From IMG/VR virus record IMGVR_UViG_3300024308_000302, positions 62,001 through 126,000 of that record: a stretch of DNA of 64,000 nt. One strand, given 5' to 3'. Shown in pieces: positions 1 to 64,000 of this stretch. Made by a program: the position numbers and the translations under genes. The notes under the pieces are model-generated. The model was not told where the DNA came from and did not search any database. It saw only the letters and a program-made list of their open reading frames with translations. Within the stretch, counting starts at the first letter, position 1, and every line of letters starts with the position of its first letter.

Positions 1-31
1 CCAAAGACCCTATCAAGAGCACTCAGAGACA

Positions 32-634
32 TTAGCAAATACCCATCGCAACATCAAGGTCTTCTGCCAGTTTTTGCTGGTTTTCTGGCGAGAACGTTTC
101 CATCAGGTTTTCGATTTCAGCATTGACGAATGCACGCATAGCTTTGATGTTGTCAGTGACAGACATTTTGCCATTCAAGGTTGCAACATACAATTGAGTA
201 TGGGAAATGTAGTTACGAACAGTAACCAGTTTCAGACCACCACCCAGCATGAAGTTAACAGGCACATTATTGTCGTTGTCAAGATGGAAACCATCGAAGT
301 CATCACCATTTTCAATGGTGCGATTATCAAGGTCTACAACAACAACTTTACGAGCACTGAGCGAAGTCATAGGGGTGGACTTGTTCAGGAAAATAGTGGT
401 ATTTTTTGCACCTTTTGGCTTGGCATAACCAATTACAACAAAGCGATTTTCGATAACTCGCACAACTTGCGTTTCACCACTGTCCATAACCAGAGACAGA
501 ACACCATCAACATCGGTTTTTTCCAGAACAAAGTTCTGAGTAAGCATTTTGGAAACAGCTTTCATTTCACTGTTTTTAGCAAAGATGCTGACCAGTTTTG
601 CTTTCAGTGCCGAATGATTCAGTGCTTTAGTCAT
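32..634 (-). CDS. hypothetical protein
   Basis: Open ORF; start MTKALN after AAGGA RBS; no motif recognised. Confidence 0.8.
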   Translation of the reverse strand: MTKALNHSALKAKLVSIFAKNSEMKAVSKMLTQNFVLEKTDVDGVLSLVMDSGETQVVRVIENRFVVIGYAKPKGAKNTTIFLNKSTPMTSLSARKVVVVDLDNRTIENGDDFDGFHLDNDNNVPVNFMLGGGLKLVTVRNYISHTQLYVATLNGKMSVTDNIKAMRAFVNAEIENLMETFSPENQQKLAEDLDVAMGIC

Positions 635-704
635 TGTGTAATTCCTTTCTTCGTTGATTTGATGTGTATAGTATAGCAAAAACCTGTTGTTTGAACAAGT
701 TTTT

Positions 705-1382
705 TTAAAGTTTTACGCAAACATTTCCGACTTCATCAAGGAATAAAATTTCACTAGATTCAACAACATCCCGTAGATGTTTCAAACGAGTTTCTTCAAC
801 ATCTTTATTGATACGAGTCACGATAACCGTAACAGTGTCTGGCAATGCAGTGAAATTCAAGATAGATTCTTTACCGGGCTGTGCTGGCTTAATCGCATAC
901 TTGTCTCGAACTTGAATTTTTTTACCTTCAAAAATCACAATGTCAGTAGGTTGATTTTTCAAAGAAACTTCAAAATAAGAATTATCAATAGAAACCAGAA
1001 TGTCAGTTGGACGCCGACCTTCCAACATAGGAATTTTAAGATTCAATACGGATTCAGTAAAAATACTATTAACAGAATTGAATTGCTCATTGGTTACAGA
1101 AACAGAGTGCATAACAGTTTCATTTTTAAGTTTATTTCGGAAGTTAACAATAAACTCTTGTTCAATATCAGCATCCAGATTTTTAACCAAGTCATTGGCG
1201 TTATTCAAAACATCCAGCACATGATCAAAATGAAATTCAAGACCACTGGATGGAAGCATACCTTCAACATTTGAAGCCGCCATAGAAACCACATCAGACA
1301 TTGAAGTCAATTGTTTAGAAAGACCTTGAACGGAAGCCAAAGAAGAAATGTTGCCAACGATAATAATAGACATGTTATTCAC
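705..1382 (-). CDS. hypothetical protein
   Basis: 225 aa co-oriented ORF, no motif. Confidence 0.8.
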   Translation of the reverse strand: MNNMSIIIVGNISSLASVQGLSKQLTSMSDVVSMAASNVEGMLPSSGLEFHFDHVLDVLNNANDLVKNLDADIEQEFIVNFRNKLKNETVMHSVSVTNEQFNSVNSIFTESVLNLKIPMLEGRRPTDILVSIDNSYFEVSLKNQPTDIVIFEGKKIQVRDKYAIKPAQPGKESILNFTALPDTVTVIVTRINKDVEETRLKHLRDVVESSEILFLDEVGNVCVKL

Positions 1383-1472
1383 CTGAATGTTTGTAGGTTC
1401 CTATTATACCTAAAAAAGAAAAAAATGACAACAAAAAAGCCGCTCGAAAGCGGCTTAAAAATTAAATTTATA

Positions 1473-2111
1473 TTATTCGTTCATCATAGCTTGCAGAATG
1501 GCAATAGATTTTACTCTTGGTTGTAAAAGCTCTTTAACCGCCCACATTTTTTCAAACAAATTAAACCAAAAAACAGAATCCCAAGATTTCAAAGAGTGAA
1601 GTTCGGTACTATTAAGGCTATGTTCAGTGCAAAGAGCTTTAATAATAGCTTCAATCAATTCACCACAAGCTTTTTTCCAACTGTTATCAATGTTTTCTGG
1701 CATATTGAATAAAAGTGGGTGACTTGCAAGTACAGTAAGTTCTTGAGAAGTAATACTTCGTTGTGAATCAAAATTGCAAGAAGCAAAAACATCAATATTT
1801 GCTTCAATATACTTATATTGCATAAGTTTCATTTCTCGTTCCACAACACGAGATTTATAAAAATCAGGAATAAGTTTTTTAATATCTTTGTCAATAATTA
1901 AAGGTTCTTGAAGATCTTTTGGAATATTCATGACTGCTTTACGAGGATTGGTTTCTTTCAAACCATCAACATGCAATTTACCATCACTGCCCCAATAGGC
2001 AAATGGTTCGCGTAAAAGAAGATGTGATAAAACAGAAAGGCGACTAGGAAAAATAGTAGGACTTTTAAGCATGAGACGCTTAACAATAACATCGGCATGA
2101 GCAAGTTTCAT
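1473..2111 (-). CDS. hypothetical protein
   Basis: 212 aa ORF, followed by terminator GCCGC-TCGAAA-GCGGC at ~1440-1455. Confidence 0.8.
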   Translation of the reverse strand: MKLAHADVIVKRLMLKSPTIFPSRLSVLSHLLLREPFAYWGSDGKLHVDGLKETNPRKAVMNIPKDLQEPLIIDKDIKKLIPDFYKSRVVEREMKLMQYKYIEANIDVFASCNFDSQRSITSQELTVLASHPLLFNMPENIDNSWKKACGELIEAIIKALCTEHSLNSTELHSLKSWDSVFWFNLFEKMWAVKELLQPRVKSIAILQAMMNE

Positions 2112-2191
2112 AAAATTTCTCCTGTGATAAGGACGCCATTATACACATTATACAAAAAGAATACAATAAAAAACCGCCCGAAGGCGGCTTT

Positions 2192-2593
2192 TTAATTGTT
2201 CAAGTCATCAAATGAGAACCGGAGTGGCATAATATCACCAAATTTAAACACTTTGAAGTCACCATCAATATTTGACAAGATAACTTCAGCGTCAGGTTCC
2301 AAAAATTCACTCATAACCTGAAGGCACGCACCACAAGGAACAATATGTTTTTCGGTATCAGCAGTAATAGCAATGCTGATGTAATCACCTTTTTTGCAGC
2401 CTTGCATATGGGCAGAATAAATAGCAGTACGTTCAGCACACATACAAAGTGAATATGAAGCGTTTTCGATGTTCGCACCCAAAAAAACACCTTTAGTGGT
2501 CAAAAGTGCGGCACCTACAGGGAATTTGGAAGCCAGCGAGTGAGTAAAGCTTTTAGCTTCAATCGATTTTTGAACAAGTTCCTTGTGATTCAT
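2192..2593 (-). CDS. cdd: cytidine deaminase (homotetrameric type)
   Basis: FPVGAAL, GANIENASY, Zn motifs CAE and PCGAC; start MNHKEL. Confidence 0.93.
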   Translation of the reverse strand: MNHKELVQKSIEAKSFTHSLASKFPVGAALLTTKGVFLGANIENASYSLCMCAERTAIYSAHMQGCKKGDYISIAITADTEKHIVPCGACLQVMSEFLEPDAEVILSNIDGDFKVFKFGDIMPLRFSFDDLNN

Positions 2594-2725
2594 TCGAAGT
2601 CTCTTTCTCATAAGTGGTTGATTATATGAGTGCAGTATAGCAAAGAAAGCATTATCAATCAAGCAAAATAAACATTTTCAAAATAAAAACCCGGCTTAAT
2701 GCCGGGTAAAGTATGCTTTGTAAGT

Positions 2726-3085
2726 TTAAACAGACATTTTTTTCAACTGTTCAACAAAAGCACTCGATTCAAAACGTTCAATGTCAGCAAAATTATTTTG
2801 CCCACCAGTAAAATCACGACGCCCTTTACAAGTTCTGAACAGAACTTTCAAGCCATCGCTGCCAAAGGATTGTCCAATTTGAATATAAAGTTTTTCACTA
2901 TGAAGAGTAACTTCACCAGAAACAGCAATACCAGCTTTATTGCTACGAATATCATAGGAACCAACAGGAAGATTAAGTTTCGTAGCAAGTTCTTTCAGGG
3001 CTTTTTTACCAGCACGATGAAAAGCGTCCTTGTCTTTTTCGTTATAAGAAAGATCTTTTTTGTTTAACTGTTGAAGAGTAGCCAT
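2726..3085 (-). CDS. hypothetical phage protein
   Basis: 119 aa ORF with RBS and own promoter/terminator. Confidence 0.8.
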   Translation of the reverse strand: MATLQQLNKKDLSYNEKDKDAFHRAGKKALKELATKLNLPVGSYDIRSNKAGIAVSGEVTLHSEKLYIQIGQSFGSDGLKVLFRTCKGRRDFTGGQNNFADIERFESSAFVEQLKKMSV

Positions 3086-3166
3086 TTTGTAAACCTCACT
3101 TGGTAAGAATTAAAGCTATTATACACATTTATTGATAAAGAGACAACAAATATTAACTGATTAAAA

Positions 3167-3412
3167 TTATTGTGAAATATGTAGCTGAACGGTGTCAGTG
3201 ACCAGACCAAAAACATCAATATCATATTGTTCAACACGCGGATCATCCCAGTTGAGTTCTTTCAAGTGAGCAACGAATTTCACATAATCATCATGATCTT
3301 TGAAATGAAAAGCGGATGAACGTGGGCCACCCATATAGAAATGACCAGCACTGGACTTGCAAAGGTATTGGTGCGAACCTGCAGAATTTACGGTGCTTGC
3401 AAAAATGGTCAT
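3167..3412 (-). CDS. hypothetical protein
   Basis: 81 aa ORF, AAAGG RBS. Confidence 0.75.
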   Translation of the reverse strand: MTIFASTVNSAGSHQYLCKSSAGHFYMGGPRSSAFHFKDHDDYVKFVAHLKELNWDDPRVEQYDIDVFGLVTDTVQLHISQ

Positions 3413-3510
3413 GACGAATCCTTTTTTTGAAAATGAGCTATGTATTGGATAAAGTCATTATACACATTTTAAGTTTTTAAGGCAAGAAAAAAGCGGCTCA
3501 TGCCGCTTTC

Positions 3511-3720
3511 TTATAGGAAAAGTGGTGAATGGGAAAGAGCAAGACCACACATCAATGAAAGCTTTTTCCGGGTTTGGTGTCTTTCATAACGTTGAGCATC
3601 AGTCATATTTCGCTCACGTTCTCTCATATCAGCTTCATACTGTGCTTGACGAACAGCTTTTGCAGCAACAGAAGCATTTTTACGTTCTTCAAAGGAACCA
3701 CGATTTTTAGCCTGCCCCAT
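3511..3720 (-). CDS. small basic hypothetical protein
   Basis: Start MGQAKNRG after GGAGG RBS. Confidence 0.75.
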   Translation of the reverse strand: MGQAKNRGSFEERKNASVAAKAVRQAQYEADMRERERNMTDAQRYERHQTRKKLSLMCGLALSHSPLFL

Positions 3721-3740
3721 AAACCCTCCAGAAAGTTTGA

Positions 3741-4109
3741 TTAACCTTGACGATGGTAACCATTTTTGTTCCAAAAATTACGGCTTGCAGAACAACCAAT
3801 TCCAACATACTGCTTACGGTCACCATTCAATTTATCGAGAAGAATAGTGCCAATGCCTTGACGACGTTTAGACTTGCGAACAAAAACCATTGTTTCATAG
3901 CCCACATAAGCTCTATCTGTAACGCTGACAGCCACACCTACAGGGACATTATGTTGATCATAGTGCAAGACCACATCTGCAAGGATGCCACCATTACGAA
4001 CAGCCACAAGCAAGCCAGAGAGCATATAACCTGAAACATACAAACGCGATTTCAAGGCAATGTCAGCATTAATCTGGTTTTGATTAGTGAGTACAAGTTT
4101 TTTAGCCAT
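3741..4109 (-). CDS. GNAT-family acetyltransferase
   Basis: Acetyl-CoA motif A: FVRKSKRRQGIGTILL; C-terminal FW..NGY. Confidence 0.75.
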   Translation of the reverse strand: MAKKLVLTNQNQINADIALKSRLYVSGYMLSGLLVAVRNGGILADVVLHYDQHNVPVGVAVSVTDRAYVGYETMVFVRKSKRRQGIGTILLDKLNGDRKQYVGIGCSASRNFWNKNGYHRQG

Positions 4110-4182
4110 GATAAGTGCTCTCTGTTAAGATAGGGGCATTATACCATAAAATGTTTTTCAAATGCAAAGAAAAAACGCTGGA

Positions 4183-5316
4183 TTAACCAGCGTCTTCGGT
4201 AGTCACACCAAGTGCTCCAAGGTCTACTTCGTCTAAAGACCAGTCAGACAAGTGATTACGAGAATAGAAAGTCAAGTAATCGTTTTTGAAGCCTCGAACC
4301 GCATTCATCACAAAAGAGAACTGTGGATGACCTTTCAGAGCAATTGCAACATCTTTGATAGGTTGGCCAACAAATTGCTTAGCAATTTCGTGGACTTCTT
4401 TATCAAGGTTTTCAATATGAGCCTTGATGCTATCATTGATATGATGAATGGTAGTCAAATCTGCTTCTGGTGCGTTCAATGCTAAGTAAGCAATATAATC
4501 ATCAAGTTTCTCTTCGACAACCAGTCGGGCAATGTCACGCTGACGAACAAAGGTAACAGCATGGTGCAATTCCATATACCATTTGGTTTTGATTTTAACC
4601 ATTTCACCATTCGCAAATTGAATTACATAACCTTCAATACCTTGAACAGTATTCAGCGACTTGATAAGGCTTGGCAAATCATAACCAACACCAAACAGCG
4701 GCTTGTTAACTGGAATATCAAACTTTGCAGCCAAAATTTCTTTTTCAACTGGCATGAGATATTCACCAGTGATATTGTCACGAACATGAAGCAAAGTCAT
4801 GTTTTCTTCGTCATATCGCAGAACAATACGATGGCTTGGCGAAGTGAACTCGAAAATAGGCGAAAGATTTGCCATCGAGCAATATTTAGTGAAATCGTAG
4901 TATTTCTGGTTTTTAGCAACAAACCCTTCTGATGCAACAGCAACATCAGATTTGAACGATTTTTTCGATTTCGCAAAGAACTGACCGTTCAGGAAACCAG
5001 CCGAAATCATCGAGCCGTCCATTTTGTCAAAACCCGCAACCATCGTATCCCAATTCAATACAGCGGGTTGAACTTCTGCACGCTCTGCAAGGTTGAAGAA
5101 TTTGTGCAGTGGGCGGGAAAGAATTTTGCCATCAGCATCAAAAGCGATACCACGGGCTTCTTTTTCCATCGGAGTGGTGAAGGACTCACCATTGCTGATA
5201 TTGTAGCAAATGACAGTAGCGTCATTCGATTGTTTGTTGATGCCAATGTATTCCTTATGTTGAACATGAGGAAGCATATCGTTGATGGTTTCGATACGTG
5301 GGAAGATACTGGGCAT
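4183..5316 (-). CDS. rnlA: T4 Rnl1-like RNA ligase
   Basis: Nucleotidyltransferase motifs KMDGS (I), EGYVI (IV), VKIK (V), plus KFFN and IFEF. Confidence 0.9.
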   Translation of the reverse strand: MPSIFPRIETINDMLPHVQHKEYIGINKQSNDATVICYNISNGESFTTPMEKEARGIAFDADGKILSRPLHKFFNLAERAEVQPAVLNWDTMVAGFDKMDGSMISAGFLNGQFFAKSKKSFKSDVAVASEGFVAKNQKYYDFTKYCSMANLSPIFEFTSPSHRIVLRYDEENMTLLHVRDNITGEYLMPVEKEILAAKFDIPVNKPLFGVGYDLPSLIKSLNTVQGIEGYVIQFANGEMVKIKTKWYMELHHAVTFVRQRDIARLVVEEKLDDYIAYLALNAPEADLTTIHHINDSIKAHIENLDKEVHEIAKQFVGQPIKDVAIALKGHPQFSFVMNAVRGFKNDYLTFYSRNHLSDWSLDEVDLGALGVTTEDAG

Positions 5317-5472
5317 TTGATAGACTCACTGTCTGTTTAAGTGTGATGATTATATCTCAAATACAATAATAAGACAAGGTAAAATCCGTTAAAAGAAAAA
5401 AAATATGATTTATAACGATTGAGAAAAACAAAAAAGGCCATCCCAAGATGACCTTTCAAGAAAACAGGACGA

Positions 5473-5913
5473 TTAATCCAACATCAGTTTTGGGCAGATC
5501 CTCAGAATATCTTGTTTCAGTTTGCGTTCAAGCTCATTGGCTTTTTGAAGAATGTCTTTTACATCATCCAGTTGACGGAAAAGTTCTTGTACGGCTGGGT
5601 TTTGGGCGGCGTCTTCACGAGCTTTACGAAGTTCAAGAATGCACCGACCACTCCAATCATGCTGCACAGATTCAACCAATGGATAATAGAACTCATCACT
5701 ACTGTCACGCTCATAATTGGACTCATAATGATATTCAGTATTACCAGCACGGTCATAGCCTTCGGCATTGTAACCATAGCTATCATAACCATCGTCATCA
5801 TAATCGGCATCTGGATTTTTGCCATTACCATAGCCACCACCATTTTTTTCGTACCAATCTTGGTCTTTGCTGTAGGAAGTGCCAACGGTAGGAGAGTATT
5901 TACCAACGCCCAT
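5473..5913 (-). CDS. hypothetical protein with short YDxxGY-type repeats
   Basis: DYDDDGYDSYGYNAEGYDRAG segment. Confidence 0.8.
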   Translation of the reverse strand: MGVGKYSPTVGTSYSKDQDWYEKNGGGYGNGKNPDADYDDDGYDSYGYNAEGYDRAGNTEYHYESNYERDSSDEFYYPLVESVQHDWSGRCILELRKAREDAAQNPAVQELFRQLDDVKDILQKANELERKLKQDILRICPKLMLD

Positions 5914-5989
5914 TTTTGAATCCCTCAATGATTTTTGATGAAGTGATTATAGCAAAAGACAGTTTTTACAGCAAGCAAAATCTACAATT

Positions 5990-6385
5990 TTAAGAATAAT
6001 CCCATTTACCATGGAATTGACGCAGGTTTTGTGCCAAATCAGCAAGAATAAATCCTTCACCTTCACCCTTGTAAGTTACAAGCCAAACATAAGTTGAAGT
6101 TTTGGCCATATTTTCGGCTTCTTCACGGGACAAACCTTCATGCAAGATTTCTGGATCAATACAGAAATCATATACACAGTCATCGTCATCATCACTATAG
6201 CGATGTTCACGTTTTGGTTCTGGTTTGTAGATGGGTTCCATGTGATAAGCAACAAGCTCTTCAAACATAGAAGGATTATCCGCCAGAGTGAAGGTTTCTG
6301 CTTTGAACGTTTCCGAATAAAATTCTTCTGCATAGGCGATAGCTGCTTGGCCAGCAGGGGAACGCAGAAATTCATTAGTCAACAT
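5990..6385 (-). CDS. acidic hypothetical protein
   Basis: 131 aa ORF. Confidence 0.8.
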   Translation of the reverse strand: MLTNEFLRSPAGQAAIAYAEEFYSETFKAETFTLADNPSMFEELVAYHMEPIYKPEPKREHRYSDDDDDCVYDFCIDPEILHEGLSREEAENMAKTSTYVWLVTYKGEGEGFILADLAQNLRQFHGKWDYS

Positions 6386-6484
6386 GATTTAGCCTTGTTT
6401 AAGATTTAAGCTATTATACCAAAAAATATAGAGAATGAAAAGAAAAAAGCCCCTTATGGAGCTTTATAAAAGAATGTTAGACCA

Positions 6485-6859
6485 TTAACCACCAATAGCA
6501 TGTCGTGGAGGGCCATCTTTAGGGAATTCAGTTGGTTTTTGAGCTTCTTTTTCCTCAAGTGCAGCACGTTCACGTTCTTCATCTTCTGGAAGAATTTGAG
6601 TCAAAATACATTTATCATCCATAAGAATTTTACGACCATCAGCATCTTTCATAGTAATAAACTTAATGGCTCGACCATGTGGAATTTCAGTAATAGAATA
6701 TGGGCCAGAATCGATCATAACTTTGTTATAATAAAAACATTTAACATCATATTTTTCAGTTTTGTCAGTATTACCCATATTGGCAGCATTTGCAGGTTGA
6801 AAACCAGACACTGCAGCCAGTGCAACAATAAAAACAAGCGATGCAAAAGTTTTATTCAT
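6485..6859 (-). CDS. putative exported protein
   Basis: Sec signal MNKTFASLVFIVALAAVSGFQPANA; two Cys. Confidence 0.75.
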   Translation of the reverse strand: MNKTFASLVFIVALAAVSGFQPANAANMGNTDKTEKYDVKCFYYNKVMIDSGPYSITEIPHGRAIKFITMKDADGRKILMDDKCILTQILPEDEERERAALEEKEAQKPTEFPKDGPPRHAIGG

Positions 6860-6951
6860 GATTTGTATTTTCCTGTAAAAGAGAGGCAATTATAGCATGT
6901 ATTAAAAAAATAAAAAGCCTACATTGAGATATAGGCTAATAAGTGTAATTA

Positions 6952-7143
6952 TTAAGCGTAAGTCACACGCTCAAATTTATGATCAGCAACAGCTTTCAAA
7001 GCAAGTTCTTGAGTGTAGCCAGAAGGAAGGACAAGCCACATTTCATTTGTACGACATTCAAAAAGGTTTACTGCAAATCCAGCCTGCATCGCTCGCTTGA
7101 AATCACCTTCATTTTTGATAACTTTTACACGAATCTCGCTCAT
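6952..7143 (-). CDS. hypothetical protein
   Basis: 63 aa ORF with promoter. Confidence 0.7.
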   Translation of the reverse strand: MSEIRVKVIKNEGDFKRAMQAGFAVNLFECRTNEMWLVLPSGYTQELALKAVADHKFERVTYA

Positions 7144-7201
7144 TTTGATAACTCTCTTTCTGTTTAAGATGGGGCTATTTTACCACCAAACAAAATCAAT
7201 A

Positions 7202-7951
7202 TCAACATTTTTTAACAAGTTCGATGATAACATAATTGTATACATCATGGATTTCTGATGACAAAATAAACTTGATATAATCAGCTTTCACATCAAAAAA
7301 TGTTGTGTCACAAAGAAGGTTTGCTTCTTCCCCACTAATCAGCTTAGGTTGACGCATGTTTTCAAACCATACAATAGAACTGGAATGAAGAGTTTCTTTC
7401 TTATGTTTAGAACTAAAAGGATAACTGCCAACATCCCAGATATAAGCATTATGCCCAATTAAAGATTCAAGTGAAAAAGTCGTAGCACAAAGAACATTGA
7501 ATTTGGCTTCTGCAACTTTAAAGGCCGCTTCTTGTGATTTCAAAGCCTCTCGCTGTGCCTCAAGTTCTTTCTTTTGAGTCACCAAAGCTGCCTGAGATTT
7601 TTCAACTTCATCAAATTTAGGGTCTTTCAACACTTCATTAGATGGTATTGTGATACGAACATGACAGTTATAACTATTCATAACATCACGGTTAGCAATG
7701 TTATGGATATATACCATATCATGAAAATCAATAGACAAAGATTGATCAGCAAAATGAACAGAATAGACGCGATCAACCAGATTATCTTTAGTCAAAAAGC
7801 GATAGCTGCCAGCACGCCCACCACCTTTTTCTGGATAGGATACATAGAGATGCACGCTTTTATGCAATTCAAACATATGCATAAGGCATGCTTCTGCTGA
7901 AACCCATTGATGTGGATTAACTGTAAACTTAGACATAACTGGAAGCTCCAT
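7202..7951 (-). CDS. hypothetical protein with central coiled coil
   Basis: 249 aa ORF. Confidence 0.8.
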   Translation of the reverse strand: MELPVMSKFTVNPHQWVSAEACLMHMFELHKSVHLYVSYPEKGGGRAGSYRFLTKDNLVDRVYSVHFADQSLSIDFHDMVYIHNIANRDVMNSYNCHVRITIPSNEVLKDPKFDEVEKSQAALVTQKKELEAQREALKSQEAAFKVAEAKFNVLCATTFSLESLIGHNAYIWDVGSYPFSSKHKKETLHSSSIVWFENMRQPKLISGEEANLLCDTTFFDVKADYIKFILSSEIHDVYNYVIIELVKKC

Positions 7952-7998
7952 TAAAGATGACTTATTATATCAAAATTAAGAATTTCAAGCAATACCTA

Positions 7999-8472
7999 TT
8001 AATTAGGCTTTAACATCTTGCCACGAAAATATTCTTGGAGCATCACAAAAAAATGAACAACTGCGGCCAAAACGCAGACAGCAAATATCGAAAAAACAAT
8101 AATAGACGCAAACATCCAAACGTTTCGCATACCTGTTTGAAGCTTATGACCACGACTAAATGTGAAAACCTGACCTTGAAGGGCATGAGCGTGCATATAA
8201 GGAGTTATTTCAGTTCGTTTAGTGATATTATCCACACCAAAATAAATATCACCATAATAACGATAAGTAGTTTTTTGTTTGTATTTATGAGGGTAGGCAA
8301 CCGGGTCTTTACTAACAAGCGTGCCAAAAACTGGCTCACTGTACCATTGAAGGTATTTTACCGCAAAAGGAGTCGCCATCAAAACAATAATGATCATAAA
8401 AGACCATACAATATTGTATTGAAAATTAAATTTTACTATAGAAAAATAAGATTTCCAAAAACCATCTTTCAT
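7999..8472 (-). CDS. membrane protein
   Basis: Two hydrophobic segments flanking a soluble loop. Confidence 0.75.
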   Translation of the reverse strand: MKDGFWKSYFSIVKFNFQYNIVWSFMIIIVLMATPFAVKYLQWYSEPVFGTLVSKDPVAYPHKYKQKTTYRYYGDIYFGVDNITKRTEITPYMHAHALQGQVFTFSRGHKLQTGMRNVWMFASIIVFSIFAVCVLAAVVHFFVMLQEYFRGKMLKPN

Positions 8473-8750
8473 GATGTTTCTCCAATTGAGATTAGAGATA
8501 TTTTATCAAAAAACAGAGTTAAAGGCAACCATCAAAGGTTGCTTTAATATGTATCGTCATCCTCATCAACCGTATCATGAAGGTTGTATTCACTTGATTT
8601 TTGTTGTTCACGTTGCTGCTGGTAATAAGATTCACGTTCTTGTTTATCTTTTGGAACACCAAACATATCAGTACCACCCTGATAACGTTTATTGCCATGA
8701 AGATCATAATCAGACATAAATACTCCTAATGTAGTTAGTTTGATAAATTC

Positions 8751-9227
8751 TTAAACAACTGTTTCTTTTAATGGAAAATGATATTTAGCAGACTCTTCCA
8801 ATGCTTGTTTGAATTCATAATAACCTTTTTGAAGAGCTTCAATGAATGTTTCAGTATCAGTAAAAAGCTGATGATGTTTAGTGTAAGGCATAATTTTCTG
8901 AGCGAACTCTTTGAGTTCCTTAATACGCTCTTCATAAGCCTTATCAATCATTTTTTTAGAATCAGCATCAATATCACGAAGAACTCGCAAATTGATAACT
9001 GCCTTTTGTACAATCATAATGCAGGAATGAAGTTTATCTACATTGGCATTGAAAAGGTTATCTTGAAGAGCAATAGCAGATTTAACTTCGTTATTAGCTT
9101 GTTGATTTGCAAAAAGAGAAATATGTTTTACCAAACGTTCATCACGCTCAATCGACTCTTTAGCCAAAGAAATCAAATTGCAGACTTGAGCAGCACAATT
9201 TTCAGAGATACGAATGGAATTGGACAT
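8751..9227 (-). CDS. hypothetical helical protein
   Basis: 158 aa ORF, AAGG RBS. Confidence 0.8.
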   Translation of the reverse strand: MSNSIRISENCAAQVCNLISLAKESIERDERLVKHISLFANQQANNEVKSAIALQDNLFNANVDKLHSCIMIVQKAVINLRVLRDIDADSKKMIDKAYEERIKELKEFAQKIMPYTKHHQLFTDTETFIEALQKGYYEFKQALEESAKYHFPLKETVV

Positions 9228-9329
9228 TTGATTATCTACCTTGGGAAGTGAACTACATTATAATAAATTTTAACGAATAAAACAACAAATTTTAGATATA
9301 AAAAAAAGGGCCGAAGCCCTTTTTGTTTT

Positions 9330-9980
9330 TTAATCTTCCTTCATAATCGAAAGAACTTTGATGAACAAGTTGATAATGTCAAGGTAAAGATTTGCAGCAG
9401 AATCGACAGCATTATCTACAGTTTTTTCAAGCGACATTGCAACAGCCCAATCGCCACCAATGAAACCACAGAAGATAAGTGCCACAGCCCAATCAAGAAT
9501 GGTCAAATGTTGCTCAAAAACAAACATGAGAACCAACTGAACCACAATCGCAATCAACAATGCCCAAAACAAACCAGACAAAATGCTTTTGAAGAAATTA
9601 GGAGCCAATGTACCTGCAGCAATCATACCAACTGTAACAAGAGCGGTCGTTTGAATGGCATTTGAAACAACTTCTGGTGATACACCATCCAAAATCAAGG
9701 TCAATACAATGCCAAGTGGAACAGCAATGAAATTATAACCAATAAAGCTTACAAGAGGGTTTGAAGATGCATGAATCATAATCGATCCAATAATACAAGA
9801 TACAAAGTATCCAACCAAAAGCATCCAACCCAAAGCCTTGACAGTCTCTACTGGAACAGTTGCCACAATATACCAGTTGATAGCAAAGCCATACAACAGA
9901 ACAGCACCAATGATAAAGTTATACATATTTGCAGAAATAGTGTCACTACCAGCAGTATAACTTTTATTAAGTGTAGTCAT
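9330..9980 (-). CDS. Bax inhibitor-1/YccA family membrane protein
   Basis: About 7 TM helices; C-terminal signature AANLYLDIINLF. Confidence 0.88.
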   Translation of the reverse strand: MTTLNKSYTAGSDTISANMYNFIIGAVLLYGFAINWYIVATVPVETVKALGWMLLVGYFVSCIIGSIMIHASSNPLVSFIGYNFIAVPLGIVLTLILDGVSPEVVSNAIQTTALVTVGMIAAGTLAPNFFKSILSGLFWALLIAIVVQLVLMFVFEQHLTILDWAVALIFCGFIGGDWAVAMSLEKTVDNAVDSAANLYLDIINLFIKVLSIMKED

Positions 9981-10049
9981 AATAAGTTCTAATCTCCTAT
10001 GTGTTTGAACGATGTTATTATATCAAAAAGCGATTATCAATGCAACATT

Positions 10050-10628
10050 TTAACTCGGAAGGAAGCTGAAAAATACAAACAAACTCTGTTTTTGCATGAC
10101 TTCTTTCAATTTTGGTTCAACATTGGCCAATCGAGCCAGCTTCGGATCACTCAACTTTTTGGCAATATCAATAGTGCTGTGAGTGCCTTTAACTGCAAGC
10201 TCTTTTGCAAAAGCAGTTGCCAATGCACTTGTTTTGAAATCTTTAGTAACAGTATTCCAACGTTCATACTTGAACTCTTCATAAGTTACAGTGTATACAG
10301 TTTCCCATTTGCGAACACCTTTAGCAGTATTCTTTTTAACTACCGTACCTGATGGTACTTTTACTTTTGATTTTCGTGCATTTGGAATTTCAAAATAATA
10401 CATTGGGCCATATTTATCACTGTATTGTGGCTTTTGAAGGTATTCATCAGCCAAATCATAAATATTCTTGATTGTAGCTTTAGCTGGAAGTGCCACTTGT
10501 TTAAGTTGCCCTTTTTGGCGTAAATGATTGGGGTGAGTGCCATTGTCAATAGAGTCTTGGCAAACCGAATCATAAACTTCACGAACGTTTACACCATAAC
10601 CAGAAGCTGTAAAATCGTAGGCACCCAT
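10050..10628 (-). CDS. hypothetical phage protein
   Basis: Start MGAYDF after AAAGGAG RBS. Confidence 0.8.
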   Translation of the reverse strand: MGAYDFTASGYGVNVREVYDSVCQDSIDNGTHPNHLRQKGQLKQVALPAKATIKNIYDLADEYLQKPQYSDKYGPMYYFEIPNARKSKVKVPSGTVVKKNTAKGVRKWETVYTVTYEEFKYERWNTVTKDFKTSALATAFAKELAVKGTHSTIDIAKKLSDPKLARLANVEPKLKEVMQKQSLFVFFSFLPS

Positions 10629-10721
10629 ATCAATGTCTCCTTTAAATAAGAGCAATTATAACAGTTTTCTATTGAAGTGTAAAACAAAAAAACCACCAGA
10701 AGGTGGCTTTTTTAATTTGGT

Positions 10722-10877
10722 TTAATTACCGATTTTTTGTGGAACACTTACAGTGGGTCGGTCACCACCCATAGTAAACAGAATGTTCACATTTTCTTTG
10801 TTTTTAATAGCATCAACAATTTCTCGGTTAAGTTCAAGTTGACGACTTTGCAAGAACTCTGCTGGTGTCATTTTCAT
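10722..10877 (-). pseudogene. probable C-terminal remnant of an SPFH/band-7-like protein (51 aa)
   Basis: MKMTPAEFLQSRQLELNREIVDAIKNKENVNILFTMGG...; no RBS; begins right after a terminator. Confidence 0.4.
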
Positions 10878-10918
10878 TTTACTTAGAATGGAAATTATGA
10901 AAAAGGGGCCTAAGCCCC

Positions 10919-11053
10919 TTATTCTGCATCACTGTGACGATTACGGCGTTTATCTCGCCATTTACGGTCATTTTTACGAGCTTTGATTTGCTCAGAATCT
11001 TTCACTTTACGACCGCTGAAACGTTCTACCATATCACCATGAGAGCCTTGCAT
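10919..11053 (-). CDS. 44 aa basic peptide (not in ORF track)
   Basis: MQGSHGDMVERFSGRKVKDSEQIKARKNDRKWRDKRRNRHSDAE; GAGG RBS; stop overlaps terminator. Confidence 0.7.
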   Translation of the reverse strand: MQGSHGDMVERFSGRKVKDSEQIKARKNDRKWRDKRRNRHSDAE

Positions 11054-11127
11054 CTTTACATCCTCGTTTGTTGTTTAATAAAGCAATAATATCAAAAAAA
11101 TGTTTTATTGTAAAGCTTTTTTATTGG

Positions 11128-11385
11128 TCAAAAAAGATTGTTTTGCTCAACTTCATCCAACAGTTCATTGGCCAACATAAGGTCTGCGGCAACGGAAGGA
11201 TTCAGAGTAAGGCCCCGTTCTTTTGCATCAGATTCAACACTTTCGACCACACAGCCAAGAACAGAAACCAGACGTTCATTTTGAGCACGAAGAGCAGCAA
11301 GTGCCTGCAGAAGTTTTGGGTCATCTTGAACAAGGCCAGTTTCATCGGATTGTTCAGCAATGTCAGCTTGAAGGCGAGTATTCAT
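11128..11385 (-). CDS. hypothetical protein
   Basis: 85 aa, GAGG RBS. Confidence 0.75.
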   Translation of the reverse strand: MNTRLQADIAEQSDETGLVQDDPKLLQALAALRAQNERLVSVLGCVVESVESDAKERGLTLNPSVAADLMLANELLDEVEQNNLF

Positions 11386-11439
11386 TTTTTATACCTCATT
11401 GTTTAGATGGTGAAAGTATAACAAAAAAAACAAAAATGA

Positions 11440-11841
11440 TCAAGCATTAAAAGTTAATTCATACTCTCGATATTTTGAATCATCCTCAAAAGACCAAGAT
11501 AAAGCTTTCTTTTGCAAAACGAAGGTCTTACAAAGTCTATCGTATAGCTTAACTCTAGATGGGAGATTCAAGGCAGACGCAAAAGAAAGTTTATTTTTAC
11601 CAGTCGTATGCATAATTTCTTGCAGAATGTAAAAAACAGCAGAGAAAACGGAAAAAGAATTACCCGTAGCATAAATTCCAGTGCCTTTACCAGCCAAAGT
11701 AAAACTAATTCTTAAATAGTCTGAATTTTCTGAATTGATAACATCCATGACATATTTATGGCTATTAATTGAAAACACATAATGTTTGAGATGATCACCA
11801 AAAACTGATTTGACTTCAAAATCCACTTTTGAATCAAACAT
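11440..11841 (-). CDS. hypothetical phage protein
   Basis: TG.(S)F.VF..V...SR.KLY.RL pattern typical of phage hypotheticals. Confidence 0.75.
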   Translation of the reverse strand: MFDSKVDFEVKSVFGDHLKHYVFSINSHKYVMDVINSENSDYLRISFTLAGKGTGIYATGNSFSVFSAVFYILQEIMHTTGKNKLSFASALNLPSRVKLYDRLCKTFVLQKKALSWSFEDDSKYREYELTFNA

Positions 11842-11923
11842 TGATATGACCTCTAATTGAATAGATGGAAAGTATAACAAAAATGAAAAATAAAAACAAG
11901 AAAAAATGGGCCGAAGCCCCTAA

Positions 11924-12652
11924 TCAAAGCAGTACAGCAACAGGTTCTTCAACAATTTCCCCATTTACTGCTCGGAAGATATTTCCTACATAAAATTTGT
12001 TAGTTGACATTTCCCAATAAACTTCATAAGACATATATGAAAGAACACCTGCTTTAACTTTTTCAAGCACATGATTCTTATCATTATGGCGAACAACATG
12101 AAGAAGAGAAAGTTCAGAAAGTTTCTTTGAACTATCAGATTTAACAACATGTTTAGAAAGTTGTTCTTGGTCAATAAAACCATAGGATTTTTGAAGATAT
12201 TTGCCATCAATAACACAAGTATTCAAATCCTCTGAAACTTTAAACTTGAAATAAACAATAGATTCAGGGATTTTACCTTTGGCATTATAGAAGAACTTAG
12301 AAGCAAAGAATCGTCCTTCTGCTGGGTTTTTAAAGGTGTATTCATCAAAAAGTGCCGCCAAGTCAAAAGCATCTTCAGCATAAATACCAGTGTCCCCCAT
12401 AAGTAACTGAGTTTTTTTATCTCGGCCAAATGGAGTTACAAAGTCAAACATAAATACAGAATTAACACTTTGAATATCAATGCCTTTTCGAAGTTGAGAA
12501 TCAGTGCCAAAGAACAAAGCTGCATCGCCATTTTCAAAATGAGCCATGAAAGCTACTGCAATACTGCTGTTAGGTTTTGCAAGAATAGCTGAAAGTTTTT
12601 CAACAAATTCATTTTGGTGTTTTTGGTCATGACAAGGAATAGTAGCAGACAT
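11924..12652 (-). CDS. hypothetical protein
   Basis: 242 aa ORF, GGAG RBS. Confidence 0.8.
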   Translation of the reverse strand: MSATIPCHDQKHQNEFVEKLSAILAKPNSSIAVAFMAHFENGDAALFFGTDSQLRKGIDIQSVNSVFMFDFVTPFGRDKKTQLLMGDTGIYAEDAFDLAALFDEYTFKNPAEGRFFASKFFYNAKGKIPESIVYFKFKVSEDLNTCVIDGKYLQKSYGFIDQEQLSKHVVKSDSSKKLSELSLLHVVRHNDKNHVLEKVKAGVLSYMSYEVYWEMSTNKFYVGNIFRAVNGEIVEEPVAVLL

Positions 12653-12709
12653 TATAAGATCTCCAATATTAAATAGAAAAAGTATATAAAAGGGGCATAA
12701 GACACATTA

Positions 12710-13255
12710 TTACACGGTTACATCACCATTTTTATCTACTGCTCCAATTGCAGTAAGCATGGCAATGATTTCTTCTGCTTTTTGAGCCTCAGCCAACTTG
12801 CGTTCTTCTACAGTCTCTGGCAGTCGATTGATAATGATTTGTACATTATCACTCAAATTTTTCCAAGTGTAAGAATTATGGCGAGAACGGCGTTCTGGGG
12901 CTGTGAAAGTATAACGAATCCTAGAACCAGAAATAATAATTAGCGGGCCAGGATTCTGGTCTTCATCCAAGATATAGCTCAAAACACCATCTTGATGTTC
13001 TACAATAGAATCATCTTGAAATTCAGCCACACCAATGGAACGAAGTGTATCAGCCAGACGGCTTTCTTCGTCATAAATTTCAGATTCATTGAAAATACGA
13101 GTTACACCTTGATTGCCGAGGGTATAACTGATGCTGTAACGTTGAGGTACTTTAACTACATTATCATTGACAATCGCAAGGATATCATTTGCCCGCTGCA
13201 ACAATGCTCGTGCATTGGTTCTTACAACGTTGATTTTTTGTTCATTGGTAGTCAT
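12710..13255 (-). CDS. hypothetical protein
   Basis: Start MTTNEQ; promoter upstream. Confidence 0.8.
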   Translation of the reverse strand: MTTNEQKINVVRTNARALLQRANDILAIVNDNVVKVPQRYSISYTLGNQGVTRIFNESEIYDEESRLADTLRSIGVAEFQDDSIVEHQDGVLSYILDEDQNPGPLIIISGSRIRYTFTAPERRSRHNSYTWKNLSDNVQIIINRLPETVEERKLAEAQKAEEIIAMLTAIGAVDKNGDVTV

Positions 13256-13365
13256 GGATAGCAATCTCTTGATTGATTTGAGAAGTGAAGTATACCAAAA
13301 ATTATTGGTAAAGCCAAGATAAAAAATTAAAAAAGGGCCGAAGCCCTTAAAAAAGTGTTTTTTGG

Positions 13366-13794
13366 TTACGAAGCAATTTTGTGTTTGCTGACTTGTTCCA
13401 AAATCCAAGACTCATATTTTTCAAGTCGTGGAAGACAAGAAGACAACGCTTCACGGTAATCAATATGGTAAAGAACAGAATTAAATTGAATATGAGCTTT
13501 TTGCCCAAGTAGCACAACATCACTTTGATGTTCGTTCAAATCAATAATTTTACCATCATTGACAACAAAAACATGGTTAGCATTGCCAGCCAAACGACCA
13601 CCAAAAAGACTTCTGGCAAGTAATGATGCAAATTTACAGCTACCAGAACGCGAACCATTAGGAACAACATCACGTTGTTTTTGGCGTTCTTCCCATAAAG
13701 CATCCAATGCTTCATTAGCAACCAGAATATTACGTGGAGTGTATGGAATTTTTGCTGGATAAATTGATTTAAGATCTTTCACAGTAAGAATCAT
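13366..13794 (-). CDS. hypothetical protein, possible Cys-His-Asp (papain/transglutaminase-like) fold
   Basis: GSCKFAS...NHVFV...IIDL spacing. Confidence 0.55.
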   Translation of the reverse strand: MILTVKDLKSIYPAKIPYTPRNILVANEALDALWEERQKQRDVVPNGSRSGSCKFASLLARSLFGGRLAGNANHVFVVNDGKIIDLNEHQSDVVLLGQKAHIQFNSVLYHIDYREALSSCLPRLEKYESWILEQVSKHKIAS

Positions 13795-13796
13795 TT

Positions 13797-14099
13797 TTAA
13801 ACACCTTTTAAATTTACATGCTTATTAACTAATTGTTTATAGAGAGAGAAAGCCTCAAAAAAATTAAGTTTTTCATATAGTTTTTTTTCTAAAGTATCTT
13901 CAACTATAAATTCTTTCGAATAAACACGTACAGATACAATAGGGTAATCTAATGCGTCACCAGATAAATCAACAGGTTTATTAAAAATAACCCCTTTAAT
14001 AATCTTGTTTTTATTATTACTTAAAAAAGAAATTTTTGCTGTCATCTTATTAAAGACTGACAACAAGAAAACAAAGATTAATACCTTGTATTTAATCAT
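13797..14099 (-). CDS. hypothetical protein with N-terminal hydrophobic segment
   Basis: MIKYKVLIFVFLLSV. Confidence 0.65.
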   Translation of the reverse strand: MIKYKVLIFVFLLSVFNKMTAKISFLSNNKNKIIKGVIFNKPVDLSGDALDYPIVSVRVYSKEFIVEDTLEKKLYEKLNFFEAFSLYKQLVNKHVNLKGV

Positions 14100-14100
14100 T

Positions 14101-14424
14101 TTATTGCTCTTTATCCAATGAAACACCATGAATAGAAGCAATAACTGAAATATCAGATTTAATATTTTCAATATATTCTTTCAATGTTTCAATTTTATCA
14201 AGATCTTTTTCACGAATACGATGAATCCAAACGTCAAAACTATTCCGATAGCTTTTTTTAAGAGTGGAATAACCACTAATCAGTTCTGCAAGACGATATT
14301 CATCTTTGTAAAGATATAGTCTCCCACTATGCTCATAAGCAATATAACCATCATCATTACGGAATACGATTTCTGCTGATGCTGGCATTGCATATTTATT
14401 TGGTGCGGCAGTGTGATAGCTCAT
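14101..14424 (-). CDS. hypothetical protein
   Basis: 107 aa, GGAG RBS. Confidence 0.75.
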   Translation of the reverse strand: MSYHTAAPNKYAMPASAEIVFRNDDGYIAYEHSGRLYLYKDEYRLAELISGYSTLKKSYRNSFDVWIHRIREKDLDKIETLKEYIENIKSDISVIASIHGVSLDKEQ

Positions 14425-14515
14425 AAATTGATCTCCAAAATATGCCTAATTTTAACATAAATCATTATTTTAGACAATAAAAAAAGGCTACTTAATGTAG
14501 CCTTTTGTCTGCAAG

Positions 14516-14791
14516 TCAGTGCATAATGTGCAGACCTTTAACGTGGCAAGCACAACGGCAGAACTTATACTGTCTCAACGTTGCAATGGGTTCTTTACCT
14601 TCCATGATACGTTCGATATTTTCTTTACATGGCCTACTTTCATCATGTTCTTCTAGAATTTGAAGTTTTAGCCCAGAAGGAGTTTCAATCAACTCAGCCG
14701 TTTGACCATAAACGTCTTTCAAAGCATTCATGTCAACAGAGCGATCTTCATTGATATATTTTTTGTAGCAAGCTCCACAACAAGGAAACAT
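14516..14791 (-). CDS. Cys-rich, probably Zn-binding small protein
   Basis: CCGAC and CRCACH clusters. Confidence 0.7.
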   Translation of the reverse strand: MFPCCGACYKKYINEDRSVDMNALKDVYGQTAELIETPSGLKLQILEEHDESRPCKENIERIMEGKEPIATLRQYKFCRCACHVKGLHIMH

Positions 14792-14800
14792 AATAACTCC

Positions 14801-15124
14801 TTACCATTTATACGTCATTTGCTTACGAAGGTTTTTTTCATAAAGACGTTGATAACCATTGTTCAGACATTTGTTATAACTGGTTTCAATACCAGAAATT
14901 TTTTTGTTAAAAACTTGTTGTGCTTTCAGAGCTTCGGCACGACTGTCAGCAAATCTAACAGTGCTTTCTTTGCGAATATAAGCATTTGTAGCATTTCGGT
15001 TAGCAGTTTGTTTGCATTTCAGTTCAACTTGACGTTGCTGATAACCAGAATTGTAACCACCACCTGCACAACCAGTCATCAATGCCAGAGCTACGGCAAC
15101 AACAGCGATTTTCAGTGCTTTCAT
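14801..15124 (-). CDS. lipoprotein
   Basis: Signal peptide with lipobox LMTG|C. Confidence 0.8.
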   Translation of the reverse strand: MKALKIAVVAVALALMTGCAGGGYNSGYQQRQVELKCKQTANRNATNAYIRKESTVRFADSRAEALKAQQVFNKKISGIETSYNKCLNNGYQRLYEKNLRKQMTYKW

Positions 15125-15238
15125 GGGTTTTCATCCTTTTGAAGTAGGCATTTGCAATGGTAAAGGCTTATTTGTATGCTCGACCATTGCTGCTTTGATG
15201 GGATAAGTATACTAAAAATATGAATTCAAGACAAGCTT

Positions 15239-15655
15239 TTAATCAAGCATTGCACCAAAATTTGTAATTGCAGCCTCTTGCATAATAGGAATATATAGAG
15301 AAAACATTTCTTCATCTGAGATTGGTCCATAAGCCTGTTTTCTCAATTTAACTCTGCGACTAATCTCTTTTAACAAGCCATCTTTATCCTGACTAAGATT
15401 ATACAAACGAATCTTAGGTGCAATATCACAAATTCCATTTTGATTAAATACATAAATGTTAAAAGGATTATCAGAAAAAACAGGTTCGGCAAAACCTGTT
15501 TTACAACGACTTCCAATAATAAAACCTTGAGAGTCTGAGTCTTTTACAATTTTGTGAACTTCACGCATAAAAACCTCTAGCTTATTAGCATAAAGCGTAG
15601 ACCAGTTTTTAACGTTCGTTAAATCCAAAACAAAATCACCAGTATTGTAATTCAT
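15239..15655 (-). CDS. hypothetical protein
   Basis: 138 aa ORF. Confidence 0.75.
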   Translation of the reverse strand: MNYNTGDFVLDLTNVKNWSTLYANKLEVFMREVHKIVKDSDSQGFIIGSRCKTGFAEPVFSDNPFNIYVFNQNGICDIAPKIRLYNLSQDKDGLLKEISRRVKLRKQAYGPISDEEMFSLYIPIMQEAAITNFGAMLD

Positions 15656-15711
15656 ATATCACACCTGAATTTATAAAAGAGATTAGATTATATCAAATTG
15701 AAGAAAAAATG

Positions 15712-16185
15712 TCAAAGAAGGTCACGATAAGTACCAAATGGAGCTAATCGCCCAAAATCTTTGGTATGAAATTTGCCAATAGTAATATGGCCACTATCTC
15801 TTGCACTTAATATGCCATAATGTTTACGCATTTCATCAATAAAGGTGGTATAAGCATTAATCCAGACATGATGTTCATTCCAAAAAATCTCATGCCCATA
15901 ATGAACATCCACAGTTGAGCCATCCATCCAACCCCAAGGAATGGATTTATCAATGTCCTTATAGCCTTTAAGCACAGAAATATGAGATTCCCATGATGGT
16001 TTCAATAAATCAATGCCGAACTTTTTATAAAATTGATAACGATAATAACTGGCTATCTCATCATCAATACGAATGATAGCCCAATGATCAACGTTTTTGG
16101 ACATTTTTTTGCGATCTGGATCATAAATGATGGTGCCCTCTGTACAAAAATGCAGACACCTATGTCTATAATAGAGATTTTCCAT
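15712..16185 (-). CDS. 2H phosphoesterase family protein
   Basis: Paired HxS/T motifs SHISV and GHITI. Confidence 0.75.
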   Translation of the reverse strand: MENLYYRHRCLHFCTEGTIIYDPDRKKMSKNVDHWAIIRIDDEIASYYRYQFYKKFGIDLLKPSWESHISVLKGYKDIDKSIPWGWMDGSTVDVHYGHEIFWNEHHVWINAYTTFIDEMRKHYGILSARDSGHITIGKFHTKDFGRLAPFGTYRDLL

Positions 16186-16187
16186 GA

Positions 16188-16427
16188 TTATAGCTCAGGC
16201 AATTCCAAATCAGCTTTTTTGAACTTACCAGTCCAATTATCTTTTCTGGAAGGATAAAAGAAATTGCCATCCACAACATAAGAAAGGCTTTTTTGAATTT
16301 TATGTACTTTAACAATAGACAAAGTGGCTTTAAAGTTAGGATCATCCTTATTAAAAACACTATCACCATAAAAGTAATAGTCACCCGGCTCAGTGGGGAC
16401 AACATCAGTCCAGTTATTCCAATCCAT
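16188..16427 (-). CDS. small phage protein, DUF551-like start
   Basis: W...VPTEPGDYYFY. Confidence 0.7.
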   Translation of the reverse strand: MDWNNWTDVVPTEPGDYYFYGDSVFNKDDPNFKATLSIVKVHKIQKSLSYVVDGNFFYPSRKDNWTGKFKKADLELPEL

Positions 16428-16484
16428 AAAAAATCTCCAATAAAGGAGATTATTATAACACAAAAACAATAATGAGCACAAGGA

Positions 16485-16979
16485 TTAAAAGTTAACTAAC
16501 TTCAAATAATGTGCATGAATTATTTTAGTATATACTGGAATAATGTATGGTTCTTTGATGTGTCCATTATTTTTGAATACTAATTTAGCATAAGTGTTAA
16601 AACATTTAATAAGAAACTTTTGATCTACTTTTTTTGTTTTTAGAGCAAATCTACTCGCAAACATTTCAGCAGTTAAAACTTTCTCAAAGTCTTTAACTTT
16701 ACCATTAATAGTATTAAGCATCAAAGTGTCAGGTGTTGGCATGAAATAAGTTGAATAATCAACTAATTTATGATGAAATTCATGGCCCAATTCGTGAAAA
16801 AGGAGAGATTTAAAATTTAAGCTAAAAGGATTGATATGGACAGATTTACCCTCTAAAAGACCACCTTTTTCTAGAGCATAAAAAGGATCGAATTTAATGT
16901 TATACCGCTTAGATAAAGCATAACCCATAAACAGGTTCTTGATAACTCTCAATGGATTGATAAAGTGTAAGATCTTCAT
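16485..16979 (-). CDS. HExxH metallopeptidase-like (ImmA/IrrE-like) protein
   Basis: LLFHELGH followed by AEMFASRFAL. Confidence 0.65.
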   Translation of the reverse strand: MKILHFINPLRVIKNLFMGYALSKRYNIKFDPFYALEKGGLLEGKSVHINPFSLNFKSLLFHELGHEFHHKLVDYSTYFMPTPDTLMLNTINGKVKDFEKVLTAEMFASRFALKTKKVDQKFLIKCFNTYAKLVFKNNGHIKEPYIIPVYTKIIHAHYLKLVNF

Positions 16980-17061
16980 ATAGGAGTCTCTGTAATGGAT
17001 AAACAGAGTATAGTAAAAAACAAAATGGTAGGCAAGAAAAAAGGGGCCGAAGCCCCTTAGA

Positions 17062-17571
17062 TTAAACAGCTAATGAAAGGTCAAGAACAAGCCCTTCATC
17101 ACGCGGAACAAGTACGTATTCTTGTTTTTGTGAGAGCAATGCCTGATCCATGCGTTCTTTTTGCTCTTTACCTTCATCTTTAACTTTTGTGATAATTACT
17201 GTCATACCAATGAATCGTTGAGTTTGCATAACAGTAGATTGATTTTCGGGAGACATAAATTCACGAATAAGCATATCATAAACTTCATCATATTCCCGAG
17301 CACGAATTGGGTTTTCAACAATAACAGAAGCCTCAACCAAACGTTCCAAACCATGTTTAAGGTCGATCTCAGGAATCATGAATGCGGTTGATTTGCCATC
17401 CTTCATAACAGTAAACAACAAATTAATCAGATTGCCAGTTTTTGCAACATGCTTGTTAAGCTCAATGGAATGGGATTTCAGAGTGTTCAGATAACCCATA
17501 AAGAGCATTTGAAGTTCATCGATGGTAACTTCTTTGTCTTCGATTACAAGCCGTGCTTTAATATTACGCAT
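17062..17571 (-). CDS. hypothetical protein
   Basis: 169 aa, GGGAG RBS. Confidence 0.8.
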   Translation of the reverse strand: MRNIKARLVIEDKEVTIDELQMLFMGYLNTLKSHSIELNKHVAKTGNLINLLFTVMKDGKSTAFMIPEIDLKHGLERLVEASVIVENPIRAREYDEVYDMLIREFMSPENQSTVMQTQRFIGMTVIITKVKDEGKEQKERMDQALLSQKQEYVLVPRDEGLVLDLSLAV

Positions 17572-17631
17572 TTGTATCTCCCATATTGAATTTGAGTAAT
17601 TATATCAAAAAATTAAAAAAAGAACAAGTGA

Positions 17632-17997
17632 TTAAAAATTAATCACTTCTTCTGCAACAAAACGTTTAATAATAGTAACATTGACAGTTTCATGATAGTC
17701 ATGAACATGAGCCACAATTTCGCTCAAAGAATAAGCCAATGCTACAGCAATATCTTTCTGGCCACCAACCAAAGTGAAAGTAAAATCAGTAGTCAAGCCA
17801 TCAGAAACATAAATGTCCAAATCTTTGAATTCTTTCAAGCGATTTGCCATCACTTCTGGGACATGGCTTTTGAACTTTTGAAAAAGGCTTCCACCGCCAT
17901 AGTTGAATTTTTCAACAGTAAGCAAATTCGAACGAGTAACGCCATCCAGTTTGAATTTGATTTGAAACCCAGTTACTTCAATTTCTTTAATAGCCAT
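17632..17997 (-). CDS. hypothetical protein
   Basis: 121 aa ORF. Confidence 0.8.
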   Translation of the reverse strand: MAIKEIEVTGFQIKFKLDGVTRSNLLTVEKFNYGGGSLFQKFKSHVPEVMANRLKEFKDLDIYVSDGLTTDFTFTLVGGQKDIAVALAYSLSEIVAHVHDYHETVNVTIIKRFVAEEVINF

Positions 17998-18060
17998 GAG
18001 AATATTCTCTTAGTGGGATAATGGGGGTATTATACCAAAACCCCCAAGTCAAAGCAATGA

Positions 18061-18690
18061 TTAAACGTATTGTTTGCTTTTTTCTGCAAAGCTATCAATT
18101 CCATTGATAGAGAATGGGCCTTTTTGCATATAGCCTTTCACATATTTAGCACAAGACCCACTGATTTCAGTCAATTTTCTGACAACATCATCAGCCATGT
18201 AAGGTTGTGCCTCTCTTACATAAATACCTTTTACTTTATTTTCAAGTACAGTAACAGAAATAAAAGGAAGTGCTTTGAAAGCTTGAACAACATCAGAAAC
18301 TTGCTGTTCAGTCAGTTTCGAAAAACTAACAGCCATGTAATAATTGGATTCTCTAAGAACATGATTTTTAGTGTCAACAATAAAAGACTGCTCAAGTTCA
18401 TCAATTTCTTTTTGAACTTCTCGGTTATTGTTATCAACATTATTGTTATGATCTTGAGTAATCATAAGGAGTTGTTCACCAGCCAGCAAAAATGCCTTGA
18501 ATGCTTGCTGAACAGAAATAGGTGTATTGGGATTAAGAGTGGATTTTTCAAGTTCACCCATAAAATCAGAAATACTGATGCTATAGTCTGAAATTTCTTC
18601 TGCCGCTGGAAGGACTAACCGTTCCAGTTTTTTTTGACGAAGTGCAGTCAATTTCGCAATGGCATTATTTACAATATCTTGAGAATTCAT
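18061..18690 (-). CDS. coiled-coil hypothetical protein
   Basis: Start MNSQDI; weak resemblance to 47732..48364. Confidence 0.8.
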   Translation of the reverse strand: MNSQDIVNNAIAKLTALRQKKLERLVLPAAEEISDYSISISDFMGELEKSTLNPNTPISVQQAFKAFLLAGEQLLMITQDHNNNVDNNNREVQKEIDELEQSFIVDTKNHVLRESNYYMAVSFSKLTEQQVSDVVQAFKALPFISVTVLENKVKGIYVREAQPYMADDVVRKLTEISGSCAKYVKGYMQKGPFSINGIDSFAEKSKQYV

Positions 18691-18706
18691 ATCTGATACC
18701 TTTAAG

Positions 18707-19201
18707 TTAGTATTCGTTTCGAACAATATTAAAAATAGTGTCTTTTTCAAAAATCATTTTTTTATCGCCAAATTCAATTTCTACAACTGAATGTGATTTT
18801 TTGAAAGTCAAACGTTCAAACCAGTCTTTAGCGATAGTTTTGTGAGTGACTTTGGTAACATAGCCAAGAGTTACACGGTCTTCTGTAGTGCCTTCATACC
18901 AACGTTCATTGTAGTCTGCATAATATTGACAACCAATAAACAGATAGTTATCTGGTTTGATTTTATGGCTTTCAATATTACGAACAATGCAGGTATCAAT
19001 AAGAAGATTAGTGGCAACATAGTGACGACCAAGAGAGTACGAAGACTTATCAAGAACCAATCCTTGCTGGATCAGCTTATTCAAAGCAATTTCGCAAGGT
19101 GGATATACACGAACTTTAGGAAGGGTATAAAAACGCTTACGGCGAAGAACAGAAAGGATCTCTTTCTGCACTTTTTCGATTTCTTCTTCTGCCCAAGCCA
19201 T
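18707..19201 (-). CDS. hypothetical protein
   Basis: 164 aa ORF. Confidence 0.8.
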   Translation of the reverse strand: MAWAEEEIEKVQKEILSVLRRKRFYTLPKVRVYPPCEIALNKLIQQGLVLDKSSYSLGRHYVATNLLIDTCIVRNIESHKIKPDNYLFIGCQYYADYNERWYEGTTEDRVTLGYVTKVTHKTIAKDWFERLTFKKSHSVVEIEFGDKKMIFEKDTIFNIVRNEY

Positions 19202-19265
19202 AATGGTATCACCCTTAATTGAATGACACCATTATATCATGTAGAAAGACCATAAACAACTATTT

Positions 19266-19757
19266 CTATTGTTTGACTTGCAGAATATCATCAGGAGCAA
19301 ATGTCATGCGTTCAGTCTTCGTCCTTCCATTAATGACTTTTTTGAATACAACATCAATAACACAATTTTCTGGATTGCCATTAATACGCTGCCAGAAGTT
19401 TTTGTAAGTATAACGAGTAGAGAGGGCAGTAACCGCCCCCAGTCGTTTGGCATCAGACACAGAACCTTCGTAGTTATCGCCAAGTGACTTCTCAACAAAA
19501 ACAAACCCGCTGAAAACATCAAGGTTTAATTTGAGTTCTTTGGCCCGAATATCTTTAACAATTGCAGTTCTATTAACTTTAGCAGTAGCACCAAAAAGAC
19601 CACATACTTGTTCAGGCTTCCCCTTGATAAGACCACGCTTAATCAGTTCTTGAGCAAAAGCCATATGAACTGTTGCACCATCAGCAACATAATAAGAGCC
19701 AAAAAGACGAAGGTAAGAAAGAACAGCTTTTTCGTCAATAAAATTAGCAGCAGTCAT
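19266..19757 (-). CDS. hypothetical protein
   Basis: 163 aa, GGAG RBS. Confidence 0.8.
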   Translation of the reverse strand: MTAANFIDEKAVLSYLRLFGSYYVADGATVHMAFAQELIKRGLIKGKPEQVCGLFGATAKVNRTAIVKDIRAKELKLNLDVFSGFVFVEKSLGDNYEGSVSDAKRLGAVTALSTRYTYKNFWQRINGNPENCVIDVVFKKVINGRTKTERMTFAPDDILQVKQ

Positions 19758-19775
19758 TTGATAACTCCAAATTAA

Positions 19776-20153
19776 TTATTGGCAAATACCAATGACTTTA
19801 TCAAGTGCTAACATTTGTGTACGAAGTGTTTGAATTTGGACATTGTAGAGAATCATGCCTTCACGATCATCAGTAATAAAGAAACGTTGTTCTGCTTGCT
19901 GGTCAAGACGTTGAAGTTCATGACTGTATGCACGACGAATAAAGTCAGCTTCTTCTTTGCTTGCCTTGATAGCAACCCCGTCATTCAATGCCGAGCGGAT
20001 AACTTTGAGAGCCTTGGTAGAATTTTTCGCAAAACTCTCTACTTTAGAGCTATCAATTCCCAATTTAGCATCAGAGATTTGCAGGTTGGCAAGAAATTCA
20101 ACGTAAGGAATGATGATAGTGCGTTCAATTGAAGCGGCGTTCAAAGGTGTCAT
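19776..20153 (-). CDS. hypothetical protein
   Basis: 125 aa ORF. Confidence 0.8.
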   Translation of the reverse strand: MTPLNAASIERTIIIPYVEFLANLQISDAKLGIDSSKVESFAKNSTKALKVIRSALNDGVAIKASKEEADFIRRAYSHELQRLDQQAEQRFFITDDREGMILYNVQIQTLRTQMLALDKVIGICQ

Positions 20154-20220
20154 GATTACTGTCTCTACCTGTTTGATTTGAATGTATTATATAGTAATTA
20201 AGGACGCGAAGCAACAAATA

Positions 20221-20454
20221 TTAGTTACAAATGCCCCAATGAGCCACGTCTACAGATTTACCATCAGTAATAACATGAGTATAAATTTTCTCAGCCATCA
20301 TAGAAGCATGATGCTCATCAGTAAGGTCTTTGTCATGACGATACTTTTCACCATTTTTCATTTTAATGATGCAAAAGAAAACTTGGCTTGCTGCAGCAAT
20401 GTAGGCTGATTCGTAATCAACTGTAAGCACATCGCTTGGAATGATTGCACTCAT
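20221..20454 (-). CDS. hypothetical protein
   Basis: 77 aa, AAGG RBS. Confidence 0.75.
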   Translation of the reverse strand: MSAIIPSDVLTVDYESAYIAAASQVFFCIIKMKNGEKYRHDKDLTDEHHASMMAEKIYTHVITDGKSVDVAHWGICN

Positions 20455-20537
20455 AAATGAATACCTTAAATCGTTTAATTGCCATTATTATAGCAAAAAA
20501 GCAACACCAAAACAAGCATTTTTAATAAATGGCAATT

Positions 20538-20768
20538 TTAATTTTCGTAAATATCAAAATAATCACCAAAGTGACGATCAAAAGTTGCCACAAGATGATT
20601 ATAATCTTGAGATTTCATATCCTTGAGAATATCTTCATAAGTAGCTGGATAAAGTTTTTTACCATAGCTACTTGCATATGCAAGGATCGCAAAAGCGTTA
20701 CCTTCTGGGCCAGATAAATTTAACTGAACTTTGTCAGGTTTTGGCATTGATTTAGTATGAATAGTCAT
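20538..20768 (-). CDS. conserved small phage protein
   Basis: LSGPEGNAFAIL...DY motif common in myophage hypotheticals. Confidence 0.8.
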   Translation of the reverse strand: MTIHTKSMPKPDKVQLNLSGPEGNAFAILAYASSYGKKLYPATYEDILKDMKSQDYNHLVATFDRHFGDYFDIYEN

Positions 20769-20817
20769 ATAACCTCCAAATAATTTGTATTATATCATAA
20801 AAAATAAGTATTGTAAC

Positions 20818-21282
20818 CTATCTTTTTTCAATAACGTCAAGACCATAAGTATCAGTTAACCAAGATAAATCTAACTTCCAGTCATATTTTGAGCGTTCTT
20901 CATATTCATTGAATGCTTTACCAATCAACTTGCCAGCTTGAGACATTGTTAGGGAATTAATAGCAGCAAAATGAGCTTTTGCAAGATCTGATTTACCTAA
21001 TACATTCGCAAACCCAATATGTTTAACCATATGACAATCAGGGCATAATGAAACCGTACCAGTCAACTTTTGAATTTTATTAACATCATCATATTCCCAT
21101 ACTTCATGACACTCAACAGGCCATTTAGGGCCAACAGAATTACAAATTTCGCAAACATGACCAGCTTTTTCAAAAGTATGTTTTTTTATCTTAGACCAAA
21201 TAGTAGAAGAAACATGATCTCGTACATTTGAAAACCAACAAGAACTTGGAACTAACTCAATAGTTAATTTTAATGATGACAT
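20818..21282 (-). CDS. HNH endonuclease-like protein
   Basis: CEIC...CHEVW...LCPDCHMVKH. Confidence 0.82.
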   Translation of the reverse strand: MSSLKLTIELVPSSCWFSNVRDHVSSTIWSKIKKHTFEKAGHVCEICNSVGPKWPVECHEVWEYDDVNKIQKLTGTVSLCPDCHMVKHIGFANVLGKSDLAKAHFAAINSLTMSQAGKLIGKAFNEYEERSKYDWKLDLSWLTDTYGLDVIEKR

Positions 21283-21393
21283 AAGAACTCCAATAGTTTG
21301 AAACAGTGTAACAATGCTTGAATTAAAATCAATAAGATAGAAACAAAAAACCCACTATGAAAGTGGGTGTCTTTTATTACCTTGATTGTTGAC

Positions 21394-22155
21394 TTACTCG
21401 CCAACAATCTCCACATTAGCTAGTTTTTTGGTATGGTTAATGAATCCTTGAATACCATCAGAGATACCTGAGTTGTATTCAAAGACAAAATCATTAAGCC
21501 CCGCAACTTGAGCCGCTTCGAAGTATTCGTACATTTGAGGAACATCCATACCAGTGGTATAAACATGAACAATTTTACCACCTTTTGCTTTGAAATCACT
21601 AAATACAGCGACAAGAGAATCTTTGTCATATTTCCGAAGGTTCAACACATAGGAGAAATTAGGGTCACGTTCGCCCAAATACTGCTTGGTACGAGCTTCC
21701 AGTTCTGGATCATTCTCCAAATTGATGTAAGTGGTGTTTTCATTGATTACATGAGTAGGTTTGAAACTGGTATCCAAAACACTGGTAGACAAGATTTCGA
21801 AGTCTTTATGCATGGTGCAGTATCCACCACGACGATTAACAAGAACTTCTTCACCTTTAATGATGTGCTCCAGCATGTTCATGAACTTCCGTTGCATGAT
21901 AGAATCCATTGCAAGGAGTGGGCGACCACCTTTAATCTGGCATTCAGCCAGAGCACCAGCCAAAATACTACCTTCTGGCGTTGCAGTAATCATATGATCC
22001 CAACGGCTAGGATTCGATTGGCTTTTCAGGAGTCGAGACGTTTGCTCAACTACTTTTTCTGAAACATGAGCGGAATACTCAAGCAGTTCATCCGGGTTAG
22101 ACAAAATGATCCATTCACCTTCACCATGAGGCATTTTAACAACTACTGTACGCAT
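21394..22155 (-). CDS. hypothetical protein
   Basis: 253 aa, AAGGAG RBS. Confidence 0.85.
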   Translation of the reverse strand: MRTVVVKMPHGEGEWIILSNPDELLEYSAHVSEKVVEQTSRLLKSQSNPSRWDHMITATPEGSILAGALAECQIKGGRPLLAMDSIMQRKFMNMLEHIIKGEEVLVNRRGGYCTMHKDFEILSTSVLDTSFKPTHVINENTTYINLENDPELEARTKQYLGERDPNFSYVLNLRKYDKDSLVAVFSDFKAKGGKIVHVYTTGMDVPQMYEYFEAAQVAGLNDFVFEYNSGISDGIQGFINHTKKLANVEIVGE

Positions 22156-22254
22156 TGGATAATACTCCTTGATTTAAGTAGAGCCATTATAGCAAAAAAC
22201 ATTAGACATAGAAAGCTAAATTTTCATGCCTAACGTTATTTTTAAGTTTTTTGA

Positions 22255-22686
22255 TTATGCACCAATTTGAATAGCATCTGGATGCTGTTCAAAACTGATT
22301 TTTTTATCTTCAACAACTTCTGCTGGTACATTATGTACGTTATCAAAATTGTGATACATTTCGAAAATACGAACAGGAATTTTTACTTCATTTGCAAAAT
22401 CAAGCAATTCTTGCATTTCTTGAAGTTTGGTATAAGTATTGCTTACAACAACAGAATGAGCGTCCAGCAGAGCATTTACAGCGTTCTGAAAACATGCATC
22501 TTTAGCGGCTTGATGGAAAGCAAAGTCAAATTTGTAGACGCCATTGGCATCAGTAAAGAAGCTATCATTTTCAAAATGCTTGTAACCTTTCTCAACAAAT
22601 TGTTTTGAAAAAGTCGTTTTTCCACTGCCGGGATGACCACGGACAATAACCAGTTCTTGATGAGAAGGAATAGATACAGAATTCAT
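22255..22686 (-). CDS. P-loop kinase (AAA_33 / polynucleotide-kinase-like)
   Basis: Walker A GHPGSGKTT, VVVSNT, HNVP. Confidence 0.85.
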   Translation of the reverse strand: MNSVSIPSHQELVIVRGHPGSGKTTFSKQFVEKGYKHFENDSFFTDANGVYKFDFAFHQAAKDACFQNAVNALLDAHSVVVSNTYTKLQEMQELLDFANEVKIPVRIFEMYHNFDNVHNVPAEVVEDKKISFEQHPDAIQIGA

Positions 22687-22751
22687 GATGAACACCTTAT
22701 GTTAATTTTTAAGAATTATAGCACAAAAGAAAGCTTTGGCCAACAAAAATA

Positions 22752-22926
22752 AAAAAAGGTCACTTGCAGTAAGCGACCTTATCATGTTGAAAGCCTTTTA
22801 AATAGGCTTTGGCACGGTTTTCCCCAATAGCTTGCCAAACTACTGAGAGCTACCTCGTCATCAGAGAATACGAGAGGTCATCCAATGCTGTGAAAATCCC
22901 TGAGAGTCTTGTGAACCATGCATTGC
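22752..22926 (-). ncRNA. candidate small RNA 1 (ORF-less promoter-terminator unit)
   Basis: TTGATC-17-TATTAT promoter; hairpins AAAGCCT/AGGCTTT and TTGGCA/TGCCAA; terminator 22758-22779. Confidence 0.45.
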
Positions 22927-22987
22927 AAAGCAATAATAACAAAAAAAACTGACAAGATCAATAAATATTTTCATGCTTTTTAGCAAA

Positions 22988-23249
22988 TAAAAAACCCCAT
23001 GCGTGAACATGAGGTTATTATTGTAAATTACATCAGACTATTGAGCTGTCGCAAACAGAACTCTTGTGCCAAAATCTCAAGATCCTTCCCAGCTAAGGAA
23101 GTAAATGGCAATTTCCCCTTACAGTACCCAATGGTCGAGGTATATCCCATCGGAATGAGAATCAGCACTATGATTCAGCAAATTACCAAATGCCAGTAAT
23201 GACAACAGTGAGTGCCTTACAAAAAACATGAAAGTTTTCCGTATTGGAT
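22988..23249 (-). ncRNA. candidate small RNA 2 (or decayed gene)
   Basis: Perfect TTGACA-17-TATAAT; several short hairpins; no RBS-led ORF; terminator 22993-23016. Confidence 0.4.
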
Positions 23250-23292
23250 TTCGCAATTATACAATAAAAATTAGATTGTGTCAAAATTTTAT

Positions 23293-23440
23293 AATAAAAA
23301 GCCACCGGAGTGGCTTAGTGATTCATATACCCATATAGTTCATCACATTATATGGAGCTACCATGTCGGCACTGGATCTGAATGGTCATCGGTCGCTACA
23401 AGTCCACCGAAGAATAAGCCTAAACTCATTCCGCGACCCC
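23293..23440 (-). ncRNA. candidate small RNA 3
   Basis: TTGCGT-17-TACTAT; +1 at GGGGTCGC pairing with GCGACC; 8 bp hairpin GAATGAGT-TTAG-GCTTATTC; terminator 23299-23316. Confidence 0.5.
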
Positions 23441-23482
23441 AAAAAAATAGTATCAAAATATATGGATTAACGCAAGCTTTTT

Positions 23483-23920
23483 TTAAAAATCACCATTGGC
23501 TTTATCAAAAGCTGCTTCAACCTGTTTGCGTACAGATTCTGGAAGAACAACATCACTGTTCAAAACACCACGAAGAGCCAGATACATATCAGAAACTGCC
23601 AGAATTTGCATAGAACCTTTTGAATATGTCATATATTTTGACAATTGTGCAATTTCGTCATCCGTAAAATCAAACCGCTTGGTTGCTTTTTTGAGTGCTG
23701 GGTAGATTTGATTCCAAAGATCTGGGTTGGATTCTTCAACACCAGAATCAGAAAGAGATTTGATCAATGCAATTAGCCGGGATGGTGTGCTGACAAACAT
23801 ATTGGTTCCCATGGAATTGCGAATGCAATGAACAAGATTTTCGTCATCAGAGTTGATGGCATGAATCCAATCCATCCGAACAGTAGCAGGGATATTGAGC
23901 CAAACTTTTTGATCTTTCAT
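23483..23920 (-). CDS. hypothetical protein
   Basis: Start MKDQKV. Confidence 0.8.
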   Translation of the reverse strand: MKDQKVWLNIPATVRMDWIHAINSDDENLVHCIRNSMGTNMFVSTPSRLIALIKSLSDSGVEESNPDLWNQIYPALKKATKRFDFTDDEIAQLSKYMTYSKGSMQILAVSDMYLALRGVLNSDVVLPESVRKQVEAAFDKANGDF

Positions 23921-23995
23921 GCGGATGCACCTATTTTTGAATATAGGCTTATTATACAAGAATAAGCCTGCACTGACAAGAGAATAAAGGTATCA

Positions 23996-25162
23996 TTAAA
24001 TATTTTGCATCATAAAGACTTCGCAATCCTTAAAAGACATATCAGACAATGATTTCTCCATGCTATCAATAAGCAAAGAATTAACAGTAGAATATACCAA
24101 ATCAAAAAGCTCTGAAAGATCATTGCTGTAAATAGTGGTTTTATTTATGTTGTCTTTTATTGTAAAAATGTGAAAATTATTAGATTCATTTTTATTCGAG
24201 AAGACGATAGCAAAATCACCAAATGAAATATCAAAAAATGCCCGCTCAAAATCCATAGGGTGACTTTCTGAAAAATTCATTGTAATGATATATTTTTTTG
24301 AAATAAGAGCTTGATAATTATGATGTAAATTAAAAGCTGTTATAAATTTTTCAAAAATAGAATTGTTCAAATGATTTTTTATAATATCAATAAAAAATGA
24401 AGTATTATTTGAAACAAGCATTAAATTGTTTTCGGCACAAAAACCTTGGCGTACACTATTTTGATAATTTAAAAGGTTAATAGCATTAAAAACATCATCT
24501 TTATTTGGATATGTAAACATGTCGTGTCTAGTATTTGCATTAAATGTTGATGATAAAGTCAAACTTTTAAATTGATCAATATTAGAAGATTTAACTTCTG
24601 GATAATCAAAACCTGTAATAATGGCAATTTGTTTTCTAAATAAATCAACAGCTTGAATTACTGCTGAGCTAATATCATCAGCAATTGGAGTTAATTGTTG
24701 ATTGATACTGCAATGAGCAGGTTTAACGATTACACCTTGCTTTGTAATGTCAATTAAAATATCTGACTTTAAAGACATAATTTGTAAACATTGAACACCA
24801 TTTGAATCAATAGACTTTTTAATAAAAATAGCATTAGTGTTTTCAAGAAAATAAGTAGGAACTTGTTCTTTTTTGTAAAGGGCCAGATTTCTCATTTTAT
24901 CTTTATTAAAAAAATAAGAATTAAAATCGTTAATCAATGAAATAAATGATGCACAAGCAAGAGAATCAAATTTAAACAGTTCCATCAAAATTGTTTTAAT
25001 ATCATATCCAATAAAAAATGAATGATCATTTTCTACATTATAATTATTTACATAAGATTGTTGACGAAGAGAAGTCATCCTACCTACCAAAGATAATTTA
25101 TGAGTATCAATAAAAGATTGAATACTATTTGCATAATTGGAAAAAATATTATCAAAATACAT
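23996..25162 (-). CDS. hypothetical protein (very AT-rich)
   Basis: 388 aa ORF. Confidence 0.85.
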   Translation of the reverse strand: MYFDNIFSNYANSIQSFIDTHKLSLVGRMTSLRQQSYVNNYNVENDHSFFIGYDIKTILMELFKFDSLACASFISLINDFNSYFFNKDKMRNLALYKKEQVPTYFLENTNAIFIKKSIDSNGVQCLQIMSLKSDILIDITKQGVIVKPAHCSINQQLTPIADDISSAVIQAVDLFRKQIAIITGFDYPEVKSSNIDQFKSLTLSSTFNANTRHDMFTYPNKDDVFNAINLLNYQNSVRQGFCAENNLMLVSNNTSFFIDIIKNHLNNSIFEKFITAFNLHHNYQALISKKYIITMNFSESHPMDFERAFFDISFGDFAIVFSNKNESNNFHIFTIKDNINKTTIYSNDLSELFDLVYSTVNSLLIDSMEKSLSDMSFKDCEVFMMQNI

Positions 25163-25238
25163 AAAAAATCCTATAGAATTAGTTTAAAAACAATTTTAAA
25201 ACAAAAAAAGACCACTAAAGCGGCCTTCTGTTATAATT

Positions 25239-25361
25239 TGGTGGTTTTTAGGGGTTCGAACCCATCAATTAAGCCGTAGCCCAAAAGTTCTCTGTTAAAC
25301 ATACCCGAAAACAAATTCCAAGAACTATCTAGATCATTCAAAGTCTTTGCCAGAGAAAACC
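25239..25361 (-). ncRNA. 123 nt tRNA-like RNA
   Basis: GGTTTT/AAAACC acceptor-like stem, GGGTTCGAACCC T-arm, ACCA end, own promoter and terminator; no cloverleaf middle. Confidence 0.6.
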
Positions 25362-25408
25362 ATAAAACATATACTATCAAAAATCGATCTTAGATACAAG
25401 CATTTTTT

Positions 25409-25693
25409 TCAAAATAGTGATTTAAATTCTGTCTCATAGCGAACACCATCAATATGTTTGAAGTTCTTATGAAAAGATTGCATTTTTTGAATGTTTTTAA
25501 AACCATTAGGCCAAACAACTACCCAATCACCAACATCCCATTCAAACCGATCAATAAAATCATCAATAGTCTGAACACATCGTTCTTGTCCTGATGCACT
25601 CACAACAACAGCAATTGGTTTATTTTCTTCGCCAAATGCAGGATACATCAATTCAAGAGATTTAACAATTTGATAAGCATTTACAATAGTCAT
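25409..25693 (-). CDS. hypothetical protein
   Basis: 94 aa ORF. Confidence 0.75.
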   Translation of the reverse strand: MTIVNAYQIVKSLELMYPAFGEENKPIAVVVSASGQERCVQTIDDFIDRFEWDVGDWVVVWPNGFKNIQKMQSFHKNFKHIDGVRYETEFKSLF

Positions 25694-25696
25694 TGT

Positions 25697-26173
25697 TTAT
25701 TCTTCCAAACGATCAATCAAAGCTTGTAGTGCAATTTTTGCAAAATAAGCTTGTGAAGTTGGACGGGCAACATATTTGTTATTTTCAATTTTGAATGTAA
25801 CAAAACTATTGTCAGAACGACGATAAACAGAAATATAGGCATAAGCCTTTTCAATTTCAACAGTAGGAGATACATAACCAGTTGTAGCGACACCAAAATC
25901 AGTATTCATCAAGGTAGAAATACCTTTCGCCATTTCTTCGGCTGTTTGAGCACTAACACAATTGCAAGCAGCAGCATTAGATTCATCAACACCCAAAATA
26001 TCAACTTTTTGACGAAGGTTGTAGGCAGTAACACCACCACTAAAATAAGCAGAAGAACCAGAAATAGCCGTCAAAAGAGCCTGAATATTGCCACCAGTCA
26101 GGCTTTCAGCAACTGCTAAAGTCATTTTGCGTTCAATAAAAATCTGCTGAATTTTTTCAATCTGTTGGTACAT
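25697..26173 (-). CDS. pncC: NMN deamidase (CinA C-terminal domain)
   Basis: AVAESLTGG, GSSAYFSGGVTAY..K, AEEMAKG, ATTGY. Confidence 0.88.
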   Translation of the reverse strand: MYQQIEKIQQIFIERKMTLAVAESLTGGNIQALLTAISGSSAYFSGGVTAYNLRQKVDILGVDESNAAACNCVSAQTAEEMAKGISTLMNTDFGVATTGYVSPTVEIEKAYAYISVYRRSDNSFVTFKIENNKYVARPTSQAYFAKIALQALIDRLEE

Positions 26174-26267
26174 GCTATCTCTCCTAAAAGAATTGTATTT
26201 TACAACATAATGCCATCAATATCAATTGAAAAATATTGTATTTGTATAAGATGTTTTTAAAACTGAC

Positions 26268-27026
26268 TTAATATTCTATAGCATCAATAACAGCAATCGC
26301 CTCAGAAATATCAATATTATCCAATGAAACATCCTTTCCATAATATTTAACAAGTTCTTTTCTCAAATTAGAATAATAAACTCTGTAGCGATATCGTGAA
26401 TCCACAACAGCCCAAAGAGTATCATTCAGATTATCAAAATCAATAGGTAAAATATCATTATCAGGGTGCCGTACTGATTCTGAATATTTTGGCACACTTA
26501 AATAATGAACGCCATCAATTTTTAATAGTGAGATAACAAATGATTTATTATAAGTTGGCACATAAATATCAAATCTTATACATGATTTTGAACTATCTGA
26601 GTACAAAGATTGTTTAAATCTAATATTCATATTTCTTTTACGAAGTCTGCGAGATTTAAACAAGAGTTTAGATTCTTGAAGTGTGAAGTCAAAAACTTTA
26701 TCTAAGTCAGAAATAAAATAACTATTATTGTCTTTGTATTGTTTGATATAAGGATCTCCATGTGAAAAAATCCCATAATCTACTGATAAGTTAATGATAC
26801 TTTGCACTAATTGTAATGCAATATCACGATCAACTAATGATAATGCAGGGAAATGATTCATGACATGAGGAATAATACGATATTCTTCCAATGACAAGCA
26901 GCCATGCTGTAACCAAAATGTGTTACGAACAGGATAACCAGATTCTTTATGAATTTTAATAATGAGTGGGTTACTCAAAAACGGGCCAGTGCCTGAGCAT
27001 TGAGCTACAAGGTCATGTAGGTGCAT
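26268..27026 (-). CDS. hypothetical protein
   Basis: 252 aa, GGAG RBS. Confidence 0.8.
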   Translation of the reverse strand: MHLHDLVAQCSGTGPFLSNPLIIKIHKESGYPVRNTFWLQHGCLSLEEYRIIPHVMNHFPALSLVDRDIALQLVQSIINLSVDYGIFSHGDPYIKQYKDNNSYFISDLDKVFDFTLQESKLLFKSRRLRKRNMNIRFKQSLYSDSSKSCIRFDIYVPTYNKSFVISLLKIDGVHYLSVPKYSESVRHPDNDILPIDFDNLNDTLWAVVDSRYRYRVYYSNLRKELVKYYGKDVSLDNIDISEAIAVIDAIEY

Positions 27027-27074
27027 ATAATCACTCCAAGAGTAGTGCTATATTAATAGAATATAAAATAAAAA

Positions 27075-27236
27075 TCAAGAAAAACCTAGCATTTTTTCAA
27101 GGCGAGAAATGCTGTGTTGAATAGATTTTAAGAATAAAGGGTTTTGAATAAAAATAAGCTGATACTCTGGATCTTGCAGTTGAGCTTTCAAAGTCTCAAG
27201 CAATACCAGAGCAGCTTCTTTTTCTTCGTAAGTCAT
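27075..27236 (-). CDS. 53 aa hypothetical protein (not in ORF track)
   Basis: MTYEEKEAALVLLETLKAQLQ... Confidence 0.55.
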   Translation of the reverse strand: MTYEEKEAALVLLETLKAQLQDPEYQLIFIQNPLFLKSIQHSISRLEKMLGFS

Positions 27237-27338
27237 GGCTTATGAAGAAAGCACACCCGGAACAAGAATATGTAAAAAATATTCATGATCACTACCGAGT
27301 GGTTTAATAAGTAATAAAGATGACATTAAAACTAAGCC

Positions 27339-27461
27339 TTATTTCTGGATAAAGTAGTTTTGTTGAAATTTGAAGCTTTTATCTTCTTTTGGGGCAAATG
27401 TCTTCTTCAACACTACAACTGCATTGCACAAACTTTTGAGAATGTTATCTTGTTTATTCAT
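27339..27461 (-). CDS. 40 aa peptide (not in ORF track)
   Basis: MNKQDNILKSLCNAVVVLKK...; AAAGGTGG RBS; TTGACA-17-TATAAT promoter. Confidence 0.55.
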   Translation of the reverse strand: MNKQDNILKSLCNAVVVLKKTFAPKEDKSFKFQQNYFIQK

Positions 27462-27596
27462 AGTTTATCCACCTTTGAAAAGAGTGTTTATTATACTACA
27501 TTTTGAGAAGTGTGTCAAAAAAAATGGCCATAACGTAGCTGTAGCGAGTACAGAAGAGGTTATGGCACTGTTGTTGGTTAACGCTTAGTTAAATCT

Positions 27597-27770
27597 TTAA
27601 TGGATTACTGGATATCCACTCAAATCAATTGGGTCAAAGTTTTCCGAAGAAATTTCAATGAATTCAACACCAGCAGCTTTAGCAACCTTCAGCATATGGT
27701 CACGATTTGCTTGTGCCCGAACCAGTTCCTGCTCAAGACGTTGATCCATTTGTTCTGCAGTAAGATACAT
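27597..27770 (-). CDS. 57 aa hypothetical protein (not in ORF track)
   Basis: MYLTAEQMDQRLEQELVRAQANRDH...; GGAG RBS. Confidence 0.7.
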   Translation of the reverse strand: MYLTAEQMDQRLEQELVRAQANRDHMLKVAKAAGVEFIEISSENFDPIDLSGYPVIH

Positions 27771-27826
27771 AATGATTCTCCAAGTGTTTATTTAATGTTA
27801 AATTGTACTCAAAAAGACAAAACAAA

Positions 27827-28564
27827 TCAACTGTTTTCTGTCAATTTATACTTGTTCAAAAAGATGCAAAAATCTGTATAATCAATATCTTTGTTTTTCA
27901 ATTCAAGAACATCATTTTCAAAATTATTGATAAAGAATTCAACTGGAACAAAATTAACATAGCTTTTTTCTTCAATATTGCCAAGCCAAGCAAGAGTTTG
28001 TTCACCCATCGTCTTAAAATCTTGAACAATACGAGACTTCAAGGTTTCAATAACCGAATTTTTGATGACAATATCATAGTCATCATTGGTATAAACAAAT
28101 TGATCTTTTTCAAAAATGAAACTAACAGGTTCAAAAACCGTATCAACGAAAAGATGTGGTTTTTCTTCTCGAAGTTTAGGAATTATACTGGCCGCTACTT
28201 CCAAAAATTCAACATATTTAAGTGTTTCCTTGAACTCTACAAAACTATCATATTCCATGCTATTGGTGCTAAAATCAAAGTTCAATTCTCGCAATGGGAA
28301 CGTAAAGACAGGCTCCATCACCGCGTTAAGCTGATAAGAAAGATGATGATACAGAGCATTCGCTTCTTGTACATTTTTATAAGTGAGAACTGGCTGGATG
28401 AAAGCTGCCGCCATTGAACTCAATTCAGGAATGTAATTGTCAATAAAGAGCAACAAATCAGATGGTTTGATTTTGATCTTTAAGCCATTACCAATTTCAA
28501 CATCATAAGAGAGGTTGGCAAGTTCAGAAGAATAACCATGTACTATTGATTTAGTGACAAACAT
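27827..28564 (-). CDS. hypothetical protein, paralogue of 28625..29362
   Basis: Shared DL..FI..Y(I/L)PE and C-terminal (C/A)F(L/M)NKY.L. Confidence 0.85.
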   Translation of the reverse strand: MFVTKSIVHGYSSELANLSYDVEIGNGLKIKIKPSDLLLFIDNYIPELSSMAAAFIQPVLTYKNVQEANALYHHLSYQLNAVMEPVFTFPLRELNFDFSTNSMEYDSFVEFKETLKYVEFLEVAASIIPKLREEKPHLFVDTVFEPVSFIFEKDQFVYTNDDYDIVIKNSVIETLKSRIVQDFKTMGEQTLAWLGNIEEKSYVNFVPVEFFINNFENDVLELKNKDIDYTDFCIFLNKYKLTENS

Positions 28565-28624
28565 AGCAAAACCTCTCATAGATATAATGAGAGGATTATA
28601 CACTTTTTCAATCTTATTGTATAG

Positions 28625-29362
28625 TTAAATTTTAGCTCCAAGCTGGTATTTGTTCATAAAAGCACACAGTTGTTCAAAACTGTTATCATTCCTTAGAATT
28701 TCAATATCTTTAGGGAATTGAACAATAAATGTGTCTAATGGCATCATACTGTAATCACTTGTTCTTTTTTTGGAATGTTCAAGAGTTTTAGCACCCAAAG
28801 AGTGATATCCATTTAACAGATGATTTGCAATAGCATCAATAGACTTTTTACCTACTTCAACTCTAATATCATCATCCAACTTGAGACACATAGAATCTGT
28901 ATTGAATGTCCAATTGTTCAAAGCAAAAGAAACAGGCTTAACAATATAAGCTGCATTTTCCTCAAGAATAGAAGGGATAACAGTGGTCATATGATCCATC
29001 AAACCATTGAATGTATAGTCTGGACCCATGCAAGGATCAAAAAGATCATCATAGAACTCCGTAGCAACTACATCACCATCTTTAAACTCGACATTAGCTA
29101 AAGAATCAAAAAAGTTGTCTTTAATATACTGCGAAATTAAATAACGAACTTTTTCACGCAAATGATAAGATTTGTTGGCTCGCAAATAATTAAGTGCTGC
29201 CAGTTTAAATGGTTCAATATCAACTTCGGGAAGATAACTTGTAATAAAAGAAATCAGATCACCATCACGAATGCTCAATGAACAGTTATTTGAAGTAAAT
29301 CCAACTGACATTTCAAGTAAAGGTGCAAAATAATTCTTAGATTTTTCTTCTTGGATTTGCAT
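28625..29362 (-). CDS. hypothetical protein, paralogue of 27827..28564
   Basis: As above; tandem arrangement. Confidence 0.85.
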   Translation of the reverse strand: MQIQEEKSKNYFAPLLEMSVGFTSNNCSLSIRDGDLISFITSYLPEVDIEPFKLAALNYLRANKSYHLREKVRYLISQYIKDNFFDSLANVEFKDGDVVATEFYDDLFDPCMGPDYTFNGLMDHMTTVIPSILEENAAYIVKPVSFALNNWTFNTDSMCLKLDDDIRVEVGKKSIDAIANHLLNGYHSLGAKTLEHSKKRTSDYSMMPLDTFIVQFPKDIEILRNDNSFEQLCAFMNKYQLGAKI

Positions 29363-29419
29363 AATAACTCCAAATATTAAAAATAAAAAAAGCCCCGAAG
29401 GGCTTCTTTCTGGATGCCC

Positions 29420-29551
29420 TTACAGGCGACCTTTGTTTTGCTCAGCTTCTGCTTGCTCCCAAGCAGCTTCTTTGTCACGTTTGTTTTGATCGTCACGCTG
29501 TTTGTAAGCGGCTTCGATTTCTTGTTCACGGGTCATTTTTTGAGTAGTCAT
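29420..29551 (-). CDS. 43 aa helical peptide, paralogue of 37754..37888 (not in ORF track)
   Basis: MTTQKMTREQEIEAAYKQRDDQNKRDKEAAWEQAEAEQNKGRL; AAGGA RBS. Confidence 0.8.
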   Translation of the reverse strand: MTTQKMTREQEIEAAYKQRDDQNKRDKEAAWEQAEAEQNKGRL

Positions 29552-29668
29552 TGTTTGTGTTTCCTTTTGCAGTTACCGACTTAGCGGCGATTTGGTTTTT
29601 TTTCTTTGTTGCTTTCTATGGGTCTAAGTATACACACATTTGAAGGCTTTGTGAAGCCTTTTTTCAAC

Positions 29669-29890
29669 TTAAACCAAAAGATTTTTCAATTGGTGAGCAG
29701 CTACAACGTCAACGCCAGAAGCATCACCATTTTTCCAAGCAATACTGAAAAGCACATCAGGTTCACCATTAATATTGATGGAAAAAGATGCAGATTGAAC
29801 AGTAAACGATTTATTTTGATCAACCTGAACAGTATCACCAACAGAAACAGTAGCTCGATTGACAACAGCAGCTAAATTGAAAGTAGACAT
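29669..29890 (-). CDS. hypothetical protein
   Basis: Start MSTFNL. Confidence 0.7.
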   Translation of the reverse strand: MSTFNLAAVVNRATVSVGDTVQVDQNKSFTVQSASFSININGEPDVLFSIAWKNGDASGVDVVAAHQLKNLLV

Positions 29891-30012
29891 AATAAGAGAT
29901 CCTAAAGATAGGTGAATTGAGCTATGATTATAGCACAAAACAGAAAAGCCAATCAAGAAGATTGGCTGTATTTAGGCTCGAAAGCCACTTTTAATGGGAA
30001 TCAACATCATTC

Positions 30013-30156
30013 CTATTTGTGTTTCTGATCTTTCTGAGTGCCTTTTTGATTCTGTTGATTAAGGTTTTGGCCCTGATTTTGCTTTGCACCAGTAGGCTGT
30101 GCCTGCTTATTTTGTGGTTGAGACTTATTTTGGTTTTGATTCTGAGTTGTATTCAT
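30013..30156 (-). CDS. 47 aa Gln/Asn-rich peptide (not in ORF track)
   Basis: MNTTQNQNQNKSQPQNKQAQ...; GGAGG RBS. Confidence 0.75.
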   Translation of the reverse strand: MNTTQNQNQNKSQPQNKQAQPTGAKQNQGQNLNQQNQKGTQKDQKHK

Positions 30157-30270
30157 AAATACCTCCAAGGAATGTTTTTTGTTTGCAATCTATCTGTGAT
30201 GGATACAGAATTTATGAGAAATTCAAAAGACTGATTACGTGCCTTTATATATTAGATAGCAAGATTAGTA

Positions 30271-30621
30271 TTAAGTAACCTTTTTAACACCATCTAAAAT
30301 ATGCTTTTGATCATCTGATAATAATTTATGAATCTCTTTCTTGGTTGATTCAAACTTAGAACCAAGAATTTGTTCAATATCTTTTATCTGACTATCATTC
30401 AAATTGAGTTTTTCATAATTATCTTTGAAAAACTGTTTCACTGAATCTTCTGAGTTAGAAACTCTATGTGAAAACTTGTGTGCATTTTCATTTATGTAGT
30501 CGATACCTTTATGTACATTTGTATCAACTTTCTTTTTAAACTGTTTATCATTACAGTATTTAAATGTTGCATATGCGAGAGGCAAAACTGCAGCAAACCA
30601 TAGATTATTTATCTTATTCAT
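30271..30621 (-). CDS. membrane-anchored hypothetical protein
   Basis: N-terminal hydrophobic stretch; GAGG RBS. Confidence 0.75.
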   Translation of the reverse strand: MNKINNLWFAAVLPLAYATFKYCNDKQFKKKVDTNVHKGIDYINENAHKFSHRVSNSEDSVKQFFKDNYEKLNLNDSQIKDIEQILGSKFESTKKEIHKLLSDDQKHILDGVKKVT

Positions 30622-30856
30622 ATATCAATCCTCTATTATTTGTTCAGCTAACGATAGCATGAATATTTGTTTTGTCAATAACAAGAATCATTCGCAACCA
30701 GCAAAATAGCCTTGTATAATAAGGATTTAGGTATAATTGTATATTGATAAAAACATTAATATTTAGGTAAATATAGAATAAGAAAAAATTGAGAATATTT
30801 TTTTTCAAAAAAAAACAAAAAACCGGCACTTGGCCGGTTATAAAATTGCAACTTTA

Positions 30857-31237
30857 TTAAAATGCTGTTGTTTCAATAATATGTTTTTTAACAAATTCCA
30901 CTATATCTGCACCATCTGGCAAAACAAATTTATGATTATTGGGATCTTCATAAAGAGCTTTCTTCAAATTGAAAGCATGACAAACAACCAAAATATTACT
31001 GGCAATGTAGCCAATGCTATTATCTTTTCTATCCAGAGTACGAGTATTGTAAGATTGTTTTTTGTCAGTAGGGTTTGCGTCAACAAGTGGCATACCAGTA
31101 ACTTGGCAATGCGATACAGAAAGATATTCTAACATTTGATCAAGATTGATATTGAATTCACGACCACGTTTTGCACATTTACGCTTCATGAAACCCAATT
31201 TTTCTTGTGCAATAGCGATTTGTTCATCTGTATACAT
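30857..31237 (-). CDS. T4 Srd-like / His-Me finger protein
   Basis: KRGREFNI, C..TG.PL, LDRKDNSIGY..NIL..C..FN.KK. Confidence 0.65.
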   Translation of the reverse strand: MYTDEQIAIAQEKLGFMKRKCAKRGREFNINLDQMLEYLSVSHCQVTGMPLVDANPTDKKQSYNTRTLDRKDNSIGYIASNILVVCHAFNLKKALYEDPNNHKFVLPDGADIVEFVKKHIIETTAF

Positions 31238-31291
31238 GGTGATAATCTCACTGGATTGATAAGCCATTATAGCAGAAAAGAAAACAGGCAG

Positions 31292-31795
31292 TCAAACTGC
31301 CTGTGGTGGAAAATACTCATGTTTTTCACGGTATAAGCCATGTTCTTTCAAATAGGTTTTAATGAGTTCAAACAATGCAGGAATTTCAATATAATCTTTA
31401 TCATAACCACAACTGGTGTAGTAGTCAGTTGAGCGATATCCATCGCTACCCACTCGCATATGTTTGCGTACAGCTAAAACCAATTGATCGACATGTTCAC
31501 TTTTGAGTCGTGGAACAATAAGTGAAACAATAACAGCAATTGCTTGATTTTTATGATATCCATTAAACAAACTTTCATATTCTGTGTCATCATCATCATC
31601 GTCAGATTCAGACCAAGAACTACGAACAAGTCTTGAAGTCATATAACCATATTTAAAAATTTTGTCGTCAAGTTGAGCGTAATCATCTGGCTCACTACGG
31701 GAATGAATGTTTGTTTTAGAAAAAGAATTTTTGCAATAGGTTTCAAAAGTCTTTTTAAGTGCTTCGATGTCAGTGTTCATCCAATAACGTAGCAT
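31292..31795 (-). CDS. hypothetical protein
   Basis: 167 aa ORF. Confidence 0.8.
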   Translation of the reverse strand: MLRYWMNTDIEALKKTFETYCKNSFSKTNIHSRSEPDDYAQLDDKIFKYGYMTSRLVRSSWSESDDDDDDTEYESLFNGYHKNQAIAVIVSLIVPRLKSEHVDQLVLAVRKHMRVGSDGYRSTDYYTSCGYDKDYIEIPALFELIKTYLKEHGLYREKHEYFPPQAV

Positions 31796-31836
31796 GTGAA
31801 AACCCTTCTGATTAAGTATGGCTTATTATACAATAA

Positions 31837-32115
31837 TCAAGCTTGATGCTCAAGCTGATTTTGAGGAAAATATGAATTAGCCATCTGTTCTATGGCATAC
31901 ACAACGTATTCAACAATTGATGTTATTTCATCTGTATAAATATCTGAAAAGTATTTGGGATCTCGTTTATATTTGGCAGCATAAGCAGCACAACGAAGTT
32001 CAGTTTCAACAGTGCCATCAACCAAAGCTCTAATATGTTTTTGCCAATAGCCAACAATTTCCATGCCTTTCATAACTTTAGCAGTAGGAAATGGTATTTT
32101 TGTATCATCTGTCAT
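31837..32115 (-). CDS. hypothetical protein
   Basis: 92 aa ORF. Confidence 0.7.
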   Translation of the reverse strand: MTDDTKIPFPTAKVMKGMEIVGYWQKHIRALVDGTVETELRCAAYAAKYKRDPKYFSDIYTDEITSIVEYVVYAIEQMANSYFPQNQLEHQA

Positions 32116-32408
32116 ATTTTCTTTCTCACTGAAAAACTAACGACACCACCAGACATGGTGCTTTCTTCATATTCTTGATCATAAAAAGATGAATAGCCAA
32201 TTGAAGTTTCTGAATGGATGGACTCATTAGAGGTTAAAAAGATTCTTTTTGCAAGAAGTCCACAACAAATACCAACGAGTAATGAACAAAAAATGTCAAT
32301 AACTGTAATACGATTACGTTGCCTAACCATCAAAAGATAGTTTTTAGCACCAATCAGTGTCCATATAGCAACAATAAACATAAAGCAGTATTGAATTGTC
32401 ATTATCAT
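32112..32408 (-). CDS. small membrane protein
   Basis: Two hydrophobic segments. Confidence 0.65.
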   Translation of the reverse strand: MIMTIQYCFMFIVAIWTLIGAKNYLLMVRQRNRITVIDIFCSLLVGICCGLLAKRIFLTSNESIHSETSIGYSSFYDQEYEESTMSGGVVSFSVRKKI

Positions 32409-32504
32409 ACTCCCTGTATTTTTATTAATAATACACCTATTTTAAAGAATTATCAATATTTTTTTATATTCATTGGAAATAAAAAAAGAGCACCATGCTC
32501 TTTT

Positions 32505-33023
32505 TTAAATTGAATGACTAGGAATATCTCTTGGACATAAATCTTCACCATTAAAATGCCCAGCTTGACCACAATAGGTTTTAAGGGCTTTTATATTATT
32601 ACTACACATAACTAAAGCATAGTTATCTATATATAAGGAAGGATCATAATCTGGAATATATCTATTTTGAAAAGTTCCTTTAGTCAAGTAGCCAGCGATA
32701 CCAGTAGTTGTTATAAAATTGTATTTAAAAGTTGTATTAATTTCTGGTGCATATCCAAGCGGAATTACATAATCATTCATGGCTAATTCAGAATCCTTTT
32801 CCTGATAAACCATCCAGTTAACAGTAGAATCATTATAATCAAACTCAATACAGCCAGCAGTATTTTCTGGTTCAATTGGAGTAGTTTGATCATTTATTTT
32901 AAACTGTATAGAACCATCAGGAAGTATGCCACCTTGTGGAACTTCTAACGGTGTATGAATAGAGTAATCAGCATAAGTGTTAAATATAAGAAGACTTAGA
33001 ATAGTTATAAGTGATTTGTTCAT
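32505..33023 (-). CDS. exported protein, PLE-motif family
   Basis: Signal peptide then DYSIHTPLEVPQGGILPDGSIQF. Confidence 0.8.
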   Translation of the reverse strand: MNKSLITILSLLIFNTYADYSIHTPLEVPQGGILPDGSIQFKINDQTTPIEPENTAGCIEFDYNDSTVNWMVYQEKDSELAMNDYVIPLGYAPEINTTFKYNFITTTGIAGYLTKGTFQNRYIPDYDPSLYIDNYALVMCSNNIKALKTYCGQAGHFNGEDLCPRDIPSHSI

Positions 33024-33132
33024 GAGAGTAATGAAATGTTAGTAATATTATAATAACATCGCATTATAAAAGATCAAGATTATGCTTGAAAAAAGGGAAA
33101 ATAATACAATGAGTGCTATTTTGTTAAAAATA

Positions 33133-33861
33133 TTAACAAATAAAAGAAGTGCTTTTAAAGAAAGATTCAGATTTAAAACCATCACTTCTGGCATCTTCAA
33201 GTAGTTGTAGAGTTTTAAACCGGAACAATTCACGCTTACTCCGAACATCAAAAACAACACGTTCAGTATAACCTTTAAGTTTAGGGTGTTTCTTTTGAAC
33301 TTCGCGGCTCTTTTCCTTATCAATGGCCATAGAGATAACAGCATCTTCAAGATCAATGCTCAAACCAATTTGATTTTGAACAAAATCATTAAAGGTGAGG
33401 AACTGAGTCAATTCAGGGTATTTCAAGTGTTCACGCAAGGCTTCAAGGGTCTTAAAGAAGCGGTCGTCAAAACCCACACCATGATGCACAATGAAAGAAG
33501 GCTCTTTCAGTGCTTGATAGGTCAAAATATTTTTATAGAGTTTTTCAATCATGGAACCTTTGCTTTCTTGATATTTGAACTCAAAGATAGAGCCAGTTTT
33601 CATATCAAAAAAGTCAGGGTCAATACGAATGTCTCCGATATGGATTTTACCTTGCACACCCCAACCACGAAGAAAACCTTCGGTTCCAAGGAAGCGAGTA
33701 AAATACAGATAATCATTATCAACCCAACGGGAAATGTCATCGTCACTTGTAGCGACATATCCGTTATTAACGAAATAGGGTTGACCAGCAGCGGCAATGA
33801 TCGCAAGACCAATCTGCTCAAAAACTGTACCGTTGCTTTTGCTGGAGTTTATCTTGCTCAT
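33133..33861 (-). CDS. PD-(D/E)XK nuclease-like protein
   Basis: IDPDF...IFEFKYQ.S.GS..EKL; start MSKINS. Confidence 0.65.
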   Translation of the reverse strand: MSKINSSKSNGTVFEQIGLAIIAAAGQPYFVNNGYVATSDDDISRWVDNDYLYFTRFLGTEGFLRGWGVQGKIHIGDIRIDPDFFDMKTGSIFEFKYQESKGSMIEKLYKNILTYQALKEPSFIVHHGVGFDDRFFKTLEALREHLKYPELTQFLTFNDFVQNQIGLSIDLEDAVISMAIDKEKSREVQKKHPKLKGYTERVVFDVRSKRELFRFKTLQLLEDARSDGFKSESFFKSTSFIC

Positions 33862-33996
33862 AATCAAAGACTTCAAATAACCTAATGAAGCCTGATTATA
33901 GCAAATTTGAGGTGTGCTGTAAAGGAAAAATGAAAGATTATATAGACAATAATCTATTATCACTCATAAAGAAAATAATTTTACAAAAAACATCAA

Positions 33997-34407
33997 TTAT
34001 GCAAAATCGTAAGCCTTCACATTACCTTTTTTGTCATAACCAACCTGCTGACAATCAATAAAGTCTGTCCAAGAAGGCAATTCTTTACGTTGTTCTTTTG
34101 TTGGCAACACCAACCGTTCTTGAATAACACAAAGGAAACCATCCAGAATAAAGCCACGGCTCTTTGCAGTAGTCTCATCAGAATAGCTGGACTCAACACA
34201 ATTATCATGAATTCCACTGTCAGAACGTGGGAATTTGATTACAAAATTTTTGCTGATAAATGTAGCCCGATTGCGACCACAAGATGGTTCGCCATATTTT
34301 GCAATCAATCGAGCCAGCACAAATTTAGCTCGGTCATTGATAGAAGCATCGTCCCAATCACAAAAATTAACTGATGGAATGCGTTGCTGAGTCATGTGAA
34401 GAGTCAT
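33997..34407 (-). CDS. hypothetical protein, possible minimal kinase-like fold
   Basis: R..F...FVIKFP...N..E and D...VGY..G.VKAYDF. Confidence 0.55.
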   Translation of the reverse strand: MTLHMTQQRIPSVNFCDWDDASINDRAKFVLARLIAKYGEPSCGRNRATFISKNFVIKFPRSDSGIHDNCVESSYSDETTAKSRGFILDGFLCVIQERLVLPTKEQRKELPSWTDFIDCQQVGYDKKGNVKAYDFA

Positions 34408-34452
34408 GTGAAAACTCCATTTTCGTTAGATGAAGCAATTATATCATACCTG

Positions 34453-35367
34453 TCATTTAAACAAAAGCATTTCTGCAAGATTAATTCTTTCCTCAAAAGA
34501 ATGAAGTGTATTGAATGGCCCAGTCATGAATATTTCTGGTAAAAGTTCTTTTATGTTATCGTCATTACACAACCTGAACTTTCTGAAAGTTACAAATTCA
34601 GATTCTGAAAAACCATCAGGATTACACTCAAATATACAATAAATGTCGTCAATAAATGCACGTTCAGAATATAATACTGAATTAAATGTCAATATCAACT
34701 TTTTATCGTAAAGTCCAAAAGAAGATGAAAAAGAAATATGTGTAAAATTCAAATTTAAGTCGAAATGAATTTGAATAGTAGGAAGCATGTCTTGAAAATA
34801 TTTCAGATTTTCTGGCAGTTTAACCCAATGGTTTTTAAAAGCAAAAGGTTTAACTTTAAAAGCAATGGAATTCGTAAGAATAACACCAACTCTTTCAATA
34901 TCCGTACCATATAAAAGAGAAAAGTCTCTATCAAATAAAGTATCAGTAATAAAGGGATCGAGTTCAAAATTTTCTTGAATTTTATCAAACTCAGAATAAA
35001 ATTTATTCAAAATAAATTCTAGAGAGTCATCTTTTCTAAAACTGTCGATCAAATAAGTTAACGAAGAATGAACTTTAATTGATTTGCGAGTTCCATTCAT
35101 GTTGTAATAAATACAGACACTATGTAAATCTTTATTTTCAAAAAAAATATCTAAATCAAGTGGTTCAATAGTATCATAGGGCAAATGTGAAACATATTGT
35201 TGAGAAAAATATTGTTGAATATCTATCTTATGAAATGGAATTTTGAACACAGTGCATTGGGCAACTTCTCTAATGTCATAAAACGAAGAAATAACAGATA
35301 TATCAGTCTCTGGAAAATTTAATTTCCGAAGAACTTCAATAACGTAAGGATAACGTGTTAAAGACAT
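34453..35367 (-). CDS. hypothetical protein, shares C-terminus with 37091..37687
   Basis: IKELLPEIF..GP...ERINLAEML. Confidence 0.85.
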   Translation of the reverse strand: MSLTRYPYVIEVLRKLNFPETDISVISSFYDIREVAQCTVFKIPFHKIDIQQYFSQQYVSHLPYDTIEPLDLDIFFENKDLHSVCIYYNMNGTRKSIKVHSSLTYLIDSFRKDDSLEFILNKFYSEFDKIQENFELDPFITDTLFDRDFSLLYGTDIERVGVILTNSIAFKVKPFAFKNHWVKLPENLKYFQDMLPTIQIHFDLNLNFTHISFSSSFGLYDKKLILTFNSVLYSERAFIDDIYCIFECNPDGFSESEFVTFRKFRLCNDDNIKELLPEIFMTGPFNTLHSFEERINLAEMLLFK

Positions 35368-35405
35368 TCTGCTAATTCCTTAAAATGGAAAAAGTCCCGA
35401 AGGAC

Positions 35406-35582
35406 TCATTCACCATCATCTGAATCAGATGGTTCATCTTCAATATCAAAGGAATAACTTCGACCATCACCTTTGTCAAAACCGGAAGTGAAACCAGATT
35501 CTACCTGTTCGCGGATTTTATCAAGGGCATCCAAAAGGTCTTCTGTAGTTTGACCAGTGCTTTCAAGTTTAAGAGTTAGCAT
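35406..35582 (-). CDS. 58 aa acidic protein (not in ORF track)
   Basis: MLTLKLESTGQTTEDLLDALDKIREQVESGF...; AAGGA RBS. Confidence 0.75.
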   Translation of the reverse strand: MLTLKLESTGQTTEDLLDALDKIREQVESGFTSGFDKGDGRSYSFDIEDEPSDSDDGE

Positions 35583-35596
35583 ATTTGTATTCCTTA

Positions 35597-36034
35597 TTAG
35601 TTGTGAGATTTATTAAGTTGAGTGTTGTTATAAACACTAGAAAAATGCATCTTTGCATCAATAAATACATTTTGATTTTCAAAAATCTTATTAACATCAT
35701 CATTGCCCAATGGTTTGTTGTGTTTAATACTTAGGGCAAAGTATTTTTGATAGCGTTTGATATAAACATTAACTTGATCTTCAATCAAAGAATGAATAAT
35801 AACATAATCATCAAACTTGATTTTGTCACAAAAACTTTTAGAAAGCTCACTGACTTTGAGGTCTTTTTCAAGTTCCGTAATAAAAAGATCCAACGCAGAC
35901 AAACTGGACTTGAAATCAAGCTCTTGAAGTTCACCAATAAGTTTTGAACCATAATCAGAAGATTCAACATGGTCCTCAATCAAGGTTTCCCGAGCTTTTT
36001 TTGCCATTTGATGCAGGGTAAGAACATGAGACAT
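35597..36034 (-). CDS. hypothetical protein
   Basis: 145 aa, GAGG RBS. Confidence 0.8.
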   Translation of the reverse strand: MSHVLTLHQMAKKARETLIEDHVESSDYGSKLIGELQELDFKSSLSALDLFITELEKDLKVSELSKSFCDKIKFDDYVIIHSLIEDQVNVYIKRYQKYFALSIKHNKPLGNDDVNKIFENQNVFIDAKMHFSSVYNNTQLNKSHN

Positions 36035-36086
36035 AAATGCACCTCTAATTTAAGATGACTAATTATACAATATCTAAACTATATAA

Positions 36087-36374
36087 TCAAGAAATGGTTA
36101 AAAAACTCTGAGTGTTAATGACTTTTATGTAAGCAAGTAGTAAATCCATGAATTTACGCTTTGTTTCTGGATTTTCTTGTTTTTGAACTAATTCGTAAAG
36201 GCGAAACATAGTATCACGATTTTCACAAGCTTTAATAAACCCAGATCGTGTATGTTGCAAATTGTAGTAACTAAGGAAAATATTCATTCCTTTTTGAATT
36301 TTTTTCATGATTTCTTCGTCAGAGTAAGGATAAAGACTAATCATTTTCATAAATTGAAGAATTGGATTATACAT
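36087..36374 (-). CDS. hypothetical protein
   Basis: 95 aa ORF. Confidence 0.7.
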   Translation of the reverse strand: MYNPILQFMKMISLYPYSDEEIMKKIQKGMNIFLSYYNLQHTRSGFIKACENRDTMFRLYELVQKQENPETKRKFMDLLLAYIKVINTQSFLTIS

Positions 36375-36465
36375 AAATTCACCTGTAATTTAAGCTACAA
36401 AGCATAAATATTAATGGAAAAATTATATCACAAACATAAAACTTTATCAAATAAAAAAGCCTGCA

Positions 36466-37029
36466 TCAGCAGGCTTCAGATTGTGGATTGAAGATATTTC
36501 TTGAAACTCCCAATAAGGCAATCACACCACAAACAACTTGCAATGTTGCAATAGGATAATTGCCCACATACATCAAGTGAACAAAAAATACAATATGAGT
36601 TAGCAAGTTGCTCATAAAGAACATCTTTTCACTGATTTTATGTTGTGTAAACAACATGAAAGTAAATGGTAAAGTAACAACTGGAATCCAACCAATACTT
36701 TGGAAGAACCAACCAGAAACATCATTCACAATATAGTTGGCTACAGCACCAATAAAAGTAAACAAAGAAATAATCATCATATTTTTAAAGGACACGAATT
36801 TAAAGTTCAACGTCACACCAAGAACAGCAAGAAGACTTGAAATGATAAACAATCCATTTGAAATAACAGACTGAATATTTTCAATCATTAAACTTGAAGC
36901 CATAAAAATAACAGAGGCCACTAACATGGCTGTTGAGAAAAACCAATGTTCTTTTTTAATTGTACCAAAGGAAATCAGGACAGATGCCAAAATGGCAATA
37001 AAGGAAGCAAACCAACTAATAACAATCAT
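36466..37029 (-). CDS. polytopic membrane protein (two 3-TM repeats, SWEET/PQ-loop-like topology)
   Basis: About 7 hydrophobic helices with internal W..ENIQ/GNYP-type repeat. Confidence 0.7.
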   Translation of the reverse strand: MIVISWFASFIAILASVLISFGTIKKEHWFFSTAMLVASVIFMASSLMIENIQSVISNGLFIISSLLAVLGVTLNFKFVSFKNMMIISLFTFIGAVANYIVNDVSGWFFQSIGWIPVVTLPFTFMLFTQHKISEKMFFMSNLLTHIVFFVHLMYVGNYPIATLQVVCGVIALLGVSRNIFNPQSEAC

Positions 37030-37090
37030 TGTTAACTCATTTTCTGAAATGGAACATTATTATAGCAAAAAATAGGTTTATTGGCAACTG

Positions 37091-37687
37091 TTAAATAATA
37101 AGCATTTTAGCTAAATCGATCCTATCTTTCAAATTAGGAATATTACTTGGACCTACAAGGAATAATTCAGGAAGAATCTCTATAATGGAATCTTTAATAT
37201 TTAAATGAATATGCAAAATATCTAAGACATCATCTTGAGGCAAACCAGTGAAATTTATATCAAGAATAGTAGTATATTTATCAGGAGCAGTATCATAAAG
37301 AATACCGTATGTTTTGATACAATGTAAAATATTACCACTTAAGTCAGTTGTAATCCTAGTTTCCATAACATGTTGTATATTATTACTTTTTTTCAAATAT
37401 TCTTTATATAAAAACATGACTGTGAAATTTGAATAATTATTAGAAGCCTTAAAAAGTATAATTCTTGGAAGCATATCTATAAGAGATGTCAAAAATTGTG
37501 GTATATAAGGAATATTAGGAGAAGAAATAATAACAGAACACTCAAGACGAATTTTATCATTATAAACAAGGTATTTATCAGAAACAGAATCTCTATTAAA
37601 GTCAAAATCAGTCAAATCTATATTAAAATTAGAAGACAATAAAGAAATAAAATGTTTGAGATTGTTCAAATAAGAGTTATTAGCCAT
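37091..37687 (-). CDS. hypothetical protein, shares C-terminus with 34453..35367
   Basis: IIEILPELF..GP...DRIDLAKML. Confidence 0.8.
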   Translation of the reverse strand: MANNSYLNNLKHFISLLSSNFNIDLTDFDFNRDSVSDKYLVYNDKIRLECSVIISSPNIPYIPQFLTSLIDMLPRIILFKASNNYSNFTVMFLYKEYLKKSNNIQHVMETRITTDLSGNILHCIKTYGILYDTAPDKYTTILDINFTGLPQDDVLDILHIHLNIKDSIIEILPELFLVGPSNIPNLKDRIDLAKMLII

Positions 37688-37753
37688 ATTTATTATTTCA
37701 CCTATATACAAAAACAAAAAAGCCCATACGGGCCTTTTTGTTTGAAGAAGGTT

Positions 37754-37888
37754 TTATTCATCAAAAACTTTTTTACTGTCTGCATCGATTTTATCCCAAT
37801 CGGCATCTTTCTCACGTTTTTGGGCTTGCTGATGTTGCTGGTAAGCCAGTTCAATTTCTTGTTCGCGGGTCAGTTTTTGTTGAGTCAT
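37754..37888 (-). CDS. 44 aa helical peptide, paralogue of 29420..29551 (not in ORF track)
   Basis: MTQQKLTREQEIELAYQQHQQAQKREKDADWDKIDADSKKVFDE; GGAG RBS. Confidence 0.8.
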   Translation of the reverse strand: MTQQKLTREQEIELAYQQHQQAQKREKDADWDKIDADSKKVFDE

Positions 37889-37956
37889 TTACATCTCCAA
37901 TTGCTTCGTTGTTTGTATGGGTTAATTATACTGATTTTTAGGCTTGCTGTAAAGCT

Positions 37957-38367
37957 TTATTTTGGTAAGTGATCCCAATATTGAGCGTCAACAGAATCAT
38001 AAATTTCTTCGTTTTCGCAAACGAGAACATACCAACCAGTTTCACGCTCACCAACAGGATGACCAAAGTACGCAATAATAGGTTTATCATAACCTTTGGC
38101 TTTAACCAGATATTCACCATAAGATTCTGGTTCTTTCCACACACGCTTCCAGTCAGCTTCTGTTGGAATCTCAGACCAAGACTCAATGTCAACAGCAACA
38201 TAGTCAGAATCGTTCTCAGAAACCAAAGAGTACCAACCAGTAGCTCGTTGACCAACAGGGTGATCGTAACGAGCGACAATTACTTTGTGATATCCTTTTA
38301 CTTTGACAAGATAGTCGCCATATTCTTCAGGCTCTTGATAAGGGCGTTTCCATTCTACAACTGCCAT
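37957..38367 (-). CDS. protein with two tandem DUF551-like repeats
   Basis: W(K)R..(Q/K)EPE.YG.YLVK.KGY...HPVG.R.TGWY.LV.EN repeated twice. Confidence 0.8.
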   Translation of the reverse strand: MAVVEWKRPYQEPEEYGDYLVKVKGYHKVIVARYDHPVGQRATGWYSLVSENDSDYVAVDIESWSEIPTEADWKRVWKEPESYGEYLVKAKGYDKPIIAYFGHPVGERETGWYVLVCENEEIYDSVDAQYWDHLPK

Positions 38368-38432
38368 TTTTGTTGCTCCAAGCTATCTGTTTAGGATTTA
38401 ATTATAGCAAAAAAGTTAGTAATGGTAAAGCT

Positions 38433-38678
38433 TTATTGTGCTGAGTCCATTACAGATTCAAGCCAACTTTGAGCTTCTTTAACATACTCTGCACCAGCTT
38501 CACTATTTTTAAGAATTCGACTCAAGATGCCCAAAACAGCATCTTTTTCAATCTTGTCAGATGCAATATCACGCATAAGATTGCTAATATCATTTTTGAT
38601 AGAAACATTGCCATGGTAACTATTGTCCATTGCATTTTTACTGGTTTGAAGTGCTTTTTTTACCAAAGGAGTCATCAT
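38433..38678 (-). CDS. hypothetical protein
   Basis: 81 aa ORF. Confidence 0.7.
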   Translation of the reverse strand: MMTPLVKKALQTSKNAMDNSYHGNVSIKNDISNLMRDIASDKIEKDAVLGILSRILKNSEAGAEYVKEAQSWLESVMDSAQ

Positions 38679-38679
38679 A

Positions 38680-38886
38680 TCATTCCTCTACGAGTTCAAT
38701 TTCAAGAGCCATCATGAAGCAACGACTTGAAACAGTATCATCATCCCAAAGAATTGAAATACTGGCTTCTCGGTCAGTTGGGTCAAATTCAATAACAGTA
38801 CCTTGCTGAGTTTTGGCGAAGTTCCATACACGTTTTCCAAAGATAGAATCATCTTCTGGATGTTGACATACTAACATGAAATTCAT
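38680..38886 (-). CDS. hypothetical protein
   Basis: 68 aa ORF, translationally coupled. Confidence 0.7.
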   Translation of the reverse strand: MNFMLVCQHPEDDSIFGKRVWNFAKTQQGTVIEFDPTDREASISILWDDDTVSSRCFMMALEIELVEE

Positions 38887-39095
38887 TCCTTGTCTTTATT
38901 TTTCGAGATTTTGTAATAAGCACTGGTCAGATACCAGCCAAGGGCACGAATTGCTCCGTCAGCACCCACATCAGGATGCTTTACGTCGAAAACGTCATCA
39001 ATAAGATAACCAACGTCATAGCGACCATCAGGGTACTTACGAACTTGAATAATTTTGTTTTGATCTTCGATTTCGGTAACGATTTCAAAAGACAT
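38883..39095 (-). CDS. hypothetical protein
   Basis: 70 aa, AGGT RBS. Confidence 0.75.
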   Translation of the reverse strand: MSFEIVTEIEDQNKIIQVRKYPDGRYDVGYLIDDVFDVKHPDVGADGAIRALGWYLTSAYYKISKNKDKE

Positions 39096-39158
39096 ATGGC
39101 ACCTATCACATCAAATTAATGATGCGATTATAGCATATGATAGGTGTACAAACAAGGA

Positions 39159-39572
39159 TTAGACTGTTGCTATTTCAGAAAAAATAGGGAAAAAGAATGC
39201 TATAACAAAAAGACCATCGAAAAGGCAAGCTGTGCCAGCTATTTGAAATAATTTTGATTTATAAGCATCTGTCATTTTAGTAGAGCAGTAGGTTAAATAA
39301 GAACCAACAATGAATAATAAAAATGAGACAAAAATTAATGCCGTAGACACTGGTATGTTTAAAACAGTAAGGCCAGCAAATGGTAATATATTTTGTAAAT
39401 AACAGCCTAGTGAAACTAATCCAGCAAAAAGAGACATAAACAATATAAAGCCTACAATACCACCAACCACTAATAAAATAAATGATCCTAAATGTGCAAA
39501 CATAAAAATCTCATAGTTCAATAATAAAAATATAACAGTTGTAAAATAGATTGCAATAAAAAAGGCCACCAA
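39159..39572 (-). CDS. membrane protein
   Basis: 3-4 hydrophobic segments; true start may be MFAHLG at 39503. Confidence 0.7.
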   Translation of the reverse strand: MVAFFIAIYFTTVIFLLLNYEIFMFAHLGSFILLVVGGIVGFILFMSLFAGLVSLGCYLQNILPFAGLTVLNIPVSTALIFVSFLLFIVGSYLTYCSTKMTDAYKSKLFQIAGTACLFDGLFVIAFFFPIFSEIATV

Positions 39573-39597
39573 AGTGACCTTAGTAATAACGGTTTAA

Positions 39598-39942
39598 TTA
39601 GAAATCAATATACTTCAAATTATAACCATGTTTGTTGGCAAAAAGATCAATATCATCTTTAGTCCAATCAGGATCAAACGATTTAACCAATGAGCCAGCA
39701 TCATCAAGCAAATCGTGAAAGAATGTCATGCCAGTCTCAACACGAACAACAACACCATCTTTGAGTGAACCTGAAAAATCAGGCAGACTAATCAATGTAG
39801 CCATCTGATAATTTTTACTTGCCGCTAATTTTTTCTTTTTAATCCGATTATAAATAATGAACGAAACATAAAGTGTCAAAGCAAAAGCTAGAAAAAGAAA
39901 TCCAAGAAAAATGTTAGAATACATAACAATATACCTCATCAA
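39598..39942 (-). CDS. membrane-anchored hypothetical protein
   Basis: N-terminal TM followed by RIKKKK. Confidence 0.7.
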   Translation of the reverse strand: MMRYIVMYSNIFLGFLFLAFALTLYVSFIIYNRIKKKKLAASKNYQMATLISLPDFSGSLKDGVVVRVETGMTFFHDLLDDAGSLVKSFDPDWTKDDIDLFANKHGYNLKYIDF

Positions 39943-39983
39943 TCAATGCTGTAATTATAACAAAAATCCGAATTAAATAAAAG

Positions 39984-40358
39984 CTATTTTACAACTCGTA
40001 ATGTTGGTTTGCCTTTAGGGCGTGGTGTATTATCTGGCTTGTCATCAATAGATTCTTTTTCAAAAATGTAACCTTTGCCATTTTCGTTTGCATAAATCGC
40101 TTGAATAGCACCAACCGGAACATAAATATCAAACAAAGAACCTTTAAAACGAGCAGAAAAAGATAAAGCGATATTATCAGACTGGAAAGATGTGATTGCA
40201 CCCATAGCAATATTCAGTACAATATACTCATCATTCTGATAAGCTGGTGGAACAATAACATCAGGATATTGAACAGAAACCTTAATATGTGGCGTCATAC
40301 CATTATCAACAATCCACTCATAGATTCCACGAATGATATAAGGTCGTCTTGAATTCAT
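39984..40358 (-). CDS. sspB: stringent starvation protein B (ClpXP adaptor)
   Basis: RPY..R..YEWIVDN..TPH, IVLNI, FSARF.G, AIYA.ENG.G and C-terminal ClpX-binding LRVVK. Confidence 0.95.
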   Translation of the reverse strand: MNSRRPYIIRGIYEWIVDNGMTPHIKVSVQYPDVIVPPAYQNDEYIVLNIAMGAITSFQSDNIALSFSARFKGSLFDIYVPVGAIQAIYANENGKGYIFEKESIDDKPDNTPRPKGKPTLRVVK

Positions 40359-40467
40359 AATCGTTCCTTTAAAATTTTGTCTATTATATTGTTTTTCAGG
40401 CTTTAGGTCAATTCAAATAGTTAAGTCAAAAAAACATAAATCTAAAGTGCTGTTTTATAGAAAAATA

Positions 40468-40695
40468 TTAATAATAAATAATTCGATTCTCATCTGTTTT
40501 TTTTGCTGTTTCAAAATTATCAACAGAATATGAGATACCAGTAAACATTAAAACCATAACTAAACTAAAAGCTCCAAATTCAAATAACAAAGAAAGTCTT
40601 GATTGTCGAAATGATATATTTTTTTTAACAAATTTAGTTTTAATCAGAGTTAATTCTTTTTCTTGAACAGTTTCAATAACCAAATCATCATTCAT
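40468..40695 (-). CDS. small membrane protein
   Basis: Single TM; start MNDDLV. Confidence 0.6.
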   Translation of the reverse strand: MNDDLVIETVQEKELTLIKTKFVKKNISFRQSRLSLLFEFGAFSLVMVLMFTGISYSVDNFETAKKTDENRIIYY

Positions 40696-40797
40696 ATAAA
40701 TCACCTTTAAGAATATCCTGCATAATAACAAAAAATACAAAAATGTCAATTTTTAGAACAAAAAAAAGCCTCCGAAGAGGCTCTTTTTGATTGTTAG

Positions 40798-40989
40798 TTA
40801 AAACAATTGCAAAAGATAGTTTTTCAATACTGGAAAGTAAACATCATATACCTTCATTTTCAAAATGGCAAAAATTGGCAACCCAAAAATTAGAGAGCAC
40901 AATACAGTTACCACAAGTTCTTCTGCTTTGTTCAGTTGTACATCATTATCAAAATTTTCGTTGTTCAAGTCCATAGCCCACCTCATCAT
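40798..40989 (-). CDS. small membrane protein
   Basis: Single TM; GAGG RBS. Confidence 0.6.
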   Translation of the reverse strand: MMRWAMDLNNENFDNDVQLNKAEELVVTVLCSLIFGLPIFAILKMKVYDVYFPVLKNYLLQLF

Positions 40990-41072
40990 TTACAATAGAG
41001 ATATTATACCACAAAGAGGTCGAGAGGGAAGAAAAAAGCCTCAATAAATGATACTTTTTTTAGAACTATTTG

Positions 41073-41762
41073 TTATCGTTTGAAGGGAAATTCAAAGGGA
41101 CGTTTCGTTTCCCGAGTGAAAAAATCATCATCTGTAACCATAGCCGGAAGCGATGCAATGATTCCGTCAAAATCATTTTTAAGATCTTCTGGTTTAACAT
41201 AGGTCGCATAAAATTGAGCAAGATACCAAGTAACTGACTGCCAGAAAACCATATTGTCAGTCAAATTGTTAGAAGTGGACATGAAATGACATTTAGCATT
41301 GCCACCTCGTTGACGAACAGCAAACTTGATATAATGATGAACTTGACCTTTAAATTCTTCAAATTCCTGACGAACTTGCAGCACTGGATCATCAAGGCCA
41401 ACAAGCTGTGCCAATTTTTCTAAAAGGGGCGTATTTTCTTTGGCTAAATTGTTATGCAGCGTAACCCAATCATCTTTAGGGCTTGGATTGGACTTAATAT
41501 AAACCTGCAAATACTTATTTTCATCATTTTCAATTTTATGAAAAGGCTTGTCAAATCGAGTCAAAAAGTGATTATTTGGGTCAAGAACAGATTTATCATT
41601 AAGACTGAATTCCATGCAGCGAATGGCATCACGAGACACATCTTTCTGCAGCAATGCACCATTGAAAAAACATACATCTTCATTTTCAAGAAGTTCACTG
41701 AATTCAGATTGACCAATAATGCTATTGACCAACAAAAGAACACGATCTTTGACAGTACGCAT
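41073..41762 (-). CDS. hypothetical protein
   Basis: 229 aa, AGGAG RBS. Confidence 0.85.
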   Translation of the reverse strand: MRTVKDRVLLLVNSIIGQSEFSELLENEDVCFFNGALLQKDVSRDAIRCMEFSLNDKSVLDPNNHFLTRFDKPFHKIENDENKYLQVYIKSNPSPKDDWVTLHNNLAKENTPLLEKLAQLVGLDDPVLQVRQEFEEFKGQVHHYIKFAVRQRGGNAKCHFMSTSNNLTDNMVFWQSVTWYLAQFYATYVKPEDLKNDFDGIIASLPAMVTDDDFFTRETKRPFEFPFKR

Positions 41763-41806
41763 GGATAGCTCTCCTAAAGAATAGCCATATTATAGCAAAG
41801 AAAAGA

Positions 41807-42250
41807 CTATTTCTCAAGCAGTGCTTGGACAGTTGTACCTGACATAAATTCATCAAACATATCAGAAACACACTGTTTAGACAACCCAGTATTAAAGTAA
41901 ATATCCATAACTCTACCAGAAGACATGAATACTTCTTTCAGTTTAGATTCTGGAATTCCATTTACACCAAGGAATTCAATGGCAACAAGAATGTCATGCT
42001 TGATATTATTTTTATAGGAAGCAAATTGAAGTTTAGCGTCTTTAAATTGCAGTTTGAAATCACTGCTGAAGCCATCAATAGGAGCTTCGCGGAAATAGAA
42101 GGAATGAGAATCATCAATCAAAGATGAATTCAAGTTGTCTACTTCAGCCTTAATCTCTTCATCAGAGCAATTACGAATAGCAACAATATGCTGAATAGAA
42201 GAGTAATAATCTTCAATGTCTTGCTGAATGATAACAAAATATTTTTTCAT
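41807..42250 (-). CDS. hypothetical protein
   Basis: 147 aa ORF with ~130 nt leader. Confidence 0.8.
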   Translation of the reverse strand: MKKYFVIIQQDIEDYYSSIQHIVAIRNCSDEEIKAEVDNLNSSLIDDSHSFYFREAPIDGFSSDFKLQFKDAKLQFASYKNNIKHDILVAIEFLGVNGIPESKLKEVFMSSGRVMDIYFNTGLSKQCVSDMFDEFMSGTTVQALLEK

Positions 42251-42288
42251 TTTTAAACTTTCTCAAGTGCATGAAAGAAATCTGGATA

Positions 42289-42379
42289 TGGTCAGAGGTT
42301 GTATCGGCCCCTCTCTTAAACGGCGTGATCCTCACACCTATAACGACAACTCACGTCTTCTGCCGTAACCATAATTTGA
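42289..42379 (-). promoter_or_regulatory. structured 5' leader or sRNA
   Basis: TTGCAT-17-TATTAT promoter; stems TGGTT/GACCA, ACGGC/GCCGT, AGAGG/CCTCT. Confidence 0.4.
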
Positions 42380-42484
42380 AAACAAATAATAGCAAATATT
42401 ACACATCAATGCAAGATATTTTTACAAAATTTGATTTTTCTTTAAACTACAATATAATCAACTTATAAACAAAAACAATAAGAT

Positions 42485-43351
42485 ATGATTAAACTATTAC
42501 ATATTGCTATGATGGCAATAACTTTGACGCCAATTTCTTTTGCTGGATATACTATTAAAATACCTTTAGATAGTAGTCATATCAATATGGGAAATAATCA
42601 ACCAACTAACCCGACTAATCCAACTACACCATCAAAAAGTTATGATGACTTTTTAGAAGATCTATTTGCTAATAACACTGGATTCCAAGATAAATATAAT
42701 AACTTATGTAGTCAATATGAAGGCGGAGTAAGAACAGATTATGTGCCATCAGATGATGGAATAATTGATGTGAATGCTAACTGTGTTCAATTCCCCGGTT
42801 ATGATTTTTCTGGTAAAACATTCGCAGATGCAGCTATTGGTTGGGCCAGTTTCATTGGTGCAGATCTAAGTAATATACAGATGTCTGAGTTATATATGGA
42901 ATATACAGATTTTTCAGATGCTAACTTATCTAATGCTGTTGTAAATAATGGAGCCTTCAACTACGCAAGTTTTGATGGTACTAATATGTCATCAGCACAA
43001 TTTAATAATCCAAGTTTTATTGATTCATCTTTTGTTGATACCAATTTATCAAATGCTACTTTTGCAACAAACACAACTGTAAATTCATCTACTTTTGAAA
43101 ATGCAAATCTAAGTGGTGCAACATTTGAAGGTAACAACTCATTAAGAGGAACAACATTTACAAACTCTAATTTAAGTGGCGTAACATTTGGAGCAGGAAC
43201 AGGTTTTGATAACACTATTTTTGATGGAGTTGATTTAAGAGGTGCAGTATTCAGTGACTCACTTAATATCTATGGTGCTACATTTATAAATGTCATTTAT
43301 GATGAAACTACAGTTTGGCCAAGGTGGTATACACCACCAGCATCAATGTGA
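42485..43351 (+). CDS. exported pentapeptide-repeat protein (PL-motif family)
   Basis: Signal peptide, GYTIKIPLD, TNP linker, A(D/N)LS.A.F pentapeptide repeats. Confidence 0.88.
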   Translation: MIKLLHIAMMAITLTPISFAGYTIKIPLDSSHINMGNNQPTNPTNPTTPSKSYDDFLEDLFANNTGFQDKYNNLCSQYEGGVRTDYVPSDDGIIDVNANCVQFPGYDFSGKTFADAAIGWASFIGADLSNIQMSELYMEYTDFSDANLSNAVVNNGAFNYASFDGTNMSSAQFNNPSFIDSSFVDTNLSNATFATNTTVNSSTFENANLSGATFEGNNSLRGTTFTNSNLSGVTFGAGTGFDNTIFDGVDLRGAVFSDSLNIYGATFINVIYDETTVWPRWYTPPASM

Positions 43352-43360
43352 ACACAAAAA

Positions 43361-43382
43361 AAAGACCTCCGAAGAGGTCTTT
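43361..43382. terminator. bidirectional intrinsic terminator, identical to 62760-62781
   Basis: AAAGACCTC-CGAA-GAGGTCTTT with A/T tracts on both sides (UUCG loop on minus strand). Confidence 0.85.
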
Positions 43383-43394
43383 TGTGTTACTTAG

Positions 43395-43465
43395 CAAAGT
43401 GGCAGGATTTAAACCTACAACCTCCACTCGGTTAGAGTGGCTATCTGACATTGATATACACTTTA
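43395..43465 (-). ncRNA. tRNA-like element without CCA
   Basis: Full cloverleaf: TAAAGTG/CACTTTG, TATC/GATA, CCACT-CTAACCG-AGTGG, GTAGG-TTTAAAT-CCTGC; lacks D-loop GG and T-loop C. Confidence 0.6.
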
Positions 43466-43489
43466 CCTGTTCCGGCGTTTCAGCCTAAA

Positions 43490-43568
43490 CCCATATCAGT
43501 GATGGGACTTGAACCCATGACCTTCTCTCTTCAGAGATTATCTACCGACTGATATACACCTTTATGGG
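43490..43568 (-). ncRNA. tRNA-like element with extended acceptor stem and 4 nt anticodon loop
   Basis: TATC-AGTCGGTA-GATA, TCTCT-GAAG-AGAGA, ATGGG-TTCAAGT-CCCAT, GGTG/CACT plus CCCATA/TATGGG. Confidence 0.6.
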
Positions 43569-43691
43569 AGAGAACCAACTTGTTCAAGAACAAGCCTGAT
43601 GCAAGCTAAATCTTAGGTTACATCTATTTTTTAATAGTAGTCGCTGACTACTGTGAACGATTATAGCAAATAGCTTGATGGTAGGCAAGCT

Positions 43692-43919
43692 TTATTTTTT
43701 CATGTAGATTTCATTAATTTTTGCTTGGTCACAAGATACAACATTTTTTTCATAAAGTTCTGCATAAGAACAAGCTTCAAAAAAAAGATTATTCTCAGAA
43801 CTCAAATCAACATCTGGTTTTTGAAACAAAATAGAATCTACATCAACATACAGAGTGCCCCAAACATCGTCTTCAAACTCAACATTTCGAAGCTCAATGC
43901 CAATAAATGATGCACTCAT
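43692..43919 (-). CDS. small acidic protein
   Basis: 75 aa, GAGGA RBS. Confidence 0.7.
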   Translation of the reverse strand: MSASFIGIELRNVEFEDDVWGTLYVDVDSILFQKPDVDLSSENNLFFEACSYAELYEKNVVSCDQAKINEIYMKK

Positions 43920-43921
43920 TA

Positions 43922-44224
43922 TTATTCCTCTACAAATTCTTCAAGAATATCATGATTAATACGTTGCTTCTCAGAACGCTTTTCACTACGACGAACAGCA
44001 ACTTTAAGGCGAGCTTTTGATTTACGCTCATTATGATTTTTATCTGGCATATGAGACAAATCATGATGACTAAGAGATGGGTCTTTAGCAATCAACTCAT
44101 CAGTTTTTGAATTGTAAGCAGAAATGCCATTACCAGTGCTTTTATGAGCATCAAATGCAACATTTGCTGCACGATGAATTTTTACCAGTTTCCAATTTTT
44201 TTGATCACGATGACTTCTGGACAT
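43922..44224 (-). CDS. basic hypothetical protein
   Basis: Start MSRSHR. Confidence 0.75.
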   Translation of the reverse strand: MSRSHRDQKNWKLVKIHRAANVAFDAHKSTGNGISAYNSKTDELIAKDPSLSHHDLSHMPDKNHNERKSKARLKVAVRRSEKRSEKQRINHDILEEFVEE

Positions 44225-44304
44225 AACCTTAATCTCCAATATTTTTTCTATTATATCAAATATACACTCAAAAAAAAAGACTTCTATCGAAGCCTTTCAC
44301 ATCT

Positions 44305-44769
44305 TTAAGCTAAAGAATCCACGCGATAAAAGAGTTTTTCACAATGATCTTTGAATTCGCCATCGTCAACAGAAAGGTCAGGACAATTTTTATTGATATG
44401 GATATCAAAAGACTCATAAAAATAGTCAACAGGAAAATCAATCTGATCAGATGCAGGAACAACATAGACAAGGCGGTTATCCTGATAGAAGTATGCATAT
44501 TGCTTGCCATTAACAGGGCAAACCATTTCAAGACCATATTTAATAGCAACTTGGCTTGCATAATACTTCACATAGGCCACACCATCTTCTGGCATGATTT
44601 TATAACTACAAAACAAGCTATTATCAATTTCTTGCGGATAAAAATGATCGTTAACATTCGCACTTACAGTAATGAATTTTTTGTAATGAGGGTATGGAAG
44701 CTGAAAAACACCAATCAAAGATACTGTATCAGTGTTATCTTTAAGTGGAACTGTCAAAGTATAAGGCAT
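44305..44769 (-). CDS. hypothetical protein
   Basis: 154 aa ORF. Confidence 0.8.
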   Translation of the reverse strand: MPYTLTVPLKDNTDTVSLIGVFQLPYPHYKKFITVSANVNDHFYPQEIDNSLFCSYKIMPEDGVAYVKYYASQVAIKYGLEMVCPVNGKQYAYFYQDNRLVYVVPASDQIDFPVDYFYESFDIHINKNCPDLSVDDGEFKDHCEKLFYRVDSLA

Positions 44770-44780
44770 GATATTAACCT

Positions 44781-45203
44781 TTATTTAAGAGGAAACAGAA
44801 CGATTTCGTAAACATCAACCATTTGCAATGGTTTAACATCTGGATAATCACATGCTTCATCTGGGACAACAAAAGCATAAAACTTATCGTCTGGATTGAA
44901 CTGTTTTTCAAAGTAACCAGCATTAACTGCAGCACCAGTCATAATGCCATTAAATTCCAGATAACTAAAACGCTTCAAGGATTCTTCTGTAAAAACAGAA
45001 TTTCGAGGATCTTGCCATTTATGTGGGCGGTCATGGATAAATGGTTTTCCCACGAAACTGTGCATAGGGTGTTCAGCACCTTCTGCTGTCAGTTTGGCCA
45101 TAATTGTTGCTTGCAAAGCGTTTTTCTTTTCAGCCAATTGAGTTTCAAGAATAGCACATTCTTGAGCCAGTTTGTCAATTTCAAGCTGAGTAGGTTGAGT
45201 CAT
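44781..45203 (-). CDS. hypothetical protein
   Basis: 140 aa ORF. Confidence 0.8.
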   Translation of the reverse strand: MTQPTQLEIDKLAQECAILETQLAEKKNALQATIMAKLTAEGAEHPMHSFVGKPFIHDRPHKWQDPRNSVFTEESLKRFSYLEFNGIMTGAAVNAGYFEKQFNPDDKFYAFVVPDEACDYPDVKPLQMVDVYEIVLFPLK

Positions 45204-45364
45204 TTCTATAATCCTATCTGTTTAAATTTCACTGATTATAGCACAATAAACCCCTATAAACAAGACGTTTTAAAATGGTTGCACAATCCAAGACATACAG
45301 TTGTTGCAGCAAAACCGAAAAAATGATATAATCATGCTTCAAATGAAATAGAAAGGTTAATTTT

Positions 45365-45802
45365 ATGACTGAAAATATTGAAATTGGAATCAAAGACATA
45401 AATGGAGTTGAACTTGTACATGGCGACTATGTAAGGTTTGATTTCTCCGATCTGATGGACACACCATTTATTGGTTCCAATTTTGGCAAAACCATCAAAA
45501 AACAGAATTTGGAAAAGTGTATTTTTCACTTTATGTCTGCAAAAAAATTTCAACCTGACTATGGTTGGCATAACACACTTTGCTATGTCATCTATTTTGT
45601 AAAAGATGGTGATATTTTCCTGACTAAAGAAAATCGTGACCCAGAAGACAAACCATATGTAAGAAAAGGCGATGAACCAAATTATTTTGATTTTGATGTT
45701 GATCCAAGATTTTTGGTTTACATCACTGGAAAAAACGGATTTACAAAAGTTGGGCATTCTGAAAATGTAACCTTGACTGTTGAAGAAGTTGTAAACAGTT
45801 AA
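45365..45802 (+). CDS. YopX-like domain protein
   Basis: GIKDINGVELVHGDYV ... VGHSEN; GAAAGG RBS. Confidence 0.7.
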   Translation: MTENIEIGIKDINGVELVHGDYVRFDFSDLMDTPFIGSNFGKTIKKQNLEKCIFHFMSAKKFQPDYGWHNTLCYVIYFVKDGDIFLTKENRDPEDKPYVRKGDEPNYFDFDVDPRFLVYITGKNGFTKVGHSENVTLTVEEVVNS

Positions 45803-45856
45803 ATAAAGGGAACAAAAAAAGATGGCAACTGCCATCTTTTTTATTGCCCGAAAGTT

Positions 45857-46195
45857 TTATCTAATTCGACTTGCAATCGATCCATTCCAGATAGTAAACA
45901 AGTCAGAACCAAGCCAAGACAAATCTTCTTTATCATAATCAATTACTGGCATTCCAGCTTTTTTAGCAAATTTGATAAAATCTTCTTTACTGTGTGAAGA
46001 TACAGTTAATGGAGCCAGCCAAAATGCAAAGACTTCTTTGAAGAACAAAGAATCCAAACCAAGCACTGATAATTTTGAGTTACTAAAGAAATGAGAATCT
46101 TTTTGTTCTTGCTCAACAACAAATGCTTGAAATTTTACTTTTTCTACATGAACAGTATCCATGTCCAGACCAAGAAAATCAGTAAGATTGAACAT
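45857..46195 (-). CDS. hypothetical protein
   Basis: Start MFNLTD after GGAGG. Confidence 0.75.
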   Translation of the reverse strand: MFNLTDFLGLDMDTVHVEKVKFQAFVVEQEQKDSHFFSNSKLSVLGLDSLFFKEVFAFWLAPLTVSSHSKEDFIKFAKKAGMPVIDYDKEDLSWLGSDLFTIWNGSIASRIR

Positions 46196-46541
46196 AGACA
46201 ACCTCCACATCTTCATCAGGATCATAAGAAGGCATCATAGAACCCAAATTATTACTGGAAAACCCATAACGCTCCATGTACATAAGCATCATGTTTTTTA
46301 CGTCTTTGCTAAGTTCAAGGGCAGCAGGAACTTCACTCAAATCATAGCCAACAGATTTATTGATATCAACAAATGAAAACTCACCATTACCAGTGAAGAA
46401 AGCAAAATGATGTTTTTTACAAGCAGGCTTGATATGTTCTTCAAAAATAGAATTGATCAAAGAAAAAACAGAATCTTCATATTGTTTATGCATAGCATCA
46501 AAATGCGTTGAAACAGCGTCAGTCGTTTGTGGAATAGTCAT
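46179..46541 (-). CDS. hypothetical protein
   Basis: 120 aa ORF. Confidence 0.75.
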   Translation of the reverse strand: MTIPQTTDAVSTHFDAMHKQYEDSVFSLINSIFEEHIKPACKKHHFAFFTGNGEFSFVDINKSVGYDLSEVPAALELSKDVKNMMLMYMERYGFSSNNLGSMMPSYDPDEDVEVVYVQSY

Positions 46542-46604
46542 TGTTATAGCCCTATAGTGGTAATTGGCTGATTATACCACTATTATAAAATGACAGCAAG
46601 AAAA

Positions 46605-46826
46605 TTATTCTTCAACAAGAATATAGTGACACCAAATTTTAAATTCTGGCAAATAACATTGATTATGATCATTTACTTCAACAGGTTCAAAAACAGAGTC
46701 ACCTAATGCAAGTAATGCTTTCAGTTTTCGAATAACATAGAAAGATTCCGCAATGGATAAGTCTAATAATTGTTCTTCTGAATACATATCTTTCATCATA
46801 TAATCTTTATCCAACTTTACTTTCAT
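46605..46826 (-). CDS. hypothetical protein
   Basis: Start MKVKLD after AAGGAG. Confidence 0.75.
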   Translation of the reverse strand: MKVKLDKDYMMKDMYSEEQLLDLSIAESFYVIRKLKALLALGDSVFEPVEVNDHNQCYLPEFKIWCHYILVEE

Positions 46827-47124
46827 TTGAAACTCTCCTTTTGAACGGAACAACATTTGAATATTTAGAATAATCAATTGGTTTTGAATTAACAACTTTT
46901 ATTGTATATATTAATTTGCGACTCTCAATAACTTTGAAAGAATAAAAAATGCCCAATAATAAAATATTAGGGATAGGAACAATAAGCATTAACTCAATAA
47001 ATGAATTAATTGTAAAAAAATAAGAATAAGAGGCAATCAACAAAGGAACACAAATAAAATTAACAGGAACTACACAACTGTAAAAATTATTATAGTCTTT
47101 TAAGTAATTAAGTAATTTTTGCAT
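46807..47124 (-). CDS. small membrane protein
   Basis: Two TM segments; GGAG RBS. Confidence 0.7.
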   Translation of the reverse strand: MQKLLNYLKDYNNFYSCVVPVNFICVPLLIASYSYFFTINSFIELMLIVPIPNILLLGIFYSFKVIESRKLIYTIKVVNSKPIDYSKYSNVVPFKRRVSNESKVG

Positions 47125-47194
47125 ATAACAATAACTCCAAAGTTATTTAAGTATACACAAAAAAATAAGGCTATCAAGTAGCCTTATAAATTTT

Positions 47195-47719
47195 TTATTT
47201 TTTGAGATTGAGATTGAGACTCGTTAGTAATGAGTTCATATAGTTCTCAAGTTTTGCGGACCAAATAAATGCTTCATCTTCTGTTTCAAAGAAACGATTG
47301 AAAACAGAAAGACCATGACTAAAACCAGCCCGTTCATTGTCCATAAACGGTACAACAAGACGAACATAAGGCAGTAGTCGAGTGCCATGTTCTTCTGAGA
47401 AATGACCATCCCAATAAATGGAAGTCCACATTTTAGAATCATAGTCATCATTTACTGTTTCAATAAAAGTAGTAAAATGCTTAGATTTAAAGAACTCTGG
47501 TTCTTCCAACAAAGTCTCTTTATAATCCTCAACAAATAAATTGAAATAATTATTGAGAGCAGCAATATAAGCATCTTCTTCTGATGGATCTTCGAAAGTC
47601 TCAGACCAAATAAGAACCCCAGCAGGAAATTGAGTTTCCGCAAGATTCATAAACTCTGGTGCCAAGTAAATGGAAGTAACACCATCTACCTTGTTTACAA
47701 TAAGAAAATTCTGGTTCAT
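47195..47719 (-). CDS. hypothetical protein
   Basis: Start MNQNFL after GAGG. Confidence 0.8.
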   Translation of the reverse strand: MNQNFLIVNKVDGVTSIYLAPEFMNLAETQFPAGVLIWSETFEDPSEEDAYIAALNNYFNLFVEDYKETLLEEPEFFKSKHFTTFIETVNDDYDSKMWTSIYWDGHFSEEHGTRLLPYVRLVVPFMDNERAGFSHGLSVFNRFFETEDEAFIWSAKLENYMNSLLTSLNLNLKK

Positions 47720-47731
47720 TTTAAACACCTC

Positions 47732-48364
47732 TCAAGAGTTTTTTTCAATGACTTGCAACAAATACACAAGATCATCTGGTAATAGTGGAATCAAACTTTC
47801 TTTAATGAAGTTAATTTGAATAAAATAATGGCCAGATTCTTTTTTGAAATGATAATCAACAGAATGAAGCATTGTTTTAATATCTTCACCCATAAGCCGA
47901 TCATAGTAAACAACAAGATTTTCATTTCGAACAAAAGCAAAACAATTAATTTCTTTAAACTTAGCAATAAGATAATCGACTTCTTTCTTATTCAAAGTTT
48001 TCAATTCAAAATGAAGAATACTTGAAAGTCGAGCTTCTGGAATTTTAAGTTTTTCTTCAAATTCAATTCGATTAGCTGTGATTTTTTCATTAATTTCGAT
48101 ATTATTGTTATAAGCAACCTGATTAATTTGATCTACACCCGACATAAATTGTTGAAGGGTTTCACGAAGCTCAACACGAAGTTTGCGAAGTTCAGGCGTA
48201 AGCAATGTTTCTTCTGGTTGTTCCAGCAAGCTGATAAGAGTGACCGTTTCGTCATCGTTGAAAACATCTGGAGTATTGATGACCTGTTGACGGCAAGCAA
48301 CAAGAGCAGCTTGTTTTTTCTTATAGGCTTCAACAATCTCTGCAATCTGAATAGCTTTACTCAT
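47732..48364 (-). CDS. coiled-coil hypothetical protein
   Basis: 210 aa ORF. Confidence 0.8.
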   Translation of the reverse strand: MSKAIQIAEIVEAYKKKQAALVACRQQVINTPDVFNDDETVTLISLLEQPEETLLTPELRKLRVELRETLQQFMSGVDQINQVAYNNNIEINEKITANRIEFEEKLKIPEARLSSILHFELKTLNKKEVDYLIAKFKEINCFAFVRNENLVVYYDRLMGEDIKTMLHSVDYHFKKESGHYFIQINFIKESLIPLLPDDLVYLLQVIEKNS

Positions 48365-48445
48365 GATAATAGATCCATTTTATTCAATAGGAGAATTATA
48401 GCACAAATAGATTAATCAAACAAGAAAAAACGGCCAGAAGGCCGC

Positions 48446-48700
48446 TTAGCAAATTGGAATGCCTTGTTTTAAAGTGTAACGCCCAGTCTCGTAACGAAAA
48501 AGTTCAATTATCATGTTGCTGTTATGGTCGATAATATCCAATACTCGTTCCATATCATCTTCAAAAAGATCAACTTTTTGAGCAACTACAGTACAAGAGT
48601 TAGCATTTACTTTGATAAAAACAGAATTTTTTTTCAAAGTTTTGATATCGTCTTCGTCAAGTTTCTCAAGTTCAATGTCTTGATTGATAACTACACGCAT
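48446..48700 (-). CDS. hypothetical protein
   Basis: Start MRVVIN after GGAG. Confidence 0.7.
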   Translation of the reverse strand: MRVVINQDIELEKLDEDDIKTLKKNSVFIKVNANSCTVVAQKVDLFEDDMERVLDIIDHNSNMIIELFRYETGRYTLKQGIPIC

Positions 48701-48717
48701 ATATATTCTCCAATAAA

Positions 48718-48927
48718 TTAAAAAACAATGAACCCAACAAAAGCCAGTGTTAAAACGAGAGTCCAAAACTTGAGTGATTTGAAAATCTCATAAGTAGAAG
48801 GTCTGAATAGAAAATTTGGCCTATGAGCATAGACAAAAGCTCTTGCATAGCCATTTTCACACATCACCAGTTCATCAGTTCCACCACAATCAACACAAGT
48901 GCAATATAGCATATTAGTCACCTTCAT
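48718..48927 (-). CDS. small C-terminally anchored protein with CxxC
   Basis: CVDCGG and C-terminal TM. Confidence 0.65.
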   Translation of the reverse strand: MKVTNMLYCTCVDCGGTDELVMCENGYARAFVYAHRPNFLFRPSTYEIFKSLKFWTLVLTLAFVGFIVF

Positions 48928-48974
48928 TTACTCATCTTTGGATAATTATAGCAGAAACCGAAAATATAGGCAAT

Positions 48975-49247
48975 AAAAAAGCCATCAAATGATGGCTTGA
49001 AGTGTGCAATATAGATGATGTTCAGAGAAGTTTAAAAAACATCAAAAATGGATTGCTAAGTTCCTAATATAGCGACCTCATGACTGTTGTAATCGTCGTG
49101 TCATTCAAAAGTATCGCAATTTCAACGACCGCTCGGGCGATTACACAGCACTTCTTTTCGATAGGAACAATATTGTTTTAAATTTTACCAATCATAATCA
49201 AACGAACCACAGTTTTTTTGAAGAATTTCTACTTTTACCAAAGACAG
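48975..49247 (-). ncRNA. candidate small RNA (or decayed gene)
   Basis: TTGCAT-17-TATAAT; GTAATCG/CGATTAC and GTCGTT/AATGAC stems; terminator 48979-48998; no RBS-led ORF. Confidence 0.35.
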
Positions 49248-49421
49248 AGCAAGATTATAACAGAATTAACGATAAGATGCAATTTTTTAAAACAATGATA
49301 ATGAGAATCAAAATCATGAATAGAATTGATTTAAATAAAGCTCTAAATGTATAAAAATTCAATATTTGACTTATATAATATATGAGGTATTATTTTTTAT
49401 AGCTAAAAATAAGGAATTAAA

Positions 49422-49850
49422 ATGCATCTAACTAATAAAGAATTAAATTATATAGCAGGGTTTAATGAATATCAATTTATGGAACTTAAAAATAATATTG
49501 ATAAAATAAAAAAAATATTAAATTTAAATGTCTATAATTATCCAGATCCAAAAAGTTTTGATACAAATTATTATTTTACAATTAGTGGGAACCATAGAAT
49601 AATAATTATACACGATGATTTTAAACATATATTAAAATATACACAGAATCAAAAAGATATTGCCTCTAATTTAATAACACAATTAAATTTTAAATTCGTA
49701 TTTAAAAATATAGATACATTAAAAATTGAGTTAGATGATTACAATTCAGTTGAATACTTTGTAAATAATGAAAATTTTATTAATAATTTTGACGATTTAA
49801 ACGGGCACTTATGGGATAAAGCTGTTTTGGTAATATATCAAAAAATGTAA
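49422..49850 (+). CDS. AT-rich hypothetical protein
   Basis: 142 aa, AAGGA RBS, opposite strand. Confidence 0.75.
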   Translation: MHLTNKELNYIAGFNEYQFMELKNNIDKIKKILNLNVYNYPDPKSFDTNYYFTISGNHRIIIIHDDFKHILKYTQNQKDIASNLITQLNFKFVFKNIDTLKIELDDYNSVEYFVNNENFINNFDDLNGHLWDKAVLVIYQKM

Positions 49851-49900
49851 AAATAAAAAGACATATTCATATGTCTTTTTTATTAAATGTAGAATAAAAA

Positions 49901-50171
49901 CTACTTGATAAAAATGTTGATTATTTTTACGAAAAAGTTTTTAAGAGAATAATGATTGCCATCAGTTTGAATATAAGTAGCCCAAACAATATTGAAACAT
50001 TCAAGAGCTAAAGCATGATGATCAGAATGAACAATCAAAGGGCCTTGTTTACGGTTTCAATCATATTGGAATTCAGAAGATACAAGATGGTCACAGATCC
50101 AATCAAACATATAGATCTGGTCATGACTCATTTTATAAAAATGACCTTTCCAGAAAAGACACATAAGATAA
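49901..50171 (-). pseudogene. probable gene remnant downstream of the tnpB right end
   Basis: Protein-like frame YLMCLFWKGHFYKMSHDQ...QYD*NRKQGPL... with one internal TGA. Confidence 0.4.
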
Positions 50172-51301
50172 TTGACATCCACCCCATAGCTAAAGCAAGG
50201 AGATTCCTTCCGCAAGACGGCCATGCCCGACCGCAAGAATGTTAATGGCTGCGTTTACATCTCGTTGATGTATGCCACCGCATACATCACATTTCCATTC
50301 TCTTATTCGCAGCCCATCTAATCCTTTCGGCCCAGTTAAAGACTTACAAAGATGACAGGTGCGGGTTGTGTCTCTTTCGTCAACATTATTATCTAGTAGT
50401 ATGCCTGCGTTATCGCATTTATTTTTCAGCATACTTCTAATCAGGCCAAAGCCTGCATCTAATGTTGACTTTCCTCTTTTTGCTTTGAGCATTTTCTTAA
50501 TGCTCAAATCTCCAACATAAATCTCACTAAAATTTTTGACTAAATTTGTAGTGAATTTATGTAGAGAGTCTTTTCTAATATTAGCAATTTTAGCATGAAT
50601 ATTACGAACTCTTTTTTTATTATTAGCTCTTTGTTGAACTTTTAATTGTTTTTCATATTGTCTATAAACTTGATTATATTTAGTTTCACTTCCATCACTA
50701 GCCGTAGCAGAAGCTTTGAACCCAAGATCAACACCAACAGCCCCTTGACCAGACGACAATACTCTTGGTACTTCAACAACAACATTGAAGTACCAACGAC
50801 CACGAGCATCTTCATTAAAAGAAGCATTTTTAAATTCGTATTTTGACAGTTCATAACTGTCAAATACTGAATAATATTGCTTATTGAAATAAACTTGACC
50901 ATTCACCCAAGAAGCTGCTTTTGAGTTTATTGGAATCCAACCAAGACTTCTTCTTGATCCAAATGTTTTTCGCCATTTGAGTTTTTGTTTTTTAAACTGT
51001 TTTCTTCGAGTAGCATATTCTTTACAAATGGATTGAATGGTTTGACTATGCAAACCAAGTTCTTTAGCAGAACCATTGGTATATTTTTGCAGATCATAAT
51101 TTGAAAGAAACTTTTTATGTTCAACTATGTTTCTATGACTTAATTCATTAAGATAATTCCAAACAAAATTAACGTTCTTAGCCATCTGGCAAAGAACGTT
51201 TTTATGTTTATCTTTAACTCTAACTTTTAGAGTTTTTGTTGTATATTCGGAATTATTCATAGGTGAAATTATAGATTAAAATAAGAAAAAAGTCAATAGT
51301 T
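50172..51301 (-). mobile_element. IS200/IS605-family tnpB-only element
   Basis: Right end GGAATCTCC...GGGGTGGATGTCAA overlapping the tnpB stop; no tnpA; left end uncertain. Confidence 0.75.
50190..51260 (-). CDS. tnpB: RNA-guided endonuclease TnpB (rearranged RuvC type)
   Basis: VDLG, IYVGDL, VDERDTT, CHLC...CDVC Zn finger, RDVNAA. Confidence 0.93.
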   Translation of the reverse strand: MNNSEYTTKTLKVRVKDKHKNVLCQMAKNVNFVWNYLNELSHRNIVEHKKFLSNYDLQKYTNGSAKELGLHSQTIQSICKEYATRRKQFKKQKLKWRKTFGSRRSLGWIPINSKAASWVNGQVYFNKQYYSVFDSYELSKYEFKNASFNEDARGRWYFNVVVEVPRVLSSGQGAVGVDLGFKASATASDGSETKYNQVYRQYEKQLKVQQRANNKKRVRNIHAKIANIRKDSLHKFTTNLVKNFSEIYVGDLSIKKMLKAKRGKSTLDAGFGLIRSMLKNKCDNAGILLDNNVDERDTTRTCHLCKSLTGPKGLDGLRIREWKCDVCGGIHQRDVNAAINILAVGHGRLAEGISLL

Positions 51302-51484
51302 ATAAAAATTCATCCCCATAGATAAATCAAGGGGCTTTCTTTTTACAAAAGCTTTGGTAAAAGCTTCACGGGTGTGGGATTTTGCCTGTTCTCTATTCGC
51401 ATTATTGCAACGAGCAGTAGAAAACATCTGGAAAAACGTGGTTTTATGCTCAACTGGCATATCATTAAGCGTTACAAGTGTCAT
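51293..51484 (-). CDS. hypothetical protein (possibly truncated by the IS)
   Basis: 63 aa; AAGGA RBS; ends at the putative IS left junction. Confidence 0.65.
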   Translation of the reverse strand: MTLVTLNDMPVEHKTTFFQMFSTARCNNANREQAKSHTREAFTKAFVKRKPLDLSMGMNFYNY

Positions 51485-51590
51485 TGCTCAATTCCTTGAA
51501 TGATGTCTAATACAGCCATTATAACCAATTAAACACCATAAAAGCAATCAAAAATAAGTTTTGTAATAATAAATTAACTCAACTGAAACT

Positions 51591-52088
51591 TTAAACTACT
51601 GTATTTGCAAAATTTTCTTCGCAAATTGTGTTCTCATAAATAAGATGTTTCCATTCAGTAGTAAACAAAGGATCAATTGCAAATTTTTTGAATACAACGG
51701 GTACACCAATATGATCGTAAGCTTCCTCAATCATACCTCTATTATATTCACTTTTGCCTATTTTAAGAGCGACTTCAATTGCCTTTTCTTGTGTTACGTA
51801 AAGCATTGATTGAGCAGCAGCACACTTATTTTTTTCATCAATATATGGGATGTTCAAATAAGCAACTTCATAGCCTTCATCTGGAATGATTTTGTCTTGA
51901 ATTAGTTTAGTGCGATCAATAGTTACAACACCAAAAGTATCAGCAACTGTAACTGGGCTTCTTCGTGGAGCAGTAATGTTAGCTTGAACTACATCAAGAT
52001 TATCATACAAACCTTTCTGAAGAAGCAATGGTCGGCTCGCACCTGTGCTATGTGGATGACGAAGATTGACATATTTAATAAGCAGCAT
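51591..52088 (-). CDS. hypothetical protein
   Basis: Start MLLIKY after GGAG. Confidence 0.8.
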   Translation of the reverse strand: MLLIKYVNLRHPHSTGASRPLLLQKGLYDNLDVVQANITAPRRSPVTVADTFGVVTIDRTKLIQDKIIPDEGYEVAYLNIPYIDEKNKCAAAQSMLYVTQEKAIEVALKIGKSEYNRGMIEEAYDHIGVPVVFKKFAIDPLFTTEWKHLIYENTICEENFANTVV

Positions 52089-52221
52089 AATAAACTCCAA
52101 ATAAATTAGCCTTCAAATTGAATGGATTATAACATAAAAAAGAAAAATTGACAACAAAAAAGCCTACTAGATCACTCTAATAGGCTTCTTTGTAAAGGCT
52201 TTCCACCTTATACGGAAGGTT

Positions 52222-52352
52222 TGGTGCGTATATGCCCACACAGGTCACGAACTGTTGCCAGTCTGGTAGCCACTTCACTATTGAACCAATGTCTTAACCA
52301 TAAAGGGATACGGGCACTGATTCTCAATATGTCACAGTTAGAACTATACTGC
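52222..52352 (-). ncRNA. ~131 nt CCA-ended structured RNA
   Basis: GC(A)GTAT/ATACGC+ACCA; D-arm-like GTTCT/AGAAT; long arm GTGCCC/GGGCAT. Confidence 0.55.
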
Positions 52353-52415
52353 AGCACCTTTGTTTCAAGTTCATATAGGCCATCGAGACAGCCATTCACA
52401 AAGGTTAATACAAAT

Positions 52416-52510
52416 TGGCAGGCTGGTCTGGCCTCGAACCAGAAACTTCCACTCACTCGTGGTGTTTTACCAGAGATCCTATGGCGGATCTATTTTAAAC
52501 TACTCAACCT
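52416..52510 (-). ncRNA. 95 nt aberrant tRNA (Trp-like ends)
   Basis: AGG...CCTGCCA; T-arm TCTGG-TTCGAGG-CCAGA; hairpin inserted in D-loop; 6 nt anticodon loop. Confidence 0.6.
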
Positions 52511-52545
52511 ATTAAATCATAAGACCTACACTATCAAGCAAAAAC

Positions 52546-52651
52546 TGGTGGAAGCGGAAGGATTCGAACCTCCGTGCGGCAAGGTATAGGTTGGTAACAC
52601 CACCCCTCCGCTTAGTTACCTCAGAGTTAAGCCAGACTACTCTACACTTCC
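52546..52651 (-). ncRNA. 106 nt aberrant tRNA with expanded anticodon arm
   Basis: GGAAGTG/CGCTTCC+ACCA, GAGT/ACTC D-arm, GGAGG-TTCGAAT-CCTTC T-arm, ~50 nt between D and T arms. Confidence 0.7.
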
Positions 52652-52667
52652 ATAATTTGTACAGGGC

Positions 52668-52742
52668 TGGTGGTTAAGCTTGGTTTACCTGTGTGACCAA
52701 TTTGAATGGAAGTGTTCCAATTACACTTGCATTCACCACTAC
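52668..52742 (-). ncRNA. degenerate tRNA-sized structured RNA
   Basis: D-arm GTGT-AATTGGA-ACAC, GAATG/CATTC, ACCA end; no T-loop. Confidence 0.4.
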
Positions 52743-52791
52743 TGATCTGGCATAAGCCATTTCTATAAGCAAATATGCATATCTGCTAAAC

Positions 52792-52869
52792 TGGTTGCGG
52801 GAGCAGGATTTGAACCTGCGATCTCCAGCCAATGAAGCTGGTGAGTTAACCGGACTACTCCATCCCGCG
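52792..52869 (-). tRNA. tRNA-Met(CAT), fMet-like acceptor
   Basis: 78 nt cloverleaf with C1:A72 mismatch, anticodon loop TTCATTG, encoded CCA. Confidence 0.88.
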
Positions 52870-52880
52870 TCAAATTTGTT

Positions 52881-52950
52881 CGCAGCACTAAGCCACTTGA
52901 CCTTCGCCCCTAACCTACGCTTGGCCCGGATGAACCTGATGTTCATCTCC
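52881..52950 (-). ncRNA. three-hairpin RNA motif, copy 2
   Basis: GATGAAC/GTTCATC; GGCC-AAGCGT...GGGGCG-AA-GGTC; GTGGC/GCTGC. Confidence 0.5.
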
Positions 52951-53015
52951 CGTATAAAAAAGAGCCGGTTCACCCAACCGTTTTATTTAGACATGTTACT
53001 TATCATCTAAATCTC

Positions 53016-53107
53016 TTGAAAACCTTGTGCCACTGGCACTGACCAACGCCCCGTCCACGCTTGGTCTATTGTAGAGCCTTTATTTCTCTACCCCTTGTTC
53101 GTTTCAA
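53016..53107 (-). ncRNA. three-hairpin RNA motif, copy 1
   Basis: Starts at +1; TTGAAA/TTTCAA closing GTAGAG/CTCTAC, GACCAA/TTGGTC, GTGCC/GGCAC. Confidence 0.55.
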
Positions 53108-53114
53108 TGAGATA

Positions 53115-53143
53115 AGTATAGCAAAATCCAATCTTCATGTCAA
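53115..53143 (-). promoter_or_regulatory. sigma70 promoter of the RNA operon
   Basis: TTGACA-17-TATACT with TG-C extension. Confidence 0.8.
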
Positions 53144-53197
53144 AGCTTTTTGCAGAGTTTTTCCAATAATTTTTCAGATCAAGATCATCACTGCACG

Positions 53198-54352
53198 TTA
53201 TCGATAATGATCTAGAACATCGATTAACAAACTGAAATCACCCCTCAGATTCCCTGAATGGTCAGAATGAAGGTTGAACCCACGAAGTGAATCATAGACC
53301 AGACCATCATCATCATTAAAGTTATCTAAATGATATTGAGACGATTTTACATAACCATAATGTTCTATCATAACTGGATAGCTTTTAGGACCATAATCAC
53401 GACCAATATAGTATTGAACCATTTCCAAATAATTAACGCAGGAATCAATCATTTCTGAATAGTAGAAATCATCTGGCGATGCCTTTACTTCATGGGCTGC
53501 TGTCCAAACTTTATAACGACCAGTAGATTTTTCAAAAACATAAGCATAAAGTGTATTTTGGCTCCTTTGAGACATTAACAAATGGGTTTCTGTTTCAGTC
53601 AAAAACGCATAGTTGTCCATGTCATTAAAAGCAAACTGTTTAACAGATGTTGCTTTTTTCTTTTTAAGCAGTTTTTTCCATCCATTAAACATAGTTTCCA
53701 GATCTTTTTGAGATCCATCAACCATTTGAAAACTTTCAACTTTATTTCTTTCAATGAATTCAAGTTGTTCAGCCGTGAACGCTTCTGGAAAATGATTGCA
53801 CAGTTCAATAAAATCTTTTGAAATGTAGGCAACAGGATATGCGTTGCTAAGACGAACAATGCAATATTCTGAAAATTCATTGCTGCTATATCGATCTTTG
53901 TTTTTAAATTGCATAAAGTCTTGTGCAGGATACAGACTGGTCAGTTTAATAAACTTTTCATGGATAACTTCAACATCATGCACAATTGGTTCTTTAAATT
54001 TATCAGGTAATGCAGAGAAATCAGGAGCTTTATATTTCGAATAAACTGTATACTGATCATATTTTTGTTTAACATGGTAACGAAAACCATCAAGATGAAA
54101 AACAATAGAATTATGAACATTATTAACATTGTTCAAACTTTGGAGTGTAATCTGCTCCATCAAGTCCAATTGCTCTGGAGTAGCAGTTTTATCAAGAATG
54201 GCTCGCATAAGCTCCATCGTCATTTCAACACGGTGAGCACGCAAGTGATGTTCTTTACTTTCAATCAGGCTTTGATCAAAACGGTCTGAAAAAAGATAAT
54301 CAGTGAGTGTATTTACAATAGAAACAACTTCTTGGTTTGAATTGTTGCTCAT
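53198..54352 (-). CDS. hypothetical protein
   Basis: 384 aa ORF. Confidence 0.85.
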   Translation of the reverse strand: MSNNSNQEVVSIVNTLTDYLFSDRFDQSLIESKEHHLRAHRVEMTMELMRAILDKTATPEQLDLMEQITLQSLNNVNNVHNSIVFHLDGFRYHVKQKYDQYTVYSKYKAPDFSALPDKFKEPIVHDVEVIHEKFIKLTSLYPAQDFMQFKNKDRYSSNEFSEYCIVRLSNAYPVAYISKDFIELCNHFPEAFTAEQLEFIERNKVESFQMVDGSQKDLETMFNGWKKLLKKKKATSVKQFAFNDMDNYAFLTETETHLLMSQRSQNTLYAYVFEKSTGRYKVWTAAHEVKASPDDFYYSEMIDSCVNYLEMVQYYIGRDYGPKSYPVMIEHYGYVKSSQYHLDNFNDDDGLVYDSLRGFNLHSDHSGNLRGDFSLLIDVLDHYR

Positions 54353-54657
54353 TACAGATTACCTTTTTCTTGTTCATATTTCGCTTTCATTTTGTCATGA
54401 TAAGCATCACGCTTTGCATCAAACTCAACAAGATCGCTTTCAGAAAGATTACCTTTTTCGTCTTCACGATCAATAAAATGTTCAACAGCCTCGTCAGGAT
54501 ACCAACCACTTGGCACAAGACCACTCAAAATACCAAATTCGATTGCCAAATCAAAAGCAATATTTTCTTTGGTTTCATTTTTAGCACATACTTCTGGAAT
54601 TAGACTAACAACGTGTGCAATCCATTCGTCACGCTTCATAATATATTGAATAGTCAT
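54352..54657 (-). CDS. hypothetical protein
   Basis: 101 aa, AAGGAG RBS, coupled to next gene. Confidence 0.8.
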   Translation of the reverse strand: MTIQYIMKRDEWIAHVVSLIPEVCAKNETKENIAFDLAIEFGILSGLVPSGWYPDEAVEHFIDREDEKGNLSESDLVEFDAKRDAYHDKMKAKYEQEKGNL

Positions 54658-54794
54658 CGTTTAGGCTCCTTAATAATTTTGTCTAATTTCATAGGTGAAT
54701 CATAGCAAAAATAGTTTAAAATGTAAACAAAAAACCATGCCGAAGCATGGTTCAATATTGGTATAAATGATTGAAGTTGCAACTATGGTTAGTA

Positions 54795-54905
54795 TCAGGA
54801 AGCACCACAATATTCACAAGGTGCATAACGAGTTGTTTTTCCACATGAAAGACATTGAAAACCAATCAATTGACAATTATTGCGTTTATATTGGATAATT
54901 TTCAT
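54795..54905 (-). CDS. 36 aa Zn-ribbon peptide (not in ORF track)
   Basis: MKIIQYKRNNCQLIGFQCLSCGKTTRYAPCEYCGAS; AGGAG RBS; terminator 54733-54752. Confidence 0.7.
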   Translation of the reverse strand: MKIIQYKRNNCQLIGFQCLSCGKTTRYAPCEYCGAS

Positions 54906-55013
54906 AAAAATCTCCTAATTATATATTAACCAACACGGTTAGGTACAGTGAAAAACCTTATTAATTTTGATGATATACTTATATCAAAATATCATCATTG
55001 TATCAAAGACTTT

Positions 55014-55451
55014 TTAAAGAAAATCTGCCAACATTTTGATGGCTGCATTTCCACGAACAAAAGTTTGCTCAACACGACCATCAGTATATTGCGTAATGAT
55101 AGTGATTTCTGGCTGAGTTTTTGAGCGTACAAAGACAGCAAAAGAGTCATCAAAACATAATGATTCATTCACTACCATACCAATCGTTACATAAAAATTC
55201 TGACCTGTAATATAGCTATTCACCAAGTTTGCAAACTCTTTAGTGACATATTCGGGAGTTTTATCAGAAAACCAAGCATTTGGATAACCACTGAGTGTTT
55301 CTTCATCATCATCAATAACAACATCAGCACTAGTACATTTTAGTTGCTTAAGGGTGATTTCAGACATTCCAATAGAAATAGTTGAAGTTGGGTAATAACT
55401 CATAAAATAAAAGCCATCGTCTTGCGGAATTTTTTCTTTCAAAATAAGCAT
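55014..55451 (-). CDS. hypothetical protein
   Basis: 145 aa, GGAG RBS. Confidence 0.8.
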   Translation of the reverse strand: MLILKEKIPQDDGFYFMSYYPTSTISIGMSEITLKQLKCTSADVVIDDDEETLSGYPNAWFSDKTPEYVTKEFANLVNSYITGQNFYVTIGMVVNESLCFDDSFAVFVRSKTQPEITIITQYTDGRVEQTFVRGNAAIKMLADFL

Positions 55452-55524
55452 TAATTTTCTCCAAAACGTTGTCTATTGATTAGGGCTATAATACTAAAAA
55501 GCATACATTACGTCAAAGATTTTC

Positions 55525-56478
55525 TCAAATGATTTTGAATTTTTTTACACCACCAAGAGAAAAATGAGCTATTTTGAAGTCCACCAACCTATACAGCAAG
55601 TCCAAAGTATAAGCAGAATCGTTGCCAGCATTATGAAGATAGCTTGAAAAATGGTTGACTTTAAGAGCTTTCAAAGCATCTTTAAGCGAAATATAATGAT
55701 TTTTGGCTGATTTTGCTGCAATGGATTCACATTCATTATAAATAACAGAAGATGTATCAATACATTTAATATGTTCAATTTGAGTCATATCAAAATTACA
55801 ATGACGCAAAATTTTGAATTCAATAGGTAATGCGTGACCAATAATAAAATCAACATCTTTTAGATGCTCAATGAGGATTGGGGCAAAATCATCATGAGTT
55901 ACGAGCACAGATGTGCCAAATTTGAAAGTGTCCATTCGTTTTTTAGTTGTTGTATAGTGAAAATGATTAACAACGCCATCAAAAGAAATAGTGACGCCCA
56001 TTTCAAAGATTTCTATTTTTTTTGATGAATCACGATATTCAAAATCAAGGGAAAGAATCTTTTTTCCTTCCAAGCTAATAGGAAGGGGAGATTCAAATTT
56101 TTCTGCAAATGCAGCTTTCTTTTCTTTGCGAACAGCAATACGTTTTTGTTCAATATCATTGAAAATAAGTTTGAATTCTTCATGGGAAGAAACATCAAAA
56201 AATTCAAGTTTTTCTTTTGAAAATTTTGCATACTTTTTGAATGCTGTAACTTTAAGTTCCAAAGAAAATAAACTATTTACATAATCAATAATTGGAATCA
56301 AAGAATTTTTTCCAATATGAATTTTATCTTCAAATATACAGAAAGAAGAAACAAGACCTTTATCAAAAAGATCTTGTTCATTGAAAACAGATTTAAATTG
56401 TGAAGCCAAATCACGATTTTCAATAAAAATAGATTGATTTAAAAAAGTAGATTTGAGAACTGCAAAGTTATAAATCAT
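55525..56478 (-). CDS. DEDDh 3'-5' exonuclease domain protein
   Basis: LDFEY, IIGH, IDTS, HNAGNDSAYT. Confidence 0.85.
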   Translation of the reverse strand: MIYNFAVLKSTFLNQSIFIENRDLASQFKSVFNEQDLFDKGLVSSFCIFEDKIHIGKNSLIPIIDYVNSLFSLELKVTAFKKYAKFSKEKLEFFDVSSHEEFKLIFNDIEQKRIAVRKEKKAAFAEKFESPLPISLEGKKILSLDFEYRDSSKKIEIFEMGVTISFDGVVNHFHYTTTKKRMDTFKFGTSVLVTHDDFAPILIEHLKDVDFIIGHALPIEFKILRHCNFDMTQIEHIKCIDTSSVIYNECESIAAKSAKNHYISLKDALKALKVNHFSSYLHNAGNDSAYTLDLLYRLVDFKIAHFSLGGVKKFKII

Positions 56479-56596
56479 GGTTAATCCTATTTTCATTAAT
56501 CAAAGGAATTTAAATAATTAATGCATTATAGCATAGGCTGGAGAAAAAGACCAACAAAAAAGGGCCGACTGGCCCTCTCTGAAACTTTTTTGATGT

Positions 56597-56986
56597 TTAA
56601 ATAGTCATCATGGATCTTAAAATCAAATGATCTTTAATGGACACATCTTCGTTGATAGTATCTCTCATTCTGATAATGTTCTCAATCATAGACTTGATTA
56701 CCATTTTATTTAAAATCATATCTGGAGACAAGAGTAAATTTTCTATAGTTGTACCAGCATAGGAAAACAAAAAATATTTATTTTTTATAACTATATCTAT
56801 ATCAAGCGATCTTTCTTGAAAGTGATAACGAAGAGAAAATGGACTATAGCCTATATATAAATTTTCTAACTCTAAACATGAAATTCCATTTGGATTTGAA
56901 TTATTTATAAATTTATCATATAAATCATCAAAGCCGATAAGTTCGACTGCAAATTTAAAAGATAATGATTCGATATCGTGTTCCAT
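56597..56986 (-). CDS. hypothetical protein
   Basis: 129 aa, GAGG RBS. Confidence 0.75.
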   Translation of the reverse strand: MEHDIESLSFKFAVELIGFDDLYDKFINNSNPNGISCLELENLYIGYSPFSLRYHFQERSLDIDIVIKNKYFLFSYAGTTIENLLLSPDMILNKMVIKSMIENIIRMRDTINEDVSIKDHLILRSMMTI

Positions 56987-56993
56987 AAAAACC

Positions 56994-58061
56994 TCAGAAT
57001 GAATAAATATTCATTTTAGGAAGTTCCCAAAGATAAGGTGCAATTTTAATACGTTTCTTTTGAATATTATAAGGATGCTCAATAAATTCAACCATTTGAA
57101 GAACAGCCATCAAAGTATAAGCCGCATCATTACCAGCATTATGCAAAATCAAAGAGTTATGTTCAATTTTCAAAATATGAAGCATATTTGACAAAGAAAC
57201 AGATTTATTTTTCATGTTTTCAAAGTAAAAATTGAAACGAGATTTCATTAGACCTTGAGAATCAATTACTTTCAGGTTATCAATAGACAGAATATCAATA
57301 CCATGATGTTTGAGAACAATATGTTCACTTGAAACAGAATGGCCAATAAGGTAATCAACATTAAGCAAGCGATCTTTAACAATAATCAACAATTCTTGAA
57401 CTGTAACAAATTGACTGTTACCAAACAGAAACTTATTACTTACATCTTTAGGATAGTGGTTCTCACCAATAGTGTCATTAACAATATAATGCTCATAGCT
57501 AATGACACCATCCTTAAAAATAGCCATACCACATTCCAAAATCGTCCAGTCTTTATTGGAATCAAACTCAAAATCAATAGCCATGATACGATTTGACTTG
57601 AAATTGGCAGATAACTGACTATTGAGTTTTTCTGTAATTTGAATTTTTTCTATACTTTCGGCTTTCTTTTCTTCTTTAATAGCAGCCCGAACAGCATCTT
57701 TACTTTCTTTATGCTCACCATTCATATTGAAACGAATTTGCTCAACAGCATCTTCAAATGTCAAGTAATCAGAAACTGTAAATGCAATTTCAGCTTTAGT
57801 TGATTGCGGGTCTTGAATATCAAATCCAAATTGATTTTTAATAGCATTCATGATTTTTGCAAGTTGCATTTCATCAAAAAGAATTGTTGAGCTTTTAGAA
57901 ACATAAAGTTCATCAACAAAATCTTTTTTTGCAACTTTAGAAAGCTTATAATTTTCCATGAAATCTGCAAAGACAATTTTTCTTTCTTTTTTAGTCTTAA
58001 ATTGATCAATCAAGCTTTCTTTGAAAGCTACTTGAACAGAGTTCCAGAAATAAAGGTTCAT
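56994..58061 (-). CDS. DEDDh 3'-5' exonuclease domain protein (paralogue of 55525..56478)
   Basis: IDFEF, LIGH, IDSQ, HNAGNDAAYT. Confidence 0.85.
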   Translation of the reverse strand: MNLYFWNSVQVAFKESLIDQFKTKKERKIVFADFMENYKLSKVAKKDFVDELYVSKSSTILFDEMQLAKIMNAIKNQFGFDIQDPQSTKAEIAFTVSDYLTFEDAVEQIRFNMNGEHKESKDAVRAAIKEEKKAESIEKIQITEKLNSQLSANFKSNRIMAIDFEFDSNKDWTILECGMAIFKDGVISYEHYIVNDTIGENHYPKDVSNKFLFGNSQFVTVQELLIIVKDRLLNVDYLIGHSVSSEHIVLKHHGIDILSIDNLKVIDSQGLMKSRFNFYFENMKNKSVSLSNMLHILKIEHNSLILHNAGNDAAYTLMAVLQMVEFIEHPYNIQKKRIKIAPYLWELPKMNIYSF

Positions 58062-58238
58062 TTTTGTGATTCCTTGAAAAGATATGGCTATTATACCAAA
58101 AAAAGGGCTTCATGAAAAGAAAAAAATAGAGAAACATGTAAAATATTAAACAAATAATTATAAATGAAATAAATTTCCCTATATGATTATTGATTTTACT
58201 TATAAAATAAATATAATTTAAATAAAAAAGGAGGTTTT

Positions 58239-58835
58239 ATGAGTAAAAATAAAGAAATAACATCATATATTGAGTTATTAAAAAATATACAATTAAAAAA
58301 TGAAAAAATTATAGAATCAATATTTACTGAGCCATATGAATGGTATAAAGGAACACCGACAGAAATAAGAAAAGAAGATTCTATGACTAATGCTTTAATG
58401 TATAATGCATTAGCAAGAAAGATGATTGTTGAATATTATGATAAGTTCATGAATCCAATAAATTTGAAGTTTCTTGTTGAAAGGATTAAAAAAGAGAATG
58501 CTGTTTCTATATACAAAGATGATATAGATTATTTAAATGAAAAATATACAGATTTTATTAACAAAAACAGCTATAATGAACATAATACAGTAGAAAAAAA
58601 TAGTATTAACAAGAATGAATTAAATATAATGATTAATAAAACAATCAATAGTTATGAAGAGTTCAAGGTATTATCAGATTACGTTAAAAATTATAAAGTA
58701 GAAATTACAACATCTTTTTCATTTTTTAGTGTCAACAAAATTGAAATGGTAAGCAAAAACTTAATAGCAAATTATCCATCATTAATTGGTATTTTTGGCA
58801 TTATGATGAATGTAAAAAGAAAAATGAAAGAATAA
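58239..58835 (+). CDS. very AT-rich hypothetical protein
   Basis: 198 aa, AAGGAGG RBS, opposite strand. Confidence 0.8.
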   Translation: MSKNKEITSYIELLKNIQLKNEKIIESIFTEPYEWYKGTPTEIRKEDSMTNALMYNALARKMIVEYYDKFMNPINLKFLVERIKKENAVSIYKDDIDYLNEKYTDFINKNSYNEHNTVEKNSINKNELNIMINKTINSYEEFKVLSDYVKNYKVEITTSFSFFSVNKIEMVSKNLIANYPSLIGIFGIMMNVKRKMKE

Positions 58836-58867
58836 AAGCCACGTATATGGCTTTTAGTTTGCTGTTA

Positions 58868-60403
58868 TTATTTAATACAACCAACTTCACAACTGTATGA
58901 AGCACCTTGCGTCTCAGAAGATATATACCAGTGCCCATTTAAGTTTTTATAGACCTTACAACCAGTAGGACCAGCACCAGAACCAATATATAGACCAGTT
59001 AAAAAACAACCAGAATACTGTCCAAGAGATCGTATAACAGGAGCAGTTGTTCCAGAATCTGAGCCACCACCAGCATAAGTACCCATAGAAATTAAATTAG
59101 ATCCAGAATTATTACTCCATATACCACTTATACAAGATAAAACACCACCTGTTGAATTTCTCGCAAGAGAACCATTAGGTGAACATGAACGACCTTCAAC
59201 CTCAACTTTAGTAAGATTGATATTGTTATCAAATTGAGCAGTACCTCTTGTATGTAAAGTACCATCCATAGATGTATTACCATTAACAACTAAATCATTT
59301 TTAACTGTCAAATAATTAGTATTTACAGCATTTGAAAATATAGTATCAGTATAAAGTTTATTGATCAAACCTTTCTGAGCAGATATGTTGTCAACTACTT
59401 GGTAGGCTACAGTAGATCCATTGTCGTCCATAGAGAATATTCCACATGGAGCAGTCTGAGCAGAATCAACCAATCCATCATCAGTGTTCTTATAAATAGG
59501 GCATAATTTATCAAGCATTATTCTTGAACTGATAGAAGAGTTTGTAACAACATCAACAGCAACAGGTGCTCCTGTCGTATTTTGAATGCCAATACCACAG
59601 TCAACATTAGAAGAGTTCCAAGAACCTGTTACTGTATCTTGTATCCATTTTAAACAAAGAAGTTTATCATTATCTTTAGTTGATTTAAACGTAACTGATG
59701 AACCAATCATAGAATTTGTGCCATCAACTCTTAAATGTTCATTACCACCCTCTCTATCATAAGTAGCAACTAACACACAATTGTTTTTCAAAGCCAAACA
59801 TTCTTTATTAGTTATTTTAGAATTTGTATCGGATGTTGAGGCAAAATAGAATTGATGACCACCAGTAATATTAAGAGAGTCATTTGCTTTTGCTGTCATA
59901 ATTGCTTTGTTATAATATCTGAAATTTTGAGAAAATACTTGTTGATTCTTTGCTTGGAATGTAACTTTGAAGTTCTTTATAAAACCTTCTGCATCTGGTG
60001 TTATCTTTGCCTTAATGTCAAAATTATAAGGTGATTTTGACCAGAAGTTACAAGGAATTAATTGTGTTGATTTTTCTGAGTCCAAAACAGGAACCCAGTT
60101 TTTTGCTCCACCACATGAAGATTGTTGTGCGATAAACTCTGTGCTGAGCATAGAAAGAATAGCATTAGAGCCAACCCATTCAGTGCCATTTTTAAAGTTA
60201 TTGATATCTAATCCATCTACATGAATTCTTTTATCAAATGCCGTAACAATTGAAACAATGTCTTTACCAAATATTAGTGCTTGTTCTTCACGCTGTCTTT
60301 CTAAGTACCAATAAAGAATACCCACAACGATTATCATGATTATACTAAGTGAAATGAGAGTTTCCAGAAGTGTTAAACCATCAGTTTTTTTTATAGATTG
60401 CAT
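58868..60403 (-). CDS. type IV prepilin-like PilV-type tip adhesin
   Basis: Prepilin cleavage G|LTLLE plus TM helix; GRSCSPNGSLARNSTGGVLSCISGIW as in shufflon PilV constant region; Cys-rich C-terminal module. Confidence 0.8.
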   Translation of the reverse strand: MQSIKKTDGLTLLETLISLSIIMIIVVGILYWYLERQREEQALIFGKDIVSIVTAFDKRIHVDGLDINNFKNGTEWVGSNAILSMLSTEFIAQQSSCGGAKNWVPVLDSEKSTQLIPCNFWSKSPYNFDIKAKITPDAEGFIKNFKVTFQAKNQQVFSQNFRYYNKAIMTAKANDSLNITGGHQFYFASTSDTNSKITNKECLALKNNCVLVATYDREGGNEHLRVDGTNSMIGSSVTFKSTKDNDKLLCLKWIQDTVTGSWNSSNVDCGIGIQNTTGAPVAVDVVTNSSISSRIMLDKLCPIYKNTDDGLVDSAQTAPCGIFSMDDNGSTVAYQVVDNISAQKGLINKLYTDTIFSNAVNTNYLTVKNDLVVNGNTSMDGTLHTRGTAQFDNNINLTKVEVEGRSCSPNGSLARNSTGGVLSCISGIWSNNSGSNLISMGTYAGGGSDSGTTAPVIRSLGQYSGCFLTGLYIGSGAGPTGCKVYKNLNGHWYISSETQGASYSCEVGCIK

Positions 60404-60645
60404 ATAGGAAGTGTTGTGACTTTATAATAAAATAACATAGAGTCCAATAATAAAGTATTACAATATGGTTAATATTTGATGAAATTTTTATTAAATTGTT
60501 ATTTATAAAGGATTTTTTGATAATTAATATTATATTTAAATAAATAGTGAATAAAAAATAAATGTTAAAATATATCAAATTATTAGATTAATTAAGAGTG
60601 TTGAATAATATTAAAAAAGCACTTATTTCTAAGTGCTTTATTTAA

Positions 60646-61410
60646 TTATAACAATATTTTTCTAACTCTACAAATTTCTGTATATTCGTAATTTGGATTA
60701 GGGCCAGAAACTGATGGTATGCGATTAGCATTGTGTAGATAAACATAAGAACCTTCTCTATCTGGATCATAATCTGATGGCACATGATACCATGTGTTGG
60801 ATATAACAGATATACCAAAAGTAGATGATTGCATAACATACTTACCGTTTACAGTATCATATGCTGAATAATCAGAATTTATATTAAAAATACATTCTGG
60901 AGTCCAATCAGGGCCTGATTGATCTTCTTGTTCTGGTGGATTATATGGTGGTTCTTCCTCATCATCTTCATATCCACCACCTGATGGCATTGGTACTGTA
61001 GGATAAATTTTACTGTCATCAACACAAATTTCATAGTTATCCATTTGTGGATTAGATTCTTTTAAAGCTCCTTCAGTAACCCCACTTGGCGGGCCACTAT
61101 GACCATTAGATGGACTATAAAACCCTATTATTCTTCCTTGATATACATAACCTTTATCTCCAGCTTTCAAAGCACCCATAGGTTGCTTAAAATAAGTAAC
61201 CATGTAGCCTGTTTCACCATTGTACTGACAATTACCACTCTGGTTGTCATTTGATTCAGAACCACTACCAGAGCCAATAACAATACTACCAGTTGGCAAA
61301 CTGCCACCATTGGTAAGTTCTAATGGAATCAAGACTGAAAACTCTGCAAATGAAGGTGAAACACTTGCAATTGCTACTAACAAGGCAGTTAATTTTATTC
61401 TTTTTTTCAT
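60646..61410 (-). CDS. exported protein, PLE-motif family, two Cys-bounded repeats
   Basis: Signal peptide then EFSVLIPLELTNGGSLPTGSI; C...YEIC and C...TEIC modules. Confidence 0.85.
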   Translation of the reverse strand: MKKRIKLTALLVAIASVSPSFAEFSVLIPLELTNGGSLPTGSIVIGSGSGSESNDNQSGNCQYNGETGYMVTYFKQPMGALKAGDKGYVYQGRIIGFYSPSNGHSGPPSGVTEGALKESNPQMDNYEICVDDSKIYPTVPMPSGGGYEDDEEEPPYNPPEQEDQSGPDWTPECIFNINSDYSAYDTVNGKYVMQSSTFGISVISNTWYHVPSDYDPDREGSYVYLHNANRIPSVSGPNPNYEYTEICRVRKILL

Positions 61411-61562
61411 ATATACCTTAATTATTATATTTCGTATATAAAAAGTTTACTACATTATAAAGATAAGTCAAAGTTTTGACTGAATATATTTAGATAAAAA
61501 TAAATTAAAAGACATTCCGAAGAATGTCAATATATTGTTGTCTATAATTTTAAACTTGTTCA

Positions 61563-62690
61563 CTAACCAAGTTTTTCAATTGTACAAATAACAGGCCGAT
61601 CTGTATACACATTTGAATTATAATTGGTTATTTTATATCTACCCGGAATTACAGGCACAACAACACCACCAAGGTCATCTACAACTTCTTCAAATGACAA
61701 GTTACGTTCGACTGCATATTTTTCAACAAGCTCACTGTTAACAGCTTGAATACACCATGCATCAGTGATCACTTTTCCTTTTGATTTAAATCCTTCATGA
61801 GAAATAGGGAAAATATAGTCCTTTTTAGATCGCCAAGCTTTAGAGTTAACAGCCATAATACTGCCAGTTTTTTTATTGAATGCAATAATAGGAGAAGAGT
61901 TTTGAACTGGAACCATCAATAATCCATGTTTAAGCATAAATTCCTGATGATATAAAGACCCAATAAGAGAATTTGTGTTATTGTAATAACCTGTGCGTTC
62001 TATAATGTAGTTGATAGAATCTGAATGGCCTTGAGGAATCAAATTATTCTGTAGATCATTGGCAAAAACAAGATGATCTGATGTTACATCCATAAAGCTT
62101 TGATGTTCTTCAATGCCATTAGGGTAGTTGCATTTTCTTTGAATTCCTTCACCCCAAATAGAAATTTGTTGAACATCATCAAGTTTATCCCAATGTGGGC
62201 CATCTTTAACCAAAACAGACCCCATAGAAATAACACCATCTTTCATATAGTATGAAGTAGTAGATCCACAAACATGACAATAAGTAGATGGAGCATGAGT
62301 TGGCATAATTGCTTGTTTATAAAAGTAAATTGGAGCATCCATAATTTCATCACGGATTAACTCATAACTTTTTCCCTTTTTAATAGCAATATGAATATCA
62401 CATACCATTGATTTTAAACATGTCATAACATTTTGTTTAATACTTTCTAGAACAAGCTTGGCCATTCTGGATTTATCATTAGCAAGATTCCCCAGAGTGT
62501 AGCCTGAAAAAAGGTTGCTATTGTGCCCACCAAGATCAAGTAGAGTAGAATTGAAAGCATCATTCAATTCGTTTTGAAAAACAGAATGAGTAATAGTATG
62601 TTCAGCCATAGACCAAGAAGTATCGCCAGTGGATGCCGATATGCATTTTTGGTGAATAGCTTTGATTAATTGTTCATAATTAATAATCAT
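61563..62690 (-). CDS. hypothetical protein with CxxC
   Basis: 375 aa; YCHVCG. Confidence 0.85.
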   Translation of the reverse strand: MIINYEQLIKAIHQKCISASTGDTSWSMAEHTITHSVFQNELNDAFNSTLLDLGGHNSNLFSGYTLGNLANDKSRMAKLVLESIKQNVMTCLKSMVCDIHIAIKKGKSYELIRDEIMDAPIYFYKQAIMPTHAPSTYCHVCGSTTSYYMKDGVISMGSVLVKDGPHWDKLDDVQQISIWGEGIQRKCNYPNGIEEHQSFMDVTSDHLVFANDLQNNLIPQGHSDSINYIIERTGYYNNTNSLIGSLYHQEFMLKHGLLMVPVQNSSPIIAFNKKTGSIMAVNSKAWRSKKDYIFPISHEGFKSKGKVITDAWCIQAVNSELVEKYAVERNLSFEEVVDDLGGVVVPVIPGRYKITNYNSNVYTDRPVICTIEKLG

Positions 62691-62786
62691 AGTTAACCTT
62701 TTGGTGAAAATTAATACTTGATTATACAACAAAACAAAATATTTGTCACCAGAAATAAAAAAGACCTCCGAAGAGGTCTTTTAAAT

Positions 62787-62845
62787 GTGTAGTAGGATTC
62801 GAACCTAACAAATGGTTAACAAACCAAGCTCCCAACTGAGTACAC
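62787..62845 (-). ncRNA. miniature tRNA-like RNA (Asn-derived?)
   Basis: GTGTA/TACAC, CTC-AGTTGG-GAG, TGGT-TTGTTA-ACCA, TAGG-TTCGAAT-CCTA; own TTGCAA-17-TATAAT promoter and terminator; no CCA. Confidence 0.55.
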
Positions 62846-62880
62846 TGGCAATTATATCTAATTAGAGGAATTATTGCAAG

Positions 62881-63288
62881 TTAATAAGAATAAAATTTTC
62901 TCATTCTAATTGATTTGTTAATGATTTTCCTAAGCTCTACTTTTTTCTGAACAACATCAGAAGTAGCTTCGATTACCTTGAAAATACGATTTTGTAAGGC
63001 TTCTACATCTTCCTGAAATTTAAAGTAGCGTGATTTAGAGAAGTCATCCATTTCTTCATTGAATTCATCATTTTTCAAGTTAACTATGTCTGTCATGTAA
63101 AGACAGGTAGCATAGTTATTCATGTCAGAATAAAAAGTGGCATTAGCTAAAGAAAGCTCATGTTTAGCCAGAGCAACCATCGAATTTACTGATCGCATTT
63201 TATCAAAAAGAACATTTCGTTTTTTAATGTATACTCGCTTGCATGCACGATAAGCACTAAAACTGTTCAAAAATGACATGGAAAACAT
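62881..63288 (-). CDS. hypothetical helical protein
   Basis: 135 aa, AGGA RBS. Confidence 0.75.
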   Translation of the reverse strand: MFSMSFLNSFSAYRACKRVYIKKRNVLFDKMRSVNSMVALAKHELSLANATFYSDMNNYATCLYMTDIVNLKNDEFNEEMDDFSKSRYFKFQEDVEALQNRIFKVIEATSDVVQKKVELRKIINKSIRMRKFYSY

Positions 63289-63418
63289 CCTATATGTATT
63301 TGAATATCTATTTTAGCAAAATACGATAAGAAAGTAAAGAAAAAAGCCACTCAATTTTCTTTTTAACTGACATATAAACTCCTGCTAAATATGTTATGTA
63401 CTTAATAAAGATAATTAA

Positions 63419-63886
63419 TCAAGTGCAAAACAGACCAGAATCTTTTGAGTATAAAATATGTTCAGCATCATTTTTAACAACGAACATAATTTGACCGGCT
63501 GATTCAACCACTTCTTTATCGTTATGGATATGAGCAAAATAAGTATCACAAGTCAAAACACCAAATGGTTCATGTGCAGTTTCTGGATACAAATCGAAAA
63601 GGACAGACAATTGAGATTTTTTCTGTTCTCCTTTCGAAAACCCAAAAAGAACAAAATCTTCGTCAGCAGTACAAACATCAATATCGAATTTGTATTTATG
63701 TGCCAGTGCAATATCAAGTGGATTATCATTGAATGAGTCCCAACCAACAGGATCGCAATCTGTAAAATCTGCCATCACCTTAGTAAGTTGGTCAGATGAC
63801 AAACTTGAAATTTTAGCCAAAGAAATAGAGTGGGATAGGCCCACAATGTCATGTACTTTAAATTGATTCTCTTGCTCATTAGACAT
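63419..63886 (-). CDS. hypothetical protein
   Basis: Start MSNEQE. Confidence 0.8.
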   Translation of the reverse strand: MSNEQENQFKVHDIVGLSHSISLAKISSLSSDQLTKVMADFTDCDPVGWDSFNDNPLDIALAHKYKFDIDVCTADEDFVLFGFSKGEQKKSQLSVLFDLYPETAHEPFGVLTCDTYFAHIHNDKEVVESAGQIMFVVKNDAEHILYSKDSGLFCT

Positions 63887-63974
63887 GTTTGATATCCACT
63901 GTGTTAATGGATGTATTATATCAAAAAAGGATTTTAAAGTAAATAAAAAACCATGCCGAAGCATGGTTTCTAAG

Positions 63975-64000
63975 TGGTGCCCCCGATAGGAATCGAACCT
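63975..64000 (-). tRNA. 3' end of a tRNA gene truncated by the window edge (isotype unknown)
   Basis: AGG-TTCGATT-CCTAT-CGGGGGC-A-CCA. Confidence 0.85.

Follow-up and report, generated by a model that had tools for sequence, protein, structure and literature searches.

A conserved three-hairpin RNA module associated with tRNA operons in very large phage-like elements

The genes for tRNAs are numerous in large phages and phage-like elements, and the transcription, protection and maturation of these tRNAs are little understood. HDV-like theta ribozymes and hammerheads occur next to phage tRNAs, and the orphan structured RNAs ROOL and GOLLD are often found beside tRNA clusters in phage-like DNA. 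The tRNA cluster of T4 includes the species 1 and 2 RNAs (rnaC and rnaD), two structured, co-oriented products of ~120-140 nt that are not tRNAs. A further point of comparison is provided by the put RNAs of HK022, two-stem RNAs of ~70 nt located just after PL or ~270 nt after PR, which work without protein factors (PMC9378689).

The module described here, named D1, was studied in a stretch of 64,000 nucleotides (the window), positions 62,001 to 126,000 of the 290 kb IMG/VR record IMGVR_UViG_3300024308_000302, referred to below as G000. On the strength of sequence comparison, D1 is a real, conserved and previously undescribed structured RNA family, a conclusion well supported by covariation. 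It shares with the T4 RNAs a structured, non-tRNA character and the orientation of the surrounding tRNA genes. These RNAs, however, lack the AGCG..GGGCG hairpin of D1, are not matched by the model R1 built from the two closest D1 orthologues, and are located at the 3' end of their cluster, where rnaC ends in a tRNA-like T-arm, whereas D1 occupies the 5' head or immediately precedes tRNAs. A theta ribozyme is located 3' of the tRNA and folds into a nested double pseudoknot; the place of D1 is 5' of the tRNA, and its helix order is incompatible with that fold. ROOL and GOLLD are 500-800 nt long, as against 65-90 nt for D1, or ~200 nt with its second domain, and no Rfam match connects them. As for HK022, putL and putR are short elements of the nascent RNA, promoter-proximal or internal, made of adjacent bulged stem-loops that act in cis, and a genome has several divergent copies of them (PMC9378689); D1, which would likewise act in cis, resembles them in these respects. 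Compared by description, D1 is compatible with put in its position and overall shape. Put consists of two stems and a minor-groove triplex, and its target is the zinc-binding domain of E. coli beta', whereas D1 has three hairpins and belongs to tRNA units.

The window contains two copies of D1, both on the minus strand (53091-53027 and 52947-52882), in an RNA operon that reads promoter, leader, copy 1, hairpins P5a and P5b, copy 2 and tRNA-Met. The sigma-70-type promoter (53115-53143, minus strand as for all features of this operon) is near-consensus, with TTGACA, a 17 nt spacer and TG-TATACT, which gives 11/12 hexamer matches and an extended -10 TG; in homologous operons, D1 lies at the same distance from an equivalent promoter. 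Between the start site and the first hairpin lies a conserved 5' leader (53092-53105, AAACGAAC..GGGG). Its AAACGAA is common to copy 1, to the orthologue c1' on metagenome contig L161 and to relA and relB, the small-RNA genes of related records, and GG(A/G)G directly precedes the 5' hairpin in all D1 copies.

In copy 1 (c1), the 5' hairpin hp1 (53071-53091) has a 6 bp stem and an A-rich loop, and two compensatory swaps (UA to AU) are observed in its L161 orthologue. The central hairpin (53041-53066) is closed by stem H1 (53062-53066 with 53041-53045) and displays in its loop AGCG (53058-53061) and GGGCG (53047-53051), both invariant; a 2 bp inner helix CG/CG with the loop UGGA is tentatively proposed between them. 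The 3' hairpin hp3 (53027-53039, GUGCC-AGU-GGCAC) is kept in c1' with a loop change. It is followed by the predicted variable hairpin P5a of the second domain (52985-53012), and the small RNAs of the relatives have a variable hairpin at the equivalent position. Copy 2 (c2) repeats the three-hairpin plan with an hp1 of 7 bp and loop AUCAG (52929-52947), a central hairpin (52899-52926; stem 52922-52926 with 52899-52903, AGCG at 52918-52921 and GGGCG at 52905-52909) and an hp3 with two G-U pairs (52882-52896, GUGGC-UUAGU-GCUGC). Its central stem includes one G-U pair, and its innermost pair is an A-A mismatch kept in 3/3 loci of the copy-2 type, namely c2, c3 (G000:129.8 kb) and c3' (L161); in the last two, the pairing of hp3 is retained by other letters. 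The tRNA-Met gene (CAU, CCA encoded; 52792-52869), called by ARAGORN and Rfam, is found 12 nt downstream of copy 2. Further structured RNA and two unusual tRNA-like genes come next, and the operon is probably closed by a strong intrinsic terminator, an 18 bp stem then a U-run, at 52154-52193.

The general architecture of D1, taken here as an independently folding module of ~65-90 nt, is hp1, a central hairpin with stem H1, and a variable hp3. A G-N-Y-A-A-A loop type recurs in hp1, and a single G separates the first two hairpins in relA, relB and contig L159. The central hairpin combines a freely varying stem of 5-6 bp with a purine-rich loop of 14-17 nt, whose ends, AGCG on the 5' side and GGGC(G/A) on the 3' side, are invariant even between copies with entirely different stems; between GGGC(G/A) and the closing of H1 stands a single unpaired A or U. 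Within this loop, most copies can form an inner helix of 2-3 bp capped by a tetraloop, with GGGCG bulging out on the 3' side; this helix is taken as tentative because its register varies among copies.

Since the core loops differ in length, the 12 distinct D1 sequences (from G000, five IMG/VR records and three metagenome contigs, and representing only ~7 lineages) were aligned by hand in blocks, and pairs were counted by script. Seven stem sequences were found for H1 (GACCA/UGGUC, AAUCC/GGAUU, GGUGAC/GUCACU, AAUGGU/GCCAUU, GAUAGC/GCUAUC, GACAGC/GCUGUC and GAUGAU/AUCAUC). Pairing is observed in 64/67 H1 cells across the 12 sequences (58 Watson-Crick, 6 G-U), the three exceptions being the one conserved A-A mismatch of the copy-2 type, and each of the six positions displays 3-5 pair types. 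For hp1, all cells are paired in the 12 sequences (82/82). When the 3' arms were re-dealt among sequences, the mean number of paired cells was 34.2 for H1 and 48.0 for hp1, and the observed values were reached in 0/5000 trials. Single compensatory swaps separate close relatives as well: U-A to C-G in H1 of relA from record G003, another in hp1 of relB from the same record, and others in the P5 and P5b stems. The RNA can be assigned to the tRNA strand because the sixteen G-U pairs would read A-C on the opposite one. A flanking helix of 4-6 bp in a fixed register is present in 15/15 family instances, as compared with a helix of at least 4 bp in 2/30 chance pattern matches from an unrelated 3.6 Mb MAG. 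Folding energy taken alone is weak evidence, with a z of -2.8 in copy 1 and -1.0 in copy 2; the case for D1 rests on comparison.

These results bear directly on a sequence-only reading of the window that preceded this analysis. It had placed two copies of three hairpins each at the head of the RNA operon, at the positions found here on the minus strand, and had seen in their differing yet pairing hairpins a sign of covariation, which the 12 sequences uphold. Its count of two has to be raised, as G000 contains four copies. Among the strings it considered as shared, CCAAGCGT and GGTCA include a part of the variable stem (CCA, GGTC(A)), and only AGCG and GGGC(G/A) are invariant. It had further judged the motif to be novel and not tRNA-like: ARAGORN and Rfam call the neighbouring tRNA-Met only, Rfam 15 gives no match at gathering score or at E<=10, and D1 is present in related records and in metagenome contigs. 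The roles it had suggested, a protein-binding aptamer, a ribozyme or a processing signal, are not told apart by the evidence collected here.

The four copies were detected with the pattern AGCG-N3-13-GGGCG, which has four matches in the 290 kb of G000, all on the minus strand, and none when reversed as a control; two are in the window and two outside it. The third copy, c3 (G000:C1:129843-129954, L002 ~1500-1612, minus strand), is 95% identical to copy 2 over 112 nt, P5b hairpin included, and because of this identity the c2/c3 pair at least is, judged from the sequence, a recent duplication. The order in its operon is promoter, tRNA-Pro, a large-insert tRNA, P5b, D1, an odd tRNA and terminator, with c3 ending 6 nt before this unusual tRNA-like gene, which receives no ARAGORN call. 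The fourth copy, d (~G000:163166-163182), is strongly divergent and belongs to a minimal unit (G000:C1:163041-163260, L164, minus strand) made of a TTGACT/TATTAT promoter, D1, one tRNA and a terminator. ARAGORN assigns to this tRNA a four-base anticodon (tttg), corresponding to an anticodon loop of 8 nt, and it may be frameshift-suppressor-like.

Beyond G000, five related IMG/VR records (G001-G005) were found through a 384 aa protein neighbouring the operon. The RNA operon is absent beside this protein in the five records, which contain at another site two tandem small-RNA genes each, relA and relB, both with D1. A pattern search for the P5b hairpin retrieved homologues on metagenome contigs L159, L160 and L161, and a MAG contig with P5b alone. 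D1 is in this way kept in eight other contigs despite diverged flanks. Contigs from four other metagenome runs yielded the locus with variant 5' hairpins in food, retting and freshwater samples, and neither a new core variant nor RNA ends. Altogether, metagenomes from subsurface, freshwater, food, retting and wastewater sources contain the locus, as do some isolate runs, several of which include 96% of it. Model R1 proved too sequence-specific: relB scored no more than 15 bits, with its hairpins in poor register, and c2, c3, d, relA and L159 went undetected. Against IMG/VR, a loose motif pattern gave only chance matches in high-GC contigs and a strict one gave no match; a blastn search of the operon against INPHARED phages returned tRNA-Met as sole match.

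Every D1 copy is found within a tRNA cluster and on the tRNA strand. D1 comes first after a sigma-70-type promoter in 6/8 distinct contexts, 20-30 nt past TTGACA/TATAAT, and ends 6-15 nt before a tRNA in four of the eight (c2, c3, c3' and d). In 4/5 relatives, relB stands alone: its promoter is followed by D1, the second domain and a terminator, and no tRNA comes before this terminator; past the structured RNA of ~200 nt, the layout continues from this intrinsic terminator to a Shine-Dalgarno sequence and an ORF. The second domain follows D1 in the relatives and in copy 1, and consists of a helix enclosing the variable hairpin and P5b, both stems of which covary. The copy-2 type is without it and always adjoins a tRNA.

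P5b (52957-52985, minus strand; hairpin 52980-52966; AUUAAAACGGUUGGGUGAACCGGCUC) has the stem CGGUU/AACCG and the loop GGGUG. It is flanked in the window by AUAAAA before and GCUCUUUUUU after, the tail being U-rich and both terminator-like and boxA-like. P5b is 93-97% identical in the relatives, where the stem of relA has changed in a compensatory manner to CGCUU/AAGCG. More conserved in sequence than D1, it is also found in L157, L159-L162 and G001-G005, and occurs alone in some operons. The U-run that follows it (U6 after copy 1) is interrupted in c3 and absent in the relatives. The tail reads GGCUCUUUUUUAU in the window and GGCUCUUUAAAAG, also given as GGCUCUUUAA, in L161, and resembles the boxA antitermination signal. 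The likeness to an rrn-type boxB-boxA leader, namely a hairpin then GCUCUUU(A/U)A-like letters early in a stable-RNA operon, concerns P5b and not D1. In the relatives, unlike in an rrn-type leader, the boxA-like letters constitute the 3' strand of a covarying helix, and the resemblance may be a structural chance.

Other conserved structured modules were observed in these operons. E2, an RNA of ~105 nt, is located between tRNA-Met and the next tRNA-like gene (52662-52765, minus strand); it has an orthologue before a tRNA-Pro in L161, and its closing helix covaries (GUGGU/ACCAC versus GCGAG/CUCGC). E3 lies just upstream of tRNAs in the window (52357-52403, minus strand), in L157 (~2935-3000), in L161 (406-480) and in L168 (G000:126.6 kb), and is composed of CUUUGUG, a GGCC hairpin, UAUAUGAAYYUGWAACAAAGG and a second hairpin. 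Neither E2 nor E3 has an Rfam match, and patterns designed for both retrieved nothing further in IMG/VR. E4, a conserved leader element (GCAAGCGGCUUGAACCGUGGGAAG..CCCUCCUACUUGC), precedes E3 in two operons, L168 (~825-885, G000:126.7 kb) and L161 (345-400). Unusual tRNA-like genes are present at 52546-52651 and 52416-52510 of the window (both minus strand), in L002 (~1690-1880) and in locus L130 of G004. Their acceptor and T arms are proper and CCA is encoded, but their variable arms are very long or insertions of 100-150 nt are present; they are missed by ARAGORN, and one is a weak match of the tmRNA model (E = 0.017).

D1 was confronted with the RNA classes that its shape or position could evoke. 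Rfam 15 has no match, whether at the gathering threshold or at E<=10, to D1 in the window or to the homologous small-RNA genes in L157, L159, L160 and L161, and no tRNA is called at 52881-53107 by Rfam (RF00005) or ARAGORN. A tRNA-like cloverleaf was discarded, the loop of the 3' hairpin of copy 1 being of 3 nt and no tRNA model matching. In the HDV-like class, the strand order is P1-P2-P3-P1'-P4-P2', the 3' strand of P1 coming straight after P3, and the cleavage site is at the 5' end, beside the 3' end of a tRNA. The succession between the H1 strands, AG, mini-hairpin and 5-6 nt single strand, is the mirror of HDV; there is no P2 partner, D1 is 5' of the tRNAs and no HDV-type Rfam model matches. 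By sequence inspection, the helix strand order of D1 is also incompatible with pistol and twister. A T-box leader combines a specifier loop with a T-box sequence whose UGGN bulge pairs with the NCCA end of the tRNA, and controls a terminator. UGGN is present in c1, c1' and relB, whereas d, relA, L159 and c2 have GUGU, GCGG or AGGU in its place; no terminator follows D1 in four contexts, and no T-box match was obtained in Rfam. The eight core types were inspected for a kink-turn, in which tandem sheared G-A/A-G pairs between C and NC stems follow a 3 nt bulge, and GA after a 3 nt bulge opposite GA is absent in either strand orientation. Protein coding was rejected as well: the frame that is open through copy 2 as far as the tRNA is interrupted by a stop in copy 1, and differences in core length shift the frame between copies. 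As to an RNase P RNA fragment, the P5b tail shows only a short resemblance to CR-V, with no possible P4 pairing and no Rfam match. The string GGGGCG is too short to be read as a mimic of the 23S P-loop, and the G-tract spacing is wrong for a G-quadruplex.

As for function, D1 is tentatively considered as a leader module that acts in cis, its invariant loop serving as a recognition surface. This explanation is favoured because divergent copies recur within a genome, each tied to a fixed position in its transcription unit, and the stems are free while the loop is fixed. Multiple divergent copies with covarying stems and a fixed loop are usual for riboswitches, T-boxes and nut or put sites, and not for a single trans-acting sRNA. 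We infer transcription of D1, its release by RNase P, a binding partner and an action in cis. The host sigma-70 polymerase would transcribe D1 as part of tRNA precursor transcripts, and the invariant unpaired purines could then offer a docking site to a protein, or to RNA polymerase itself. Once docked, this factor would act on the elongation, protection or processing of the nascent tRNA precursor, and an RNase P cut at the tRNA 5' end would free D1. Some observations run against a cis leader with a specific role. The stand-alone relB better fits a free sRNA or a 5' UTR riboswitch, and the unrelated modules E2, E3 and E4 hold equivalent places before tRNAs, for which reason a generic role as spacer or insulator may apply. 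The organisation of relA and relB lends some weight to a somewhat unlikely alternative, in which D1 would be the functional domain of a stable trans-acting sRNA, for instance a decoy or sponge titrating a host or element-encoded protein through its G-rich loop, and would be merely co-transcribed with the tRNAs and freed by their processing enzymes, like the T4 species 1 and 2 RNAs. Multi-copy sRNAs that titrate proteins are a known type; relA and relB are genes of ~200 nt with their own promoter, and for relB its own terminator, which join D1 to a second, three-way-junction domain with covarying P5 and P5b stems, and copy 1 of the window has the same two-domain layout. Such an sRNA would account poorly for four divergent paralogues at fixed positions relative to promoters and tRNAs, or for a copy-2 type that always abuts a tRNA and is devoid of the second domain. 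D1 could also act as a put-type RNA of the HK022 kind, in processive antitermination or anti-pausing: once folded, the nascent RNA would bind the polymerase that is making it, which would then read through terminator-like hairpins and the many tRNA stems of the operon. A promoter-proximal position in 6/8 contexts, bulged stem-loops that are adjacent (one G apart in relA, relB and L159) and the terminator-like hairpin with U6 after copy 1 are consistent with this proposal. It is nevertheless unlikely, as the unit reduced to promoter, D1, one tRNA and terminator leaves nothing to read through, the U-run after P5b is not conserved and the operons end at ordinary terminators.

The layout of relB, with promoter, RNA of ~200 nt, terminator, Shine-Dalgarno sequence and ORF, also evokes a riboswitch-like leader, in which D1, alone or with the second domain, would sense a ligand or a tRNA and control transcription of the downstream tRNA or ORF. 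Its invariant nucleotides are unpaired, and AAGAG of copy 1 (53013-53017) can pair either with the 5' leader, as in the MFE fold, or with CUCUU after P5b, a possible switch. This alternative pairing is however short and not kept in c1', and no terminator separates D1 from the tRNA in c2, c3, c3' and d; tRNA genes are not known as targets of riboswitches, and the proposal is judged very unlikely. A compact module with invariant unpaired nucleotides abutting tRNAs could in principle be a new self-cleaving ribozyme separating itself from the tRNA precursor, all the more so as small ribozymes are found next to phage tRNAs. New classes are rare, though, and Rfam provides no ribozyme match at E<=10. 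The helix order is unlike that of HDV-like, pistol and twister ribozymes, and the G-rich loop has no visible conserved pyrimidine partner, so that no pseudoknot is evident in D1; self-cleavage is thus highly improbable. Even harder to sustain is a mere repeat at the DNA level, left by a recent duplication or a mobile element and devoid of RNA function. It would suit the 95% identity of c2 and c3 over 112 nt and is scarcely plausible in view of seven stem sequences that keep pairing, G-U pairs that are strand-specific, and conservation in eight other contigs with diverged flanks. A speculative and quite unlikely proposal is that D1 would be the RNA half of a new, dedicated tRNA-making system in very large mobile elements, its loop recruiting polymerase or an element-encoded factor to tRNA precursors, or catalysing their release, and would constitute with P5b, E2, E3 and E4 a so far unrecognised kit of leader RNAs controlling tRNA supply in host takeover.

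Whatever its mode of action, D1 is a covariation-supported family absent from Rfam, present four times in one genome and tied to tRNA units. Its fully conserved purine-rich loop offers a concrete handle on tRNA expression in such elements, and the operons that bear it, with at least four other conserved structured modules, represent a compact source of new RNA families. To date, D1 has been found only in a small clade of metagenomic sequences from very large phage-like elements, and the immediate impact of the finding is moderate.

The nature of the element itself calls for a remark. The description of the operon as a phage operon is provisional, because G000, labelled a "provirus" in IMG/VR, is a section of a metagenome contig of 1.54 Mb (Ga0247725_1000001) and no phage hallmark family was found among ~85 ORFs tested against Pfam or PHROGs, almost all of which are orphans. 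The relatives are in contigs of up to 1.86 Mb, and a tblastn search of INPHARED with the two largest ORFs gave no match. Of the 401 ORFs that reach 100 aa, 313 are on one strand. The few that could be named among the tested ORFs are a leucyl aminopeptidase, a Na/H exchanger, CinA, a dCMP deaminase, a T4-type RNA ligase 1, DEDDh exonucleases and a pilin/shufflon-like protein. There are 35 tRNA genes in G000, many of them duplicates of Leu(UAA), Arg(UCU) and Met; two have the amber-reading CUA anticodon. Stop-codon recoding was considered for G000 and rejected, the counts of long ORFs being no higher with TAG or TGA as sense codons. Two genes of the TnpB/IS605 OrfB type were also observed, one in the window (50190-51260, minus strand) and the other at G000:264692-266389 (minus strand). 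The former is 1.6 kb away from D1 and on the wrong side for D1 to be its omega-RNA. Both combine the Pfam OrfB_IS605 domain with a Cas12f1-like TNB domain, and the second has a long N-terminal extension.

What the first reader, a model, noticed from the sequence alone, without database searches (positions are those of the whole stretch)
58868..60403. Phage-encoded type IV prepilin / PilV-like adhesin with no pilus machinery
It has a canonical prepilin peptidase site (G|LTLLE), a long body, and the C...NG..AR...G..L.C.SG.W segment that precedes the variable tip in plasmid shufflon PilV. No ATPase, secretin or peptidase gene is in the window, so it would need the host type IV pilus or T2SS machinery. 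Type IV pili are common phage receptors, so it might cap, jam or re-target host pili (superinfection exclusion, receptor masking or altered adhesion).
Basis: partly seen in the sequence, partly recalled or inferred. Interest (0 to 1): 0.72.

Follow-up and report, generated by a model that had tools for sequence, protein, structure and literature searches.

The report
Shufflon-less PilV-like pilus tip adhesin
The gene is a real type IV pilus tip protein with a swappable binding end and a conserved secreted partner, but it probably belongs to a 1.5-megabase plasmid-like element that software mislabels as a prophage, so it likely serves that element's own pilus and does not hijack the host's.

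Summary
Window 58868-60403 (-) encodes a 511-aa protein with a class III (prepilin) signal (G9|L, E at +5). Its predicted N-domain has a type IVb pilin fold, and its overall architecture is closest to the tip minor pilins TcpB and CofB. A 42-residue Cys-bracketed junction module is homologous to R64 PilV. No pilus ATPase, secretin, prepilin peptidase or Rci recombinase is present in the window or in the whole 290-kb record, and no shufflon repeats flank the gene.

The "phage" reading is weak. The record has no capsid or terminase match and no ORF above 633 aa. It is a slice of a 1,539,155-bp contig that matches the recently described pMEGA megaplasmids in size, low GC, tRNA density, TnpB copies and scattered "shufflon/pilin" genes. 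geNomad is reported to call false proviruses in those plasmids, and they carry their own R64-like type IVb pilus and Dot/Icm system.

Three family-level results are new here:
- The family has a constant body and hypervariable tips, and some tips are phage tail-fibre domains.
- Orphan copies sit on small Pseudomonas islands.
- The gene is usually adjacent to a secreted protein family (11 paralogs in the record) whose conserved, disordered N-terminal "handle" recalls the TcpF/CofJ export signal.

Most likely role: an alternative tip adhesin or exoprotein dock for the element's own pilus.

The parts
58868..60403 (-). PilV-like type IVb tip (minor) pilin gene, 511 aa, its own transcription unit
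   Evidence: ORF. Pfam Shufflon_N above cutoff. 255 homolog clusters. Foldseek top six hits are TcpB and CofB at E 3e-6 to 1e-5. VIA-align Z 8.6 for TcpB and 8.2 for CofB.
60377..60403 (-). Leader peptide (residues 1-9, ending in the G9 cleavage-site glycine)
   Evidence: Read directly from the sequence. G9 and E14 are at least 90% conserved in the family.
59756..60376 (-). Type IVb pilin domain (residues 10-216: alpha1 helix plus alpha/beta domain with disulfide C97-C118)
   Evidence: AlphaFold model with pLDDT 80-92 over residues 20-216. Matches the CofA pilus (Z 7.4, rmsd 3.5 A over 159 residues), TcpA (Z 7.3) and S. Typhi PilS (Z 6.8).
59228..59755 (-). Constant beta-rich stalk (residues 217-392), with invariant Cys 202/209, 250/269 and 301/320 and a beta-helix-like neck that varies in length between family members
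   Evidence: Family alignment A1. Low to moderate model confidence. Homologs with longer necks give bactofilin-like or Shufflon_N repeat hits.
59102..59227 (-). Junction module (residues 393-434) shared with R64 PilV, ending the constant region
   Evidence: hhalign probability 97% to R64 PilV residues 327-368. BLASTP E 4e-10. Pfam Shufflon_N positions 241-324.
58871..59101 (-). Lineage-specific tip (residues 435-511), small beta domain with four Cys
   Evidence: Shared only with P0001-P0003 and P0044; other family members carry unrelated tips. The tip-only search found no other homolog. Weak resemblance to pyocin or phage fibre end domains, Z 3-5.
58833..58856 (-). Terminator-like hairpin after the pilin gene (bidirectional, shared with the convergent ORF 58239-58835)
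   Evidence: sequence.
60646..61410 (-). Secreted "handle-family" partner gene, 254 aa: Sec signal peptide, conserved 22-aa N-terminal handle, Gly/Ser/Asn linker, two beta domains
   Evidence: A handle-family gene is adjacent to the pilin gene in 10 of about 16 independent contexts. Alignment A2. Model. The highest contig depth in two wastewater RNA-seq libraries falls on this gene.
61276..61344 (-). Conserved N-terminal handle of the mature partner (residues 23-45; consensus Y-x-x-K-I-P-L-E-x-x-x-G-G-x-L-P-x-G-S-I-x-I), candidate pilus export or docking signal
   Evidence: It is the only segment conserved across the family. Predicted coil with pLDDT 45-63. Analogous to the TcpF/CofJ export signal that binds TcpB/CofB (PMC10120004). 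Binding itself is not shown.
60616..60639 (-). Terminator-like hairpin after the partner gene
42485..43351 (+). Second handle-family paralog inside the window (288 aa); one of 11 in the 290-kb record

Best explanation
The gene encodes a type IVb minor (tip) pilin built like TcpB, CofB and R64 PilV. It has a prepilin leader and hydrophobic alpha1 helix that insert it into a pilus, a disulfide-rich constant body, a conserved junction module, and a small exchangeable receptor-binding tip.

It is not part of a shufflon. The tip is fixed in this copy, and across the family diversity comes from different full-length genes carrying different tips, some borrowed from phage tail fibres.

The gene forms a two-gene module with a Sec-exported protein. 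That protein's conserved, intrinsically disordered N-terminal handle is inferred to dock on the pilin, in the way TcpF and CofJ dock on TcpB and CofB.

The carrier is most likely a pMEGA-like, roughly 1.5-Mb low-GC megaplasmid or giant extrachromosomal element, not a phage; software labels a 290-kb slice of it as a provirus. On that reading the protein works with the element's own R64-like type IVb pilus, encoded outside the readable 290 kb. It would act as one of several alternative tip adhesins that choose which cell surfaces the pilus binds (mating-pair or aggregate formation), and possibly as the dock that exports the handle-family proteins.

Shown: the sequence features, the predicted fold class, the family architecture, the lack of a shufflon, the gene linkage, the contig size, and the lack of machinery in 290 kb.

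Inferred: processing and pilus incorporation, tip location, handle docking, the megaplasmid identity, and the presence of a cognate pilus elsewhere on the replicon.
For: - Prepilin signal conserved family-wide.
- N-domain is a T4b pilin fold, and the whole protein is closest to TcpB and CofB.
- The junction module is homologous to R64 PilV.
- Constant body with unrelated tips across 17 aligned members and 255 clusters of 500-1460 aa.
- The tips of P0006 and P0026 match phage tail-fibre or tail-collar PHROGs at E 1e-30 to 1e-18.
- No Rci, no inverted repeats and no alternate cassettes.
- A handle-family gene is adjacent in 10 of about 16 contexts, including five or more Pseudomonas islands.
- The handle is disordered and sits at the mature N-terminus, as in TcpF/CofJ.
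- The source contig is 1,539,155 bp. The record carries 34 tRNAs, TnpB copies and tandem multicopy families, with GC 27-37%.
- The pMEGA preprint reports 1.31-1.58 Mb, 104-208 tRNAs, no phage structural genes, geNomad false proviruses, multicopy shufflon/pilin proteins (SF2096), and an R64-like T4bP cluster next to Dot/Icm.
- More distant family members lie next to a pilus-type secretin cluster (L026) or a PilB/GspE-type ATPase (L028).
Against: - I could not read the other 1.25 Mb of the contig, so a cognate pilus cluster on this replicon is not demonstrated.
- No sequence comparison with pMEGA genomes was possible, and there was no hit in E. coli RefSeq genomes or PLSDB.
- GC here (about 32%) is above the pMEGA range (25.7-29.6%), and the sample is a subsurface metagenome, not gut.
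- Only one pilin copy lies in the 290 kb, against 7-16 per pMEGA.
- T4-like RNA ligase, an HNH homing endonuclease and tRNA arrays are also phage-like traits.
- Orphan copies on small Pseudomonas islands show the module can travel without any pilus genes. No R64-type PilN secretin was found in the P. entomophila draft that carries one.
- The complex prediction of pilin plus partner gave no answer.
- The structure model has only moderate confidence beyond residue 216.
Confidence: 0.55

Rival explanations
1. A phage (or other small mobile element) carries an orphan tip pilin that is processed by the host prepilin peptidase and incorporated into host type IV pili. There it caps or remodels the tip so that pilus-dependent competitors can no longer adsorb (superinfection exclusion), or it retargets adhesion.
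For: - IMG/VR provirus label.
- T4 RnlA-like RNA ligase, with the best phage hit being the Ralstonia jumbo phage RsoM2USA at 40% identity; an HNH homing endonuclease; 34 tRNAs.
- No machinery in 290 kb.
- Orphan homologs sit on small Pseudomonas islands beside restriction-modification systems and recombinases, and one lies next to lambdoid tail genes.
Against: - No capsid or terminase match, no large ORFs and no recoding in the record.
- The record is a slice of a 1.54-Mb contig, and geNomad is known to mis-call proviruses in similar megaplasmids.
- The fold is T4b TcpB/CofB-like, not FimU-like.
- Long bodies with tail-fibre-type binding tips and a linked secreted partner suggest active binding or export, not simple masking.
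- No PADLOC defence match.
Confidence: 0.15
2. Export-dock model. The main job of the pilin is to serve as the periplasmic or tip docking site through which a type IV pilus pushes out the handle-family proteins. There are 11 paralogs in the record, each a different cargo behind the same 22-residue export signal, so this would be a multi-substrate version of TcpB-TcpF or CofB-CofJ.
For: - Conserved adjacency of pilin and handle genes.
- The handle is the only conserved segment. It lies at the mature N-terminus, is predicted disordered, and is followed by a flexible linker and variable domains; one homolog has an LRR domain.
- TcpF and CofJ precedent (PMC10120004, PMC6048534, PMC9565799).
- The handle does not vary with the pilin tip, so it would bind the constant body.
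- The partner gene shows the highest depth in two RNA-seq libraries.
Against: - The complex prediction gave score 0.00, which the tool says is no evidence either way.
- There is no sequence homology between the handle and the TcpF or CofJ signals.
- Ten of the eleven paralogs are not next to a pilin gene.
- Several family contexts lack a handle gene (L016, L018, L026, L028).
- The RNA-seq depth comes from assembled contigs and may include DNA.
Confidence: 0.25
3. Not a pilus subunit at all. It would be a bitopic membrane or surface fibre protein whose N-terminal hydrophobic helix merely resembles a prepilin signal, for example a tail-fibre-like or contact-dependent adhesin anchored in the inner membrane.
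For: - Pfam N_methyl is below its cutoff in this copy.
- The tips are related to phage tail fibres, and there is a weak PHROG long-tail-fibre hit.
- No machinery nearby.
Against: - G-1 and E+5 are conserved across the family, and N_methyl passes its cutoff in homologs.
- The N-domain superposes on T4b pilins at rmsd about 3.5 A.
- Ten invariant Cys indicate an exported, disulfide-bonded protein.
- NCBI annotates homologs as PilV or FimT-family pilins.
Confidence: 0.05

Closest known systems
TcpB (Vibrio cholerae TCP) and CofB (ETEC CFA/III) type IVb minor pilins, with their exoproteins TcpF and CofJ
   Same: They are the best structural matches for the whole protein (Foldseek E 3e-6 to 1e-5; Z 8.6 and 8.2). 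The layout is shared: a T4b pilin domain followed by beta-rich C-terminal domains. The gene is linked to a secreted protein whose disordered mature N-terminus is the conserved element, as in TcpF and CofJ.
   Different: There is no detectable sequence homology. The gene is not inside a tcp- or cof-type operon. The tip is hypervariable between family members. There are 11 candidate cargo paralogs where TcpB and CofB each have one. Trimer formation and docking are untested.
PilV of IncI1/IncI2 plasmids (R64, TP114), the shufflon-diversified thin-pilus tip adhesin
   Same: Both have a prepilin leader of similar length, a constant region followed by a variable C-terminal tip, and a homologous junction module just before the variable part. 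They probably share the logic of choosing cell-surface receptors. pMEGA-type elements, like IncI plasmids, pair an R64-like T4b pilus with a Dot/Icm-type T4SS.
   Different: The roughly 330-residue body is not detectably homologous to R64 PilV. There is no Rci, no sfx repeats and no invertible cassettes; diversity is spread over separate genes. No pilI-pilU genes lie in cis within 290 kb.
SF2096 "possible bacterial shufflons/pilin proteins" of pMEGA megaplasmids (bioRxiv 10.1101/2025.09.30.679422)
   Same: These are scattered type IVb prepilin genes on a 1.3-1.6-Mb, low-GC, tRNA-rich element that geNomad partly calls provirus. Their best structural hits, CofA and S. Typhi PilS, are the same as for our N-domain.
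   Different: Membership could not be tested because pMEGA sequences are not in the searchable collections. Our element has higher GC and comes from a subsurface sample. The preprint does not describe the tip-swapping architecture, the junction module or the handle-family partner.
Prophage-encoded FimU (P-FimU) of Pseudomonas F10-like phages (PMC12952977)
   Same: It is a mobile-element-borne minor pilin without pilus machinery that uses the host pilus. It is the closest precedent for the orphan copies on Pseudomonas islands.
   Different: P-FimU is a small T4a minor pilin that replaces host FimU and protects by masking. The protein here is a 500-1400-aa T4b-type tip pilin with binding domains and a secreted partner, and no anti-phage role has been tested.

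Membership tests
Type IV pilins (class III signal peptide proteins) | Short basic leader ending in Gly, Glu at +5, and a hydrophobic alpha1N helix of about 20 residues | tested here: met
   MQSIKKTDG|LTLLE followed by a hydrophobic stretch. G9 and E14 are at least 90% conserved. N_methyl is below its cutoff here (18.6 vs 21.2 bits) but above it in homologs P0016 and P0041.
Type IV pilins (class III signal peptide proteins) | Cleavage and N-methylation by a prepilin peptidase, and incorporation into a filament | not testable with these tools
   Needs expression in a host with PilD or PilU, a mass-shift assay, and mass spectrometry of sheared pili.
Type IVb pilin fold / TcpB-CofB class minor pilins | T4b alpha/beta pilin domain followed by extra beta-rich C-terminal domains | tested here: met
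   For model residues 10-216: CofA pilus Z 7.4 at rmsd 3.5 A, TcpA Z 7.3, PilS Z 6.8. For the whole length: TcpB Z 8.6, CofB Z 8.2, Foldseek probability 1.0. The model is predicted, and pLDDT is low beyond residue 216.
Type IVb pilin fold / TcpB-CofB class minor pilins | Homotrimer at the pilus tip that binds the N-terminal export signal of a secreted partner | tested here: inconclusive
   A linked partner with a conserved, disordered N-terminus exists. The 1:1 complex prediction gave no answer. A trimer exceeded the tool's size limit.
Pfam PF04917 Shufflon_N / IncI PilV | Match to the 324-position constant region of shufflon PilV | tested here: inconclusive
   The score is above the gathering cutoff (30.0 vs 27.5 bits) but covers only profile positions 241-324. 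hhalign and BLASTP against R64 PilV align only the junction module.
Shufflon (Rci multiple-inversion system) | Rci tyrosine recombinase, repeated sfx sites, and alternative C-terminal segments downstream of pilV | tested here: not met
   No Phage_integrase-family gene in 290 kb. No significant direct or inverted repeats around the 3' end. The gene ends at a terminator that faces an unrelated convergent ORF.
Self-contained type IVb pilus operon (R64 pil, tcp, cof, bfp) | Assembly ATPase, platform protein, secretin, prepilin peptidase and major pilin on the same element | tested here: inconclusive
   Absent from the 290-kb record. The remaining 1.25 Mb of contig Ga0247725_1000001 could not be read.
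Tailed phage or prophage | Major capsid protein, large terminase, portal and tail genes | tested here: not met
   No Gp23, HK97 capsid or Terminase_6C match. The largest ORF is 633 aa, and the big ORFs have no PHROG structural hits. No recoding hides long ORFs. Only a few Pfam models were tried, so divergent capsids could be missed.
pMEGA-type megaplasmids | 1.3-1.6 Mb replicon, very low GC, more than 100 tRNAs, mostly unknown proteins, no phage structural genes, geNomad provirus calls, multicopy pilin, TnpB and RNase-H-like families | tested here: inconclusive
   Contig size 1.54 Mb. 34 tRNAs per 290 kb, which scales to about 180. TnpB and tandem families present. Provirus label. GC of about 32% is slightly above the published 25.7-29.6%. 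No sequence comparison with pMEGA was possible; circularity, Rep, relaxase and T4SS are unseen.

The most novel reading that the evidence does not exclude
The pilin and the handle family together form a portable, multi-substrate type IV pilus export and adhesion kit. A mobile tip pilin with exchangeable phage-tail-fibre-like tips plugs into whatever T4 pilus is available. A shared 22-residue disordered N-terminal signal lets a whole repertoire of different secreted proteins (11 in this 290 kb) ride out on it. That would generalise the one-pilus, one-exoprotein TcpB-TcpF and CofB-CofJ mechanism into a modular secretion system carried by giant plasmids and small Pseudomonas islands alike.
Probability: 0.22. 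Interest if true: 0.75.

Novelty: new variant of a known kind. Interest (0 to 1): 0.5.

Why it matters
Tip adhesins decide what a type IV pilus binds, including recipients for conjugation, host tissues and phages. This family appears to diversify the tip without a shufflon, by spreading alternative full-length genes across a giant element and exchanging tips with phage tail fibres. That links plasmid host range to phage receptor-binding evolution.

The conserved handle family gives a directly testable candidate for a generalised pilus-dependent export signal; only two single-substrate examples (TcpF and CofJ) are understood so far.

The case also illustrates a practical point: geNomad and IMG/VR provirus records can be slices of megabase plasmid-like elements, so inferences that start from "phage-encoded" need hallmark-gene checks.

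Tried and rejected
- DNA and protein searches of INPHARED phages and PLSDB plasmids with the gene found nothing. E. coli RefSeq genomes also gave no match.
- PADLOC found no defence-family hit for the pilin, the partner or their neighbours.
- I expected a Pfam tail-collar domain in the Pseudomonas tips and did not find one. PHROGs did show tail-fibre homology for the P0006 and P0026 tips, but not for this window's tip.
- A tip-only homolog search found nothing.
- The 1:1 complex prediction of pilin and partner returned "no answer", so I use it neither way.
- The partner's globular domains have no PDB fold match.
- Stop-codon recoding as an explanation for the lack of long ORFs is rejected, despite two CTA-anticodon tRNAs.
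- An attempt to infer the host from the element's PepA-like gene against 400 gammaproteobacterial genomes gave a uniform 41-49% identity and no clue. One genome in that set, G040, is flagged unpublished; no claim here rests on it.
- I disregard CheckV's 96% completeness, because the record lacks any virion module.
Full report
**1. Observation**

The ORF is present exactly as described: window 58868-60403, minus strand, ATG start, 511 aa.

Its N-terminus is a textbook class III signal. A 9-residue basic leader ends in Gly, followed by LTLLE (Glu at +5) and a hydrophobic helix. In a 17-member family alignment, G9 and E14 are at least 90% conserved. Pfam N_methyl is just under its cutoff here (18.6 vs 21.2 bits) but passes in homologs.

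It gives a Shufflon_N hit above the gathering score (30.0 vs 27.5 bits), restricted to profile positions 241-324 of 324. It aligns to R64 PilV residues 327-368 with hhalign probability 97% and 43% identity. The roughly 330-residue body is not detectably homologous to R64 PilV.

The gene has its own terminator-like hairpin (58833-58856) and a 240-nt AT-rich upstream spacer. The two upstream genes each end in a hairpin as well.

**2. No shufflon and no machinery within reach**

The whole 290,157-bp record that contains the window has:
- no T2SSE-family ATPase, A24 prepilin peptidase, secretin or tyrosine recombinase;
- no second prepilin-type ORF;
- no meaningful direct or inverted repeats around the 3' end of the gene.

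The ORF downstream is convergent and unrelated. The tip is therefore fixed in this copy.

**3. Structure**

An AlphaFold model built on alignment A1 has mean pLDDT 66. Residues 20-216 are confident, at 80-92.
- Foldseek against the PDB returns TcpB and CofB as its six significant hits (E 3e-6 to 1e-5, probability 1.0). These include the entries with the TcpF and CofJ N-terminal peptides bound. Type IVb major pilins follow.
- VIA-align gives TcpB Z 8.6 and CofB Z 8.2 over the whole length.
- For residues 10-216 it gives the CofA pilus at Z 7.4 (rmsd 3.5 A over 159 residues), TcpA at Z 7.3 and S. Typhi PilS at Z 6.8.
- The tip (residues 434-511) only weakly resembles pyocin, phage or Bdellovibrio fibre end domains, at Z 3-5.
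- No PDB relative is detectable by sequence.

**4. The family**

The word-indexed search found 46 proteins, with identities from 86% down to 35%. The exhaustive search found 255 clusters at E<=1e-3, 102 of them at E<=1e-30, with lengths from about 500 to 1460 aa. The match always covers query residues about 5-400.

The alignment shows a constant body with ten invariant cysteines, a beta-helix-like neck of variable length, and the junction module. After that come completely unrelated C-terminal tips.
- The tip of the P. aeruginosa homolog P0006 matches more than 20 PHROG tail-fibre or tail-collar families (E down to 4.5e-30).
- The tip of P0026 matches others (2.6e-18).
- Long members carry Calx-beta and virion-protein-like segments.
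- The tip type in this window has no match.

The logic is that of PilV, a constant shaft with an exchangeable receptor-binding end. Here it is implemented as separate genes that trade tips with phage receptor-binding proteins.

**5. Contexts**

Close homologs (60-67% identity) sit on small islands in Pseudomonas:
- P. aeruginosa: serine recombinase, BglII-type restriction-modification system, Replicase/PriCT_1 (L015);
- P. putida (L018);
- P. entomophila, the only hit among 185,579 species genomes (L020);
- a contig with three tyrosine recombinases and a FokI restriction-modification system (L019);
- an IMG/VR contig where the island abuts lambdoid tail genes (L021).

None of these has pilus genes nearby. 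No R64-type PilN secretin model hit was found in the P. entomophila draft.

More distant members lie in very large contigs. There are two copies 10 kb apart on a 1.92-Mb contig, L016. There are also two copies on a 1.86-Mb contig. One of these is 4 kb from a secretin-containing four-gene cluster (L026, divergent MshL-like secretin). A tandem pair sits near a PilB/GspE-type ATPase, L028.

**6. A conserved partner**

The gene immediately upstream (60646-61410, minus strand, 254 aa) encodes a Sec signal peptide followed at once by a conserved 22-residue segment, consensus Y-x-x-K-I-P-L-E-x-x-x-G-G-x-L-P-x-G-S-I-x-I. A Gly/Ser/Asn/Pro-rich linker and variable Cys-containing domains follow.

An HMM of this "handle" finds a family member directly beside the pilin gene in the following contexts:
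- the window, L014 and L029 (copies of the same locus);
- L015 and L019 (two copies each);
- L020, L021, L030, L031 and L032;
- L033 (two copies);
- L034.

It finds none beside the pilin gene in L016, L018, L026, L027, L028 or L037. The 290-kb record holds 11 paralogs, including four in tandem.

The AlphaFold model of the partner (pLDDT 79.5) predicts the handle and linker (residues 23-58) as low-confidence coil. Two confident beta domains follow, and they have no PDB fold match. One Pseudomonas paralog has an LRR domain.

This arrangement mirrors TcpF and CofJ. Their disordered mature N-terminus is the export signal that binds the tip minor pilin TcpB or CofB (PMC10120004, PMC9565799, PMC6048534). 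The handle does not change with the pilin tip, so any docking would be on the constant body. A 1:1 complex prediction returned "no answer", so docking remains an inference.

In two wastewater RNA-seq libraries, contigs at least 99% identical cover the partner gene at depth 75 and 37. The pilin gene has depth about 5, and neighbouring genes have 0-8. This suggests transcription, with the caveats the tool states.

**7. What carries it**

IMG/VR labels the record "provirus", with a CheckV completeness of 96%. Several results argue against a phage:
- Nearly all 469 ORFs are small and on one strand, and the largest is 633 aa.
- Capsid (Gp23, HK97) and terminase models find nothing.
- The large ORFs are a Na/H exchanger, an M17 peptidase, a TnpB-like protein and unknowns.
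- Recoding does not create long ORFs.

Phage-like traits do exist: a T4 RnlA-like RNA ligase (best phage relative the Ralstonia jumbo phage RsoM2USA, 40% identity), an HNH homing endonuclease, and 34 tRNAs.

The decisive fact is that the gene lies, at 100% identity, on metagenome contig Ga0247725_1000001, which is 1,539,155 bp long. The "provirus" is roughly positions 221-511 kb of it.

A 2025 preprint (10.1101/2025.09.30.679422) describes the pMEGA megaplasmids of Enterobacteriaceae:
- size 1.31-1.58 Mb, GC 25.7-29.6%, 104-208 tRNAs, about 80% unknown proteins and no phage structural genes;
[quoted passage not shown] - in pMEGA4, an R64-like T4b pilus cluster (CofA-like pilins, PilC, BfpD-like ATPase, PilO2Bp, secretin, PilT) next to a Dot/Icm T4SS, plus scattered T4b prepilins.

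Our element fits this description in size, tRNA density, gene content and the software artefact. It differs in GC (about 32% over the 290 kb) and in source (subsurface). Near-identical sequence also occurs in soil, freshwater, silage, food, plant and wastewater runs, and in runs labelled with three coded organisms.

I could not compare sequences with pMEGA or read the remaining 1.25 Mb. The assignment is therefore probable (about 0.65), not shown.

**8. Interpretation**

Most likely (0.55), this is one of several alternative tip adhesins for the element's own conjugative type IVb pilus. It would be a gene-family substitute for the IncI shufflon, and it may double as the dock for handle-family exoproteins.

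It has the P-FimU precedent, but nothing here tests it.

The export-dock model (0.25) is compatible with the main explanation and is the most novel testable element.

Noticed in passing
L007:13840-13914 and L007:14849-14923 (record coordinates about 179.8 and 180.8 kb): Two tRNAs with a CTA anticodon (amber-suppressor type, which ARAGORN calls Pyl) lie among 34 tRNAs, all on the minus strand, with many repeated Leu(TAA), Arg(TCT) and Met genes. TAG is the rarest stop (32 of 469), but reading TAG as sense does not lengthen ORFs.
   Followed up: partly
L008:9-2678 (record 186009-188678): Four handle-family genes sit in tandem on the minus strand, and further paralogs are scattered through the record (11 in all). 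Most are far from any pilin gene.
   Followed up: partly
window 4183-5316 (-): A T4 RnlA-like RNA ligase (phrog_562, E 1e-66). Its best phage relative is the 344-kb Ralstonia jumbo phage RsoM2USA at 40% identity. The pMEGA preprint suggests that tRNA ligases counter tRNA-targeting defence.
   Followed up: partly
window 55525-56496 (-) and 56994-58061 (-): Two paralogous genes just downstream of the pilin gene. Their homologs in L014 carry a DEDDh_C (RNase-H-like fold) exonuclease domain. This is reminiscent of the tandem RNase H families reported for clade 2 pMEGAs.
   Followed up: no
window 50190-51260 (-) and L012:692-2449 (-): L012:692-2449 (-) carries a Cas12f1-like TNB domain. The window ORF looks TnpB-like from its sequence but was not scanned. 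TnpB-like genes are another multicopy feature shared with pMEGAs.
   Followed up: no
L009:3584-6924 and L010:4593-7972 (record 209584-212924 and 230593-233972): A duplicated gene pair (480+633 aa and 498+628 aa) with similar N-termini and no Pfam or PHROG match. These are the largest ORFs of the record.
   Followed up: no
window 61563-62732 (-); L005:7930-9039 and L005:9117-10205: The 389-aa ORF upstream of the partner gene has at least two paralogs elsewhere in the record with similar N-terminal sequence. It is syntenic in L014. Its function is unknown.
   Followed up: no
window 58136-58312 and 60462: In DNA run X6 (coded organism B), contigs match 57000-58150 and 58207-60462 without a single difference. 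However, 429 other bases replace 58163-58211, and the contig stops 180 nt short of the partner gene. The pilin gene is therefore identical in a differently arranged neighbourhood.
   Followed up: no
L015:9959-11650: The database protein P0017 (P. aeruginosa "PilV") is called from an internal start. The frame opens 42 nt upstream with a full prepilin signal, MTIKSRHAG|LTLFE.
   Followed up: yes
L028:6890-13119: Two family members sit in tandem (649 aa and 1406 aa). The longer one carries Calx-beta and a virion-structural-protein-like segment. They lie near a PilB/GspE-type ATPase, an RpoD-like sigma factor and HU.
   Followed up: partly
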